Position numbers and translations under genes: made by a program. The notes below the pieces were generated by a model, which had not been told where the DNA came from, did not search any database, and saw only the letters and a list, made by a program, of their open reading frames with translations. From Mytilus californianus (taxonomy: Eukaryota): a DNA stretch of 64,000 nucleotides. Of this stretch, positions 1 through 64,000 are shown piece after piece. The first letter of the stretch is position 1, and each line of letters opens with the position of its first letter. The stretch covers positions 15,686,001 to 15,750,000 of the forward strand of contig NW_026262668.1 in the NCBI RefSeq assembly GCF_021869535.1, given 5' to 3'.

Positions 1-717
1 GAACAATATTATATATGCAATGCACTCTATAGTTTATGATTAAAGCATTTCTATATTGAGTAAAGAATTTTTTCACATCAATTATTTCAAACCATAGAAT
101 AAACGAAAAAAATAACAAATAAAGGACCAGGTTAGCAGATACATATAATATTGTTAGTAAAAAATAAATTAAAAAATGAAATAATAAATATACGTCTCAA
201 TATAGATTTGAATTGCTCAGACATGAGCAGACATTCTAATAGTATCGATAACCCACACCAATCACTTTGTTTATTTTCCGTTAACACGTGTAATCGACCC
301 GCCAAAGAACATCAATAGGCAAGTGATCACAACAAACAAACAAACAAAGAAACACGCGACCCTCCATAGGTTATCACCAATTAACCTAATTATCAGAAGT
401 TATTGTTGAATAAACACCGGAAGGAGTCGTTTGTTTATGTCTAGTTTTGGTCAAGACTTTTATCAGGCCAGACAGATAATTTGTAATTATTCCGTCGGAT
501 TTCAGATAAATCAGACAAATAGAAATACTTCAGGTATTATAAACGTAGCTCATCCCAGAGACATCTCACATTATCAAAACTATTTAACAAAGTCGCATTG
601 ACATTTATTACTTTGAAAATATAGGCATATTAGGGAAATTAATCATTAATGAACGAAATATAATAAAACCATCAATTATTTGATGCTAATCGGTGGAATT
701 AGTCGAAGTTTTATAAA

Positions 718-3700
718 ATGGAATATTCATCTCCAAACACGTCCGGTACAGCTTCAGATCCAGAGAATATTGATTCATGGAAAGGCGGTATGTACAAATA
801 TTTTAAAAGTGTTACTGTCGCAACAAATAATATATATAATGCAAGTGGAAATGTAGTCCATCTCTGAATTTCATTTTTTTTTTAAATTGGTAAACGAAGA
901 TTGGGGATCAGCGAATTTGAAAGTGTGCTACTCATTGTTAACTGTACAAAACTAATTTTTCAGACTTTTAAAATTTTAAGTCCTTACTTGTTTCTTTCAT
1001 CATATATAGTCCAATATAACTCGTTAACATTAAGCCATCATCAGCGAACAAATAGATGATGTTTATTGTGTGTTTTTGTTTTTGTTTTGTTTTTTTGCTT
1101 GTCAGAAGGTTCAGTATTTTTTTTTCTCAATGGTAGTGTTTTGCGTTAGTTTTCTGTCATGAATCACTGTTGCTAGAATTAATTTAAAAGTTTTAAAAAG
1201 TATAAAATTTTTAGTAACGCCAAGACTTGCATTTAAATTAAAATCACTCCTTTAATTTCTTTAATTTTACACATTTAAAAAAAAATCTAACGTTCATAAC
1301 CTTTTTAATGTACGTCCTGTGCAGATTACAGACACTTTAACATATCATACAATGGTACAGCTACCTTGTTGAACTAAATGATTAACGAAATCCTTTTCAT
1401 ATATCTATGAAAGCTGAAAGTCATTTCGTCCTATCGCGAGAAAACCATATCCGGCAGTATAACTATTATTATTCAATGAAATGTGTAGATATTTAAACGA
1501 TGATGATATGGATAAAACCAGAAGGAGAACAACATATAAACAAAAAATTCGATAGGTTTAGGTTCTTTAATGTAGGTCGACCCGGATGAAGGACAGGCAA
1601 ATAAGACTTCCAATGAAAAAAAAAGTTACTGGATAGTGGCAGTTATTTTATAATAGACCACGTACGGACCCCTGAAAGAGTTGTTGCAAGGCTTCATTAA
1701 CGTACAGAAAGCGTGGCACTTTCACTACACGTGACATTTGATTAAATGCCACTAATTCGACCAATTGAAACTATGTATTTGCAATCTAACACAGCAAAAC
1801 AAACTTTCCTCTTTAACGCTTTAACATGGGGTTTACTGCCGAATGGGAGAGTTAACAATATTTATATACATAGGCCAACCTTAAGGGTAGAACCGAACAA
1901 GACCCCTTGAGATCAACATACTATCCTTAATAATAATGAACATCAAACACCATCAATTTTAATTGTAGAAGTATAAACTACTTCACACAATACGGAAAAC
2001 AAAATGTAAAAGAGCGTCTTTTGCAAGTCCATTAAAATATCGTGAATATCAATTCCCCATTTTTTACTAGCCAGTCATTGTGCAATCAAAAATATTACTT
2101 ATAAAAGGTTATTCACGTTTCCTTAATCTGAACACTAAAACATATAATTACATTGTATTTCTTTCTCAGGTGTTCCAGGATGTGCTCGATGTGGTAACAT
2201 TATATACGACAAATCTTTATTACGTATCCATGACAAAGTTTGGCACCCGTCATGTCTACAATGTTCTATGTGTGACAAACCACTAGGAAACATTTGCTAT
2301 GGCAACGGTAGTAATTTGTTGTGTTATGAAGATTATGTAAGGTGAGTTAAATGAATTAACAAACTGAAAAATCAAAATGAATTTAAAAATCAGCAATTTT
2401 AAAATGTCGTCGTATTTGTCGAGCGGAGCATAGCACATAATGTTTAAAATTGTGACATCAAACATCAATGCATTGGTTTTCTAAGGTTTATAAGGGTAAC
2501 GTCGTACGGTCTTCAACAATGAGCAATAGTGCCTTCTCGTCATAAAACTCGTCAAGTATTCAAGTAGTAATATATTCTTTGCTTTTAAATTTGAGTTTGG
2601 GAGTTCCTGGTGAAAGTAAAGCCAGAAAAGCGCTACGGACGGACCAAATGTTTGTTTGGTTGTATTATTTTTCTTTTTTTGTTTGTTTCGATTTTAAATT
2701 ATTCTTTATCTGAGTGAACTTTAGTATACTATAATAGAAATATCATTAATTGCATTATAATTTATCCATTTATTTTTCATTTCGAACATATTTTTTGTCC
2801 GTTTTACTTGATATTCATATTCTTATACAGATCACAGCCGTTCCGGTGTTCTAGCTGTAAAGTGGTTCTGTCCGATAACGAGTATGTACAGAGAGTTCAG
2901 AAAAACGTCTATCATCAGACGTGTTTCAAGTGTACCGTCTGCTATCGTCCATTACAGACGGGAGAACAATTTTACCTTTCAGACGACAACAAACTGGTAT
3001 GTGGTGATGATTACCGAACCTTGCGGATGAACGGTAAGTTTAGCAACTCTCAATTTATAGTTCATTGTAATTAATTATAGGCAGTTTCGCTTTTTTAGAA
3101 CCCAAAGTCTTATTGTGTGAAACTGAATCATATATTGACCTCGAGATGTTTGTTTATTTCATTTGTCTTCCATTAGTTAATTCATTAGTTTTTGTTTTGT
3201 TTGTTTTTGTTTTTGTTTCTGTTCATTTGTCTTTGTTTCATGTTGTTGATATCGGGGGTCTGCGTTATTGGGGATCTCTCCCCGTTTCTTTCATTCTTAA
3301 ATTGAAAGTAAAACGTCGTAGTTGGTTAGCGACTTCCCAAACAAAGGATATTCAACTAATGGCATGTCTTTTTTTTTAAAATTTTCACTGAATATTGGTA
3401 TTTAGTCAAATAAAGTACCGAGATATGAAACCATTATACTCACCAGCTTTAGAATGGAGTCGACTTAATATTGTTTCTGACTATTAAAAATAAAATTTGC
3501 AATTTTCTTGTTTTCAGATTCGCAAGACGATAGTGATTCAGAATGTTCTACCGGAAGTGGTAAACGACACAGAACCAGCATAAGTCCTCAACAGTTACAA
3601 TGCTTGACAAAAGCTTACAACAAAAATCCAAAACCATCCCGTGAAGCGCGAAGACGATTGAGCAGAGATTTGCGTCTAGACTATAGAGTAATACAAGTGT

Positions 3701-4868
3701 GGTTCCAAAATAAAAGAGCAAAGGACAAAAAGTCATCACCTCATATTCATGCAATAGAAACAAGTTACGAGGAACCAGAAGTCCAAAACAGAAGATTTTC
3801 ACAAGGTATATATTGAACAACTAGTCAAACATACCGGTCTGCTGTTTATGAAAATATTTGATCTTTGTAAAATCCTCTAGAATGAGTTTGCTGCAAAAGA
3901 AAAACCGAGTTTTATTAGCAAGAAACGAGACTTTGTAATTCACTTGGAAATCTTTAATGATAATTGGTAAGATTGATCCAAAATGAAATATTTTTACATC
4001 ACTAAGAGGATCCTTAATATTTGACTACTACAAATACACAAAAAAACAACCCCAAAAACTACAAGATAATGATTTTAATGTGGAAAAATATTCTTTCTGA
4101 CTGTAACCAAAAGTGTTATATAGAAAATTGTGAATATTAACACTTTTATGCAGACAATTTGGGCCCTTTTTGTTTGCGCGAATCCCTAGTACGAAGTTAT
4201 ACATCATTAGCTTTCAAATATTAGACTTTGAGCGTAATCGGTGAAGGCAAATTCAGAAAAAGCGTTTCGAATGCAAGAAATTTATAAAGTGTTGTTTTCA
4301 TTTTTTGGTATGTTTTTAATTGAATAAAATGGGGTAGTATACATTGTCAGTAAGATTAACATCTTTATAAAATAACGATAAAATCAAAAATTGAGAATTC
4401 ATGATATTCTATGATGATCGGACTGGCATAACTATATCACCATTTAGTAAGCTTTCTACACAAACAGAGAAGGAAACAACCACCGTTAAGGTGTGATAAC
4501 TTATGATAGGCATACCATTAAACATGTTAAACTGAAAAGATCTTTATTGTTTTATAGATCTTTGCACTTATTTCTTTTCAGTAAAACTAATATATTTCCC
4601 GTTTAACTTTTCAGATATTTCTAGAATCCCATCGCAGCCAGTTTTTCACGAACGTTTGTATAACCAATCTACAAGACAAATGAATAGCAATGATTGGCTA
4701 ACGACAGTTCTGGCACATGATAGTGTCCCTCCAAATATCGACCTGTCTCCCGTGGATATTATAAATGGCGAGATTTTACACAAACGTAGAACTGAGGCCG
4801 ACATAGACAATAGCCATTCGTCTGACCCCAGGTCTAGAATCAGCTGCAAATGGCAAAACATTGGTTAA
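718..4868 (+). CDS. LIM-homeobox transcription factor, divergent Lhx3/4-like; 5 coding exons, 328 aa
   Basis: Exons 718-787, 2170-2341, 2831-3033, 3518-3805 and 4615-4868 have GT-AG boundaries and consistent phases (987 nt = 329 codons). LIM1 is CARC...WHPSCLQCSMC...CYED and LIM2 is CSSC...VYHQTCFKCTVCYRPLQTGEQFYLSDDNKLVCGDDY. The homeodomain is KRHRTSISPQQLQCLTKAYNKNPKPSREARRRLSRDLRLDYRVIQVWFQNKRAKDKK. AATAAA at 4897-4902. Exon 1 is the least certain. Confidence 0.9.
2600..2645 (+). ncRNA. Degenerate type I hammerhead relic (family B) in Lhx intron 2
   Basis: GAGTTC-CTGGTGA-AAGTAAAGCCA-GAAA-AGCGCT-AC-GGACGG; core and cleavage-site substitutions. Confidence 0.45.
4229..4275 (+). ncRNA. Degenerate hammerhead relic (family B) in Lhx intron 4
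   Basis: GAGCGTAAT-CGGTGA-AGGCAAATTCA-GAAA-AAGCGTT-TC-GAATGC. Confidence 0.4.
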
Positions 4869-4971
4869 TAGCATAATTTGTTACTTGTAAATTTGCAATA
4901 AAGGATTTTGATTTAGATTTTTTAGTTTGTATTTTTCATATATAAGTGATGCACAATACATTTTACAACAA

Positions 4972-4972
<1 letters not shown>

Positions 4973-5024
<52 letters not shown>
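4973..5024. repeat. (TA)26 microsatellite
   Basis: Directly visible. Confidence 0.95.
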
Positions 5025-5028
<4 letters not shown>

Positions 5029-8000
5029 TATAAATATTGTTTTATATGTAATACGTATATAAATTGCAGTTAAAATCATAATCTGCAAAGTTGAAACCAC
5101 CAGATACTATGAACACTAGAATGTATAACATCTTTGATTGTTCTATGCAAGCAAAAATAGTAATAAAATGAATTTGACCAATAGTTCTTTCTAATAAAGC
5201 ATTTTCTTGCGAAACCATCTATGAATTAAATACTTTATTACTTAAGCAAACCGATGACGATTCACTTACACAGAGTTATTTAAATTACGTTGAAATATTG
5301 TATAAATTGGAGGATTGCTTCCTTGCATGAATCAATTTGGCGCTAATGATTGATATGTAAACACCAAGTATTAGTATGTTCATTTTGTATAAAGAATGTA
5401 AAATCCTCTGCCAGGATCCGCTAATAGTTGTCTTTTGTTATATCATAATGTATTTTGATAATGTCGAATATGGTGTTGATGGCTGATTTTGGGAGTCTTT
5501 GTTTAATTTGTTATCAACTTTTAGAAACTCTTGAGCGGTTTACAGCCAATCTAAGTAAGATATAGATCTCTGATTTTGCTATGTTTATATAAACTTCGGC
5601 GAGCTTGACCTTAGAGTAATAAAAAGTTGTCTTTAGATGTTTTTTGCTATTCCGTTTAGGCAATTTTATGTTTAACAGATTTGTTTTTATTTAGCTTCCC
5701 AAACTTTTTCTTGTGAGCGTACCCGATAAATGTGATGCTTCACATATAGCATGACATGTGCCACTTGTGAAATAGGATATGTTTACCCTTCCGGATCACA
5801 TGAGATCACACCGGAATTTGGTATTCGTGTTACTAAATCTTTAGTTTCTATGTACTGTTATGTGGAGTCTTGTTTGTCTTTTCGTTGTTTTTCGTTGTTA
5901 CTATAATATTGGTGGTGGCTTTTCTTTGACTTATGGTTTTAAACTATTCCTTTGGTATCTTGCACAAGAAACATATAACACGCGCATTAAAATCAATAAT
6001 ATTCTTTGATTTAACCAATACTTGGTCAGTATAGCTGTTGGTGGACTGTTCAATAGTCGCCAGGATATCATTATACCACTAGTCATGATGTACCGTGTTT
6101 CAAACTTAGATTTAGCCGACGAGGAAAGGCATCGTCCAAAAAACGAAAGCATTAACTAGTAGGACAAGTAGTCTAGGGCGCTGGACTCAGCAAATTTTTA
6201 TATCACAACAGCTCCCCCAATTCCGCTGTGAGAACGATATGAATTTGAAAGTGATAAACTCGTGCAGTTCTTATGTATACATAGCAGTCTTTATTAGTAT
6301 ATGATTTGTATTAAAAACAAAGGTTGTAACTTCATGATCAGTAGACAGAGCTAGCTTTAGAAGGATTTTTTTATATTGTTTATGCTCATAAACGTATTAT
6401 CCCAAAGTTTTGGTCTCGAGCATACATAATGTATGTTATTCCAGAAACATTTGCATGTGGTGGCTAAATCGTTTATTTCCAGGTTGACCGTGATTGGCGT
6501 TCCTACCCAAACGATTTTCAAAATAAGGAACATGGAATATATTCATCGCAAATAGCAAACTAACAGAATCTTATGATACGCAAAGGGTTGAATGGGATAT
6601 AGAAATATGGCCATCCCTTCGACTTTGGTTAGATTTTATTTATAATTTTTTGGTGCTTATACCAAATTCCAAGTCCTGAAAATATCGTATAGTGTACTCA
6701 TATAAACTTTGTATTAGTGTAATGCATAAGACTGTGTAGAAAGTGAAATACTAGTAACAAAAATACCGAACTCCAAGGGAAATTCAAAACGGAAAGTCCC
6801 TTATCAAACGTTAAAATGGAAAGCTCAAACACAACAAACGAATGGAAAACAACTGTCATATTCCTGAAATTGGTACAGGCATTTCCTTATTTAAAAAAAT
6901 GTGGATAAAACCTGGTTTTATAGCTAGCTAAATCTCTCACGTAGCGTGCAGTCAGTAGGAAATCTAGTGAAAAAGAAGAAAAGAAAATTCACTCTTCTTA
7001 TGATAGAGTCGAGAAAATCAATAATAAAACAATGCCGGTGACCATACTGATCAAAAGTTATTTCTAAATAACAATTGTACATTTTAAAGAAATTATTTGT
7101 TAAACTGTGTTATTAGAAATATACATGCAAATACACGATGTTTTATGTTAAGTTTTAGAAGCATTAGAAGCTTGTGAAACTGAAATCTAAAAATTGTTAA
7201 TCTTTGCTGCAAATTTATAAACACAAATTGGAAAAAAATCATGTACATACAAAATCTAAAGATCCTTAAGGTCACCAATTTTCGGAGTGTTCCACAAAGC
7301 CCTTAGCGTGTTGCAATCTCCACAAAATATACTTATTTTATACATTCTAAGTTTGCGAGTACACCGGTCTGCTCTTGTCACATGGACATTCAATATACAA
7401 ATATTGTCTTTTCGTGAATATAACAATATAGATAAAATTGAGAATGGAAATGGGGAATGTGTCAAAGAGACAACAACCCGACCATAGAACAGACAACAGC
7501 ATATAGAGTCTGCCTGTGCAGGCTAAAAAGTTAAAGATAAATATTTTTATAAAGGAGGTATCTTTTTACTATTTTTTTTAAATTTAAGAAAAGGTCGTCT
7601 CGATTTTTGTTCTGTATTTGCGTTCTTCTCGATGTTTGCTTCGGGATAAGGTCCGTTTGAATTTGCTTTGTAACTAAATCATTTTTAATCTCAAAAGTGT
7701 CAATCTGTGCTGCATATCAATCGATTCCTTTGAATTTCCCCCCTTACTTTCTCTGATCTAGCTGCATATATAAACGAATATTTAGCATGTCCTAGAGAGG
7801 TATACAGCCAGTAAACAAATAGTTTAACGTTGGTACTCTAGGAATTTATTCGCATAGCAACATTATAAACCAATTTATCACGAAGCTCCTTTAGCCTTCT
7901 GTACTCGTCGTTTGCTATTTAAGGAGGGGAATGATAACATTAATTGGAAGTTTTGTTTTTATTTCAACTTATTTCTATATTTACCAGACTGAGAACGTTT

Positions 8001-8159
8001 TCACGTGAATATATAATTGATAGCGTCCTTGCTAAAATGGGACAAACATTGAAAAAATCTTGTTTTCAGTGTTTATGTAAGAGATAAATTTGTACTGGTA
8101 AAATATGTCCGGGCGGACATATATTTCTAGTATAAAAAGTCCATGGTTACAGAATTTAC

Positions 8160-8720
8160 TAGTATTTTTAGTCCGATGTTAGTAATTTATGTCTTATTTT
8201 CCTACGAATTCATATTACTAATATTCCTGGATAAAACGTCCATGTCCTTTTTTTATAGGAAAAAATATTCATGAATCAAATCATTTACATTTAAACAATG
8301 GAAATTTAAATGTTATGTTTTATATTGTTTAAGAGTTGTGTATCAATTTTTTTAATAAAATTTATGTCCTCAGACTAATTTTCCTAGGAAATCATGTCCA
8401 TATCATTAATATTCCTAGGTAAAAACGTCCATGTCCTTTATTCTAAAAGGACAATTTTAATGAAACAAATTATTTACATGTAAACAATGGAAATTCAATT
8501 TTTATGTTTTAATATTGTTAAAATAATTTTTATAATATAAAAATTACTAGAAAAACAAGTCTTAGGACAATTTTTCCTAGGAAAATAAGTGCTAGACATA
8601 TTTTACTAGCCGTGGACCTATTTTCCTAGGAAAATTTGTCCTGGGACTTACATTCCTAGTAAAATATTGGTCATGGACTTTATTAACTAGGAAAAAAAGT
8701 TTGCAGACAAATTTTACTAC
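8160..8720. repeat. CTAG-motif-rich TE relic with ~185-bp internal direct repeat
   Basis: 8200-8340 is similar to 8381-8530; numerous TTCCTAG/CTAGGAAAA motifs; termini unclear. Confidence 0.4.
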
Positions 8721-9464
8721 CGGACCAAATTTACTGAACATTACATTTACAGGGGAGGTAATATTTTGTCACTAGATTTCCTACTGCAGTCCTGTATATA
8801 TAACATAAAAGACAGAGTACTGGTTTTATCCCTTTATGTTTTTTTTCTTCAAAATACTGATAACTAAAAATATTCCAATATACATAATATATATATGTCA
8901 CTTCTTACTTCCTTCATAATTACTGGGATAATTGTTATTTGTTTACTTTAAAGATATTTTTAGAGAACGTCTCGGGACAGTTACACGTAGATAACAATAT
9001 TGCAACCCTTGTTAATGACTTTTCAACAGAAAGTCATTGACTGTTTTACAGGTGTTGTTCTCATTCACATTACGACGATTTGAATCATGTTTAAAAGTTT
9101 TACATTCTTTTTAAAAAAGAAGTGATATAAAACAATACAAAGTGACAAAGGAGTCCGAGTCGTATAAGAGTTGTTGATCCAATAATTTGACTTGATTTGT
9201 GGAAGTATGTTATGTAATAAGTGCCGTTGACATGAAATTTATGGATACAAATATAAATAATTTCTATGAAAATATCTCAATGGAAGAAACAAACACAATG
9301 CATTTCAACGACAAAATGTTTGCCAAAATTCGGATTGGTACTGTCTTCACAGGAATTAAAATCGCGGCAAATCGTATTTCCGCATTAGTGACAACACATT
9401 GATTCTATCAGATAGAAAATGACTTAACATAAAGGGTGATGCAAACGACTAAATTTACGTCAAT

Positions 9465-10673
9465 ATGACAGAGGAAATCAACAAATCACATGATAAAATG
9501 AGGTTGCAAGGGAGGAAAATAGATTACTCTGTGAAAGATTCGCAATCGCAATTGCAAGAGTCGATATCTGCTGAATTGCCAAGAGAACAATTCTTATATG
9601 AAACATTGAAGAAAGCAAGAAAACAACACAGCGAAGAGAAAGAAAAGCTTAATAAAGAATCAAAACGACTTAAAGAAGTTCAGAACGAAAGAGAAAATGA
9701 CTTTGCTAAATTAGAAAAAAATTTCAGAGAGTTACGAGAAAACTATGAGATGTTACTTAGTGAAAGGAAAGAAAATAGATACAATCTGAAAGAGGAAGCT
9801 AAAGGATGTACTGTAAGTTCTGAGGGTTATGTAAATCTACTACAAAAGAGACTTCAACATAACGAGGTTGAAACTACTCGGATCCATTACCTCCTTAAGG
9901 AGAAAGAAGACATCATAACAAAATTAAGAACAGAAAAAGACGACCTTCAAACAAGGTTAAGTAGTGTTGCCGGTGAAAAACTGGTTAAAGGGAATCCGTC
10001 TATTACCGATCTTGGAGATCCAAATCGTCCAATGAAAATTGGTGAAAAATATGGAGAATTGTATGATAATGAATGGACAGATTCTATGGAATGCATAAAT
10101 GATATAAAATCCTTCTACAGCGACAGTGAACACCCAGATTTTGAGGAAATACTCGTACTCCATCTTTGTAGACTGTTAAAAATTTGTTACCACGAATGCT
10201 TAGCACTAGCAGATGAACAGATAGATAAGATTGGCAAAACACTTGCAGAAACATTGTGTCTCAATGTCAGTTCTAGAGAAGATATATGCAATTTATCTCT
10301 TTGCAAAGATGTAGCAACACAGAGACGATTAAGGCATGAGCACTTTGCGAATTATCTGTTCAAAAATCAGATTATTGGCAAAACAGCGGTGAATGCCTGG
10401 GATTATGCATACAAAAGTGCAGACGTAATTGAGCTTCTAATGAAAACACAATTTTTTGAAAAATGTATCAACCTTTGTTGGTGTATGGTGATTCAGGATC
10501 CTATAATGTATTTAGATGAAGACATAAAGCCGGGCACATCAATTGACAAGAATACATACAAGGAATTTGTTAAAAGCGGAAACAAAGTAAAATATGTTGT
10601 CTGGCCAGCATTATTTTTACACAAAGACGGACCGTTGCTTTACAAAGGAATCGTACAAGCATTCTGGCAGTAG
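9465..10673 (+). CDS. Intronless coiled-coil protein with MIEAP/SPATA18-type (mitochondria-eating protein) C-terminal domain, 402 aa
   Basis: Long ORF with an E/K-rich coiled coil, then NPSITDLGDPNRPMKIGEKYGELYDNEWTD and LCWCMVIQDP...VVWPALFLHKDGPLLYKGIV, which match the MIEAP C-terminal motifs. An in-frame TAA at 9450-9452 precedes the ATG. Confidence 0.8.
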   Translation: MTEEINKSHDKMRLQGRKIDYSVKDSQSQLQESISAELPREQFLYETLKKARKQHSEEKEKLNKESKRLKEVQNERENDFAKLEKNFRELRENYEMLLSERKENRYNLKEEAKGCTVSSEGYVNLLQKRLQHNEVETTRIHYLLKEKEDIITKLRTEKDDLQTRLSSVAGEKLVKGNPSITDLGDPNRPMKIGEKYGELYDNEWTDSMECINDIKSFYSDSEHPDFEEILVLHLCRLLKICYHECLALADEQIDKIGKTLAETLCLNVSSREDICNLSLCKDVATQRRLRHEHFANYLFKNQIIGKTAVNAWDYAYKSADVIELLMKTQFFEKCINLCWCMVIQDPIMYLDEDIKPGTSIDKNTYKEFVKSGNKVKYVVWPALFLHKDGPLLYKGIVQAFWQ

Positions 10674-10966
10674 TTTAACATGTTATATGTCTACGAATGA
10701 TTTAAAGAAAAATCACGATGAAAACTAGGTCTTTCATGGACAGATATGTGAATAATGAAATCCTAGAAATGGAAAAGAACTGCACCGTCTTAACTATGAT
10801 TTTTTTTATCAAGCTATATTTAACATGTCTCTCCAATTAATTAAAGAAATTGGTTGTCAAATGGTTGTCGGAATATAACATTGATACGTTTTGTTTGTTC
10901 GATAACTTGAATTTGATAGTTTGGTTAATCAGTTTGATTTTGTGGCATCACAGATACATTTCGTGT

Positions 10967-11552
10967 AAAGGACAAGGAACGATATGGCCTGTTTTTGGCC
11001 CCCCTATTTTCTCATTTTTAAATTCTGTTTTGGAAAGCTACGTATTATGTTAAAGTATTCCCTGAGGTTTGAAGTTTGTTTGGGTGAACTTGAAAACCAC
11101 TAATTTTAGCAACTGGGTGAGATGAGGGGGGTAAACTTTCTGTTATTATTCAAATATTGTAATTATTATTCACTTTGCAGGTGTTCCGTACAACGAATTT
11201 TTAGTTTTTAAGTGCCTGCGCCAACGTGACTCAGAATTTTTTTTATTCCAATGTCATGAGAACTGTTTTTGCTGTCTAAATCGCCTTAATTTTCTCCGGG
11301 TCACGTAGGCGCACGCTATTAAATTTTAAGAAACAATGGCCAAAAATCGTAATTTTTCCTTCTTTTGGCGTTTTTGATGCCCTTTTACCCCCTCACCTCG
11401 CCCATTTTCTGAAATTAATGGTTTTGAAGTTCATCCGAACAAACTTCAAACCTAAGGGAATATTTTAACGTGAAAAGTAGCTTTCCAAAACAAAATTTGA
11501 AAAATAAGAAAATAGGGGGCCAAAAAACGGGCCTCATCGTACCTTGTCCTTT
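10967..11552. mobile_element. MITE with ~170-bp terminal inverted repeats (Kolobok-like termini possible)
   Basis: AAAGGACAAGGAACGATATGGCC... (10967-11135) is the inverse of ...GGGCCTCATCGTACCTTGTCCTTT (11383-11552). The TTAA-type TSD is degenerate. Confidence 0.75.
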
Positions 11553-12147
11553 GTCGTACTGTAATCTGTACTTGCTGTCAATATTGTATCAGATGACCAG
11601 GTATGTTATTTACAGGGAATGCCTGGTCATCTGATAAGTAATAACTTACAGGTATCTTTAAAAGGTCAATATCCATATAATGTTCAGTTTTGGGAGAAGT
11701 AGTAAACACAGAAATAAATTATTAATAAATGTCATGTTGCTGACTTGAAACCGGTACTTTTGTTTGTTAGGGAGAATCAACATTTGTAAGAAAAATCTTT
11801 ATTGTATTTTAATTCAATATTAACCTTTTATACAACATTTCTCTCATTAAAAAAAGAGGAGATGATACCAAGGGAGCAGTCAAAAACAATAAATGAAAAA
11901 AAAACACGAACAAAACCACGGCCAATAGAAACAAACGACAAAAGACGAACACAAATTCACAAAACACTATCAAAAAATCTAAAAACATGAATCCCACACC
12001 AAAAACATGGGTTGAACTCAGTTACTCCAGAAGGGTGAGTAATTCCTGCTCTTCTAGCGTCTTCTGTCATGCAGCTAGCGGTAAGTAAAGTTTCGGTGAT
12101 TGGTCGCATACAGTGATGTTATAATCGAGAGAAAGAGGACGGGATTG

Positions 12148-12480
12148 AGGTTACGGATGAAGGTAAAAATCCAGATAAAAGCACTTTGGACGCACGAAAC
12201 TTATAAACTGTTATTTTCGTTTAATAGACATAGGTCGATACCGCTGCTGGTGGACTATTAATCCCCGAGGATATAGTCAGCTCGGTAGTCAGTGCTTCGG
12301 TACTAACATAATTTACAACCAACTTTTCTTAAATTCTCATTTGATGAAATGAGAAATTTTACCGTAGAAAAGTTAGTCGTTTTTATGTATTTATACATCA
12401 TTGGCTATAAAATGTTTTAAACGTCCCTATTGAAGTTAATTCAGATAAAATCTTCGGATGCACGAAATTTATAAAGTGTT
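12148..12480 (+). mobile_element. Retrozyme-like monomer bounded by two degenerate hammerhead motifs
   Basis: Matching GGA(C/T)GCACGAAA ends at 12188 and 12466 (278 bp apart). The internal GCTGCTGGTGGAC...GTAGTCAG is homologous to the internal domain of the 23925-24640 unit. Confidence 0.55.
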
Positions 12481-13207
12481 CGTCAGTCATGCTGTAGCCT
12501 TTTATAGTTTATAATCATAGGTATTGGTTTCGCACGACCCATACTGGCTTACATCCTCGTTCTTTGGTATGTGGTGATTATTTTTTAAGGGGAAAGCTGA
12601 AAAAAATAAACATGCAATATTTTATTGAACCAAAGCAAAAAAGTGTCTAGTACATAATTTCCCGTGGAGACAATTTTCATTCAAAAGTCGTTTACTACAA
12701 ATTCCTAGGTCATGGTCTATTATTTACAATATCACAAAGGCAACCGCATTTGGAATATTAAAGAAATGTCAGAAAAAGGAAGTGGCATGATCAATGATAT
12801 GTTTACCCTTCACATGTGACACTGGCTATATACCGAAAGAAAGAAGTAGCTTATACGTCATTTTGATCAAAAACTGAAAGATACTATCTGCAAAATCACA
12901 TTCATGACATGTACCTTTCTAATATTGATATACACGTCGCCATTTCTTGCATATGCATATTTGTACTTTTGTTCCTACTCGTGACTTAAATTATCTACTA
13001 TAGATATCTCTATTTTACTTAAAATTATTTTTAGACTTTATCTCGTGACAGTCATACGATATTAATATTGCAACATTTTAAAAAAAAACTTTTTTAACTG
13101 AACGAAATGGGTTTTTAAATGTATATGTTTCCTTTTACATAAAACGGTAATAGGAATAAAACATAATATATGCACTTTCTGTTTCACCAAGAAATTTATT
13201 AATCAAA

Positions 13208-15553
13208 ATGTCGAATAATTTCGAGACTTGTAATATGTGGGGGTCTAATAATTTGATTCAGATTTGTGAGAACTGTAGGATTAAGTGCTGTGGTAAGTGC
13301 TTTGAACACCATGGTGGTAATGCATGTAAATATATCAAAGACAGTAAGTGTCATATCTGTGAAATTCACAGAGAACTACTTAATTCTTTGACCGGATATT
13401 GTTTTCAGTGTCAATATTTAATATGTGATTTATGTCGGACAATAGGAGATCATGATGATCATACAATCGTGGTATTAACGGAGGCTGTTTTTATCGTACA
13501 ATCGGAACATATACATTATACAGAGAGTGATGAAAAACGTTCAATTGAAACAACTTCTGATACAAAGAAACTCCTAGAAACTTTAACTGACCAAATAGAA
13601 AATCAGTGTAAAAAAATAATTGATTGTATCTCATTGAAGAAACATAGACTTCTATCAGAACTTAACGAACACAAACAGTCTCTAAAAGATTATGAAATAG
13701 AAAGGGAAAGAGACATACAAAGTGTCCGGGAAGTCATGTCGGAATTAAAATCGTCAAGAGCTGTATTTCCAATTATTTTTTTGCATAAATGGCAAAATTT
13801 TGCAAAACAAATGAATAAGCTTGAAAAAATTAAACCCGCTGATCGACTAACCTTTCATTGTGGATTAATAAACAAATCAAATTTAGATGAACAGTTCGGC
13901 AAGTTACAAAATGTAGATCCGCAAAAGGACGTGAATGATCAAGAAGTTGACAAGTTAGTATCTGATGAATCACTAAAGATAAATAACACAGACATGGTTT
14001 CAAGACAATATCAAGAAATTCAAACACAGAATGAATCGTTGAAAAGGGAGGCATTGAGCCTAAAATCAGAACTAGAAACATTAAAAAATGAGAGAAATTA
14101 CATGATACAACTGTCAGAGGAAACGTGCCAGTTTGTAAAAGACTACAATAGTAAACTGGAAGATTGTTGTATACATGTAAATGAAAAAAATCTGCTCAAA
14201 AGATTTGGTAGTAGTCACATGGACTCGTATGCTGATAGAATGAATTATATCATAAAACAATTCCAGATGCTAAAAGAGCATGGTATTCAAAACGAAAAGG
14301 GATTTTTGGAGCAGCTGAAAGGAATGGCTAAATTGACAAATGAATTGAATTCAGACATAAACCAAAAACAACATGAAATAAGGAAAATGAACAAGTTATT
14401 GAATGATCTACAGTCCAAGGAAAGGCGAATTTCTGAATTGGGAGTTAAAGAATCCGATGCAAGGAAAGGAGAGCAAAAGCTCTATGACACTAAAGATAAA
14501 CTACAAATAGAACACAGTAAAGAAATAGAGTCCCTTAAAATCAAGCATCAATCAGATCTGTTGAAACAAGTTCAAAACGAGAAGAATAGAAATGAAAAGG
14601 TGAATAGACAAACACAAGAAAAAATAATAAAACTACTCAAAGAAAAAGATGAGAATATCTTACAACTGAGAGGAGAAATTAAAGGCAGTCAAGCACGTTT
14701 TGATGATAACATCAATCATTTACAGCTGAAGCTGTACGAAGGCGAGACTGAAATAATGCAACTCCGGCAGGTTCAGAAAGAGACACAAGAAAATATAAAA
14801 AAACTAATAACAGAAAAAGACGAACTTCAAACTCGGCTTAGTAGTGTTGCTGGGGAGAAACTTAGCAAGGGAAATCCCACTATTACCGATCTTGGAGATC
14901 CTAATCGTCCAATGAAAATTGGTGAAAAATATGGAGAATTGTATGATAATGAATGGACAGATGCTATGGAATGCATCAATGACATAAAATCATTTTACAG
15001 CGACTGTGAACATCTAGATATAGAGGAAGTAATGGTACTTCATCTTTGTAGACTACTGAAAATGTGTTACAACGAATGTTTATCATTGGCAGATGAACAG
15101 ATAGATAAAATTGGAAAAACAATTTCAGAAACTTTGTGTCTCAATGTTAATTCTAGAAGTGATTATTACAATTTACCCGCGTGCAAAGATGTAGTCGTAC
15201 AAAGAAGACAGAAGTCTGACCACTTTGTGAATCATTTGCTTGCTAATCAGATTATCGGCAAAACAGCTGTGCATGACTGGAATTATGCTTATAAAAGTGG
15301 AGACGTAATGAAGCGTCTAATGAAAATGCAATTTTTTGAAAAATGTGTAAGTCTTTGTTGGTGTATGGTGATTCAAGATCCCGTAATGTATTTAGATGCA
15401 GACATAACGCAAGGCACAACTTTCGACAAGAATACATACAAAGAATTTGTCAAGAGCGGAAACAAAGTAAAATATATTGTTTGGCCAGCACTTTTTCTAC
15501 ACAAAGACGGGCCTTTGCTTCATAAAGGAATCGTACAAGCGTATTGGCAATAA
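13208..15553 (+). CDS. Intronless B-box1/B-box2 - coiled-coil - MIEAP-domain protein (RING-less TRIM-like), 781 aa
   Basis: N-terminal C/H clusters CENCRIKCCGKCFEHH and CEIH...YCFQCQYLICDLC..GDHDDH (B-box 2 pattern), then about 450 aa of coiled coil. The C-terminal ~240 aa are closely paralogous to 9465-10673. Confidence 0.85.
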   Translation: MSNNFETCNMWGSNNLIQICENCRIKCCGKCFEHHGGNACKYIKDSKCHICEIHRELLNSLTGYCFQCQYLICDLCRTIGDHDDHTIVVLTEAVFIVQSEHIHYTESDEKRSIETTSDTKKLLETLTDQIENQCKKIIDCISLKKHRLLSELNEHKQSLKDYEIERERDIQSVREVMSELKSSRAVFPIIFLHKWQNFAKQMNKLEKIKPADRLTFHCGLINKSNLDEQFGKLQNVDPQKDVNDQEVDKLVSDESLKINNTDMVSRQYQEIQTQNESLKREALSLKSELETLKNERNYMIQLSEETCQFVKDYNSKLEDCCIHVNEKNLLKRFGSSHMDSYADRMNYIIKQFQMLKEHGIQNEKGFLEQLKGMAKLTNELNSDINQKQHEIRKMNKLLNDLQSKERRISELGVKESDARKGEQKLYDTKDKLQIEHSKEIESLKIKHQSDLLKQVQNEKNRNEKVNRQTQEKIIKLLKEKDENILQLRGEIKGSQARFDDNINHLQLKLYEGETEIMQLRQVQKETQENIKKLITEKDELQTRLSSVAGEKLSKGNPTITDLGDPNRPMKIGEKYGELYDNEWTDAMECINDIKSFYSDCEHLDIEEVMVLHLCRLLKMCYNECLSLADEQIDKIGKTISETLCLNVNSRSDYYNLPACKDVVVQRRQKSDHFVNHLLANQIIGKTAVHDWNYAYKSGDVMKRLMKMQFFEKCVSLCWCMVIQDPVMYLDADITQGTTFDKNTYKEFVKSGNKVKYIVWPALFLHKDGPLLHKGIVQAYWQ

Positions 15554-16987
15554 TTTGATATTTGACGTGTTTTTGAATGATTGAAAGAAATTAAACGGAA
15601 TAACAAGGTATCCAAAAGTTAACTGAATAAAACACAACCGGCGAAATATACCAAAGGGATAATGAACTGCATCATTTGAATACTGATTTTCCTAATTTGG
15701 TTTTTTATATGTTGAATTATTACTTAATACATAATGACATTTTCTGTTTAAATCTCTTCAGACATAACTAATTATAAACAAAAAATGTTATATTATATAA
15801 TATCCAAAATAAAAACAACAATGATGTAAAAATAAACGCAAGAAGGTAAGGCGTTTCGTTTTATCGATGTGAATCATCCTCTGCTAGCGTGGTGTTTTGA
15901 AATATCATTCAACTTTTATATCAGGGGACTTATGAGTTATTTCTTCTATACAATACTGATAGTTTCGTTGTATTTGTGTTATATTTTGTTCTTTTGTACG
16001 CAGCGTTTTATTGAAGTTCAAAATTGGCGTCACAGATACCTTTTAAATTCCACTACTTTGTTCAGTGATATTTACTAACAAGAATAAGTAATCACAATCG
16101 TAATGAAGTAAGATATGTTTAATATGTCGATTGTCCATATACTACCCAATTTCAAGAAAAATCTGTTCAAGCGGGGTAATAATTGATAATTGTTTGTCAA
16201 ATACTGGACTCGGTACAAACATTACATGAGGTCTTACCAAAACTCCAACTTGAATGACAGTCATTTCAATTTATTTCATGTTTACCTTGAATTCAGCATT
16301 CTCCTCACTTCACTGAAATATATTGACTGGTACATCAGGCTGTATAGCGAAAGGTTGATTAAAGGTATCAAAAACTAGTTTACCCAACCATGTGGTCATG
16401 CATTTGTCCTAAGTCAAGAACCTCGTCAGTAGTTTTGCTTAATTATAACTCACGTAATGTGTTTTATCCTGCTGGGAATTTAATATTAAGGGCTTGGATA
16501 GTCTGTCATAAATTTATTCCCACATTTTCTACGCTTGGGACGATTCGGAGCTTGACATTTTGTATATTTTTAGAAATTATATAATGATTTGTAATGTTTG
16601 TTTCTGTTTTGTGTCTTTTGATTGTTGACTAGTTTGTGATAATTTTATATGTTGTTCATATAAACTACTAGTAAATCAAGGAATGTTCCCGACGTTCGTT
16701 ATTTACCCAAAATTTACTATCTACGATAATGTACATTACAAGCATAGGAACAATTTTGATAACATCTATAATTGCTTCAATCCATGATACTCTCGTTTCA
16801 TAGCAACAAGAAAAAACTCGAACCAAAATGATTCCTGCCAACGATTAGTTGAGATTATAGAAGATTGACTGACTGATTGATTGTTAGTTGCTGAACAGCA
16901 AGTGGAAAATGAATTAATAAAAGATACATTTTTAGGTAGATTCACCGAAGTAAAAGGACAAAATGAAAATAACACTTTATAAATTGT

Positions 16988-17035
16988 ATGCATTCGAAGC
17001 GAATTTTTGGGTTAACCTTCATCAGGCATGTTCAA
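16988..17035 (-). ncRNA. Degenerate hammerhead relic (family B)
   Basis: The minus strand reads CATGC-CTGATGA-AGGTTAACCCA-AAAA-TTCGCT-TC-GAATGC; GAAA is mutated to AAAA. Confidence 0.45.
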
Positions 17036-17123
17036 AGCCAAATGATGTATTAGAAGAGAAAACGTAAAGAACTATATGACCAAAAAGGTCATATTCAGCA
17101 CGATTGGATGTTTTGTGGCGATT

Positions 17124-17310
17124 ATTTTTTTATTGGTGGAGGACGCCGGAGTGCCCGAAGGGAACCACCGACCTTCGGTAGGAAAACTGACAATCCTAGT
17201 CAATTAAGATTGGAGTCGAACGCACCTGCATTGTGCGGAGTACAAACTCACAATCCCAGTGTTGACAGACTAGTGATACAGTACTTGGACTACTTCGACC
17301 ACCGAGGCCC
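17124..17310 (-). mobile_element. Degenerate tRNA-derived SINE with V/Meta-type core
   Basis: The minus strand has a GGGCCTCGGTGGTCGAAG head (A-box-like), a B-box-like GTTTGTACTCC, GGTCGGTGGTT..CGGGCACTCCGG..TCCTCCACC and an A-rich tail. Confidence 0.55.
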
Positions 17311-17424
17311 GAGTACATATCAAGAGAATTTTGACTAATGCACACGATGTAAATGACTTCTTTTACATATAGCTGGAGAAAGAGACGGAAGATACCAAAA
17401 GGGAGATTAAAACTCATAAGTTAA

Positions 17425-17452
<28 letters not shown>
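17425..17452. repeat. (AG)14 microsatellite
   Basis: Directly visible. Confidence 0.95.
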
Positions 17453-17455
<3 letters not shown>

Positions 17456-17688
17456 CAAAATCCTAACAAAAAATGAAAACGATGAAAAGTCTACAAAACA
17501 CTACATAAAAAACTAAAACTGAGCAACATGAACCGCACCAAAATCCTGGGTGATCTGAGGCTCCGGAAGGTGAAGCAGATCATGCTCCAAATTGGTCACA
17601 TGTCATGTTTCTCAGGGAAGTGATAGTCGTGTTTAGTTATGTCACAATCGAGGAAAAGAGTACGAGATGGTGCAACATATCCTTGATC

Positions 17689-17725
17689 TTCTGGTAAATC
17701 CAGAAAAGCGCGTCGGACGCACGCA
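17689..17725 (+). ncRNA. 3' half of a hammerhead relic (family B)
   Basis: GGTAAATCCA-GAAA-AGCGCG-TC-GGACGC; the CUGAUGA half is missing. Confidence 0.4.
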
Positions 17726-18167
17726 TACAATTTATAAAGTGCTGTTTTCGTTTTTTTTTATATTTATAATATTTCTGTATCATAATGTGTATGTAAATCT
17801 CACTTTTGTAACTGTTTTGATATATTTTCTCTCTCTCTCTCTCTCAAATGTGACATTGACGCAAAGACAATACATGGAAGTTTTTATTTCAGTAGGAAAT
17901 TTATCTTAAATAGTATAGCATACCATTTAATTGTGTTTTAATTAATTGATACTGCATAATGAGTGCAACACGAATTAATTATACGAAAGTACAACAGTCC
18001 GCAACAACTAACTCATCTGAGAAATTAAAAAAAACAAACATTTACCTAACAAAACATGTTCCATATAGCCTTACTTCGTATTTATCATTATTTGATTGTT
18101 TATATAAAAAACTGTCTGTATTATCAGAAAACTGTTTTGTTCAAACTTGTCCGGTTCTATTTCATAT

Positions 18168-20012
18168 TTAAAGAATGCATTTAGCTAAGTGTAGACAAAC
18201 GTCTGCCATTTTAACAAAATATTCATTGATGCCAACGAAAAACTTTAATCGCACTGTAAGTTCTAGTTCTTGAAAAACTTTTATTTTGCCTCCGTGATTT
18301 CCTAAATGATGGAGGCAAAGAAAACGAAGAAGATGAAAATAAACAACTGCTGGTAAAAAAAGTTCTCCGTGTCGGTTTAATGATTCAAGGGGTTTCAGTT
18401 CTTCTGGTAATAAAATGAATGGTTCGAAAAAAAAAACTTCTGCGAAAAGATAATGCTTGCAAGCCAGCGTAAATCCAACTGTTTGTATTCTTCTTTGGAA
18501 CACAGTTTGTTCTTCTATTGAACTGTTGCCATGTAATCTAATCTTACCTGGCGCTAGCTTGCATAAGCAGTGGTTTACTATATACATGCCTTGTTTGAAT
18601 TGTTTTCTTTTATAAAAAAAATGAGGCAATTAATATCCAACCAGAAGCCGCGTCTGTATACAAATTTGATTTAAGATATTTCAATAAGTTATTGTCTTGT
18701 CTGTAAAATGATTTGTTTCTTCCGGACATATTTGGTAGAAAATGTTGTTGCACATATCTTTGGCAAAGTAAGGAAGTGAAGTAAAGGAAAATTTCTTTAG
18801 AAGAAAAATATGCACAAGCAAACATAGCACGCTGTAATCGTATCGGTAAGACTTGGATTGAACCATTCGATAAATGCCCTAAATAAACAAGACATTGCAC
18901 GAAAGAAACTGTTAAATAGGGTAGAATTATAGTACGTTGTACGGATCTGAACGTTTGTAAGGTGTCCGTGTGGAAACCACAAGTCCAACCTAGATTATAA
19001 GTGCGAAGTAATGTTGTCAATAAACATTTATGCTGTGAATCTTTAAACCTATAAAAAACAGGTTGTTATCAGGAATAAAATATTGAAGACAAGTCTTGTA
19101 TTTAACACAGTAAATTAGTCGACGTAAGCAGGTTATGAAACAACTAATTAAATTTTCGGGTCTCCGGTATAATGAACTAGTCTCTTCGTTCAACCAAAGC
19201 ATTATGGTTTTAATGAAATACGAGCATAGTAAATCTCCGTGTTCTTCTTTTATTATATCTTTCAAAAGAATTTTAAGCACAGCATAGCATAATAATTGCG
19301 TGTGAGAAAATGAAAAAATAATAAGATGTTTTTCTGCTACTGAAAATGATATACGCCATTCAAGATCCTCAGTTGTAGAATCCTTACTTCCAACTGGAAC
19401 AAATAAAGTTCCATATTCTACAATGGAAGTAATTAAAGCATGATAAAGATTCGAAGATCCTGATCTATAGATCCATGGGTGAGCAGCAGAAAACCATTCT
19501 TGGCAGCAAAAAGAGTATGTCCCATCAAAGATAGCATCTGAATTAGAAATGCATGGACCGTGAATTATCATATCTCCCGGTAATTCCATTTGTAAAGAAA
19601 ACTCCTTGAAAAGTTTACTTGATATGTAGTAATCACCCTCTATTAATTCGCAGCAATCTTTTACTGGGAAGCTGGTAGGTGATCCGTGTAATAACTTGAG
19701 CTTTGTAAATCCGGGTTTTACGTCAAAGGTGTCCATTACGATAGGCATTTTATTTTGAAAGTTATGAATCTCATACACATTCCCATATACTCGATAAAGT
19801 TGAATAACTGCCATCCGATCGTTATCACTACCTGCAAGGTCTAAGCCTTCTGACTTACTCCCACTACTTATATAGGTAAATTTATTGTCTTTGCTAACAA
19901 AATCCATTGCTACAAATATCTCTCTTCTTGTCCTTACCCCTTCCTTCAAACCAAAAATATTGCATAAATATTGATAGAATTTAGTTGATACTTCTCCATC
20001 TATGAGGTACAT
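18168..20012 (-). pseudogene. Mab-21/cGAS-like receptor (cGLR) nucleotidyltransferase, ~614 aa if two frameshifts are corrected (pseudogene or assembly error)
   Basis: NTase motif SGSKSEGLDLAGSDND, then HGPC and WRISFSVAEKHLI...LCSYFIKT...YFIPDNNLF (Mab-21 C-lobe). The helical C-terminus continues through ORFs 18610-19020 and 18168-18629. Frameshifts fall in A6 at 19053-19058 and A8 at 18614-18621. A splice acceptor lies just upstream of the ATG (AG at 20030-20029). Confidence 0.85.
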
Positions 20013-21390
20013 ATTATATTTTACAAATCTGCAAATAAAAAAGAAAATAAAAATAATTTAAGCAACATGTTAAAACAGTATATTTATAACTTATATTTCC
20101 TAAAGCAATTAGTTGGCGACCATCTTAATGGTTACTCCGAGTTTTAAAAGGTTGTGAATAAATAACAGACATTAATCAAATGCTACCCAATAAAACTTTC
20201 TTAACTTTCATTTTGAGAAAATTGTGTAAATTAAGGCGACAGTAGTATACCGATGTTCAAATCTCGTAAATGTCTAAAATGTAGAAGGAAGGATATTGAT
20301 TGTATGCACTGTAAGAGGAATTTTGAGAATCCCAAAATTATAATTTACAAAAGGCCTGGAGTAAGTACTTTCACTCTTATCCATAAGTTTCGTTTTGATT
20401 ATTGGTAAAATAAATGTTTATGGTTTCGTGAAGCTAGTCTGTATGGACACCTGGCCCAAGTTAAGAACCTGTAATTCAGTGGTTGCCATTGTATGCTGTC
20501 TGTCACATTTATATCCATCGCATTTGGACTGGTGGTTAGTTGTCTCATTAGCAATCATGCCACATCTCCTTATTTTTATACTGTTACTTGAGAACCTTTT
20601 TTTTGGGTATTATGAATAGTAAAGGAAGGCAGTTCGTCTTCTTTCGTGAAGTTTCAAAGATTTAAACTTTTTAAGTGTTGTCGATATAATAAGTTAAGCT
20701 ACTTAGTGGACTATCAATTAATATGTCTGGTCATTTCTTTAAAAAATGTAAGATATATCTTGTAAAGTTTGGGTCTTGTTGCATTAATACAATTTGAAAT
20801 GTAATTTGCGTTGACGATCTAACAACAATGTGAATTATCGTCTCGCATTGCCTTGTCTTGCGTATGGTATCATAGCCAGTAAATTTGACAGTCGACACCC
20901 CAATAGACAACGGCAACTCTTCAACTACAGTACAGGTCTGCTATAGTAACGGCCCAAAATGAGCCTATCCTTAGGGTCAAGGTACAGGGTATTAGCTATG
21001 TCACAGATTAAGGTAAAATATTGCATACAACTTTGGCTCAATAAACACCAAAACAGAAACAGAAAATCCAACAAAACCAATATATTTATCTCTTTTATTT
21101 TCTGAAATATTGCGAAATAAATTCTTTCAAAGTAGGCGAATATTGTATAGAAAGCACATAAACCGGCGAAAAACGTTCATTATTTAAAAAAAAAAGACCA
21201 AATCTCCTATTCAAAATTCAAAGAATATTTTGTTAAACATAAATTTCCGGTGGATAGATATAAAATAATTATAGGGTCATTGGCTTCGTGTTTTTTGTGT
21301 ATTAACCAACCTGTTACCTAGTTGGTAGTGAAAAACTAGAACACCACTTTGAAAGATGTATACTGTAAAAAGGAAGTCGGTGGCTCTAAT

Positions 21391-22220
21391 CCGAACACGT
21401 GCCAACCAATATTCTCCAAACACGTGCCAACCAATATTCTCCGAACAAGTAACAAACGATATACTTCTTTGGGTCGATATATCCTGTATTGACCTCATAC
21501 ATAGGCTATAATTGTTATATTATTAATTTCCGACCATATTTGTATGAAAATCGTCGTTTGATTTTGTTGGAAATTTATAGATATCCTATTGTCTCCTAAA
21601 CAATAACAACAAATTAGTTGTTATTTCATTCATTTTTTATGTTTGTTTTTTAACATCTTATGTATTTGAAGATTTTTTTTCTTCAAATAATCGATCAAAT
21701 ATATTTTTTAATAAAACTTTTAACCGGAATATCATGAAATTCGTTACATGACGTCACAAAGTATATCGGTTTTTAGATATTCTAAAAATAACCGTGCAAT
21801 ATGCTTTTTGCTATGCAATATGCTTTTTGCTATCCGCCGTTTTCTGTCTACCTTCGAAAATATAGTTTAACATGTGACTATCCCTGAACGAATCAAATTA
21901 GTTAAAATATACGAATTAATAATATTAACCAATATTATCCGAACACGTGCCAACCAATATTCTCCAAACACGTACCAACCAATATTCTTAGAACACGTGC
22001 CAACCAATATTCTCCGAATACGTAACAAACAATATTCTCCGAACACGTACCAACCAATGTTCTCCGAACACGTGCCAACAAATATTCTCCGAACACGTGC
22101 CAACCAATATTCTCTGAACACGTGCCAACCAATATTCTCCGAACACATACCAACCAATATTCTCAGAACACGTGCCAAACAATATTCTCAGAACACGTGC
22201 CAACCAATATTCTCCGAAAA
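21391..22220. repeat. 25-bp minisatellite CCGAACACGTGCCAACCAATATTCT in two blocks (21391-21455, 21939-22220)
   Basis: About 2.5 and about 11 copies. Confidence 0.9.
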
Positions 22221-22839
22221 AGTGCTTACCAATTTTCTCATACCACGGACCAACCATTCAAGTCCCTTTCGACTTTCTTATACATCCTGATTACACATTG
22301 GCGACCGTTGCGGAGGGAAGGGGTCTTTCTCCTCGGTGGGAGAGAGAAGGTGAGTGTTTCTTTGTCTCGGGCTTCGAGCAGAAGGTTCTTAAAAGGGAGC
22401 AACGAATACTTTAAGCATTAATCCATACTAAACTTGTATACATTGATTTTCCATTTCCTTTTTGATATTTTAGTTCATAAGTAGACGCAGTTGTACAACC
22501 TTTGCAAAGTATGTAATAATGATTATAATGCTTACTTACATTTTAAATAGCAGAAAGGATATTAACACCACACTAACGTATCATTAACACCACACTAACT
22601 TATCAGAGACTTGTTAGTACACTATATCCTCTGCCTAAAACTGATGAATTCCTTGTTTTAATTCTAAAATCATCAACTTGATATAGTTTGAATAGAATGT
22701 GCATTTTACATGGTAGGTTATGAAACAGGAAGGAAAAGTTGACGTCCGGGAAATAATTATACCTTTATTTGCGATTTTAATAATTTTTATTATGATTATG
22801 AGAATTTGAAGAAAAAAAACCCGGGAAGTTACAGAGATA

Positions 22840-23200
22840 TACATTTTTGAATTTTGAATTTTCTTCTTCACAACATTTTTGTAGTTAATCCTTCAACCAT
22901 TCGTTCAAATTGCATTTTTATATTTAACATGGGTTTAATTTATGCGTTTATACGTTGTTTTTATTAAAACTGTCAGTTGAACTTTTTTATCATGATTCGG
23001 AGATTTTTGTCATATAAGGAATAAAAAAGAAAAACAAAACAAAACAAGAAGTTACAAAGATATTAGTTTTTGAATTTTCGTTTTCACAACATTGCATATC
23101 CTTAATCCTTCAACCACTCGTTCGCATGGCATTTTTATATTAAAAATATATTTAGTTTATGCGTTTATACGTTGTTTGAATAACAACTGTCATTTGAACT
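22840..23200. repeat. ~150-bp imperfect direct repeat pair
   Basis: TTAATCCTTCAACCA..CGTTC...TTTATGCGTTTATACGTTGTTT...AACTGTCA occurs twice, ~215 bp apart. Confidence 0.65.
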
Positions 23201-23224
23201 TTATGATGGTTGGATATTAATATA

Positions 23225-23763
23225 AGTATAGATTATAACATGCCCTTTTCCATATTGGCCCTGGTATCATCCCGAGACTCCCATATCGGCCTCGAGGCTT
23301 TAGCCGAGGGACGATATGGGTCGAGGGATGATACCAGGGCCAATATGGAAAAGACATGTTATAATCAATTTATCACATATTTAAGTTCTGCAGAAAAGAG
23401 AAAAAAGTTCAATTATAACAATTTAATGAAATATAACAGGTAAAATCTTAAAAATTTTATCACAAAAGTTTTATCCCATTTTCAAATTAAGTTTTTATCA
23501 TAACTCCATAGAAATTTATTGTCACATTTCCACTTATTTTGGAATATGGCAATACACAAACGCCAGAATTTGGCATAATTGGGGCTAAATCTATAACTGT
23601 TGGTTGTGCATTGTTACAAGTTGCCATTGTCGTTAAGGACGCAATGACGTCACGTCATTTGGAATCAGGGCACAATAACCAATAACCTCTTTTTTGCCCC
23701 GGGCAATTTTGAGGTTATTACATATGCAAAACCCAACGTATTCGTAACAAATATGTGATAATA
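23225..23763 (-). mobile_element. Non-autonomous element with subterminal IR pair and ~135-bp terminal hairpin
   Basis: Hairpin 23231-23366; IR pair TTATCACATATTT (23371) and AAATATGTGATAA (23749). Confidence 0.6.
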
Positions 23764-23924
23764 TAAACTTATTTACTGCTATAATAAGTAAAATTATCAT
23801 CGTTGGGTTCTTTATTTGATATGCTGATTGTATTATTTTTGCATTATTGGTATTGCAATTAAATTGTTCAACAAAGTGTCTTCACGTTATTAATCTATTC
23901 TTTGTTAAAAAAAAAGGTTTTGAT

Positions 23925-24640
23925 GAAATAACTCATCAAAGATACCAGGCTTATAATTTTGTACGCCAATCGCGCGTTTTATTTTCAAGAGACTTATCAG
24001 TGACGCCGTCGAATACAAAAAAATCAAGACCAAATCAAGTAAGAAGTTGAAGATCATTGAGTGCCAAAATTCCAAAAGGTTTTGCCAAAATACAGCTAAG
24101 GTTATCTGCTTAAAATTCAGATCTATCTTTACTCGCATGCTCGTTATTATAAGATGATAACGAAATCAGAGATCTATATTTAAATAAGTTTGCAGCTAAG
24201 ATAATCTATTCCTGGAATAAAAAATCCTTAGTTTTTCGAAAAAAGTTTTGTAAACATATAATTTATAAATATGACAATATCAATGATAATTCATGTCAAC
24301 ACAGACGTGCTGACTACTGGGCTGGTGATACCATCGAGAGGAAACCTCTACAAGCAGTGTCATCGGCCCAGTGGTTGTGTAAACACTCATCAGAGATATC
24401 AGGCTTATAGTTTTGTACGCCAGACGGGGGTCTCGTCTACAAAAGACTCACCAGTGACGCTCGAATCAAAAAAATTTAAAAGGCCAAATAAAGTACGAAA
24501 TTGAAGAGCATTGAGGACCACAAATTCCGACAGGTTTTGCCAAATACAGATGAGGTAATCTATTCCTGGCGTAGAAAATCCTTAGTATTTCGAACATTCA
24601 TTTCCAAGTTTTGTATACACTCAATTTATAAATATGCTAG
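23925..24640 (-). mobile_element. Retrozyme-like tandem unit (about 1.5-2 monomers) with two degenerate hammerheads
   Basis: Hammerhead relics at ~23961-24008 (CUGAUAA) and 24417-24460 (CUGGUGA...GAGA) are 454 bp apart, or 354 bp without a 100-bp insert. The downstream sequence repeats after each hammerhead. Internal CCAGCCCAGTAGTCAGCAC domain on the minus strand. Confidence 0.7.
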
Positions 24641-25790
24641 TCCAACTTTTTTTCATCAAAAAGAGTGGCCAACGTAGATACAAATATCTTCTTTAAGTAA
24701 GGGATACATCATATTTTGTAATAAACTTCTCTGTTTCAAACAATTTATTCTCTGAAACTGACATTATCAAAATGCTTTATATTTTTATATTGACAACATA
24801 TTCGTTGGTTTTGGAGGATGTGGTTTTCAACAAACAATTGGCATTCCTATGGTAACCAACTGTGTTCCTCTTCTGCCGACTTGATTCTTTTTCATATGAG
24901 GCAAACTTCATACAGGAGCTTCTCATGAAGAATGAGAAGAAGTAGAATAATCCTTCATCTTCATGTCCCGCTATAATGATTAAATAATTCAAAGTTTGCA
25001 AACAATGTTTAACGCATCTATCCCATTGAACTTGAAATAAAGTATACCACAAATGCATTTGATATAAAAATAAGAAGATGTGGTATGATTGCCAATGAGA
25101 CAACTCTCCACAAGAGACCAAATGACATAGCAATTAACAACTATAGGTCACCGTACGGCCTTCAAAAATGAGCAAAACCCATACCGCATAGCCAGCTATG
25201 AAAGGCCCCGAAATGACAAATGTAAAACAATTCAAACGAGAAAACTAACGGCCTGATTTATGAACAAAATACTGAACTAAAAACTAATATGAAATATAGC
25301 AACAAACGACAACCACTGAATTACAGGCTCCTGACTTGGGACAGGCCCATACAGAATGTATCGGGGTTAAACTAGTTTGAAGGCGCCAACCCTCCCCTTA
25401 CCTGGGACAGTGGTGTAACAATACAACATAAGAAAAAACTATAAAAATCAGTTGAAAAGGGCTTAACTCATCGGATCGATACAAAGCAGAAATACATCTA
25501 ACAAAAACACAGACCGGACGTGGCAGGGTACTTATTCATCCCCACAACAAAAAAGACACTAAGTACATATCTGAGAGTACTCGCAGTTACTGACAGTGCC
25601 TGATATCTTGACTTACATCTAGAAATTCACAATGAGTGTCGGTTGAGAACACAACTTTACGACAAAAGTGATGAATTCAGCTTCCCAATTGTGAATTTTC
25701 CATTCAAACGACGCCTGCATATTGAGTATAAATCTCCCAGTTGATACGATATTCAAGAGTTTGTGCTTCCTATCATGATTGACATTGTTT
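24640..25790 (+). mobile_element. Penelope-like retroelement RT relic, split by a ~530-bp insertion (25066-25594)
   Basis: IDNIFVGFGG.GFQQTIGIPMVTNCVPLL precedes the insertion and YLDLHLEI...LYDKSDEFSFPIVNFPF follows it; many frameshifts and stops. Confidence 0.7.
25066..25594 (+). repeat. Abundant interspersed repeat beginning AAATAAGAAGATGTGGTATGATTGCCAATGAGACAAC
   Basis: Further copies or fragments at ~40905-41690, 45090-45570, 52040-52130, 55490-55740, 56220-56330 (+) and 43955-44265, 20520-20580 (-). Confidence 0.8.
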
Positions 25791-27394
25791 TTTTTAAAGA
25801 AGTCTTTAAATACTAAATATTTTCTTTAAACTACACTGAAGCTGAATAACGTATGATAATAATAACCTTTCACTGTACTGATTTGTATTGCATGCTGATT
25901 TATTAATGTACAATGTATGTACCATTTGTTGGTCCACTGATCAAGATTAAAAAGGGGAGGGTTGAAATCTAAAACAATAATTTAAATCCACCACATATTC
26001 ATGTTCAAATTCCTGAACCTCGTCAGTCTTTTGTTTAGTCGTATATCTGTGAAATCATATATGTTGATAGCAGACCTTTGATATTTTCTGTACGGGACTA
26101 ATTAGAGCCAACTTCCGAAGCAAGGCCGTCGGCTCTCCGGACTTTCACGGAGTCCTGCGTTGATTTTTGAGTTTATGAGCTTGGAATTTGAATAAGAGCT
26201 TGTCATATTGTAAAAATTGCTGAAGATAATATGTTGTCCTCTAGATAGCTTTTGCTTATTTTTGACGTTGAGTTGCTGTTTCACTGACGTTTGGCCACTC
26301 TTTTTATTTATATTCAGACGCCTATTTTCGTGGTTGAGCTGCTATCAAAGTTATTACCCTCACAAACCCATTTGAATGTGGAAATAATTTTGTTTACATA
26401 CAATAAAACAATATCTGTTACACATTTGGAATAATATACATTACCTGTACATCCGTTTTATCTTTACAATCTCGTTAAATTTTGACAGGTTTTAATTTGT
26501 TTTTCTCCTTTGATTTTAATAGAAACATTCAAAGTAATACACATCTAGTTCAGTGAAAAATAATATACGTTTTTATCTAAACAACCATTCTTGGAGCATT
26601 TAATTAATTTACATCCTAACATAATGCAATTCTATAAATTCCCTGAACTGTTCTATATTGTTCGCATGTTTTTTTCCAGTGACTTGTGTACCTGTTTACC
26701 AAATATCAATTTTTAATATATTCCGTCAAATGACGTATTTATATTTTGACCTTATATTAACAATTTCTATTAGAAAAACAACATTACTATTGCATTTAGT
26801 TGCAGGCTAAAGCTTAATACTTAAAGATCCTTTATAAAAATATTGACCTTTAGTTATTTTAATTAACTTTTTAGCATTATTTTCTTTAGACCTGGACGAA
26901 TGTGTACAATAATAACATTGCTGAATAGAATTGGTAGCCATCGACATCCTCTTAGAAATGTTGTTAGGAATATGTCTACAGATTCTGAAATCTTTCCAAA
27001 ACAGCTCTGTTATTTCACTGATTAGACAAGACAATTAGCTCCAAATATGTTTCACGCTTAGAAAAATTAACTATTGTGAAAAAAAAATATGTAAATTTGA
27101 CGAGTTTCAATAATTTACATCTGAGTTTCCCCTCTAACCCAAATATAGTTTAGTTCCTTAATTCGATCCTTCACATTTTGATAAATATGAAAGGATTTTT
27201 AAATAAAATAAATGCGACAATCTAATTAAAATACATATCTATATTAACTCGCATGCTCGTACATATAGGTATATATGAATACGAAATCAGAGAACTATAT
27301 TTCAATTAGATTGATAAAATGCGATTATTAATGGATGAATCATTTAATTGTAACAGCTTCAAAATAGCATCTGAAAGATGCCAGTATAAGATAT

Positions 27395-27649
27395 GAGGGT
27401 CTGGAAGGGGTCCTTCATTTCTTTATTCTTTAATATTTTATACCATTTTCTCTATTCTTTATCTATTTTGTCCATTGTTCTCTTTAATCTATATTTTAAC
27501 ACCCCGTTATCTCTATTATTTATCTCTTAATTTTTCTCTATTCTTTAATTTTTTTTTTATTATTTTCTCTATTCTATATGTTTAGCCTTTTTTCTGCACA
27601 TTTTACCAATTAATATATTCTTTGTAATGAAAACCCCATCCAAAGCCTC
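27395..27649. mobile_element. MITE with GAG...CTC termini and 6-bp TSD (AGATAT)
   Basis: AGATAT|GAGGGTCTGGAAGGGG...CCCCATCCAAAGCCTC|AGATAT; internal TTCTCTATT repeats. Confidence 0.65.
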
Positions 27650-28555
27650 AGATATGGACCGATGCTGGTCTTAACTACGATAGGGACTAGTTCTTGTTGC
27701 AGTGTACTACATATATGCAACGATCTATTTACTTAGTTACTGACAATCTTGTGGTTTATACCTATAATATCAATTGTAAATAGAAAGGTTTCTTACGAGA
27801 TAAAACATGATATTTCCATTTAAACTGAACTAAATCAAGGTCAAACTGATATGAAATACACGAATGTCTTTCAGGTGTAAAGATTATATATATATGGGAT
27901 AGTAAATTTGTTAATAAAAAAAACTACACGGAATGAATATAGTGTATCTACGTCACAGATTTCTCTGACTATTATCAGAATATTGTGTACTAGTATCTTG
28001 ACATCTACGTTTCTGATTTCTGACTCTCTTCCTATTTGTTTTACATTTAAGAAAAATGCACCTGTCAATTTTTCATACAAAGCAATAAGTTTGAACGCCT
28101 TGCGTGGACCAAGAAATTTTTGAAACGGGAGTGACAAGGGAATTCCACCTAAAAAGGTGAGGGATGAGCCTCACTTTCGTTGATTTTCACGTGAGTTTAA
28201 AGATTCGAAAGGACGAGGGATTCTTTCCCTCGTACATCTCTTGCAAACATAAATCTGATGTTCTCCGTCAAAGTATGTCGTTGTTGACATCCAAAGCAGA
28301 AATATTGTTAGACAGTTAAAAGTGCAATTCTACAGAAAATACAAATAATGATTAAAAGGGTAACATAAGAAAACCCCAAGGGTAATAGAGAAGAGTGATT
28401 TCACTTGATTTTTTTTATTACCTGTGTATCATTACTTGAAGTTTTTTATAATTTTACATTTTAACATTTTTTGATAAAATCTACATGATATTCAATGCTA
28501 CATATTGCTGTTGGAGACAGTCTTGTAACAGGTAACACATACATTGAATTATACA

Positions 28556-29120
28556 TTTTTATACGCCCGTTTACGGGACGTATTATGTTATACCGTTGTC
28601 CGTCCGTCGTCAACATGTCGGACAATAACTCAAAAACGCTTTAACCAATTTGCATGAAACTTTGGTGAATTGTTTATATCTATTGACGTGAGATCCCTTT
28701 CGTTTTTTATAAATTTTAAATTTTACGTTTCCGAGTTATGGGGTTTTATTCATTAAAAAAGGGGGATTTTCCAGTTTTCGGACAATAACTCAAAAACACT
28801 TTCACCAATTTGCAAGAAACTTTGGTGAATTGTTTATATCTATTGACGTTAGCTCAATTTCGATTTTTATAAATTTTCGATTTTACGTTTTTCCGAGTTA
28901 TGCGTTTTTTTCATAGAAAAGGGGTGATTTTCCAGTTTTCGGACAATATCTTTAAAGTGTTTTGAGCAGTTTTCATGAAACTTTGATGACTGGTTTATAT
29001 CTATTAGAATAACCTCCCTTCAGTTTTTCATAAATTTCTGATATGACATTGAGAAGTTATTGAACTTTATTCTTTGAAAAAGCGACGGGCGTATCATGCG
29101 CTTATGGCGCAGCTGTTTAT
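28556..29120 (+). mobile_element. Helentron-derived HINE/DINE-like element with ~160-bp central tandem repeats
   Basis: 5' subTIR TATACGCCCGT and 3' ACGGGCGTAT, a GTCC microsatellite, central repeats at 28619/28779/28940, a 3' GCGC..GCGC hairpin, and T-rich ends. Confidence 0.75.
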
Positions 29121-29820
29121 TTTGTAATATTTTGCATCAGATGGCATTCGATTGGTTTCTAAAGGGCAATATACGTACATTAACATACAATAACATTTTT
29201 ATTTGGAATATGAATAAAAAAGACAATGTGGTGTATCAGTTAAGAAGACAACATACATAACCAAAAGACTTATAGAAGACGAAAATGGCGATTTTGTACA
29301 ATGCCCAGAACAATCTACAGAATTACATGCAGATAATGAAGGAAATCTAGTATTGCTTCAAACCATAAATATATTATAATCAATTTATGTATATCCAGAA
29401 AGTTATCGAACAACAAGTGAACAACCTTCATCAATTTATCAAGCGAAAGAGAAAGAAGAATAACTCGTTATCTTGTTAGCTTCAGAAATTGGTATCATTT
29501 TTGTAAAAAGCTGGATGCAAAACACCACTTTGATTAAATTCGTAAATGTGAAATCAACAATAAATCTCAATATTTGTGATAAAACTAAGTAACAAATTTT
29601 ACAATTAAGACTAACACCGACAATTTACCAAAATGTATCAATATTTTTTTAATCACCTTTGAGTATTGGGACTAATATGAAAAAAAAGATGTGTGATTAT
29701 TTCATAATTCTACTTTTTTTGAAGCCACATTTTCATTCGTCATAATTAATTAACAAACACATTATTGTAAAAATAGAAATTTTTGAGTGCATTTACTATT
29801 GCGATTGTTGAACTATAGAC

Positions 29821-30140
29821 GAGGGTCGTAATGGGGGTACCTTCATGACGAATCACGGTAAAAAATCTTGCCAAATGACGCGTACGTTAACGGTAATTTT
29901 TGGTGCATGACGATAAAATATACACTTTCTTTAAGACGATAAAAAAATCGACTAATTTTGACGAATCACGTTAATTTTTTTTCCAAAAATAACGGTAACG
30001 ATAACTATTTGAGACCTCTGACGAATCACGATAAGGACATTTTGACGAATCACGGTAAAATTTTAACCAATTTGACGCTAACGGTAGCCGAAAATGAACG
30101 TTTGACGCCTGACGGTAAAGGGCATTCCTACCCCCATAGA
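29821..30140. mobile_element. Related GAGGGT-terminated MITE with internal TGACGAATCACG repeats
   Basis: Left end GAGGGTCGTAATGGGGGTA; degenerate right end TACCCCCATAGAC; repeated TGACG motifs. Confidence 0.4.
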
Positions 30141-30326
30141 CACACATGAGAAATTAATTATTACGATTTCAGTAAAGGCTGCATACAAACAATGCTTTCA
30201 AAATTAATAGTGCGAGGTTTTATTTTTAAGACGCCTATCCCGTCACAATTTTTGCGATAATATAAACATCGCAAAAACTTCTGAATTTACTCTAGTACGG
30301 CAATTATTTGATATAAGACTTCAGCT

Positions 30327-30893
30327 AAATTTAGACTTTCTACTATACATGTGGCATTGTCTAATTATTAGAGCATTAGCGTTTGACATATTTTATAAAT
30401 TTAGACTTTCTACTATACCATGTGGCATTGTCTAATTATTAGAGCATTGGTGTTTGACATATTTTATAAATTTAGACTTTCTACTATACATGTGGCATTG
30501 TCTAATTATTAGAGCATTGGTGTTTGACATATTTTATAAATTTGGACTTTCTACTATACATGTGGCATTGTCTAATTATTAGGGCATTGGTGTTTGACAT
30601 ATTTTATAAATTCAGACTTTCTACTATACATGTGGCATTGACTAATTATTAGAGCATTGGTGTTTGACATATTTTATAAATTTGGACTTTCTACTATACA
30701 TGTGGCATTGACTAATCATTAGAGCATCAGTGTTTGACATATTTTATAAATTTGGACTTTCTACTATACATGTGGCATTGACTAATTATTAGAGCATTGG
30801 TGTATGACATTTTTTATAAATTTAGACTTTCTACTATACATGTGGCATTGACTAATTATTAGAGCATTAGTGTTTGACATATTTTATAAATTC
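30327..30893. repeat. 70-bp minisatellite, 8 copies
   Basis: Units start at 30327, 30397, 30468, 30538, 30608, 30678, 30748 and 30818. Confidence 0.95.
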
Positions 30894-31291
30894 TAATTCA
30901 AATGAAACGAATTAATGGAAAACGTAATGGGATCATGGACAAACGGACCAAATTTAGATCAATGTTGCATTTTGTTTTAACCTTCCAACTTCCACTGTGG
31001 ATAACCGTAACGCACTTTTTATTAATTTTACACGTCTAGGCCAATCTTTAAATTTCAAAATCATTAACTGTGACACAATTTAAAAACTATGATATTTTCA
31101 TAAGAAAATAAGTATAATGATTTGTGATTTAACCAAACAAAGAACTAGATATTTAACGCCGTAAGATGTGTATACACACACATATAACGTTACTTTAAAA
31201 TCAAACTAACAAAAGTAGTTTATGTCAAAGTTGCACATTGTATGGTAGTTGGCTTACAGTATGTCTGTTTCATAAAAAAACATAGCCAACC

Positions 31292-34200
31292 ATGGCTTGC
31301 AAGACGTCCAGTTTATTTACAACACGGACGAGATTAACAGCATTATTTATCACATATATTGGATGTTTTCTATATTTTGTTGGATTTGTGACGCCATCAT
31401 GGATAACATATACATTTGACACAGTAACCTACAATGCAGGATTTTTCCTTACATGTGTTGAGAATGACTGTACTACTGGTGTTAAGAAAGGTTTGATATT
31501 TCGATTAAAACTTTACTGAATGTTGATTTGCAGGACACGTAAAATTAAAACTTTTTATGCAAAATTTTAGATGTTTCTTATAATTGAACAGAAAATAGAT
31601 TACTCATTTTTTTTAAAGCCAATTCTATTATTTTTCTTCAAAATAAGGGGGAAATGTGTTTTTGAAGCCATTACAAATGTATATGATAATTTGTCATTTC
31701 TTGTTTGACTTGGTAACGTATTTTATTTATTAATGAATAAAAAAAAAAAAAACAATAATGAAACACAAAGCAAACGACAACCACTGAATCGCAGGATTCT
31801 GCCTTGGAACAGGCACACATTTTTGTTTAGGGGCTAGCTGAAGGCCGCCTCCGGGTGCGAGATTTTCTCGCTGTGTAGAAGACCCATTGGTGGCCGTCAT
31901 CTGTTTTCTGCTCTTTGGTCGAGTTGTTGTCTCTTTGACACATTCCCCATTTCCATTCTCAATTTTACATACCAAATACGGCGGGGTGACGTTAAACATA
32001 TTTACGGGCACCCAGCCCTCCACCATACCGTATCCAGTTGTATCAGACCCATGCTCATTTATTTTTGTCTGCAAGGAGTGATGATGGTATAGCCAATGCA
32101 TGGCAGTGTAAGTCGACTACCAATAAACCCAGAATCCAAATTCAGATACTTTTCCGAATTGAAAATCCATTTCCTTCGAAATAGCAACTATGGTATGTAT
32201 ATCCACTGTTCGAATCTCTTGAAAATCGTAGAAGAGGTGAAAATAAATTTTCCATGAATTCATATCACACTAGGGTTGTTTTCAAAAAGTCTGTCATTGC
32301 ACAAGATTGGTGCCTCCTGTACTTTTTATGCAGATACTGTATGAAATCTGCTTCGCACTACAGCCGCCGATATTACAGTTTAGGACGGCATGATTCTATA
32401 TAGGTTAAGTTTCTTGAGCTTGCTTTCAGTATATGAGTAAATACCAAGAGACAATACAAATTGTAAGTCGAAGAAAACAAACAACCATGAGCAAAATGAA
32501 GAGAAAAAAACGTGACTAAAAAACAAACTGCAGTCCACAATATATTACACAAAAAATTACAGACTGAACAGCAGTCAGTAACTGAGAACTGATCTATAAT
32601 AATTTTTAAAAAAATGTCCAAATTCAGAAACCTCGCCAGTTTAAAATGTATATCAATATTTAAGTTATTTAATGTTGATTGTTTTGACAAATTTTGGATA
32701 CTTATAAAAAAATGAATAAGAAAAACATTTTGAACCAAAACCAAGATAACGAAGGTACTGCAACAGCTATCAATGTATTGTTTCAGATACAGACACATTT
32801 ATTTTGGTTAACGATGTTCTAAATACAAAAAAAAAAAAAAAATACAAAAACATAAATACAAACTTTGCAGAACTTAACTTCGTGAGTGAAACAATTTCAC
32901 CATACCAGCTTCATCATCACATGTTATAAATTGTATTATGCATGGACACATTATTACCTGGTACTCGTAAACACCACACAAAAAGTATTTGTATGGCATA
33001 ACTATGATATTACTGGTGTACTGAAGCAGGAGAAACATTTAAAGTCACATTATAAAATAATTTTGATTTCACATGGAATGGTCGTGAACATTAAAGTGTC
33101 ATATTCCATCAATTAACTTTAAAGTTTATATGCTTTAGTCAATGTTATGGTATACAGTTGGAAGATTAAAAAAGGTGATTTAATTTGTTTTCTTATTAAA
33201 TTAATATATATAAGTCAGTATTGAAGAATTATTGAATTCAAAAAACAAGTACAGAGAAAAGTAGGCGATTAAATATAATAGAATATGTAAATAGTAATGT
33301 ATAATGGTGTATTTTACCGTCATTATATATGGCCAAAGTGTTCACAATCTTTTTATCCTCCATATTTTTTATCTGAACTTATTAAAACCCCAATACTAAC
33401 CACAAGCCAAATTCTAATCCAAACACAACCTTAAAATGAACCATAACCCTAAAAATAACAGGGCAACTGAAGTAAAATGAGGACAAAAAAAACTTTAAAT
33501 GGATGCCATTAATAAAAGAAATATAAAAAATAAAAACAACACGTTATAAATTTCATTCATCCGAAGCTCTTTTCTGGATTTACCTTCACCAGGTACGCCC
33601 AAAGCCGAATATCTGAAAGCGAAGGATATATAAGAACCGAAACAGAAAGAGCTATATGACCAAAAAAGACCTAAAATAAACCAAATCCATCGATCTAATA
33701 AATACAGAGTATCATATTTTAAGCAATAAAAGTATAAGAACAAATGATGATGATACAAGTTTCTTTTGATCTTAGATTCCTTGTTTAAAATGTCACAAGT
33801 TTTGGGATCACTGGGCTTTGCTATGTATACTGTATATGGAATATCTGCCACATTGACGTTCATCTGGACAAAACATTGGAAAAAACTAAAAGGAATTAAA
33901 CTGGCATCTGGTATCACGGCGTTAGCGGCAGGTAATATAATCTTACATCAAGTATCACGGCGTTAGTGGTAGATAGTATAAACTTACATCTAGTATCACG
34001 GAGTTAGCGGCAGGTACTATAAATTTGCATCTAATATCACGTCGTTAGTTGCAAGTTATATAAACTTACATCTAGTATCACGGCGTAAGCGACAGGTAAT
34101 ATAAACTTACATCTAGTACCACGGCGTTAGCGACAGGTAATATAAACTCGCATCTATTATCACGACGTAAGCAACAGGTAAGCTTAACTTTCATCTAGTA

Positions 34201-37200
34201 TCACGTCGTTAGTGGCAGGTAATATAATCTTACATCAAGTATCACGGCGTTAGTGGTAGGTTATATAAACTTTTATCATGTACTTATAGAAAATAAGGGT
34301 ATAATTGTACCCCATGATAAAACTAATTTGTACATATATTTATTCATTAAATTTGAAGAATTGCTTTTGCCGTGTGATAAGACTTTTGTTATCAACTGCT
34401 TCCGGTTTATATCAACTGCTTCCGTTTTATATCAACTGCTTCCGGTTATTAGCGTATGCTTTTCTGTAACGTTATCGCATGACAATTCGACGTCATTCGG
34501 AAAATTCCGGAAAATACACCTCAATGGTACTTATTTTGTGTAAACATAACAAAGTTGGATGAAAAAAATATTAGGAATCAAGAAAATATATTGTTAAAAA
34601 ATGCAAAACAAATATTTCAACAAATGCATTTTTTCAAAGTTTTAGAAATAGTTTTTGTCTGTATGTCTTCTGCTGAAGTATATGATAAAAAGAACATAAC
34701 ATGTCATTTTTCATATCAGACCCTTTATCAGCCCATGGTCAAAATCATCCCTCGAGCCTGTCGGCTCTCGGGCTGATATCATGACCTAGGGCTGATAAGG
34801 GGTCTGATATGAAAAATGCCATGATATAATCTATATACATCAAGTATCGCGGCGTTAGCGACAGGTAATATAAACTCACATCTAGTATCATGGCGTTAGT
34901 GGTAGGTAATATTATCTTACATCTAGTATCACGGCGTTAGCGACAGGTAATATAAACTCACATCTAGTATCACGGCGTTAGTGGCGGGTAATATAAACTT
35001 ACATCTAGTATCACGTCGTTAGTGGCAAGTTATATAAACTTACATCTGGTATCACAGCGTTAGTGGTATGTAATATAAACTTACATCTAGTATCACGTCG
35101 TTAGTGGCAAATTATATAAATAAAGATTCTACCACTGCATCGAGTGTGATACGATATTTATCCACTCGAGACAGTTAAATTTTCAAATTTAAAACGCGAG
35201 GCTCGCCGAGCGTTTTAAATATTTAAAATTTAACTGTCGAGAGTGGATAAATATCGTATTACACGAGATTTGGTGGTGGAATCTGTTTCTCTAATGATTT
35301 TCAAACAATACGCAGGCAAATTTATTCCTTCTTTTCGAATGATCTGCAAAAAGATGTGTTCTTTCTATGTGACGTCATCAGGCATGGTCGCCTTTTTTCA
35401 TGCCGTCACAATAGGAAATTCAGAGGAAAGCAAGAAAATTCGACGTCATAATCGGATTTTAACCAATGAAGAACTGAGACCAAACGACCCACACGTTGAT
35501 TAAATTTTTTTTATACAATGGGTGCAGAAAGGGATAAATTGACGAAGAATTAGAGAAACTTACATCTAGTATCACGGCGTTAGCGACAGGTAATATAAAC
35601 TCACATCTAGTATTTCGGCGTAAGCGGCAGGTAATACAATCCTACATCAAGTATCACGGAGTTAGCGGCAGGTAATATAAACTTACATCTAGTATCACGG
35701 CGTAAGCGGCAGGTAAGATAAACTTACATCAAGTATCACGTCGTTAGTGGTAGGTAATATAAACTTACATCTAGTATCACGGCGTAAGCGGCAGGTAATA
35801 TAATCCTACATCAAGTATCACGGCGTTAGTGGTAGGTAATATGAACTTACATCTAGTATCACGGCGTTCGCGGCAGGTAATATAAACTCGCATCTAGTAT
35901 CACGGCGTTATTGGCAGGTACCACAAACTTACATCTTTTATCACAGCATTAATAGAAGGTATTGTAAAATTGCATCTGGTATCTATTCTAATTTAAAAAT
36001 GAAATTAAAACGGTGTGAAATTCAGAGCCTGACATGTTATTTTGCAATGGTTCAGGTCGTCATATACAGTATATATGTCTTTAAACTTGGCTGCGATTTT
36101 CACATTGGCAATGCCAAACACAGCATTATTCTATAAATATAATAAATATAATTTTCATGTACAAAACTATTGACAATCCTTGATCCATTCTGCATGAAAC
36201 ATTTCATGCATTTATGAAAATTGAAGGATTTGAAGAGAGATGAGACATGCATTGTTCGTGACATTTTAATAAAAATTGCCGACGAGGCAAAAGGAGCCTT
36301 TTTCGTGAAGAATATGGAACCCTCCAAACACAACCAACTATTGTCAGCTCTCATAACTTATCTACTAGAGACGTGCCGGGGAATTCTATGGTTAGAGCTC
36401 TTTGGATATGTATTCAAAGAAAATAAACGCGTCATAGGCGGCGTCCACCTATTCTCAAAGGTGGAGAAAACAATTCTTAACCCCACACATACAAGGCCAC
36501 ACTTTTAAAAAAATCAAAAGAAATTACTAATAGCTATGATCTTTAAAGTAAAAAAATCATTTAAAAATTTATCCATTTTATCTTTTTTTAAGTTTATATA
36601 TATTTTTTTGAAGTTGGAAATATTTTTTTGTCAACAAATTTTGATTGACACAAGGAATTGTTTCCCATCACAACATTCACATTGTCTAGAGTCAATCTAA
36701 ATGAAACATAAAAAAACCAATCTTCATCGGTACATTTTTATTTTTTATTCCATTCTTCGTTTCAGGGTTTTTCATATTTACACCCTTTTTAGTGTACATT
36801 TACGCCAAACAATGATCATTTTATTTAGAAAAAGATATTTTTAAATCAACCTGTTTTGCAAAAAAAAAAAAAAAAATGCTTTTGAAGTTTTTTTCAAAAA
36901 ATCGTTTTCTTAATAAGATTCGAAAATCAAAATTTTAATGTATTGTTTGAATTTGTATTTTCTATATAAAAATTTTTTTTCTCTGATTCTTTTTTCAAGT
37001 TTTGTATCAATGTTAAGAAATGAAACATTTTATACTTTTCGAATTCTCTAGCTATAAAAGTAAATAGAATTGTTCCAAATTCGATTTATCAATCTTCCAC
37101 TAAATATTGATATAAGAAAGTTTTAGTATTTTTCTATTGGCATTTTTTCCAACATAAACGAAAGCTTAAAATTTACATGTTAATGTAAAATTAAGAAATA

Positions 37201-39052
37201 TGTAGACTTTCCACTTACATCAAGCAACACTTCCTCAGGTTATAAAAAAGATAGTATGGTCATTAAACTATCAAGACAATTTCATTTCTTGAATTAATAA
37301 CTTGTAACAACAAGTATGCTTTAGTTTCATTAAACTCTCGAAACAATGCTATCACTTGATTTAAAAGTTATCATCATATAATGTAACTACATTTATGCTT
37401 TTATAATTATTTTCTTTTTAGGTATTTTTATTGCCATGGCAACACTGACAATATTACAAAGTGACACCTTCGAAGACAGCCAATTGAGCTATAGTGGGTA
37501 CCTAGGACTTGTTGCAGATGTAATCGCTATTATCATAGCTCCGTTTTACATAATTGATGGTATAACAACAACAAAACAACTAGACAAACCACGTGACAAA
37601 CGTCAAAAGCGTTGGGACAGAACAGAGCCGCAACTACCACCTGTTCTATCCAGTTTAGCACCGGAAACTACATTCATTTTGGATCGTTGTCCGACCTATC
37701 ACTCGCAAATAATGGAAGTGTATAATGAACCTAGACCCTCTACATCTAAACAGTCGAAAAAGCGTTCATCTACACTTCTTAATATGATCAAAAACAAGAA
37801 CACAGCAACAATAAAAGAATCAGAAAAGAAAGAAGAAAAGGTAATGGAACAAGATTATAATAAAACGAATGAAGAAGACAGTAGAGAAACTACAGATAAA
37901 ATGCTATTATCTTATCCCGAAATGATTGCTTTGCAACCATTAACAGAAAAAAATGATTTCGAAAATAAACCAGAGGTGATGGATCAAGAAACGAAAGAAA
38001 TACGTGATACGGACATAGATATATTTGGTATTAAAGACGTTGCCCATAATGAGATATTAGACAAGAACCAGGATGAAAAACAAGAATTTTCAAATGAAAA
38101 GCACAAGACTGCAGATGTATACGAATCAGAATCAACGGGCTCCAAAAAGAAAAAGAAGAAGAAGAAGAAACAACACAAAGCAAAGAAACATGTAAAAGAA
38201 GAAACAGTTGATACGACAAATACAGAACAAATGGCGTTGTCAAAACTAACAACTCATGAAAAGGAAAAACAACCTGATTTTGAAAAATCTAAGACTATTG
38301 ATGCAACAAAGCCGAAGTTAGAAGAACTAGTATACGACAAAAGTGCTGAAGAAGGGGCTATAGGGGACGCACTATTACTTTATCCCGAAGTACCTGCTTT
38401 GCAACAGTCAGAAAACAATATTGTTCATTTTGAAAATAAGCAAAAATATAAACCTGATACGAATACAGGTATTGTGGACACCGGGATATTGGACAAAAAA
38501 CGCGAAAAACAAGAAGATTCAAAAGAAGCACATACGAATGAAGACATGGACGAGTCAACTGGCTCCAAAAAGAAAAAGAAGAAACATCATAAAAAAAAGA
38601 AAAAAGAAGAAACAACAGATCAGACAATTACAGAACAAACATATGAAAAAGAAGAAAGGACCGATGTTGAAAACCCACGGGTTGTTGAACTTATAAGCTC
38701 GAAGTTAGAAGAACAAGTATACGACAAAATTACTAAAGAACCCGACGTTAATGAAATATCCCATAGTGAAGAAATGAGAATAGAAGATAAAAGCGAAAGA
38801 AAAAATGACAAAAGTAAGAAAAAGAAAAAGAAAAAGAAAGATGAACTACCACACTTCTTCGAAGACTTTGTAGTAAGGTATAAAACAGAAGAAATGCCAG
38901 AATCAACCGAATTAAGTTTTGACCACTTATTGCAAGAGTCCGAAACTGCTACAACGACAGAAGAAACTATAAAGATTACAGAAAAGCCTATACCTCAAAG
39001 TACAATTAATCAAAGAGTCCTTTCTGGCAAATTTAGAATGAACAAGATATAA
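31292..39052 (+). CDS. Claudin/PMP22/EMP-superfamily tetraspan protein A with ~500-aa Lys/Glu-rich C-terminal tail; 3 exons, 661 aa
   Basis: Exons 31292-31490 (199 nt), 33776-33931 (156 nt) and 37422-39052, all GT-AG and phase 1. TM1 is followed by PSW...GFFLTC...C (W-GLW-C-C-like loop); four hydrophobic segments; TM4 ends PFYIID. Confidence 0.8.
33557..33598 (-). ncRNA. Degenerate hammerhead relic (family B) in gene A intron 1
   Basis: The minus strand reads GCGTAC-CTGGTGA-AGGTAAATCCA-GAAA-AGAGCT-TC-GGATGA. Confidence 0.5.
34273..34836 (+). mobile_element. Same-architecture hairpin element inserted in the 41-bp array
   Basis: IR pair CTTTTATCATGTACTT (34270) and AAGTATATGATAAAAAG (~34676); hairpin 34700-34823. 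The array resumes in register at 34837. Confidence 0.65.
35120..35557 (-). mobile_element. Same-architecture hairpin element inserted in the 41-bp array
   Basis: Hairpin 35124-35284; IR pair GTTTCTCTAAT and ATTAGAGAAAC. The array resumes immediately after it. Confidence 0.65.
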
Positions 39053-39241
39053 TCATATTATCGAAATAAACTACGGAAACTCTGAATATTCAAGTGTATT
39101 GGTTCATCTCTTGTTATCCGTATGTAAAGTATAAAGTATAAACAAAACTATATTAATATGGCGTGTCTAGAAATTGTCATGTACATTACTAACATAAACA
39201 GTACTAATTATACGGCGCCAGAGTACCGCATCTCAACAATA

Positions 39242-39626
39242 AATGTCTCGTCAGTGCAACATATAAACAAAGGTATGACAAACGACAATTAATGTCTAGT
39301 CAGTGCAACATATAAACAAAGGTATGACAAACGACAATTAATGTCTCGTCAGTGCAACATATAAACAAAGGTATGACAAACGACAATTAATGTCTCGTCA
39401 GTGCAACATATAAACAAAGGTATGACAAACGACAATAAATGTTTCGTCAGTGCAACATATAAACAAAGGTATGACAAACGACAATTAATGTCTCGTCAGT
39501 GCAACATATAAACAAAGGTATGACAAACGACAATTAATGTCTCGTCAGTGCAACATATAAACAAAGGTATGACAAACGACAATAAATGTCTCGTCAGTGC
39601 AACATATAAACAAAGGTATGACAAAC
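39242..39626. repeat. 49-bp minisatellite, ~8 copies
   Basis: Units start at 39242, 39291, 39340 and so on to 39585. Confidence 0.95.
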
Positions 39627-40322
39627 ACACTCTGAAATATAAAACAAAAATGTATTAAACTACTAATGTTCTCTTTCAAATGTCTACAGCTTTTTTTTCT
39701 GAAATATAACAGTTGTGACTCAATACCAGTGTTTCTTGCCTACGTAGGTAAGGATGCCATGATACCTTATTAGGAAAACATACATGGATATTTTGGGGAA
39801 ATTAATTTGTAAATGATCAATTAATCTAAGCATTTTCATATAACGTCAGAAATAGAAGTAACTTTTTTAATTTTGGTTGGTTGCTATGGTAATATGGAAT
39901 AATTACTAATTACATATACTAAAAAACTTGCTTTAAAATAACAGAAAAGGTTCATCCTCAATGGTAACTGTGATGCATAAATGCTTCAAATGTAAGTTAA
40001 TTGTGTATTACCTTGAAACTTGCACGGACTCAGCTTACCTGATGAATTGCATATTTGTAAAATAAGTCATGCAATGACAATAAAATCTATAATCTATCTG
40101 TTAAACATATGTTTGTATGAAAACATAACATATTGCTTGCAATAAGGGTATGCATGGGTGTGAATGTTGTATTGCATATCATATATATACAATTTAAATA
40201 GTTTTGAATATAATTTAAGTTATACCTTTGATGGTCTCACAGATTTGTTTATTTACTGGTATGATTAGCTCTTAAAATGGGATAACTTCTTCACTAGTAT
40301 TATCAGCTTCTTAAATGGGTTA

Positions 40323-40589
40323 CAGCAGATTCCATTGAGTGTGTAGCCAAAGGTAATATCTTTGGTTAGCTTGCTTGTTAGCTGAACCGTGAAGTCATTA
40401 TTAGGTCAGGTATACTACCCTCCTTTCGAAGTAGCATAGTCCAACAGACAGATCGATTGGTTTTCTGTCTGACTAGTCTATTCTTAAAGTAGGGTAGTTT
40501 ACCTAACCTAACAATGACTTCACGGTTCAGCTAACAAGCAAGCTAACCAAAGATATTACCTTTGGCTACACACTAAATGGAATCTGCTG
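40323..40589. mobile_element. Young Tc1/mariner-type MITE, TA TSD
   Basis: TA|CAGCAGATTCC...GGAATCTGCTG|TA, with near-perfect ~78-bp TIRs extending imperfectly to ~115 bp. Confidence 0.8.
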
Positions 40590-40904
40590 TAATTTCTTTA
40601 CTGGTATGATTAGCTCTTTTAATAATAGTTAACATCATAACAACCTGAACAAATCCCTTGATACTTGCAGATTAATCGGACCTCATATTCTTTCAAAATA
40701 ATCCACATTTCTTTTTGTTTGAATATGTATTGCTGTTGTGGTTAATATATCATAATTATACGAAATTAACCATGATCTTATTAAACTTTTTTTTTGCAAA
40801 TTGTTTATGGACTCAACTTTATTATTCAACTTGATGCGAGTGGAAGGGAAAGAACAAAAATATATACGTTTTCAGGTATATTTAGATTTTTCAGTGTGTA
40901 GATG

Positions 40905-41690
40905 ATATAGAAATAAGGAGAAGTGGTATGATTGCCAATATGACGACTTTCCGCCAGAGGCCAAATAACGTAGGAGTTAACATAGTACATGTATTTATAA
41001 AAATAAGCAGATGTGGTATGATTGCCAATGAGACAACTCTCCATCAGAGACCAAATGACATAGAAGTTAACAATCTTTATGGCACCGTGCGGCCTTCAAC
41101 AATGAGAAAAACCCATTACGCAAAGTCAGCTATAAAAGGTTGCGAAATGACAAATGTAAAACAATTCAAACGAGAAAACATACGGCCTAATTTATGAACA
41201 AAACAATGTACGAAAAACAAATATGATATACAGCAACAATCGACAACCAATGAGTTACAGGCTCCTGGCTTGGGACAGGCACATACATAATGTGTTGGGG
41301 TTAAACTAGTTGTTGGCGCCCAACCCTCCCCCTAACCTGGGACAGTGATGTAACAGTACAACATAAGAACAAACTATAAAAAATCAGTTGAAAAGGACTG
41401 AACTCATCAAATCGATACAAAGCAGAAAAACATCTAACAAAAACAAAGACCGGACATGGCAGGGTATTTATACATCCCCCAACAAAAAAAGACATTAAGT
41501 ACAGATCTGAGAGTATTCGCAGTTACTGACAGCTAATTTAAAGCAAATAACAACTAATAAAAAAATAATTCATCTAAGACTAAAATAGGAATCAGTACAC
41601 ATTCAACATCTAATGGATTTAGTGAAAAGACGTCATTAAAATTCAGAGAAAAACATGACATTGTGTGCAAGTGTTGTGTAAAGAGTTGAA
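40905..41690 (+). repeat. Long copy of the same interspersed repeat with duplicated 5' end
   Basis: Colinear with 25066-25594; the head motif occurs at both ~40916 and ~41004. Confidence 0.75.
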
Positions 41691-42200
41691 AAGTCAAAAC
41701 TATCAGCAGAATCAAAAGGACCATCAAACGCACGTAATTTATGTAACACATGCAAAGAATTTTTTACTTTTACACTCCAAAAATAGTTAATTCCACTATT
41801 TTCATATGTTTTATTACAATAGTTAATGATAAGTTCTTTAAGGAACTAGTTAAAAGCACTGAAAGAATAGTTAAAGAACACTTACTAGAGGCCGAGATGG
41901 AACGATATTTTACGGTTACTTTGCGTAGTTTAGGTAACCAATACATAAGAGGGACCTTCAAATGTCCAGAAGAGGCCTTAAAGCTGTGATGTGGTTATGA
42001 TATGACTGTTTACTATATGACTCTCTGTGGAGCGCACTGACCTGAATGTAAAAGAATTTATAATTTCATTGTAAGAACTTCTGTGTACTATTTGCGTCAT
42101 ACCACCACCACAGTTGTGGCTGCTTTGTCGGCAGGTACAAACACAAACCGCTTTGCGAATACTTGAAGTTTGATTCTTATTCTAGAAATAGGATTATTAT
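41690..42200 (-). mobile_element. Penelope-like RT N-terminal relic (inverted)
   Basis: The minus strand encodes FVFVPADKA, MYWLPKLRK..KYRSISASSKCS and FDFSTLYTT. Confidence 0.6.
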
Positions 42201-42479
42201 GTACTCTTTTATTTTAAATATTACTAAATTATTTTCAAAATGTGATATTAAACCACAAATGTGATAGGTTCAATCCACATATATCATACATGAATTTGTG
42301 TTTTAGTCACCATGCACAGTTGCTTTTTCATCAAAAAGGGAATGCATTTATACGATATAGAATATGTTTTTATAATGTAGGTAAGGATTCAAGATTACAT
42401 CATTGGAAAACATGCATGCACTATTTGTAAAATTTACTTGTAAATAAACTCATCGTAGATACCAGGATTAAAGTTGTGT

Positions 42480-42523
42480 ACGTCAGACGCGCGTTTCGTC
42501 TACAAAAGACTCATCAGTGACGC
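42480..42523 (-). ncRNA. Type I hammerhead ribozyme with intact catalytic core
   Basis: The minus strand reads GCGUCA-CUGAUGA-GUC(UUUUGUA)GAC-GAAA-C(GCGC)G-UC^UGACGU. This gives a 6-bp stem I, 3-bp stem II, short palindromic stem III and a GUC cleavage triplet. Confidence 0.85.
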
Positions 42524-42559
42524 TCGAATAAAAAAAAAATGTAAATGATTATGAAATCA

Positions 42560-43450
42560 AAAAATTTCTCCCGACATCAGCATATAATATAGAACTATTT
42601 TGGGCAATAAAATACGTTTCGGCAATAAAGTTTATCGACAGGTTGCAGTTATTCCTATGGGCACCAATTGTGCCCCTTAATAGCAGACTTGTTCCTATAC
42701 TGTTATGAATCACAGTTTATGGAAAAATTCAGAAAAGAACCGTCTTAATTCAATTTAATTGATAAATTCAACAACACTTACCGTTATCTTAATGATATTT
42801 TTTCGTTGAATAATCAAGAATTTTCTAAATATACTGCTGAAATTTACCCAAAGGAACTTACATTAAATAAATCAAATATTAACAGCAATAACTGTCCTTT
42901 CCTAGATTTAGATATTTCAGTATTACATCAGAAACTCTACACAAAAATTTACGACAAACGGGATGATTTTTCTTTCCCTATTGTTCATTTTTCTTTTTTG
43001 GGACGGTGATGCACCTTTGGCACCGTCTTACGGTGTTTATATATCCTAACTCGTTCGCTACGCTCGTGTCTGTAGTGACGTTTCGGATTTCAATGAGCGT
43101 AATCTATGTATTACTAGTAAATAATTACAGGGATTTCGTTACCACAAATTACTTAAAACCTTTACTATATTCTTCCATAGATACAAAGATTTGGTATCAA
43201 GTTTGGCTGTACCTGTAGAAAACTTATTTGAAACGGAATAGCACATCCTCAATTTTACGGTGATGTTGTTAACCGAGCCCGGAAATTAAATTACGATCCG
43301 GGTAAACTTACCAATCATTTAAATAAACTTATTCTTAAAAGTTACCTATTCAACATTGTAATTTAATCTTTGAAAATGTTTTTATTGGTATAAATATTGA
43401 TTTTGTTATCAGTAAATTTAAACCATACTAAATATTACACATATGTACTT
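42560..43450 (+). mobile_element. Penelope-like RT C-terminal relic
   Basis: YRQV..IPMGTNCAP, RYLND, EIYPKELTLNK, CPFLDLDI, IYDKRDDFSFPIV; multiple frameshifts. Confidence 0.7.
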
Positions 43451-44329
43451 TCACGATACTACAATATGTCAATGCCTATATTTTGGCATTGTACAAGGTC
43501 ATGTTTTTTCTCTGTCTCTTAATGACGTCTTTACACTATTCCATTGGATCTGCTTTAATTTTGGTAAATGAATAGGAATTTTTGTCAGATGTTCGGACTC
43601 CTTGGTTTTTTTCCTAAGATACAAGGTAAAATATTTTGCCCCATAACACCATTTTTTCTTTTCATATAAGACTTCAATAGCTCATAAAAGGTCATTTACC
43701 AAAATTAAAGCAGATTCTAGATTTCTTTTGTTTCGATTTGAGACCCAAATAATACCAATACAAATAAAAGTTAAAGTTCGAGTCAGTCTTTTCCCGCCAT
43801 TTTTTAAATATTAAATATCTCGAAAAGGAGCTCCATAACCTATCAATCTTTTTAGTTTATTTTGTTCCTTAACTAATGCTCTTCTGACTTATTGTATCAA
43901 TTTTAAATTCTAGATTTTTTTTAATTTCACCTAAGTACATCCTTAAGCCTTTTTCAACTGATTTTTATAGTTTGTTCTTATGTTGTGCTGTAACGCCACT
44001 CACTGTAGTTCAGTGGTTGTCGTTAATTCATATCTGTCATATTTGTTTTTCGTAAATTGTTTTGTTATAAATTAGGCCGTTAGTTTTCTCAATTGGACTG
44101 TTTCATATTTTTCATGTCGGAGCCTTTTATAGCCGACTATAAGGTATGTATTTTTTTCATTCTTGAAAGCCGTACGGTTGCCTATAATTGCTTACATCCA
44201 CTTCATTTGAACTTTGGTGGATAGTTGTTTCATTGGCAATCATACCACATCTCCTTATTTTTATATTAATAGTAATTATATGTACATAGTTACTAATTTT
44301 TAACAAACAAAAATAATAAATTTTCAATG

Positions 44330-44692
44330 AGAACTTGTCGCCTCAATGCTTAATATGTAGGCAATGGTGTGTTACTGTTAATTAAACACACCAAAATAAT
44401 CATATATATATCTGTAATATCGTTCCAGCGATTATAATAAATCTAATATAAAACACAACTTTTCGACGAAATTACTATAAACTCGTGACCGAATACGCTT
44501 CCGTAATATTCGTATGGTTGTATAAAATATCTTGCTCTTTAATGAAAAAAATTAATGATTGATCATCTGAACGTGAGACTTGTGTCGCCTCAATGCTATA
44601 TATGTAGGTGAAGGTATGTTTCTGTTAATTAAACACACCAACATAATTATATATCTGTAATATTGTGCCAGCAATTATGATAAAACTAATAT
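44330..44692. repeat. ~120-bp direct repeat pair, 245 bp apart
   Basis: GTCGCCTCAATGCT...TTAATTAAACACACCAA...ATCTGTAATAT at ~44330 and ~44575. Confidence 0.7.
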
Positions 44693-46142
44693 GGATCCTG
44701 TTAACATTCAAATGGAGTTAACAATTTTGAAATCAGACGAAAAGGAGTGTGCATGTTCTTATATAAACTACATTATAAATGAAATTTATTTACCTTGTAC
44801 TAACTCTTAACTTAATCTATAATGTTAAAAGATTTGGTTTTTTTTCTAAAATTCTCACAGTAATCTTCAAATATAAAATAATTACAAACTAATTATAGTT
44901 TAAAGATTATTTTTCCTCCATCTAGATGTTTCGTTAGATCTTATATATAACGCGTATGCGAAGTATATTTGAAAATTAATACTTTGTAAAAAAAATAATT
45001 TTGTCTCAAATCAATTAATTTATTGTAACATTCGTGAGAATTTAATTATAAAAAAAGTACATATATAGAATCATAATTTTATAAAACAAATATGTACCTT
45101 CAACTATGAGCAAAACCCATACCGTTCAGTAAGCGATAAAAGACCCACGCGTGACATAAGGCCTGATTTATGGTCAAAACGGTGTGGCGCACAGCATTCA
45201 ACGAAAACAACTGACTATCAGGCTCAAGACATGGGACAGACACACACATAATGTGGCGGGGTTAAAAATGTTTGTGAACACTTTATTCTCCCTTTACTTG
45301 GGGCAAGCATAACACAAGAACAAACTAATAAAGTCAGTTGGAAAATGCGTGACTCATCAGATTTGCACCAAGTACACGTAAAACTCCTAAATATTCCCAA
45401 AATTTACTAAAACTGTTTAAAGCCAATTCTATAGCTAATACATAAGTCATGTTTTCCGAAACTTAACTATCAATTAGTACACATCAAATGGATTTAGTGT
45501 AAAGACTACATATTCAGTATGAGATAAGCATGACCTTGTGCAATGCCAACATAAATATCGACAGGATGTAGAACCAAAAGTGTTCATAACGGTATTTCCA
45601 TATTTGTTTAGTCATGCTTTAATTTTTTTTTTAAAGCAAAATCAATTATAGTATCAATGAAGCCAATATTCAAATATTTTACAATGTTTAATTAAAAACC
45701 TTTCAGAATAAGTTTATTCAAAGGATCAATAAGTTTTCATGGGGTGTATCTTAATTTACGGATTCTATAAACAAAACCTCTCAAAAATTAGATGTGATAT
45801 CCATTGTAATAAGGTTTCTATAGGTACAGCCATCATGATTTCCAAACGAAATATTTGTTGACTCTCTTTACTTTACATGATGACATTTTCATCAAAAATT
45901 ATTTCTTTGGTACTGAGAGGAAGTTAGAAATTTGAAATTGTTTATAGTTTTTTTTCAATTTTTATTTTTTAAAAGGTAGTGAATTTACTATTGTTGTAAC
46001 TTATAATCGTTAATTTGCAATATGATAATTATTTCATGTAATATTCTATACAAATAAAGAAACATTCATGATTACTATTGTTTAAAACAAAACCTATTAC
46101 AAAGTCATTTCACCATGAGTGCACATAAGAAAGGGCATGTAA

Positions 46143-46388
46143 GAGGGTCTGAATGGGGTTTACAGAATAGAAAATAATGGGTAAAATATGCAGAGTAGAG
46201 GGCAAAAACGTAAAGAAAAGAGAAAAACCGACAAAATAAAATAATGAATAGAGAATTATGGGGTGCTCAAATATAAAGACTAGAGAATAATGGGCAAAAT
46301 AAATAAAGAGTAGAGAAAAATGGTCTAAAAAATTAAAGAATAAAGATATGAAGGAGTCCCCCCCCTTTTTTCCCCTATCCAGATCCTC
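46143..46388. mobile_element. Same MITE family in opposite orientation, 6-bp TSD (ATGTAA), 63 bp upstream of the gene B ATG
   Basis: ATGTAA|GAGGGTCTGAATGGGG...CCCCTATCCAGATCCTC|ATGTAA. Confidence 0.65.
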
Positions 46389-46451
46389 ATGTAATACATA
46401 TTTACTTTTGGTTAATACCGGAAGACACTATATAATTTATTAGAAGCTAGT

Positions 46452-49233
46452 ATGGAGTGCAAGAAACGTTTACTGAGGCCTAAGAGTATCCAATTGATTG
46501 CCACATATGTCGGCTTTATTCTATACTTGGCATGTTTTGCTACACCTGCATGGATTGTGTATTCTGATGGTATCGTAAAGAGAACATCAGGCCTCTTCCA
46601 AATTTGTCTGGAAAATGGTCAGAATGACTGTAGTGCTTTGGTAGCAAAAGGTATGTGTTACTTCAGTTGCACTGATACAGTAGGATGGAACAAGGTAGTT
46701 TTTTATTTGGCTCGATTTATGCAGTGTCGTATCTGGGAATGTCAGGAAGAAGGGGACTCATAAACAGAAAAAAAAACTTATAGAGGTACTGGGAACAGAG
46801 CACGGCCTCTATTTCAAATAAGATAATATATCACTATATAATATTTTTTATACATTTGTTTATGTATTATTCAAAGCAAGGTTGTTCTGCCCGTTTCGTA
46901 ATTAATCTTTAATAATAACTGTTAATTCACTTCAATGTATCACAATTTTGTCATGGATTCAACCACTTCACGTTAAACAAACAACGATCAATCACCATAT
47001 CAATCATGGATTAAACACTATCACTGCTCATTTAAAGACTTATATAGATTCGGTAAGCTGGGTTGTTATTCAATGTGGCAGTTATTCGGCGGATATTCAA
47101 TTTTCGATTGTAAAAAGAACTGCGAGTTTTTGCTCCTTTTTGAAAGCCTCACTGTGACTTTGAGATGAAGAACAGCAATAAAAGCGCTTTTCCTTTGCTT
47201 TTTTTGTGTTTTTTGCTGAGCTGAACATGTACTGATTTTGTGTCTAGGATGGATACCCATATCCTTTCTTTTCTATCAAATGTAATTATTTTATCATTTC
47301 AGATAACATGCTTAGGACAACACAACCTTTAGGATGTCTTGGCTTAGTAGCTTACTTTTGTTTCTGTGTATCTGCTACACTTGCACATTTCGGTTCAGAC
47401 AAATGGAAGATGTTGAAAGGAATCAAATTTCTAGCCTTTATCAGTGCCTTATCAGCTGGTAAGATCTGTCTAACAACCACACTCTAACTTAAAAAACAAA
47501 ACTGCTGATTTTGTAATCATAAACAAATGAATGCGACAATCTAAAATTGAATGAAAATAATCATATTTTCTTATTAATGAAAACAGTTATTATCGCAGCA
47601 GCAGTTGTAAAAAAAACCAGCATTACTATAAAGTTTAAGAAGAAAAGGGAAGATCATTTAATAATATATATTTAATTGTACGTTTTTATCGTAAGAAAAA
47701 CCAACATTACCAAACGTTTTCTCGCTGCGTTGAAGACCCATTGGTGGCCTTCGGCTGTTATCTACTGTTTGGTCGGGTTGTTGTCGCTTTGACATATTCC
47801 CCATTTCCATTCTCAATTTTATGTTTCATTCATTTTTTTTACAGACTACATGATTAATACTAGACATATAATTTTACACTATCACTTTTTGGAGGCCTAC
47901 ACAAAAAAATATCAAAACAACATTTTAAATTCACCAAAAATCTTTATACAACTGAATTTTGTTGATGTCCTACCTCAGTCAGATCTCTTCTCTTCCTTTT
48001 GTTCCAGGAACATTTGTTGCAATAGCCCATCTCTTGATCCTTCAGAGCAAGGTAGAATACAATTCAAGCCTGGGATACAGTGGTATTATTGGAGTGATTT
48101 CTGTTTTCATAGCGCTTATTCTCTGTCCGTTTTATATATTGGATGGAATGAAAGCTAAAGGTCTGACTATCAAAAAGAAACCTTTCTCACCTAACATCCC
48201 ACCACAATCCTATCAGCACGAGGATACATTTGCCTGGTCGGACGGAATGAAAGCTAATGACCGGACTATGAAAAATAAACATTTCTCAGCTAACATTCCA
48301 CCACAATCATATCGCCACGAGGACTCGTTTGCCTGGTCGGAAACTAAATTCTGTGAACCCGTAAGACATTGTGAACCTAGCGAGCCTAGTGTCAATGAAA
48401 CTATTGAAGAAGAATCAAGTACATCGCCTAAACTTCTTCCATACAAACCAACCCCGATTCTGAAGGAACCTACATTGATTGATTTAGAACTGGATGCCGA
48501 CGATTCAATAGATGAACTAGAAAAAGACGAGGAATTGGATGATATTAACCTAAAACCTTCTCGTACTCTAGTCCCTCTTAAATCTGCAACATCTTTATAC
48601 TTTACCAATAAAGGCTTTACTCCTGACTTTGATGATGACTTTTATGAGTTACTGTCAGCAGATCCATATCGATATTTACAACCAGTTACACCACTGCCGG
48701 AAAATCTGACCGAAACACCCCAAACCCCCGTCCTGCCATATGTTCAGGAAACAGAAATGGAAGACAAAGGACTTGAGTCTCCGGATCTTACATGCCCGAC
48801 TCATGAAGCTATAACATCCGAAAATACCACTGATTGTGAAGCGCCACCTACTCCCGTTCCGCCATTCATACAGGATTGTGAATTTAAGGACGATGAACTA
48901 TGTTCATTAGGTCGTTCAGCATGTTCGACACCTATATCTGTAACATCCGATAAGCATGACCTATCAGTTTATGAAAGCGAAAATGAAGACGATTCATTAA
49001 CAACAAGCGAAGAAAACAGTGAAAAAGGGGAGACAACAAGAAATATGGACAAAAACAAGAATGATTTCAACAACGAGCAAAATCATGAAAATTCTATTTA
49101 TTTTGAAGATAAGGAGGGCGATGTTGAGGATATTACTTCAGATAAACAACCTCCGCGAAAAGCTCTGCCTGTACCAACTTTAGATTTAATACAGCTTTAT
49201 CGAGATGAAAATTCAGATACAGAAGATTTTTAA
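46452..49233 (+). CDS. Claudin/PMP22-like tetraspan protein B with ~360-aa acidic/Pro-rich tail; 3 exons, 526 aa
   Basis: Exons 46452-46650 (199 nt), 47303-47458 (156 nt) and 48008-49233. Exon 1 and 2 sizes and phases are identical to gene A. Loop PAW...SGLFQIC...C; TM4 ends PFYILD. Confidence 0.82.
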
Positions 49234-49889
49234 AGATACATTGTTTTAAGTATAAAAACGAATTGTATAAATAAAATTAGACAACTAAGTAGTTTAACCA
49301 GTTCAAACTCATTTGAAAGACGTCAATTCATTAATTTTGATTGAAACTTCAGGTTTGAGAATATTTTAACCAAAGTATATGTTAGATAAATGCAGAGTAT
49401 GTTTTGTATGATACCTGTTTTCTTTTGATTTTGGACTTAATTCTATCAGCTATTGTACTGTTATTCATAATTTCCGAGACATTTTGCTCCTATTGATATG
49501 ACTTTTTAAAACAAAAATAATTCACATGATAGAAACAGAAAGTAACAACATAATTTCGGAAATACGGATCAATTTTCTTATCTTACGCATCGAATTTCTA
49601 CTCTTTTTTGTTTATTAAAGTGGCAATCTTAATATGGTCTCCAAATATTTAAAAAATACAATAAAAGTGGATATGCACACGAGAATGAATTCCAAACATA
49701 CCTAGTAAAGCATTTAAAAGAAATACCCTTTTGATAAAAAAATTCAATGATCTTCAATGCTGCATGTATTTAAAACTCAATAAACAAAAACACAAAACAC
49801 ATAGTAGTAAGATTTTAAAGAAAAGGCAACATTTCAAAACCAATCATGTCGATGCTATAAACATAAAACAATCACAATGGAGAAACCAT

Positions 49890-50125
49890 GAAACATTAAC
49901 CAATCAAAATAGAGATATTAACCAACTACAATGGAGATGAAGACACAAACATAAACCATTCACATTAAATGCTAACATTAACCAATCACAATGTCGATAG
50001 TAACATTAACCAATCACAATGGAGATACAAACATACCATAAACCAATCACAATGTCAATAGTAACATTAACAAATCACAATGGAGATAGTAATATTAATT
50101 AATCACAATGGAGATACAAACATCA
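49890..50125. repeat. Degenerate ~28-bp tandem repeat (AACATTAACCAATCACAATGGAGAT)
   Basis: About 7 imperfect copies. Confidence 0.65.
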
Positions 50126-51133
50126 ACCATGATATTTTTGCAATAAGAACAGACGTTCCTGTATATTTTTGGTTTATTATTGGCTATTTCACGTATATCA
50201 AAAGAAAATGATAACACTAAATTTGTCATTTTCTTATATACATATAGGGTTATTTCATCTGTTTTAATACTTATCTTTAGATTTTCATATTGGCAAATCA
50301 CTATGAGAGCAAATCGTGATGTGTTTAAAATTAGGTTTCATGCTAAAAATTTGGTAACATAAGTATTATATATACTTAGAAATTTGTTCGAATATGAATT
50401 ATTTTGTAAATTACAGATCATATTCAGATTAATAATAATTCAAAGTAAATTTCAATACAGTATACTTAAAGTGCATACGATTTTGTTCAAATAGTATTTC
50501 ATGATTTAAATCCAATACCTGTATACTTCTAATTATTTGTTGTTTCTTGCGATCGTTCAAGATAATTATGCAGTTATTTGAACTCACTGATAATAGGGCC
50601 TGGTTAATGAAAGAACTATAATTTTGAAAAGACTTCTCAACAATAGTTTAAATAAAAGACAAAATGGATAAGCGTTGGATCGTTAAAAAGATACCATTCA
50701 CACTCCGGGTTCGTGGTATCTTTTTAACGAACCAATACTTATCCGTTGTATCTACATTACATATTGCTCACAAATTTTAGAATCTGTGATCATACACTAC
50801 TAATTGAAATTGGATACAGAAGTACGAAAATGCGTTAGATAGATAGTTGAAGACTGTAATTCGACCTTAAGGTGTCTTTATTTGTCGTTGAGTTGTTGTC
50901 TCAATAATTTAAAATTCTCATCTCCACTTATTCATAACAGTAAAATTTATTTACACTGTTTTTCTTGACTAGGGGCGAATAAGAGCTTGAAATATTGTAT
51001 AACCATCTGTCGATTATTGACCTCTTTATGTTGTTTGGTTTCTGTAGGTATATCACACATCTCCATTTATCAATGAATATAAAATATATTGTTCAAAATT
51101 GAAAAAAATCAATCATGTCTTCATTTATCATGC

Positions 51134-52757
51134 AGGGGCCTGTTAATCGAAGGTGTCCTAGAAATATGTTTCTGAAACATACTTTACCCCATGATTTATG
51201 ATGGACTTAGGACTGTCTTAAGGCATGATTTAGGATGGACTAAGGACCGTCTTAAGACATGATTTAGGATGGACTTAGGACTGTCTTTAGACATGATTCA
51301 GGATTGAATTAGGACTGTCTTTAGACATGATTTAGGATGGACTTAGGACTGTCTTTAGACATGATTTAGGATTGAATTAGGACTGTCTTTAGACAGGATT
51401 TAGGATTGAATTAGGACTGTCTTTAGACATGATTTAGGATTGAATAAGGACTGTCTTTAGACAGGATTTAGGATTGACTTAGGACTGTCTTTAGACATGA
51501 TTTAGGATTGACTTAGGACTGTCTTAAGACATGATTTAGGATTGACTTAGGACTGTCTTAAGACATGGTTTAGGTTTGACTAAGGACTGTCTTAGGGCAT
51601 ATCTGAGCATGAACATCGAAGATTTCTTACTAGTATTTTACCTAGGATGTCCGAAACGTTATCCTAAGTGTTGGAGTAATCAAATAGCAAAATAAAAATA
51701 ATATATATATATATTAAGATAAAACAGAACAACTTATTTGTAAATAGTGAAACTAAATATATATTTTTGAGTGAGTTTAATTCGAAGTGTCACGGTTTTA
51801 GAACATTATGATTTAAAGAGTTAAAAGGGAAATCTCGTGCATCTTTTATATCAATGCGGAGTACATGAATTATTTTGTGTGTGTTTTAACTTTTTTTAAA
51901 GTAAATATTCTTTATCATTTTAACCTTTTTTCATCTACTTAATGCGATTTGTTTATATATGATGCCTCTCTATTCTTATATACATGTAATATTTGCCACT
52001 GAACGTGAGGCATTATGAAACCAGCAATGATACAAAAATAGGAAGCTGTGGTATGATTGCCAATGAGACAACTATCCACCAAAGTTCAAATGAAGTGGAT
52101 GTAAGCAATTATAGGCAACCGTACAGCCTTTCTGTTATCTAAATGTTATTACAATAACAGTAGTAAATGTATATATAATATATAATAAAGTTTGAATGTA
52201 CAATTATTAGATACATATTAGTTATTATCTTTATAATAATACTGGTGATAATTCTAATTTTCTTTATTAATATTTTTACTACTGGTGAAATTCGATGCAT
52301 TTTTATTGAAGTATTATAATAATTTTGTGTCATGAATGGATACCCCATATTCGTTCTTTTCTTTACTTTCATATATATATACTACTCTTATTTTAATAAC
52401 TTTTGGATAAGAGAAAAACACATCAAATAAGTGAAAATGCATTAAAATATTAAAGAATATTAACTAAATGAAAAATTAAAATTAAAAAAAATGGGTGGTC
52501 CATTCCCCAAGCGCCTCTGCTACGGACGTGATAATCTATACTTGTGTATACTATCAATATCACGCAAATACATGTAGTTAAGAGGGTTAATATAGTCCCT
52601 AAGCGGTCTTATTCTACAAATATTATTTGTACTGCTCCCTAAATAAACATATATAGGCGGCGATCGTATTTGATTACAAATTAACCAGCATAGAATATAT
52701 CCTACAGTTATGGAGGACATGTGCTATTCCTAATAGCGCTTCGATAAACAGGCCCCT
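51134..52757. mobile_element. Non-autonomous PIF/Harbinger-like element containing a 34-bp tandem array
   Basis: TIRs AGGGGCCTGTTAATCGAAG and CTTCGATAAACAGGCCCCT (18/19 match). TSD not recovered. Confidence 0.55.
51191..51600. repeat. 34-bp minisatellite, ~12 copies
   Basis: Unit ACATGATTTAGGATKGACTTAGGACTGTCTTWAG. Confidence 0.9.
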
Positions 52758-53809
52758 AGTCTTTTGAGTTTTCTTACTTGTCAATATACCTTATCATTGC
52801 TTTTATTTCTATCGTTTGTGTATTGTCCTTTACATTTCTGAAGTTGTTTCCTTTTAAATTATCAGTGTTATTGCTCAACTATAATATTTATACATCCCTA
52901 CGTTAGAAACTGTTGTCTTTGAATTATTTTTGAACACATTGTGCTATTGAAATGTGAGAAGTCCTGCAACATTCACATGTGGAATTTACTTAATTTCTAT
53001 GAGAAGGAGTCACAGGAAAATGAGAAAAAAAAACCCAAAAAAACGTAAAATAAAAAATATGTTGTATTGCGTTAAGAAGTTCATGCTGATCGATTAACTT
53101 TATGAAAATAGATATTTAAACATTATAATGATAAATAAGAAAACCAACGACAAGGTTTCATACATGTGACAGAGTTGTCAAGACACAACTGGAGATTTGA
53201 AAATTTTCAGCTGGGGTTTGAGCCTCATAACTGGATTTTTTTTATCGACATTTTTATCGACGTTTTCAGTGTTCATTTTGATAAACAAGATACAGAAATA
53301 GCACTTAGCTATAACATAATGCTATTAGAGAAAAGTACAGTTAAATAACAAAAAAATATGATTCTGCATCAAAGAGAATTTCAACATTAATGTTAAGGCC
53401 GGTAATAAGTCGATAAATGAACTCCCTGCATCAACGTTAACCTAGTATGCAAGAACAATAAATTCTAATGACTTTGTTCCTTAAAAATACGGTCACATCA
53501 AAACAAATACGTATACATAGTTATTTAAAGAGATATGTCAAACGTACCTTACTTATGGGATCATCAAACGTTTTGAAAAAGAGGGAATTTAACAATAAGT
53601 GAAATAAGTATTAAATACTAAAAGGTTCTCTACTCGAGTTATCATCTAGCTTTTGTTTCACTCTAAAAGTTTTCAATAGATTTCGTGTCAATAAAACAAT
53701 TGAACTCTTCAATGTACAGTTTATGTTTTCCTTGACTGCTTCAATTGTATTAAATATATAGAAAGTAATATTTAATAACAATTTTGTTGAACTAGATAAA
53801 TAAGAGAAA

Positions 53810-56800
53810 ATGGTTTGCTTACCACAGAAGCCTGCTTCTACGTGTTTGAGAATCATAGCCTTTCTGCTGTCGCTAGGAGGTTTAGTCCTCTGTATTGTAT
53901 CGTATTTCTATCCAGCTTGGACTAAGTTCAGACACAATGGCGTTACTGGATCCCTTGGGATTCATCAAATGTGTGCCCGTGAATCGGATGGAGAATGGGA
54001 CTGTAGAGATATCAAAGGAAAAGGTTAGTAAAAAAGTTTAACAAAAATACCGAAATTCAAGGAAAATTAAAAAAGGGGGAAGTCCATAAAAACTGACAAA
54101 ATCGAACGTTATCAACCAACAGAACGAATGAAAAACAGCTGTCATATTCCTGACTTGCATGGTACAGGCATTTTCCGAAGAAAATGGTGGGTTAAACCGG
54201 GTTTTATAGCTAGTTAAACCTCAAACTTGTATGAAAGTTGTTTTATAGTTCCGTTGTATTGACGAATTGGGTGAGCAACCCAATTATTTTGTATTATTTG
54301 AACATAGAACGTATCTGATATATTTACTACCGGAGACAACAGTAGAATTGTTTACACTGTACGTATTGACTATACAGTGTTCAGCATATATGTATTGTAA
54401 AATATCAGCTGTGAGTCGCACTATGAAGCTTTTTGTCAGGTGAGCACAACGAACGATTTAAAAAAAGCCTTCATATTGTGTCGAGCGACTGATAGTTTAC
54501 AATATCAATATGACGAAACAATAAATTTCCTTGTTTTACCAGCAAATCGGAATAGGACATTTTGTGTGGGACCAAACTTTTTAACATTCGGCAAAACACT
54601 TAGACGTCGTTGATAAGTTATTAAGGCTTTTCAAGCATACCGGCGTCACAAATAGGATATATACAATTTAAGACATTTTGGGTGAATAATATATATTCTA
54701 AAACACATTGAAGACTGTAAAAAGGAAATATTGGTGATTTATAATCCTACTGAATGTTAGTCAAGTCTGAATTAATTAATATTTGCTCTTTTCTGAGATA
54801 TAAGTTTTCTGAATGTTTAATAGATTCGTTATAGCTTGTTCTTCTGAAAAATGTGTTGGCTCCTCTTTGGTTATGATTGTTCCCTTTGTATTTCTTATAT
54901 AATCTTATCTTGAAAATTAAAAGCGTCAGTCAAAACGAAGTAATACTTCAAGTAATTATTTTTTTCTCAAAATCTTATGTCTATATGCAGATGAAACATA
55001 TCTATGTCATAAAATGTATTTAAAATAACCATTTTGAAGCCAAAAATAGGACCGGAGTAGTACACCTTTTAATTACGAAGATGACGATGGACATCGTGAT
55101 ATGTTAACAATAACCAACCCTGACTCTTCGACCGAGGATAGCTGATAACGCGAGTTTTCATAAAGCTATATTTTTTTTAAATTTCAGACATGCTTTTTTT
55201 CCTGTTCCAAGCCTCCTTCTCCATAGGAATAGTGGCCTATACCATATTTGTGATCATAGTATCGATGACATTTTGCTCCTGTTGTATCAAAAGTTCCAGG
55301 GCTGTCGGAATGACGAAGTTCTTTGTTGTGATTGCTGACCTTATTACATGTAAGTATATTCAATTTGATAATTGCTACTGAAAGGTCAATAGCGATTAAA
55401 ATGATACTTTGCATAAGGTCTAAAAGGTTGCTTTAATTACTTTAATTTTTTTATTCGCGGATACAAAATGAATTACTATATAAAATTTAGAAGATGTGGT
55501 ATGATTGCTGATGAGACAACTCTCCAACCAAAACCAAATTACTTAGAAGTTAACAGCCTTAGGTCACCGTACAGCCTTCAACAATGAGCAAAACCCATAT
55601 CGTATAATAAGCGACAAATGGCTCTGAAATGACAAATGTAAGACAATTCAAACGAGTAATAAATAATTGATTGATTTATGCACAAAACAATAAACGAAGA
55701 ACAAATATGATATACAGTAACGAACGACAACTACTAGTCTGTTGATTAAAAGAAAACTGCTTTCTGGATGCAATCAATGTTTTAAAATTTCATTGTTGTT
55801 ATAAGAATTGCATTGAATTTTATAAAATAATGTAAAGAAGCAGCGACACAAAAAAGAAACGGTTGAATATCTAAGTTTTCTTTAAATATTTGATTGATTG
55901 TTCCTCGAGTGCGGGGACATGGGTGCATTCTCCTACCATATCAAACTAAGAGTAAATAAAAAATTTGCTGCTTTTTCCGACGAGCATAAGTTATTTAGGA
56001 GGAAGAGCAATGACTATTAGGCTAAATATAAAAAATATGAGTGCGAACTTGGTGAATTCTTGCTGACTGTTACACTGTGAGCTCTGACGACCCCAGAGTG
56101 TTGGTCCAAAACAAAGTTGGGCATCTTAATATTACATGTATGAAAACGATATTGTCCTGAATATACATGTAATAATTGCCACTGAATGTAAGTCATTAGC
56201 AAGCAAACATTAATATAAAGATAGGAAGCTATGGTATGATTGCCAATGTGACAACTGTAAGCTAGATACAAATTAACGTAGATGTAAGCAACATTAGGTC
56301 ACCGAACTGTCTTTAGCAATGAGCAAAACCTATATATATATATATATATATATATATACCGTATTGTAAGCCATAAAAAGCCCAACATTTTCATTCAACT
56401 AACAATAGGGGATTTTTTATAAGTAATTGATGACCAATAATCTGGTTTATTGAGACAATAGATAATAAGATATTTAGCGTAATGTTAAAGATACCTGCAT
56501 TTCAACGTGAAACTTATCGGTTTGATGTACGTAAACTTTTGGCGTTGATTCCCGACAACGACACCAAATTAAGGGTGATTTTTGCTTGATTAGCGTCATA
56601 TGTCACATGACTAGTTGAGATTTCATTTGTAGTCTAGTTGATTGTTTGAATTAAATTCATCCTGTCGTTAAAAATCTCACCAATAAACATTTTATCACAT
56701 ATTTCTCGCAGCAATATAAATAAGAGATGTATTTTATTGTTGTTTTTTTTTTTATTTTAATTTCAGTCAACTGTTTGATGATTGCCATTGCAACAGGTCT

Positions 56801-57071
56801 GAAATCAGATTTCTTGGGAACATTAAGAATAAGTTATGGTTGTATCATGTGCCTAACAGCATTCGCCATTGCAGTTGTTTTGTGTCCTTTCTATCTAATC
56901 GATGCAAAAAATACCGCGCGACGATTTAAAGAAGAGAAATACAAGAAGTTCTCTAATATCCAGGAACCCATGGATCCAGAAACTATCACCAAAACAAACC
57001 AGTTGACTCCAGATATTTTATCAGAAGAAATGAAAAACAACACCATTTCTCCTTCGTCAACTCATATGTGA
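53810..57071 (+). CDS. Claudin/PMP22-like tetraspan protein C with short tail; 3 exons, 226 aa
   Basis: Exons 53810-54023, 55188-55349 and 56767-57071, GT-AG and phase 1. Loop PAW...LGIHQMC...WDC; TM4 ends PFYLID; the protein ends in STHM. Confidence 0.8.
54035..54250 (+). repeat. Third interspersed repeat (AACAAAAATACCGAA...GGTTTTATAGCTAG)
   Basis: Colinear copy at 6754-6945. Confidence 0.65.
56331..56358. repeat. (TA)14 microsatellite
   Basis: Directly visible. Confidence 0.95.
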
Positions 57072-57399
57072 AATGAAATAACGTTTTTTTCATACTTGCG
57101 AAATATCATCAGTCGAAAAATTTTCCACAAGTGATGTATAAATTATAATATGACTTTTATAGAAGAAGTTACATTGGTTTAATTATTTGAAATTATCGTA
57201 ACAGTGTACAGTTATCTACTTGACTCCATCTAATTATTTCTTTATATTCATTGTATTTTTGTAAATATTGTATATAGTACATTGTACTGTTTTATGTTAT
57301 ATAGTATTACAAGACAAATAAGAAATTATTGTAACATTTTAAGATTTCAATCTTGTATTTGGTTGGTCGCTAGAAAATATAGGGAGTTGCAAATATATT

Positions 57400-57712
57400 A
57401 TAAACCTAAGAAATTTGCATATGTTAAACCCCTCCACATTTTTGCGCCTGTCCCAAGTCAGGAGCCTCTGGCCTTTGCTAGTCTAGTATGTTTTTTAATT
57501 TTAGTTCATTTATATGTTTTGGAGTTTAGTGTGACGTCCATTTTCACTGAGCTAGCACACAATTTTAGTTAGGGGCCAGCTGAGGACCACCTCCGGGTGC
57601 GGGATTTTCTCGCTGCATTGAAGACCCATTGGTGGCCTTCGGCTGTTGTCTGCTCTTTGGTCGGGTTGTTGTCTTTTTGACATATTCCCAATTTCCATTC
57701 TGAATTTTATAT
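57400..57712 (-). repeat. Second abundant interspersed repeat (AAAATTGAGAATGGAAATGGGGAATGTGTCAAAGAGACAACAACCCGACC family)
   Basis: Other copies at 7434-7500 (+), 31770-31970 (-) and 47720-47825 (-). It shares GGCTCCTGACTTGGGACAGGC with the first family. Confidence 0.75.
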
Positions 57713-59345
57713 GTGTATGTTGAAACTACCAAAATAAATCTTAAGATGTAAAAATTGCTATCCGGTTACACTGTCAACATTCCAATAGTGTCCACCAACG
57801 CTATAGTATATGATTTTTATGCATTTACTGTATAGATTGTTTGTAATATTTCAAATTAAAGAAAAGGTATGAAAGAAAGAGTCACGTTGTCTAATAAAAA
57901 GGTATCTTATTTCACAATTTCAGTGTTATAGGTAAGAACTATCCAGAATAAAACCCAGTTCTTGTTTGAATTTCTAAGTTATTTTGCCTTTAACTTTTTA
58001 TATTTATCGACATCTGTAAGGTTGCTACCCCTGTAACTATATGCGTGTGGCATCAAGCTGAATGTTTTCAATTCTATCTTATAAATAAACATTATGAGCT
58101 TTTATTGGTCTTATAAAGGACATATATAATGTTTACAGAGTGAACCGAACGAGTACGTTTCTAACTTTCCTTAGAATGTTGACTCTTTAAATAAGATTCT
58201 TTTATTATAAATTTGACATGGTCTTGCCAACATCGTTTATTAGAGAAATAAACGACTGTCAAAATGTTTAAGTTTTTGGTTATTCAACTTTAAAAGGAAT
58301 TGGTAAAGCTTATTATATATATAATAGTGTTTTCCCCTAAAAATTATCATAGTTTAACAAGGAATTTCTGAAACCAATCAATGTATTTGATCTAAGTTGC
58401 AGCAGCTCAAGTCGGATTATCAGCTACTTAGTACAACAAAGTTGAATATCATCGACAGTGTTAATTATATATAACAAAAACAAAAGAGGACCCTTTAAAA
58501 AAAATCTATTTGATCAGTTGATATTGGTTGACAAAAAACTTATTCAACGATCGATTATATATTGACATATATACTCACTTTGATATCAGTTTCCCTTTTG
58601 AACAATATATATGAAACTGGCACGAAGTCAGATATCAGTCATTGACGTCACAAAAGACTTATTGAGCGTTTAAATCTTTATGTATGTTTATGGTATATAT
58701 ATTTGATATGGGTTCGTTAAGGAAAACAATAAGATAAATCAATACTTACAGTGAGCTAATTATAGGTTTGATACATTCGTAAGTAAGAATTGGATATCGC
58801 TCAATATCATCTGGAATCACTTTTTATGAAAATAATTATAAACTATTTTTTTAGTTTTATTTCATATCATAATCATTGAAATGAAACAAAGAAAGTTGAA
58901 ATCTAACGATATCCTATGCGCGAGTTTTTAAGCATATTTCTCCTATAGTACATATTATTTTCATATGTCATATTTTTTTTTCACGAAGTGTCAGCTGAGA
59001 AGCTGACTAATACGAAACTTCTGCATGGTAAATATGAAATTTTAACACTTGTGACTCCCTTTGTGCCGTTTTATAAGTGAACAATTCCTTCTTTCTTTAT
59101 TTCATACCCATAATTCACCGAATACATGGTAATGCAGACAACATCACGAAAAAGACAAATGAAAAAGCCTTAGGTAGAGAGGAAAAGTATCCTAATATTT
59201 GTTAAGCACTTGTCTTCACGTGACTTTTTCCATATTATACTCCATTTCTGAGAAAAATGCGGTAGCAATGTATAACAAACGGATTTTGATGGAGTGCATA
59301 TAAAAAAAGTCATAACAATAATAATAATAATTAATAATAATAGTA

Positions 59346-59428
59346 ACCGGGATAGATCAACCTTGGGCAACTAACGACCGGGATAGATCAACCTTAGGCA
59401 ACTAATGACCGGGATAGATCAACCTTAG
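59346..59428. repeat. 31-bp tandem repeat, 2.7 copies
   Basis: ACCGGGATAGATCAACCTTRGGCAACTAAYG at 59346, 59377 and 59408. Confidence 0.85.
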
Positions 59429-59635
59429 TGCTTCGAATAATTCAATGTTAAAAACAGATATTTGATTTTTTCGCTGCACCGCACTGCACGTGTTTTAATA
59501 TACAAAAAAACCTTTTAGTACAATGGGCTACAATTGTAAATCTGTTGACCAGCAGAAGGAGATAAACTCAAACTGCATCGTGTAATCAAATTTTGATAGA
59601 TTGGTATTTTTAACAACATAAACGGTACAAATGGT

Positions 59636-59681
59636 ATGCACAAGATGCGCATTTCGACAAATAATGTTTTTTCAGGAAAGC
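59636..59681 (-). ncRNA. Degenerate hammerhead relic (family C)
   Basis: The minus strand reads GCTTTC-CTGAAAA-AACATTATTTGTC-GAAA-TGCGCA-TC-TTGTGC; the G8 equivalent is mutated. Confidence 0.4.
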
Positions 59682-59737
59682 TGAAGGCCAGCATATCTGT
59701 GAAAGGGCAAAAACTCTTGGACAAACAGAACAAAACC

Positions 59738-62700
59738 AAATAAAGAGTTGTGGTATGATTGCCAATTAGACAACTATCCACCAGAGAGGTATGATATAGA
59801 AATAAAGGAGATGTGGTATGATTGCCAATGAGACAACTATCCATCAGAGAGGTATGATATAGAAATAAGGAGATGTGGTAAGATATAGAAATAAGGAGAT
59901 GTGGTATGGTGTAGAAATAAGGAGATGTGGTATGATGTAGAAATAAGGAGATGTGGTAAGATATAGAAATAAGGAGATGTGGTATGGTGTAGAAATAAGG
60001 AGATGTGGTATGATGTAGAAATAAGGAGATGTGGTATGATGTAGAAATAAGGAGATGTGGTATGATGTAGAAATAAGGAGATGTGGTATGATGTAGAAAT
60101 AAGAAGATGTGGTATGGTGTAGAAATAAGGAGATGTGGTATGATGTAAAAATAAGGAGATGTGGTATGATGTAGAAATAAGGAGAGGTGGTATGATGTAG
60201 AAATAAAGAGATGTGGTATGGTGTAGAAATAAGGAGATGTGGTATGATGTAGAAATAAGCAGATGTGGTATGGTGTAGAAATAAGGAGATGTGGTATGAT
60301 GTAGAAATAAGGAGATGTGGTATGATGTAGAAATAAGGAGATGTGGTATGATGTAGAATTAAGGAGATGTGGTATGATGTAGGAATAAGGAGATGTGGTA
60401 TGTTATAGAAATAAGGAGTTGTGGTATGATTGCCAATGATACAAGTATCCATCACAGAGGTATGATATAGAAATAAAGAGATGTGGTATGATTGCCAATG
60501 AGACAACTATCCACCAGAGAGGTATGATATAGAAATAAGGAGATGTGGTATGATTGCCAATGAGACAACTATCCACCAGAGAGGTATGATATAGAAATAA
60601 GGAGATGTGGTAAGATATAGAAATAAGGAGATGTGGTATGATGTAGAAATAAGGAGTTGTGGTATGATTGCCAATGATACAAGTATCCATCAGAGAGGTA
60701 TGATATAGAAATAAGGAGATGTGGTAAGATTACTAATGAGACAACTATCCATCAGAGAGGTATGATATAGAAATAAGGAGATGTGGTATGATTTCCAATG
60801 AGACAACTATCCATCAGAGAGGTATGATATAGAAATAAGGAGATGTGGTATGCATGATTGCTAATGAAACAACTATCCACCAGAGAGGTATGATATAGAA
60901 ATAAGAAGATGCGGTAAGATATAGAAATTAGGAGATGTGGTATGATATAGAAATAAGGAGATGTGGTTTGATTGCCAATGAGACATCTATCCAACAGAGA
61001 GGTATGCTATAGAAATAAGGAATTGTGGTATGATTGCCAATTAGACAACTATCCAGCAGAGAGGTAAAACATAGAAATAAGAAGATGTGGTATGATTGCC
61101 AATGAGACAACTATCCATCAGAGAGGTATGATATAGAAATAAGGAGAAGTTGTATGATTGCCAATGAGAAACTATCCATCAGAGAGGTATGATATAGAAA
61201 TAAAGAGTTGTGGTATGATTGCCAATTAGACAACTATCCACCAGAAAGGTATGATATAGAAATAAGGAGATGTGGTATGATTGCCATTGAGACAGCTATC
61301 CATCAGAGAGGTATGATATAGAAATAAGGAGATGTTGTATGATTGCCATTGAGACAGCTATCCATCAGAGAGGTATGATATAGAAATAAGGAGATGTGGT
61401 ATGATTGCCAATGAGACAACTATCCATCAGAGAGGTATGATATAGAAATAGGAGATGTGGTATGATTGCCAATGAGACAACTATCCAACAGAGAGGTAAG
61501 ATATAGAAATAAGGAGATGTGGTGAGATACAGAAATAAGGAGATGTGATATGATGTAGAAATAAGGAGTTGTGGTATGATTGCCAATGATACAAGTATCC
61601 ACCAGAGAGGTATGATATAGAAATAAGGAGATGTGGTATGATTGCCAATGAGACAACTATCCACCAGAGAGGTATGATATAGAAATAAGGAGATGTGGTA
61701 TGATTTCCAATGAGACAACTATCCATCAGAGAGGTATGATATAGAAATAAGGAGATGTGGTATGATTTCCAATGAGACAACTATCCATCAGAGAGGTATG
61801 ATATAGAAATAAGGAGATGTTGTATGCATGATTTGTAATGAAACAACTATCCACCAGAGAGGTATGATATAGAAATAAAGAGTTGTGGTATGATTGCCAA
61901 TAAGACAACTATCCACCAGAGAGGTATGATATAGAAATAAGGAGATGTGGTATGATTGCCTATGAGACAACTATCCACCAGAGAGGTAAAACATAGAAAT
62001 AGGAGATGTGGTATGATTGCCAATGAGACAACTATCCAACAGAGAAGTAAGATATAGAAATAAGGAGATGTGGTAAGATATAGAAATAAGGAGATGTGGT
62101 ATGATGTAGAAATAAGGAGTTGTGGTATGATTGCCAATGATACAAGGATCCATCAGAGAGGTATGATATAGAAATAAGGAGATGTGGTATGATTGCTAAT
62201 GAGACAACTATCCATCAGAGAGGTATGATATAGAAATAAGGAGATGTGGTATGATTTCCAATGAGACAACTATCCATCAGAGAGGTATGATATAGAAATA
62301 AGGAGATGTGGTATGCATGATTGCTAATGAAACAACTATCCACCAGAGAGGTATGATATAGAAATAAGAAGATGCGGTAAGATATAGAAATTAGGAGAAG
62401 TGGTATGATATAGAAATAAGGAGATGTGGTATGATTGCCAATGAGACATCTATCCAACGGAGGTATGATATAGAAATAAGGAGTTGTGGTATGATTGCCA
62501 ATTAGACAACTATCCAGCAGAGAGGTAAGACATAGAAATAAGGAGATGTGGTATGATTGCCAATGAGACAACTATCCATCAGAGAGGTATGATATAGAAA
62601 TAGGAGATGTGGCATGATTGCCAATGAGACAACTATCCAACAGAGAGGTAAGATATAGAAATAAGGAGATGTGGTACGATATAGAAATTAGGAGATGTGG

Positions 62701-64000
62701 TATGATATAGAAATAAGGAGATGTGGTATGATTGCCAATGAGACAACTATCCAGCAGAGAAGTAAGATATAGAAATAAGGAGATGTGGTATGATTGCCAA
62801 TGAGACAACTATCCACCAGAGAGGTATGATAGAGAAATAAGGAGAAGTGATATGATTGCCAATGAGAAACTATCCATCAGAGAGGTATGATATAGAAATA
62901 AGAAGATGTGGTATGATTGCTAATGAGACAACTATCCACCAGAGAGGTATGATATAGAAATAAGAAGATGTGGTATGATTGCTAATAAGACAACTATCCA
63001 CCAGAGAGGTATGATATAGAAAAAAGGAGATGTGGTATGATTGCCAATGAGAAACTATCCAACAGAGAGGTATGATATAGAAATAAGGAGATGTGATATG
63101 ATTGCCAATGAGACAACTATCCAACAGAGAGGTAAGATATAGAAATAAGGAGATGTGGTATGATTGCCAATGAGACAACTATCCAACAGAGAGGTAAGAT
63201 ATAGAAATAAGGAGATGTGGTAAGATGTAGAAATAAGGAGATGTGGTATGATTGCTAATAAGACAACTATCCACCAGAGAGGTATGATATAGAAAAAAGG
63301 AGATGTGGTATGATTGCCAATGAGAAACTATCCAACAGAGAGGTATGATATAGAAATAAGGAGATGTGATATGATTGCCAATGAGACAACTATCCAACAG
63401 AGAGGTAAGATATAGAAATAAGGAGATGTGGTATGATTGCCAATGAGACAACTATCCAACAGAGAGGTAAGATATAGAAATAAGGAGATGTGGTAAGATG
63501 TAGAAATAAGGAGATGTGGTATGATATAGAAATAAGGAGATGTGGTATGATATAGAAATAAGGAGATGTGGTATGATTGCCTATGAGAAACTATCCATCA
63601 GAGAGATATAATATAGAAATAAGGAGATGTGGTATGATTGCCAATTAGACAACTATCCATCAGAGAGGTATGATATAGAAATAAGGAGATGTGGTTTGAT
63701 TGCCAATGAGACATCTATCCAACAGAGAGGTATGATATAGAAATAAGGAGTTGTGGTATGATTGCCAATTAGACAACTATCCAGCAGAGAGGTAAAACAT
63801 AGAAATAAGGAGATGTGGTATGATTGCCAATGAGACAACTATCCATCAGAGAGGTATGATATAGAAATAAGGAGAAGTGGTATGATTGCCAATGAGAAAC
63901 TATCCATCAGAGAGGTATGATATAGAAATAAAGAGTTGTGGCATGATTGCCAATTAGACAACTATCCACCAGAGAGGTATGATATAGAAATAAGGAGATG
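59738..64000. repeat. Satellite array of 26-bp and 62-bp monomers with higher-order structure; continues beyond the window
   Basis: 26-mer RTAGAAATAAGGAGATGTGGTATGAT; the 62-mer is the 26-mer plus TGCCAATGAGACAACTATCCAYCAGAGAGGTATGAT. Confidence 0.95.

What the first reader, a model, noticed from the sequence alone, without database searches (positions are those of the whole stretch)
13208..15553. B-box/B-box/coiled-coil fused to a MIEAP domain: a TRIM-like scaffold with an unexpected C-terminal domain
The sequence shows a RING-less TRIM-type N-terminus joined in one uninterrupted ORF to a mitochondria-eating-protein C-terminal domain. Established TRIM C-terminal domains (PRY-SPRY, NHL, filamin, COS-FN3, PHD-bromo, MATH, ARF) do not include MIEAP, and I do not recall this architecture being described. 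Mammalian MIEAP/SPATA18 acts in mitochondrial quality control. Inference: an oligomerising immune or stress scaffold targeting mitochondria, and the best candidate here for an undescribed protein class.
Basis: partly seen in the sequence, partly recalled or inferred. Interest (0 to 1): 0.72.

Follow-up and report, generated by a model that had tools for sequence, protein, structure and literature searches.

The report
Mussel B-box/coiled-coil/MIEAP fusion protein
This is a real, transcribed, intronless mussel gene that joins a RING-less TRIM-like front end to a Mieap-type C-terminal domain; it belongs to a Mytilus-only branch of the published bivalve Mieap expansion, so it is a new variant rather than a new protein class.

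Summary
Window 13208-15553 (+) is one uninterrupted 781-aa ORF with two B-box zinc fingers, a long coiled coil and a C-terminal MIEAP domain (Pfam PF16026, 71.3 bits against a cut-off of 27). The B-box scores 26.2 bits against 24.1. Transcript-like contigs tile 13151-15837, and a related 2.7-kb contig aligns collinearly, so the parts are joined in one unspliced mRNA. No RING can be added upstream, because an in-frame stop lies inside the transcribed leader.

The N-terminus folds like solved TRIM72, KAP1 and TRIM5alpha B-box/coiled-coil units. It passes a homodimer test with antiparallel contacts (0.62 against a best control of 0.00).

The "undescribed class" reading is overstated. At least 20 proteins from five Mytilus species carry the same architecture, and databases auto-annotate them with both domains. 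The bivalve Mieap expansion is published (PMC8382680). All B-box-bearing members fall in one Mytilus-only clade, and ten non-Mytilus bivalve relatives lack the B-box. I found no paper that discusses the fusion.

An immune or mitochondrial role is untested. Most likely this is a self-assembling, ligase-less scaffold that presents paired MIEAP domains.

The assembled allele has Trp where all 18 aligned relatives have a zinc-binding Cys at residue 11. Other individuals of the species read Cys there.

The parts
13061..13207 (+). 5' untranslated leader, with an in-frame TAA at 13157-13159
   Evidence: The related transcript contig L001 aligns collinearly from 13061. The X1 contig starts at 13151. 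The stop codon was read from the sequence.
13208..15553 (+). Complete single-exon coding sequence, 781 aa plus stop
   Evidence: The contigs show no intron. dN/dS against L001 is 0.43 overall.
13229..13327 (+). First B-box-type zinc finger (aa 8-40). The assembled allele has Trp at ligand position 11 (13238-13240).
   Evidence: Ligand columns are conserved in 19 N-termini, with only this sequence deviating at C11. Position 13240 reads C in the X1 contig and in 2 of 2 X21 RNA reads. L001 has TGC.
13349..13474 (+). Second B-box (B-box2 type, aa 48-89): C51, H54, C65, C68, C73, C76, H82, H85
   Evidence: Pfam PF00643 scores 26.2 bits against a cut-off of 24.1. The ligand columns are invariant. 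Foldseek finds TRIM B-box2 domains.
13475..13822 (+). TRIM-like coiled coil: long helix aa 90-182 and return helix aa 188-205 carrying a conserved FP..FL..W motif
   Evidence: AF2 model. Foldseek to TRIM72 and KAP1 at E 1.9e-4, probability 1.00. Antiparallel homodimer contacts centre on aa 138-141.
13928..14827 (+). Second, proline-free coiled-coil region (aa 241-540), the fastest-evolving part
   Evidence: Heptad periodicity. dN/dS 0.54. The X2 2,081-nt contig runs from here through the MIEAP domain.
14828..15550 (+). Conserved linker motif plus MIEAP domain (aa 541-781; Pfam match aa 568-777 = 14909-15538)
   Evidence: Pfam 71.3 bits. AF2 pLDDT 86.3, pTM 0.83: a helical bundle plus a small C-terminal beta domain. 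dN/dS 0.19.
15554..15837 (+). 3' untranslated region with AATAAA signals near 15617, 15810 and 15832
   Evidence: The X2 contig ends at 15837 and L001 aligns to 15763. Sequence read.
9465..10673 (+). Tandem paralogue (402 aa) with coiled coil + MIEAP only, collinear with aa 376-781 of the target
   Evidence: Pfam MIEAP 64.5 bits. It is 61% identical overall and about 80% in the MIEAP region. It matches the transcript-derived P0056 at 384 of 402 residues. Its lineage is sister to the target's in the tree.

Best explanation
This is an expressed, intronless Mytilus gene for a RING-less TRIM-like scaffold that carries a Mieap-type C-terminal domain. It is one member of a Mytilus-specific clade within the known bivalve Mieap expansion.

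Proposed mechanism:
- The long helix at aa 90-182 pairs antiparallel with a second copy, as in TRIM proteins. This puts the B-box pairs at the two ends of a rod.
- The B-boxes provide further self-association.
- The second coiled coil (aa 241-540) holds out two MIEAP domains.
- The MIEAP domain is the constrained, target-binding part. In mammalian Mieap the equivalent region drives partitioning into cardiolipin-containing mitochondrial condensates.
- With no RING, the protein has no ligase activity of its own and would act as an assembling adaptor.

Shown here: the architecture, the transcript continuity, purifying selection that is strongest on the MIEAP domain, the TRIM-like fold and family membership. 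Inferred: dimer geometry (in silico only), higher-order assembly and the target (mitochondrial lipid or protein).
For: ORF and domains. Zinc ligands conserved across 19 paralogues. N-terminal model matches TRIM72, KAP1 and TRIM5alpha B-box/coiled-coil structures (E 1.9e-4, probability 1.00). Homodimer test: score 0.62 against best control 0.00, runs agree in at least 83% of contacts, partner pLDDT 72, antiparallel contacts 130-148, 134-145, 138-138, 141-141. That mark was reached by 21 of 30 proteins solved as pairs of one chain and 0 of 23 solved as single chains (microbes), and on eukaryotes by 17 of 29 pairs. Heptads. Transcript contigs tile 13151-15837, flanks are silent, and stranded reads lie in one orientation. 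Collinear 2.7-kb contig and dN/dS (0.43 whole, 0.19 MIEAP). Family. Role of the C-terminal region in mammalian Mieap: PMC10845071. Published bivalve expansion: PMC8382680.
Against: There is no direct evidence on localisation, partners or function. The gene sits on a long-branch, Mytilus-only clade (stem 0.67 changes per column), so the mammalian function may not transfer. Folded N-terminal zinc fingers argue against import into mitochondria, which is where mammalian Mieap condensates lie. The dimer pass may reflect the model's memory of solved TRIM dimers (caveat). Raw RNA support is thin: 51 reads laid, many of them partial matches from paralogues, and the X1/X2 runs are only guessed to be RNA. 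The assembled allele lacks one zinc ligand in the first B-box.
Confidence: 0.7

Rival explanations
1. It is an innate-immune or stress sensor of the expanded, fast-evolving TRIM-like type. The variable B-box/coiled-coil part and the MIEAP domain would recognise damaged mitochondria or intracellular pathogens and build a signalling or restriction lattice.
For: The family is large and lineage-specific, with frequent gain and loss of the N-terminus. The B-box and coiled-coil parts evolve faster (dN/dS 0.52-0.54) than MIEAP (0.19). A Mab-21 (cGAS-like) ORF lies 3.5 kb downstream. Expanded bivalve B-box families are linked to immunity in PMC8382680.
Against: No expression-after-challenge data were examined. 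No dN/dS value exceeds 1. There is no RING and no known signalling domain. Neighbourhood alone is weak evidence in a eukaryote.
Confidence: 0.15
2. It is a housekeeping or structural factor of mitochondria-rich ciliated or germ-line tissues, a Mieap paralogue tied to gill cilia or sperm. The B-boxes would serve only as an oligomerisation add-on.
For: Pfam MIEAP proteins are significantly over-represented among gill-specific transcripts of the mussel Mytilisepta virgata (PMC5549309). Mammalian Mieap has the same coiled coil + C-terminal domain plan. Many clade members work without B-boxes, including the expressed neighbour.
Against: Tissue expression of this particular gene was not measured. 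Depth in the one raw RNA run is low.
Confidence: 0.12
3. It is a decaying retrocopy or assembly artefact with no function of its own.
For: It is intronless, while most of the genome's MIEAP copies are split by introns. The assembled allele carries a substitution at a zinc ligand, C11W. Measured expression is low.
Against: The 781-codon frame is intact. dN/dS is 0.43 overall and 0.19 in MIEAP. Contigs from several runs cover the whole gene. Other individuals carry Cys11. Full-length relatives at 72-78% identity exist in M. galloprovincialis.
Confidence: 0.03

Closest known systems
Mieap / SPATA18 (mitochondria-eating protein), Pfam PF16026
   Same: It has a C-terminal MIEAP domain above the curated cut-off, preceded by coiled coil. 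That matches mammalian Mieap, whose C-terminal structured hydrophobic half drives partitioning into cardiolipin-containing condensates (PMC10845071).
   Different: It has two N-terminal B-box zinc fingers and a TRIM-like antiparallel coiled coil. It belongs to a long-branch, Mytilus-only paralogue clade rather than being the orthologue. A better-scoring, intron-split MIEAP locus lies elsewhere in the genome (C99, 101 bits for half the domain).
RING-less TRIM-like proteins (such as TRIM14, TRIM16, TRIM29, TRIM44, TRIM66; named from general knowledge) and solved TRIM72, KAP1/TRIM28 and TRIM5alpha B-box/coiled-coil units
   Same: It has tandem B-boxes followed by a helix of about 90 residues and a return helix. 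Foldseek matches TRIM72 and KAP1 at E 1.9e-4. The predicted dimer is antiparallel.
   Different: It has no RING. Its C-terminal domain is MIEAP rather than PRY-SPRY, NHL, filamin, COS-FN3, PHD-bromo, MATH or ARF. A further coiled coil of about 300 residues lies between the TRIM-like unit and the C-terminal domain.
Bivalve Mieap gene-family expansion (orthogroup OG24 of Regan et al. 2021, PMC8382680)
   Same: This gene and its neighbour are members of that expansion. This genome has at least 87 PF16026 matches.
   Different: That paper counts the family by domain and does not discuss architecture. The B-box fusion forms one Mytilus-only clade within it.
Plant GIL1/IRKI C-terminal domain (PF24994, DUF641) and GrpE
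   Same: Predicted-structure likeness of the MIEAP domain. TM by query is 0.61-0.63 to GIL1_IRKI_C clusters, using both the Atlas's own model and mine. GrpE takes the top three rows in the Foldseek-independent PDB search (Z 7.3, 7.1, 6.7; rmsd 4.3-6.3; 113-125 residues aligned).
   Different: There is no sequence-level match. The GrpE scores are in the range the tool calls possibly just a common arrangement, and Foldseek E is 0.3 or worse. These are leads only, not membership.

Membership tests
TRIM / RBCC family | N-terminal RING finger | tested here: not met
   No RING in Pfam and no RING-like motif. An in-frame TAA at 13157 lies inside the transcribed leader.
TRIM / RBCC family | B-box2 zinc finger | tested here: met
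   PF00643 scores 26.2 bits against 24.1. The eight ligand columns are conserved. Foldseek finds B-box2 structures.
TRIM / RBCC family | B-box1 preceding B-box2 (optional in TRIMs) | tested here: inconclusive
   Ligands are conserved family-wide, and there is a weak phmmer match spanning both MID1 B-boxes (2jun, aa 8-92, E 0.017). There is no Pfam call, and this allele has Trp at ligand 2.
TRIM / RBCC family | Antiparallel coiled-coil homodimer directly after the B-box | tested here: met
   In silico only. The model has helix 90-182 plus a return helix. The homodimer score is 0.62 against best control 0.00 with antiparallel contacts. The pass may reflect memory of solved TRIMs.
Mieap / SPATA18 family (PF16026) | C-terminal MIEAP domain above the Pfam gathering score | tested here: met
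   71.3 bits against 27, covering profile positions 2-194 of 195.
Mieap / SPATA18 family (PF16026) | Coiled-coil region N-terminal to the domain | tested here: met
   Heptad analysis. The mammalian layout is given in PMC10845071.
Mieap / SPATA18 family (PF16026) | One-to-one orthology with vertebrate SPATA18 | tested here: inconclusive
   The gene lies in a Mytilus-only clade on a long stem, and a higher-scoring intron-split locus exists on C99. No vertebrate sequence was in the tree.
Mieap / SPATA18 family (PF16026) | Mitochondrial localisation, cardiolipin partitioning, p53 inducibility | not testable with these tools
   Needs cell biology.

The most novel reading that the evidence does not exclude
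The Mytilus B-box/coiled-coil/MIEAP clade may be a true new TRIM-like subfamily. In this reading the MIEAP domain is the target-recognition module of a self-assembling lattice on damaged mitochondria or intracellular invaders. That domain has a pan-eukaryotic fold shared with plant GIL1/IRKI_C and a GrpE-like layout. The family's expansion alongside HSP70 in bivalves would then reflect a lineage-specific organelle or immune surveillance system.
Probability: 0.12. Interest if true: 0.65.

Novelty: new variant of a known kind. Interest (0 to 1): 0.36.

Why it matters
Bivalves have expanded Mieap genes about 90-fold over other animals (53.1 against 0.6 per species, PMC8382680), and nobody knows why. 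This work shows that one Mytilus branch fused the domain to a TRIM-like self-assembly module, and that the MIEAP domain is the constrained part. That gives a concrete handle: a dimerising scaffold whose cargo domain can be tested for lipid or protein binding. It also adds a C-terminal domain type to the catalogue of B-box/coiled-coil proteins. The value is modest, because the proteins are already in public databases with both domains marked and no function is shown.

Tried and rejected
- **Whole-protein word search:** it found only five close relatives, because coiled-coil words swamped the candidate list. Searching the MIEAP region alone and a profile of shorter members worked better, but both still returned only bivalves. 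Absence outside Mytilus is therefore not proven.
- **Foldseek of the MIEAP model against PDB:** nothing at E <= 0.001.
- **Atlas search of the whole protein among named clusters:** no cluster combined B-box and MIEAP. Only clusters of 50 or more members are searched, so this is uninformative.
- **tblastn of the protein against the window:** no B-box remnant beside the neighbour gene.
- **Upstream RING exon:** rejected.
- **Pseudogene or artefact:** rejected.
- **Earlier scan notes near the locus:** they held only this same finding and two unrelated ones.

Full report
**Observation.** Window 13208..15553 (+) is a single 781-aa ORF starting at ATG. Pfam finds the MIEAP domain PF16026 at aa 568-777 (E 1.4e-19, 71.3 bits, cut-off 27). 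It finds zf-B_box PF00643 at aa 47-89 (26.2 bits, cut-off 24.1). phmmer against PDB sequences gives only weak B-box matches, to MID1, MID2, TRIM54 and TRIM72. The window has about 32% G+C, and its closest relatives are Mytilus proteins, so the source is a mussel genome of 1.65 Gb.

**N-terminus.** I aligned 19 family N-termini. Two full sets of zinc ligands are conserved:
- First finger: C8, C11, C20, C23, C28, C31, H35.
- Second finger: C51, H54, C65, C68, C73, C76, H82, H85.

The second set is a canonical B-box2 pattern. The AF2 model of aa 1-250 (pLDDT 73.4) shows two small zinc-finger-like modules, a 93-residue helix (aa 90-182) and a return helix (aa 188-205). Foldseek places it with solved TRIM72 and KAP1/TRIM28 tripartite motifs (E 1.9e-4, probability 1.00), and with TRIM5alpha B-box/coiled-coil and isolated B-box structures.

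A two-copy complex prediction passed its controls. The score was 0.62 against a best control of 0.00. The runs agreed in at least 83% of contacts, and the partner pLDDT was 72. That mark was reached by 21 of 30 proteins solved as pairs of one chain and by 0 of 23 solved as single chains. On eukaryotes it was reached by 17 of 29 pairs. The contacts are antiparallel around aa 138-141, which is the TRIM geometry. The tool warns that a pass for a family with solved complexes may come from memory, so this shows likeness, not binding.

There is no RING. No motif or Pfam hit was found. An in-frame TAA at 13157-13159 lies inside the transcribed leader.

**Middle.** Heptad periodicity in aa 100-560 is far above shuffles: 119 windows against 17 +/- 11, maximum 58. 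Residues 241-540 contain no proline.

**C-terminus.** The AF2 model of aa 540-781, built with a 23-sequence alignment, is confident (pLDDT 86.3, pTM 0.83). It is a helical bundle followed by a small beta domain. Foldseek finds no solved relative at E <= 0.001. The Foldseek-independent search puts three GrpE representatives on top (Z 7.3, 7.1, 6.7; rmsd 4.3-6.3; 113-125 residues aligned). The tool says that range may mean only a common arrangement. Against predicted structures, both the Atlas's own model and mine match plant GIL1/IRKI_C (PF24994/DUF641) clusters and unnamed fungal and ciliate clusters, at TM 0.57-0.64 by query. The held literature links none of these to Mieap.

**Gene model and expression.** Contigs from two small runs tile 13151-15837 and are absent from 11576-13127. 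One 2,081-nt contig runs from aa 184 through the stop into the 3' UTR. A stranded raw RNA-seq run gives a few reads, all in one orientation, confined to the gene. Many reads at 14935-14971 only partly fit and come from paralogues sharing the conserved motif.

The 2,713-nt contig that encodes the closest relative (P0002, 78% identity) aligns to 13061-15763 in one collinear piece at 86.7% identity. The mRNA is therefore unspliced, and it joins all the domains. Caveats: the small runs are only guessed to be RNA, and raw-read depth is low.

dN/dS against that relative varies by region:

| Region | dN/dS |
|---|---|
| Whole protein | 0.43 |
| B-boxes | 0.52 |
| First coiled coil | 0.39 |
| Middle coiled coil | 0.54 |
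| MIEAP domain | 0.19 |

The gene is under purifying selection, and the MIEAP domain is the most constrained part.

**Family.** The genome holds at least 87 PF16026 matches. Most are on contig C165 as intron-split last exons. This gene, its neighbour and four copies on C24 each carry the whole domain in one exon. Only three other loci resemble this N-terminus (28-32% identity, C165 at 38.71-38.95 Mb). Each lies upstream of MIEAP last-exon matches, which suggests multi-exon B-box/MIEAP genes.

Searches with the MIEAP region and with a family profile returned dozens of Mytilus proteins, from M. galloprovincialis, M. edulis, M. coruscus, M. trossulus and M. californianus. Many carry PF00643 + PF16026 and automatic names such as "B box-type domain-containing protein", "tripartite motif-containing protein 66" or "transcription intermediary factor 1-alpha-like". 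Ten relatives from Ruditapes, Pinctada, Mercenaria, Potamilus, Magallana, Mizuhopecten, Pecten and an unnamed transcriptome have MIEAP only.

In a maximum-likelihood tree of 57 MIEAP domains, all 20 B-box-bearing rows fall in one clade (support 100/99, stem 0.67). That clade holds only Mytilus sequences and unnamed transcripts. B-box presence needs at least 11-12 changes inside it. The simplest reading is one fusion at the clade's base, followed by repeated N-terminal loss, truncated duplicates or partial gene models. Rows with less than 200 aligned domain residues were left out, the sample is biased towards relatives of the query, and the root is at the midpoint only.

The upstream neighbour (9465-10673) is such a B-box-less member. 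It is collinear with aa 376-781 (61% identity). It matches a transcript-derived protein at 384 of 402 residues. Its lineage is sister to the target's.

**Comparison with what is known.** Regan et al. 2021 (PMC8382680) already report the bivalve Mieap expansion: orthogroup OG24, 807 genes, 53.1 per bivalve against 0.6 in other taxa. They do not describe architectures. Gerdol et al. 2017 (PMC5549309) list the MIEAP domain among Pfam domains enriched in gill-specific transcripts of a mussel. Ikari et al. 2024 (PMC10845071) show that mammalian Mieap is coiled coil plus a structured hydrophobic C-terminal half, and that this half determines partitioning into cardiolipin-containing mitochondrial condensates. 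The mussel protein is therefore Mieap-like with a TRIM-like front end. Equivalently, it is a RING-less TRIM-like protein with a new C-terminal domain type. I found no paper that discusses the fusion.

**Mechanism (inferred).** The protein would form an antiparallel dimer through aa 90-182, with B-box-mediated higher-order contacts. The paired MIEAP domains, held on long coiled-coil arms, would act as the binding modules. There is no intrinsic ubiquitin-ligase activity. The folded N-terminal zinc fingers make import into mitochondria unlikely, so any mitochondrial role would probably be at the outer surface. That step is inference.

**Verdict.** The feature is real and tidy, but it is a lineage-specific variant within a known expansion. 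It is already present in databases with both domains marked, and no functional evidence exists.

Noticed in passing
window 13238-13240: The assembled allele has TGG (Trp) at residue 11, the second zinc ligand of the first B-box. All 18 aligned relatives have Cys there. A contig of run X1 and 2 of 2 RNA reads of X21 read TGC (Cys). This is a polymorphism or an assembly error that would weaken the first finger.
   Followed up: yes
window 19017-20012 (-): A 331-aa ORF has a Mab-21 HhH/H2TH-like C-terminal domain (PF20266, 50.3 bits). This is a cGAS-like/Mab-21 family gene 3.5 kb downstream on the opposite strand. The nucleotidyltransferase part was not looked for.
   Followed up: no
window 14828-15550 (MIEAP domain model): The MIEAP domain's predicted fold matches plant GIL1/IRKI C-terminal domain clusters (PF24994/DUF641) and unnamed Mucoromycota and ciliate clusters at TM 0.57-0.64. 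It matches GrpE weakly (Z about 7). This suggests a pan-eukaryotic fold that the held literature does not link to Mieap.
   Followed up: partly
own genome: C165 (about 24-48 Mb), C24:31.04-31.10 Mb, C99:109.77 Mb: Most of the at least 87 MIEAP matches cluster on one contig (C165) as intron-split last exons. A small cluster on C24 and the pair in this window are intronless. The best-scoring locus (C99, 101 bits for half the domain) may be the canonical Mieap orthologue.
   Followed up: partly
window 37436-39052 (+) and 47959-49233 (+): Two long ORFs (538 and 424 aa) have no Pfam match and no similarity to the target protein. They were not examined further.
   Followed up: no
window 60001-64000: GC skew is very strong (0.45-0.52) with positive AT skew over the last 4 kb. 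This suggests a strand-biased repeat or satellite.
   Followed up: no
window 10994-11575: Contig depth is very high in the probable DNA run X18 (thousands, against about 13-40 on the gene), with many loose ends. This is a high-copy repeat, probably a transposable element, between the two MIEAP genes.
   Followed up: no
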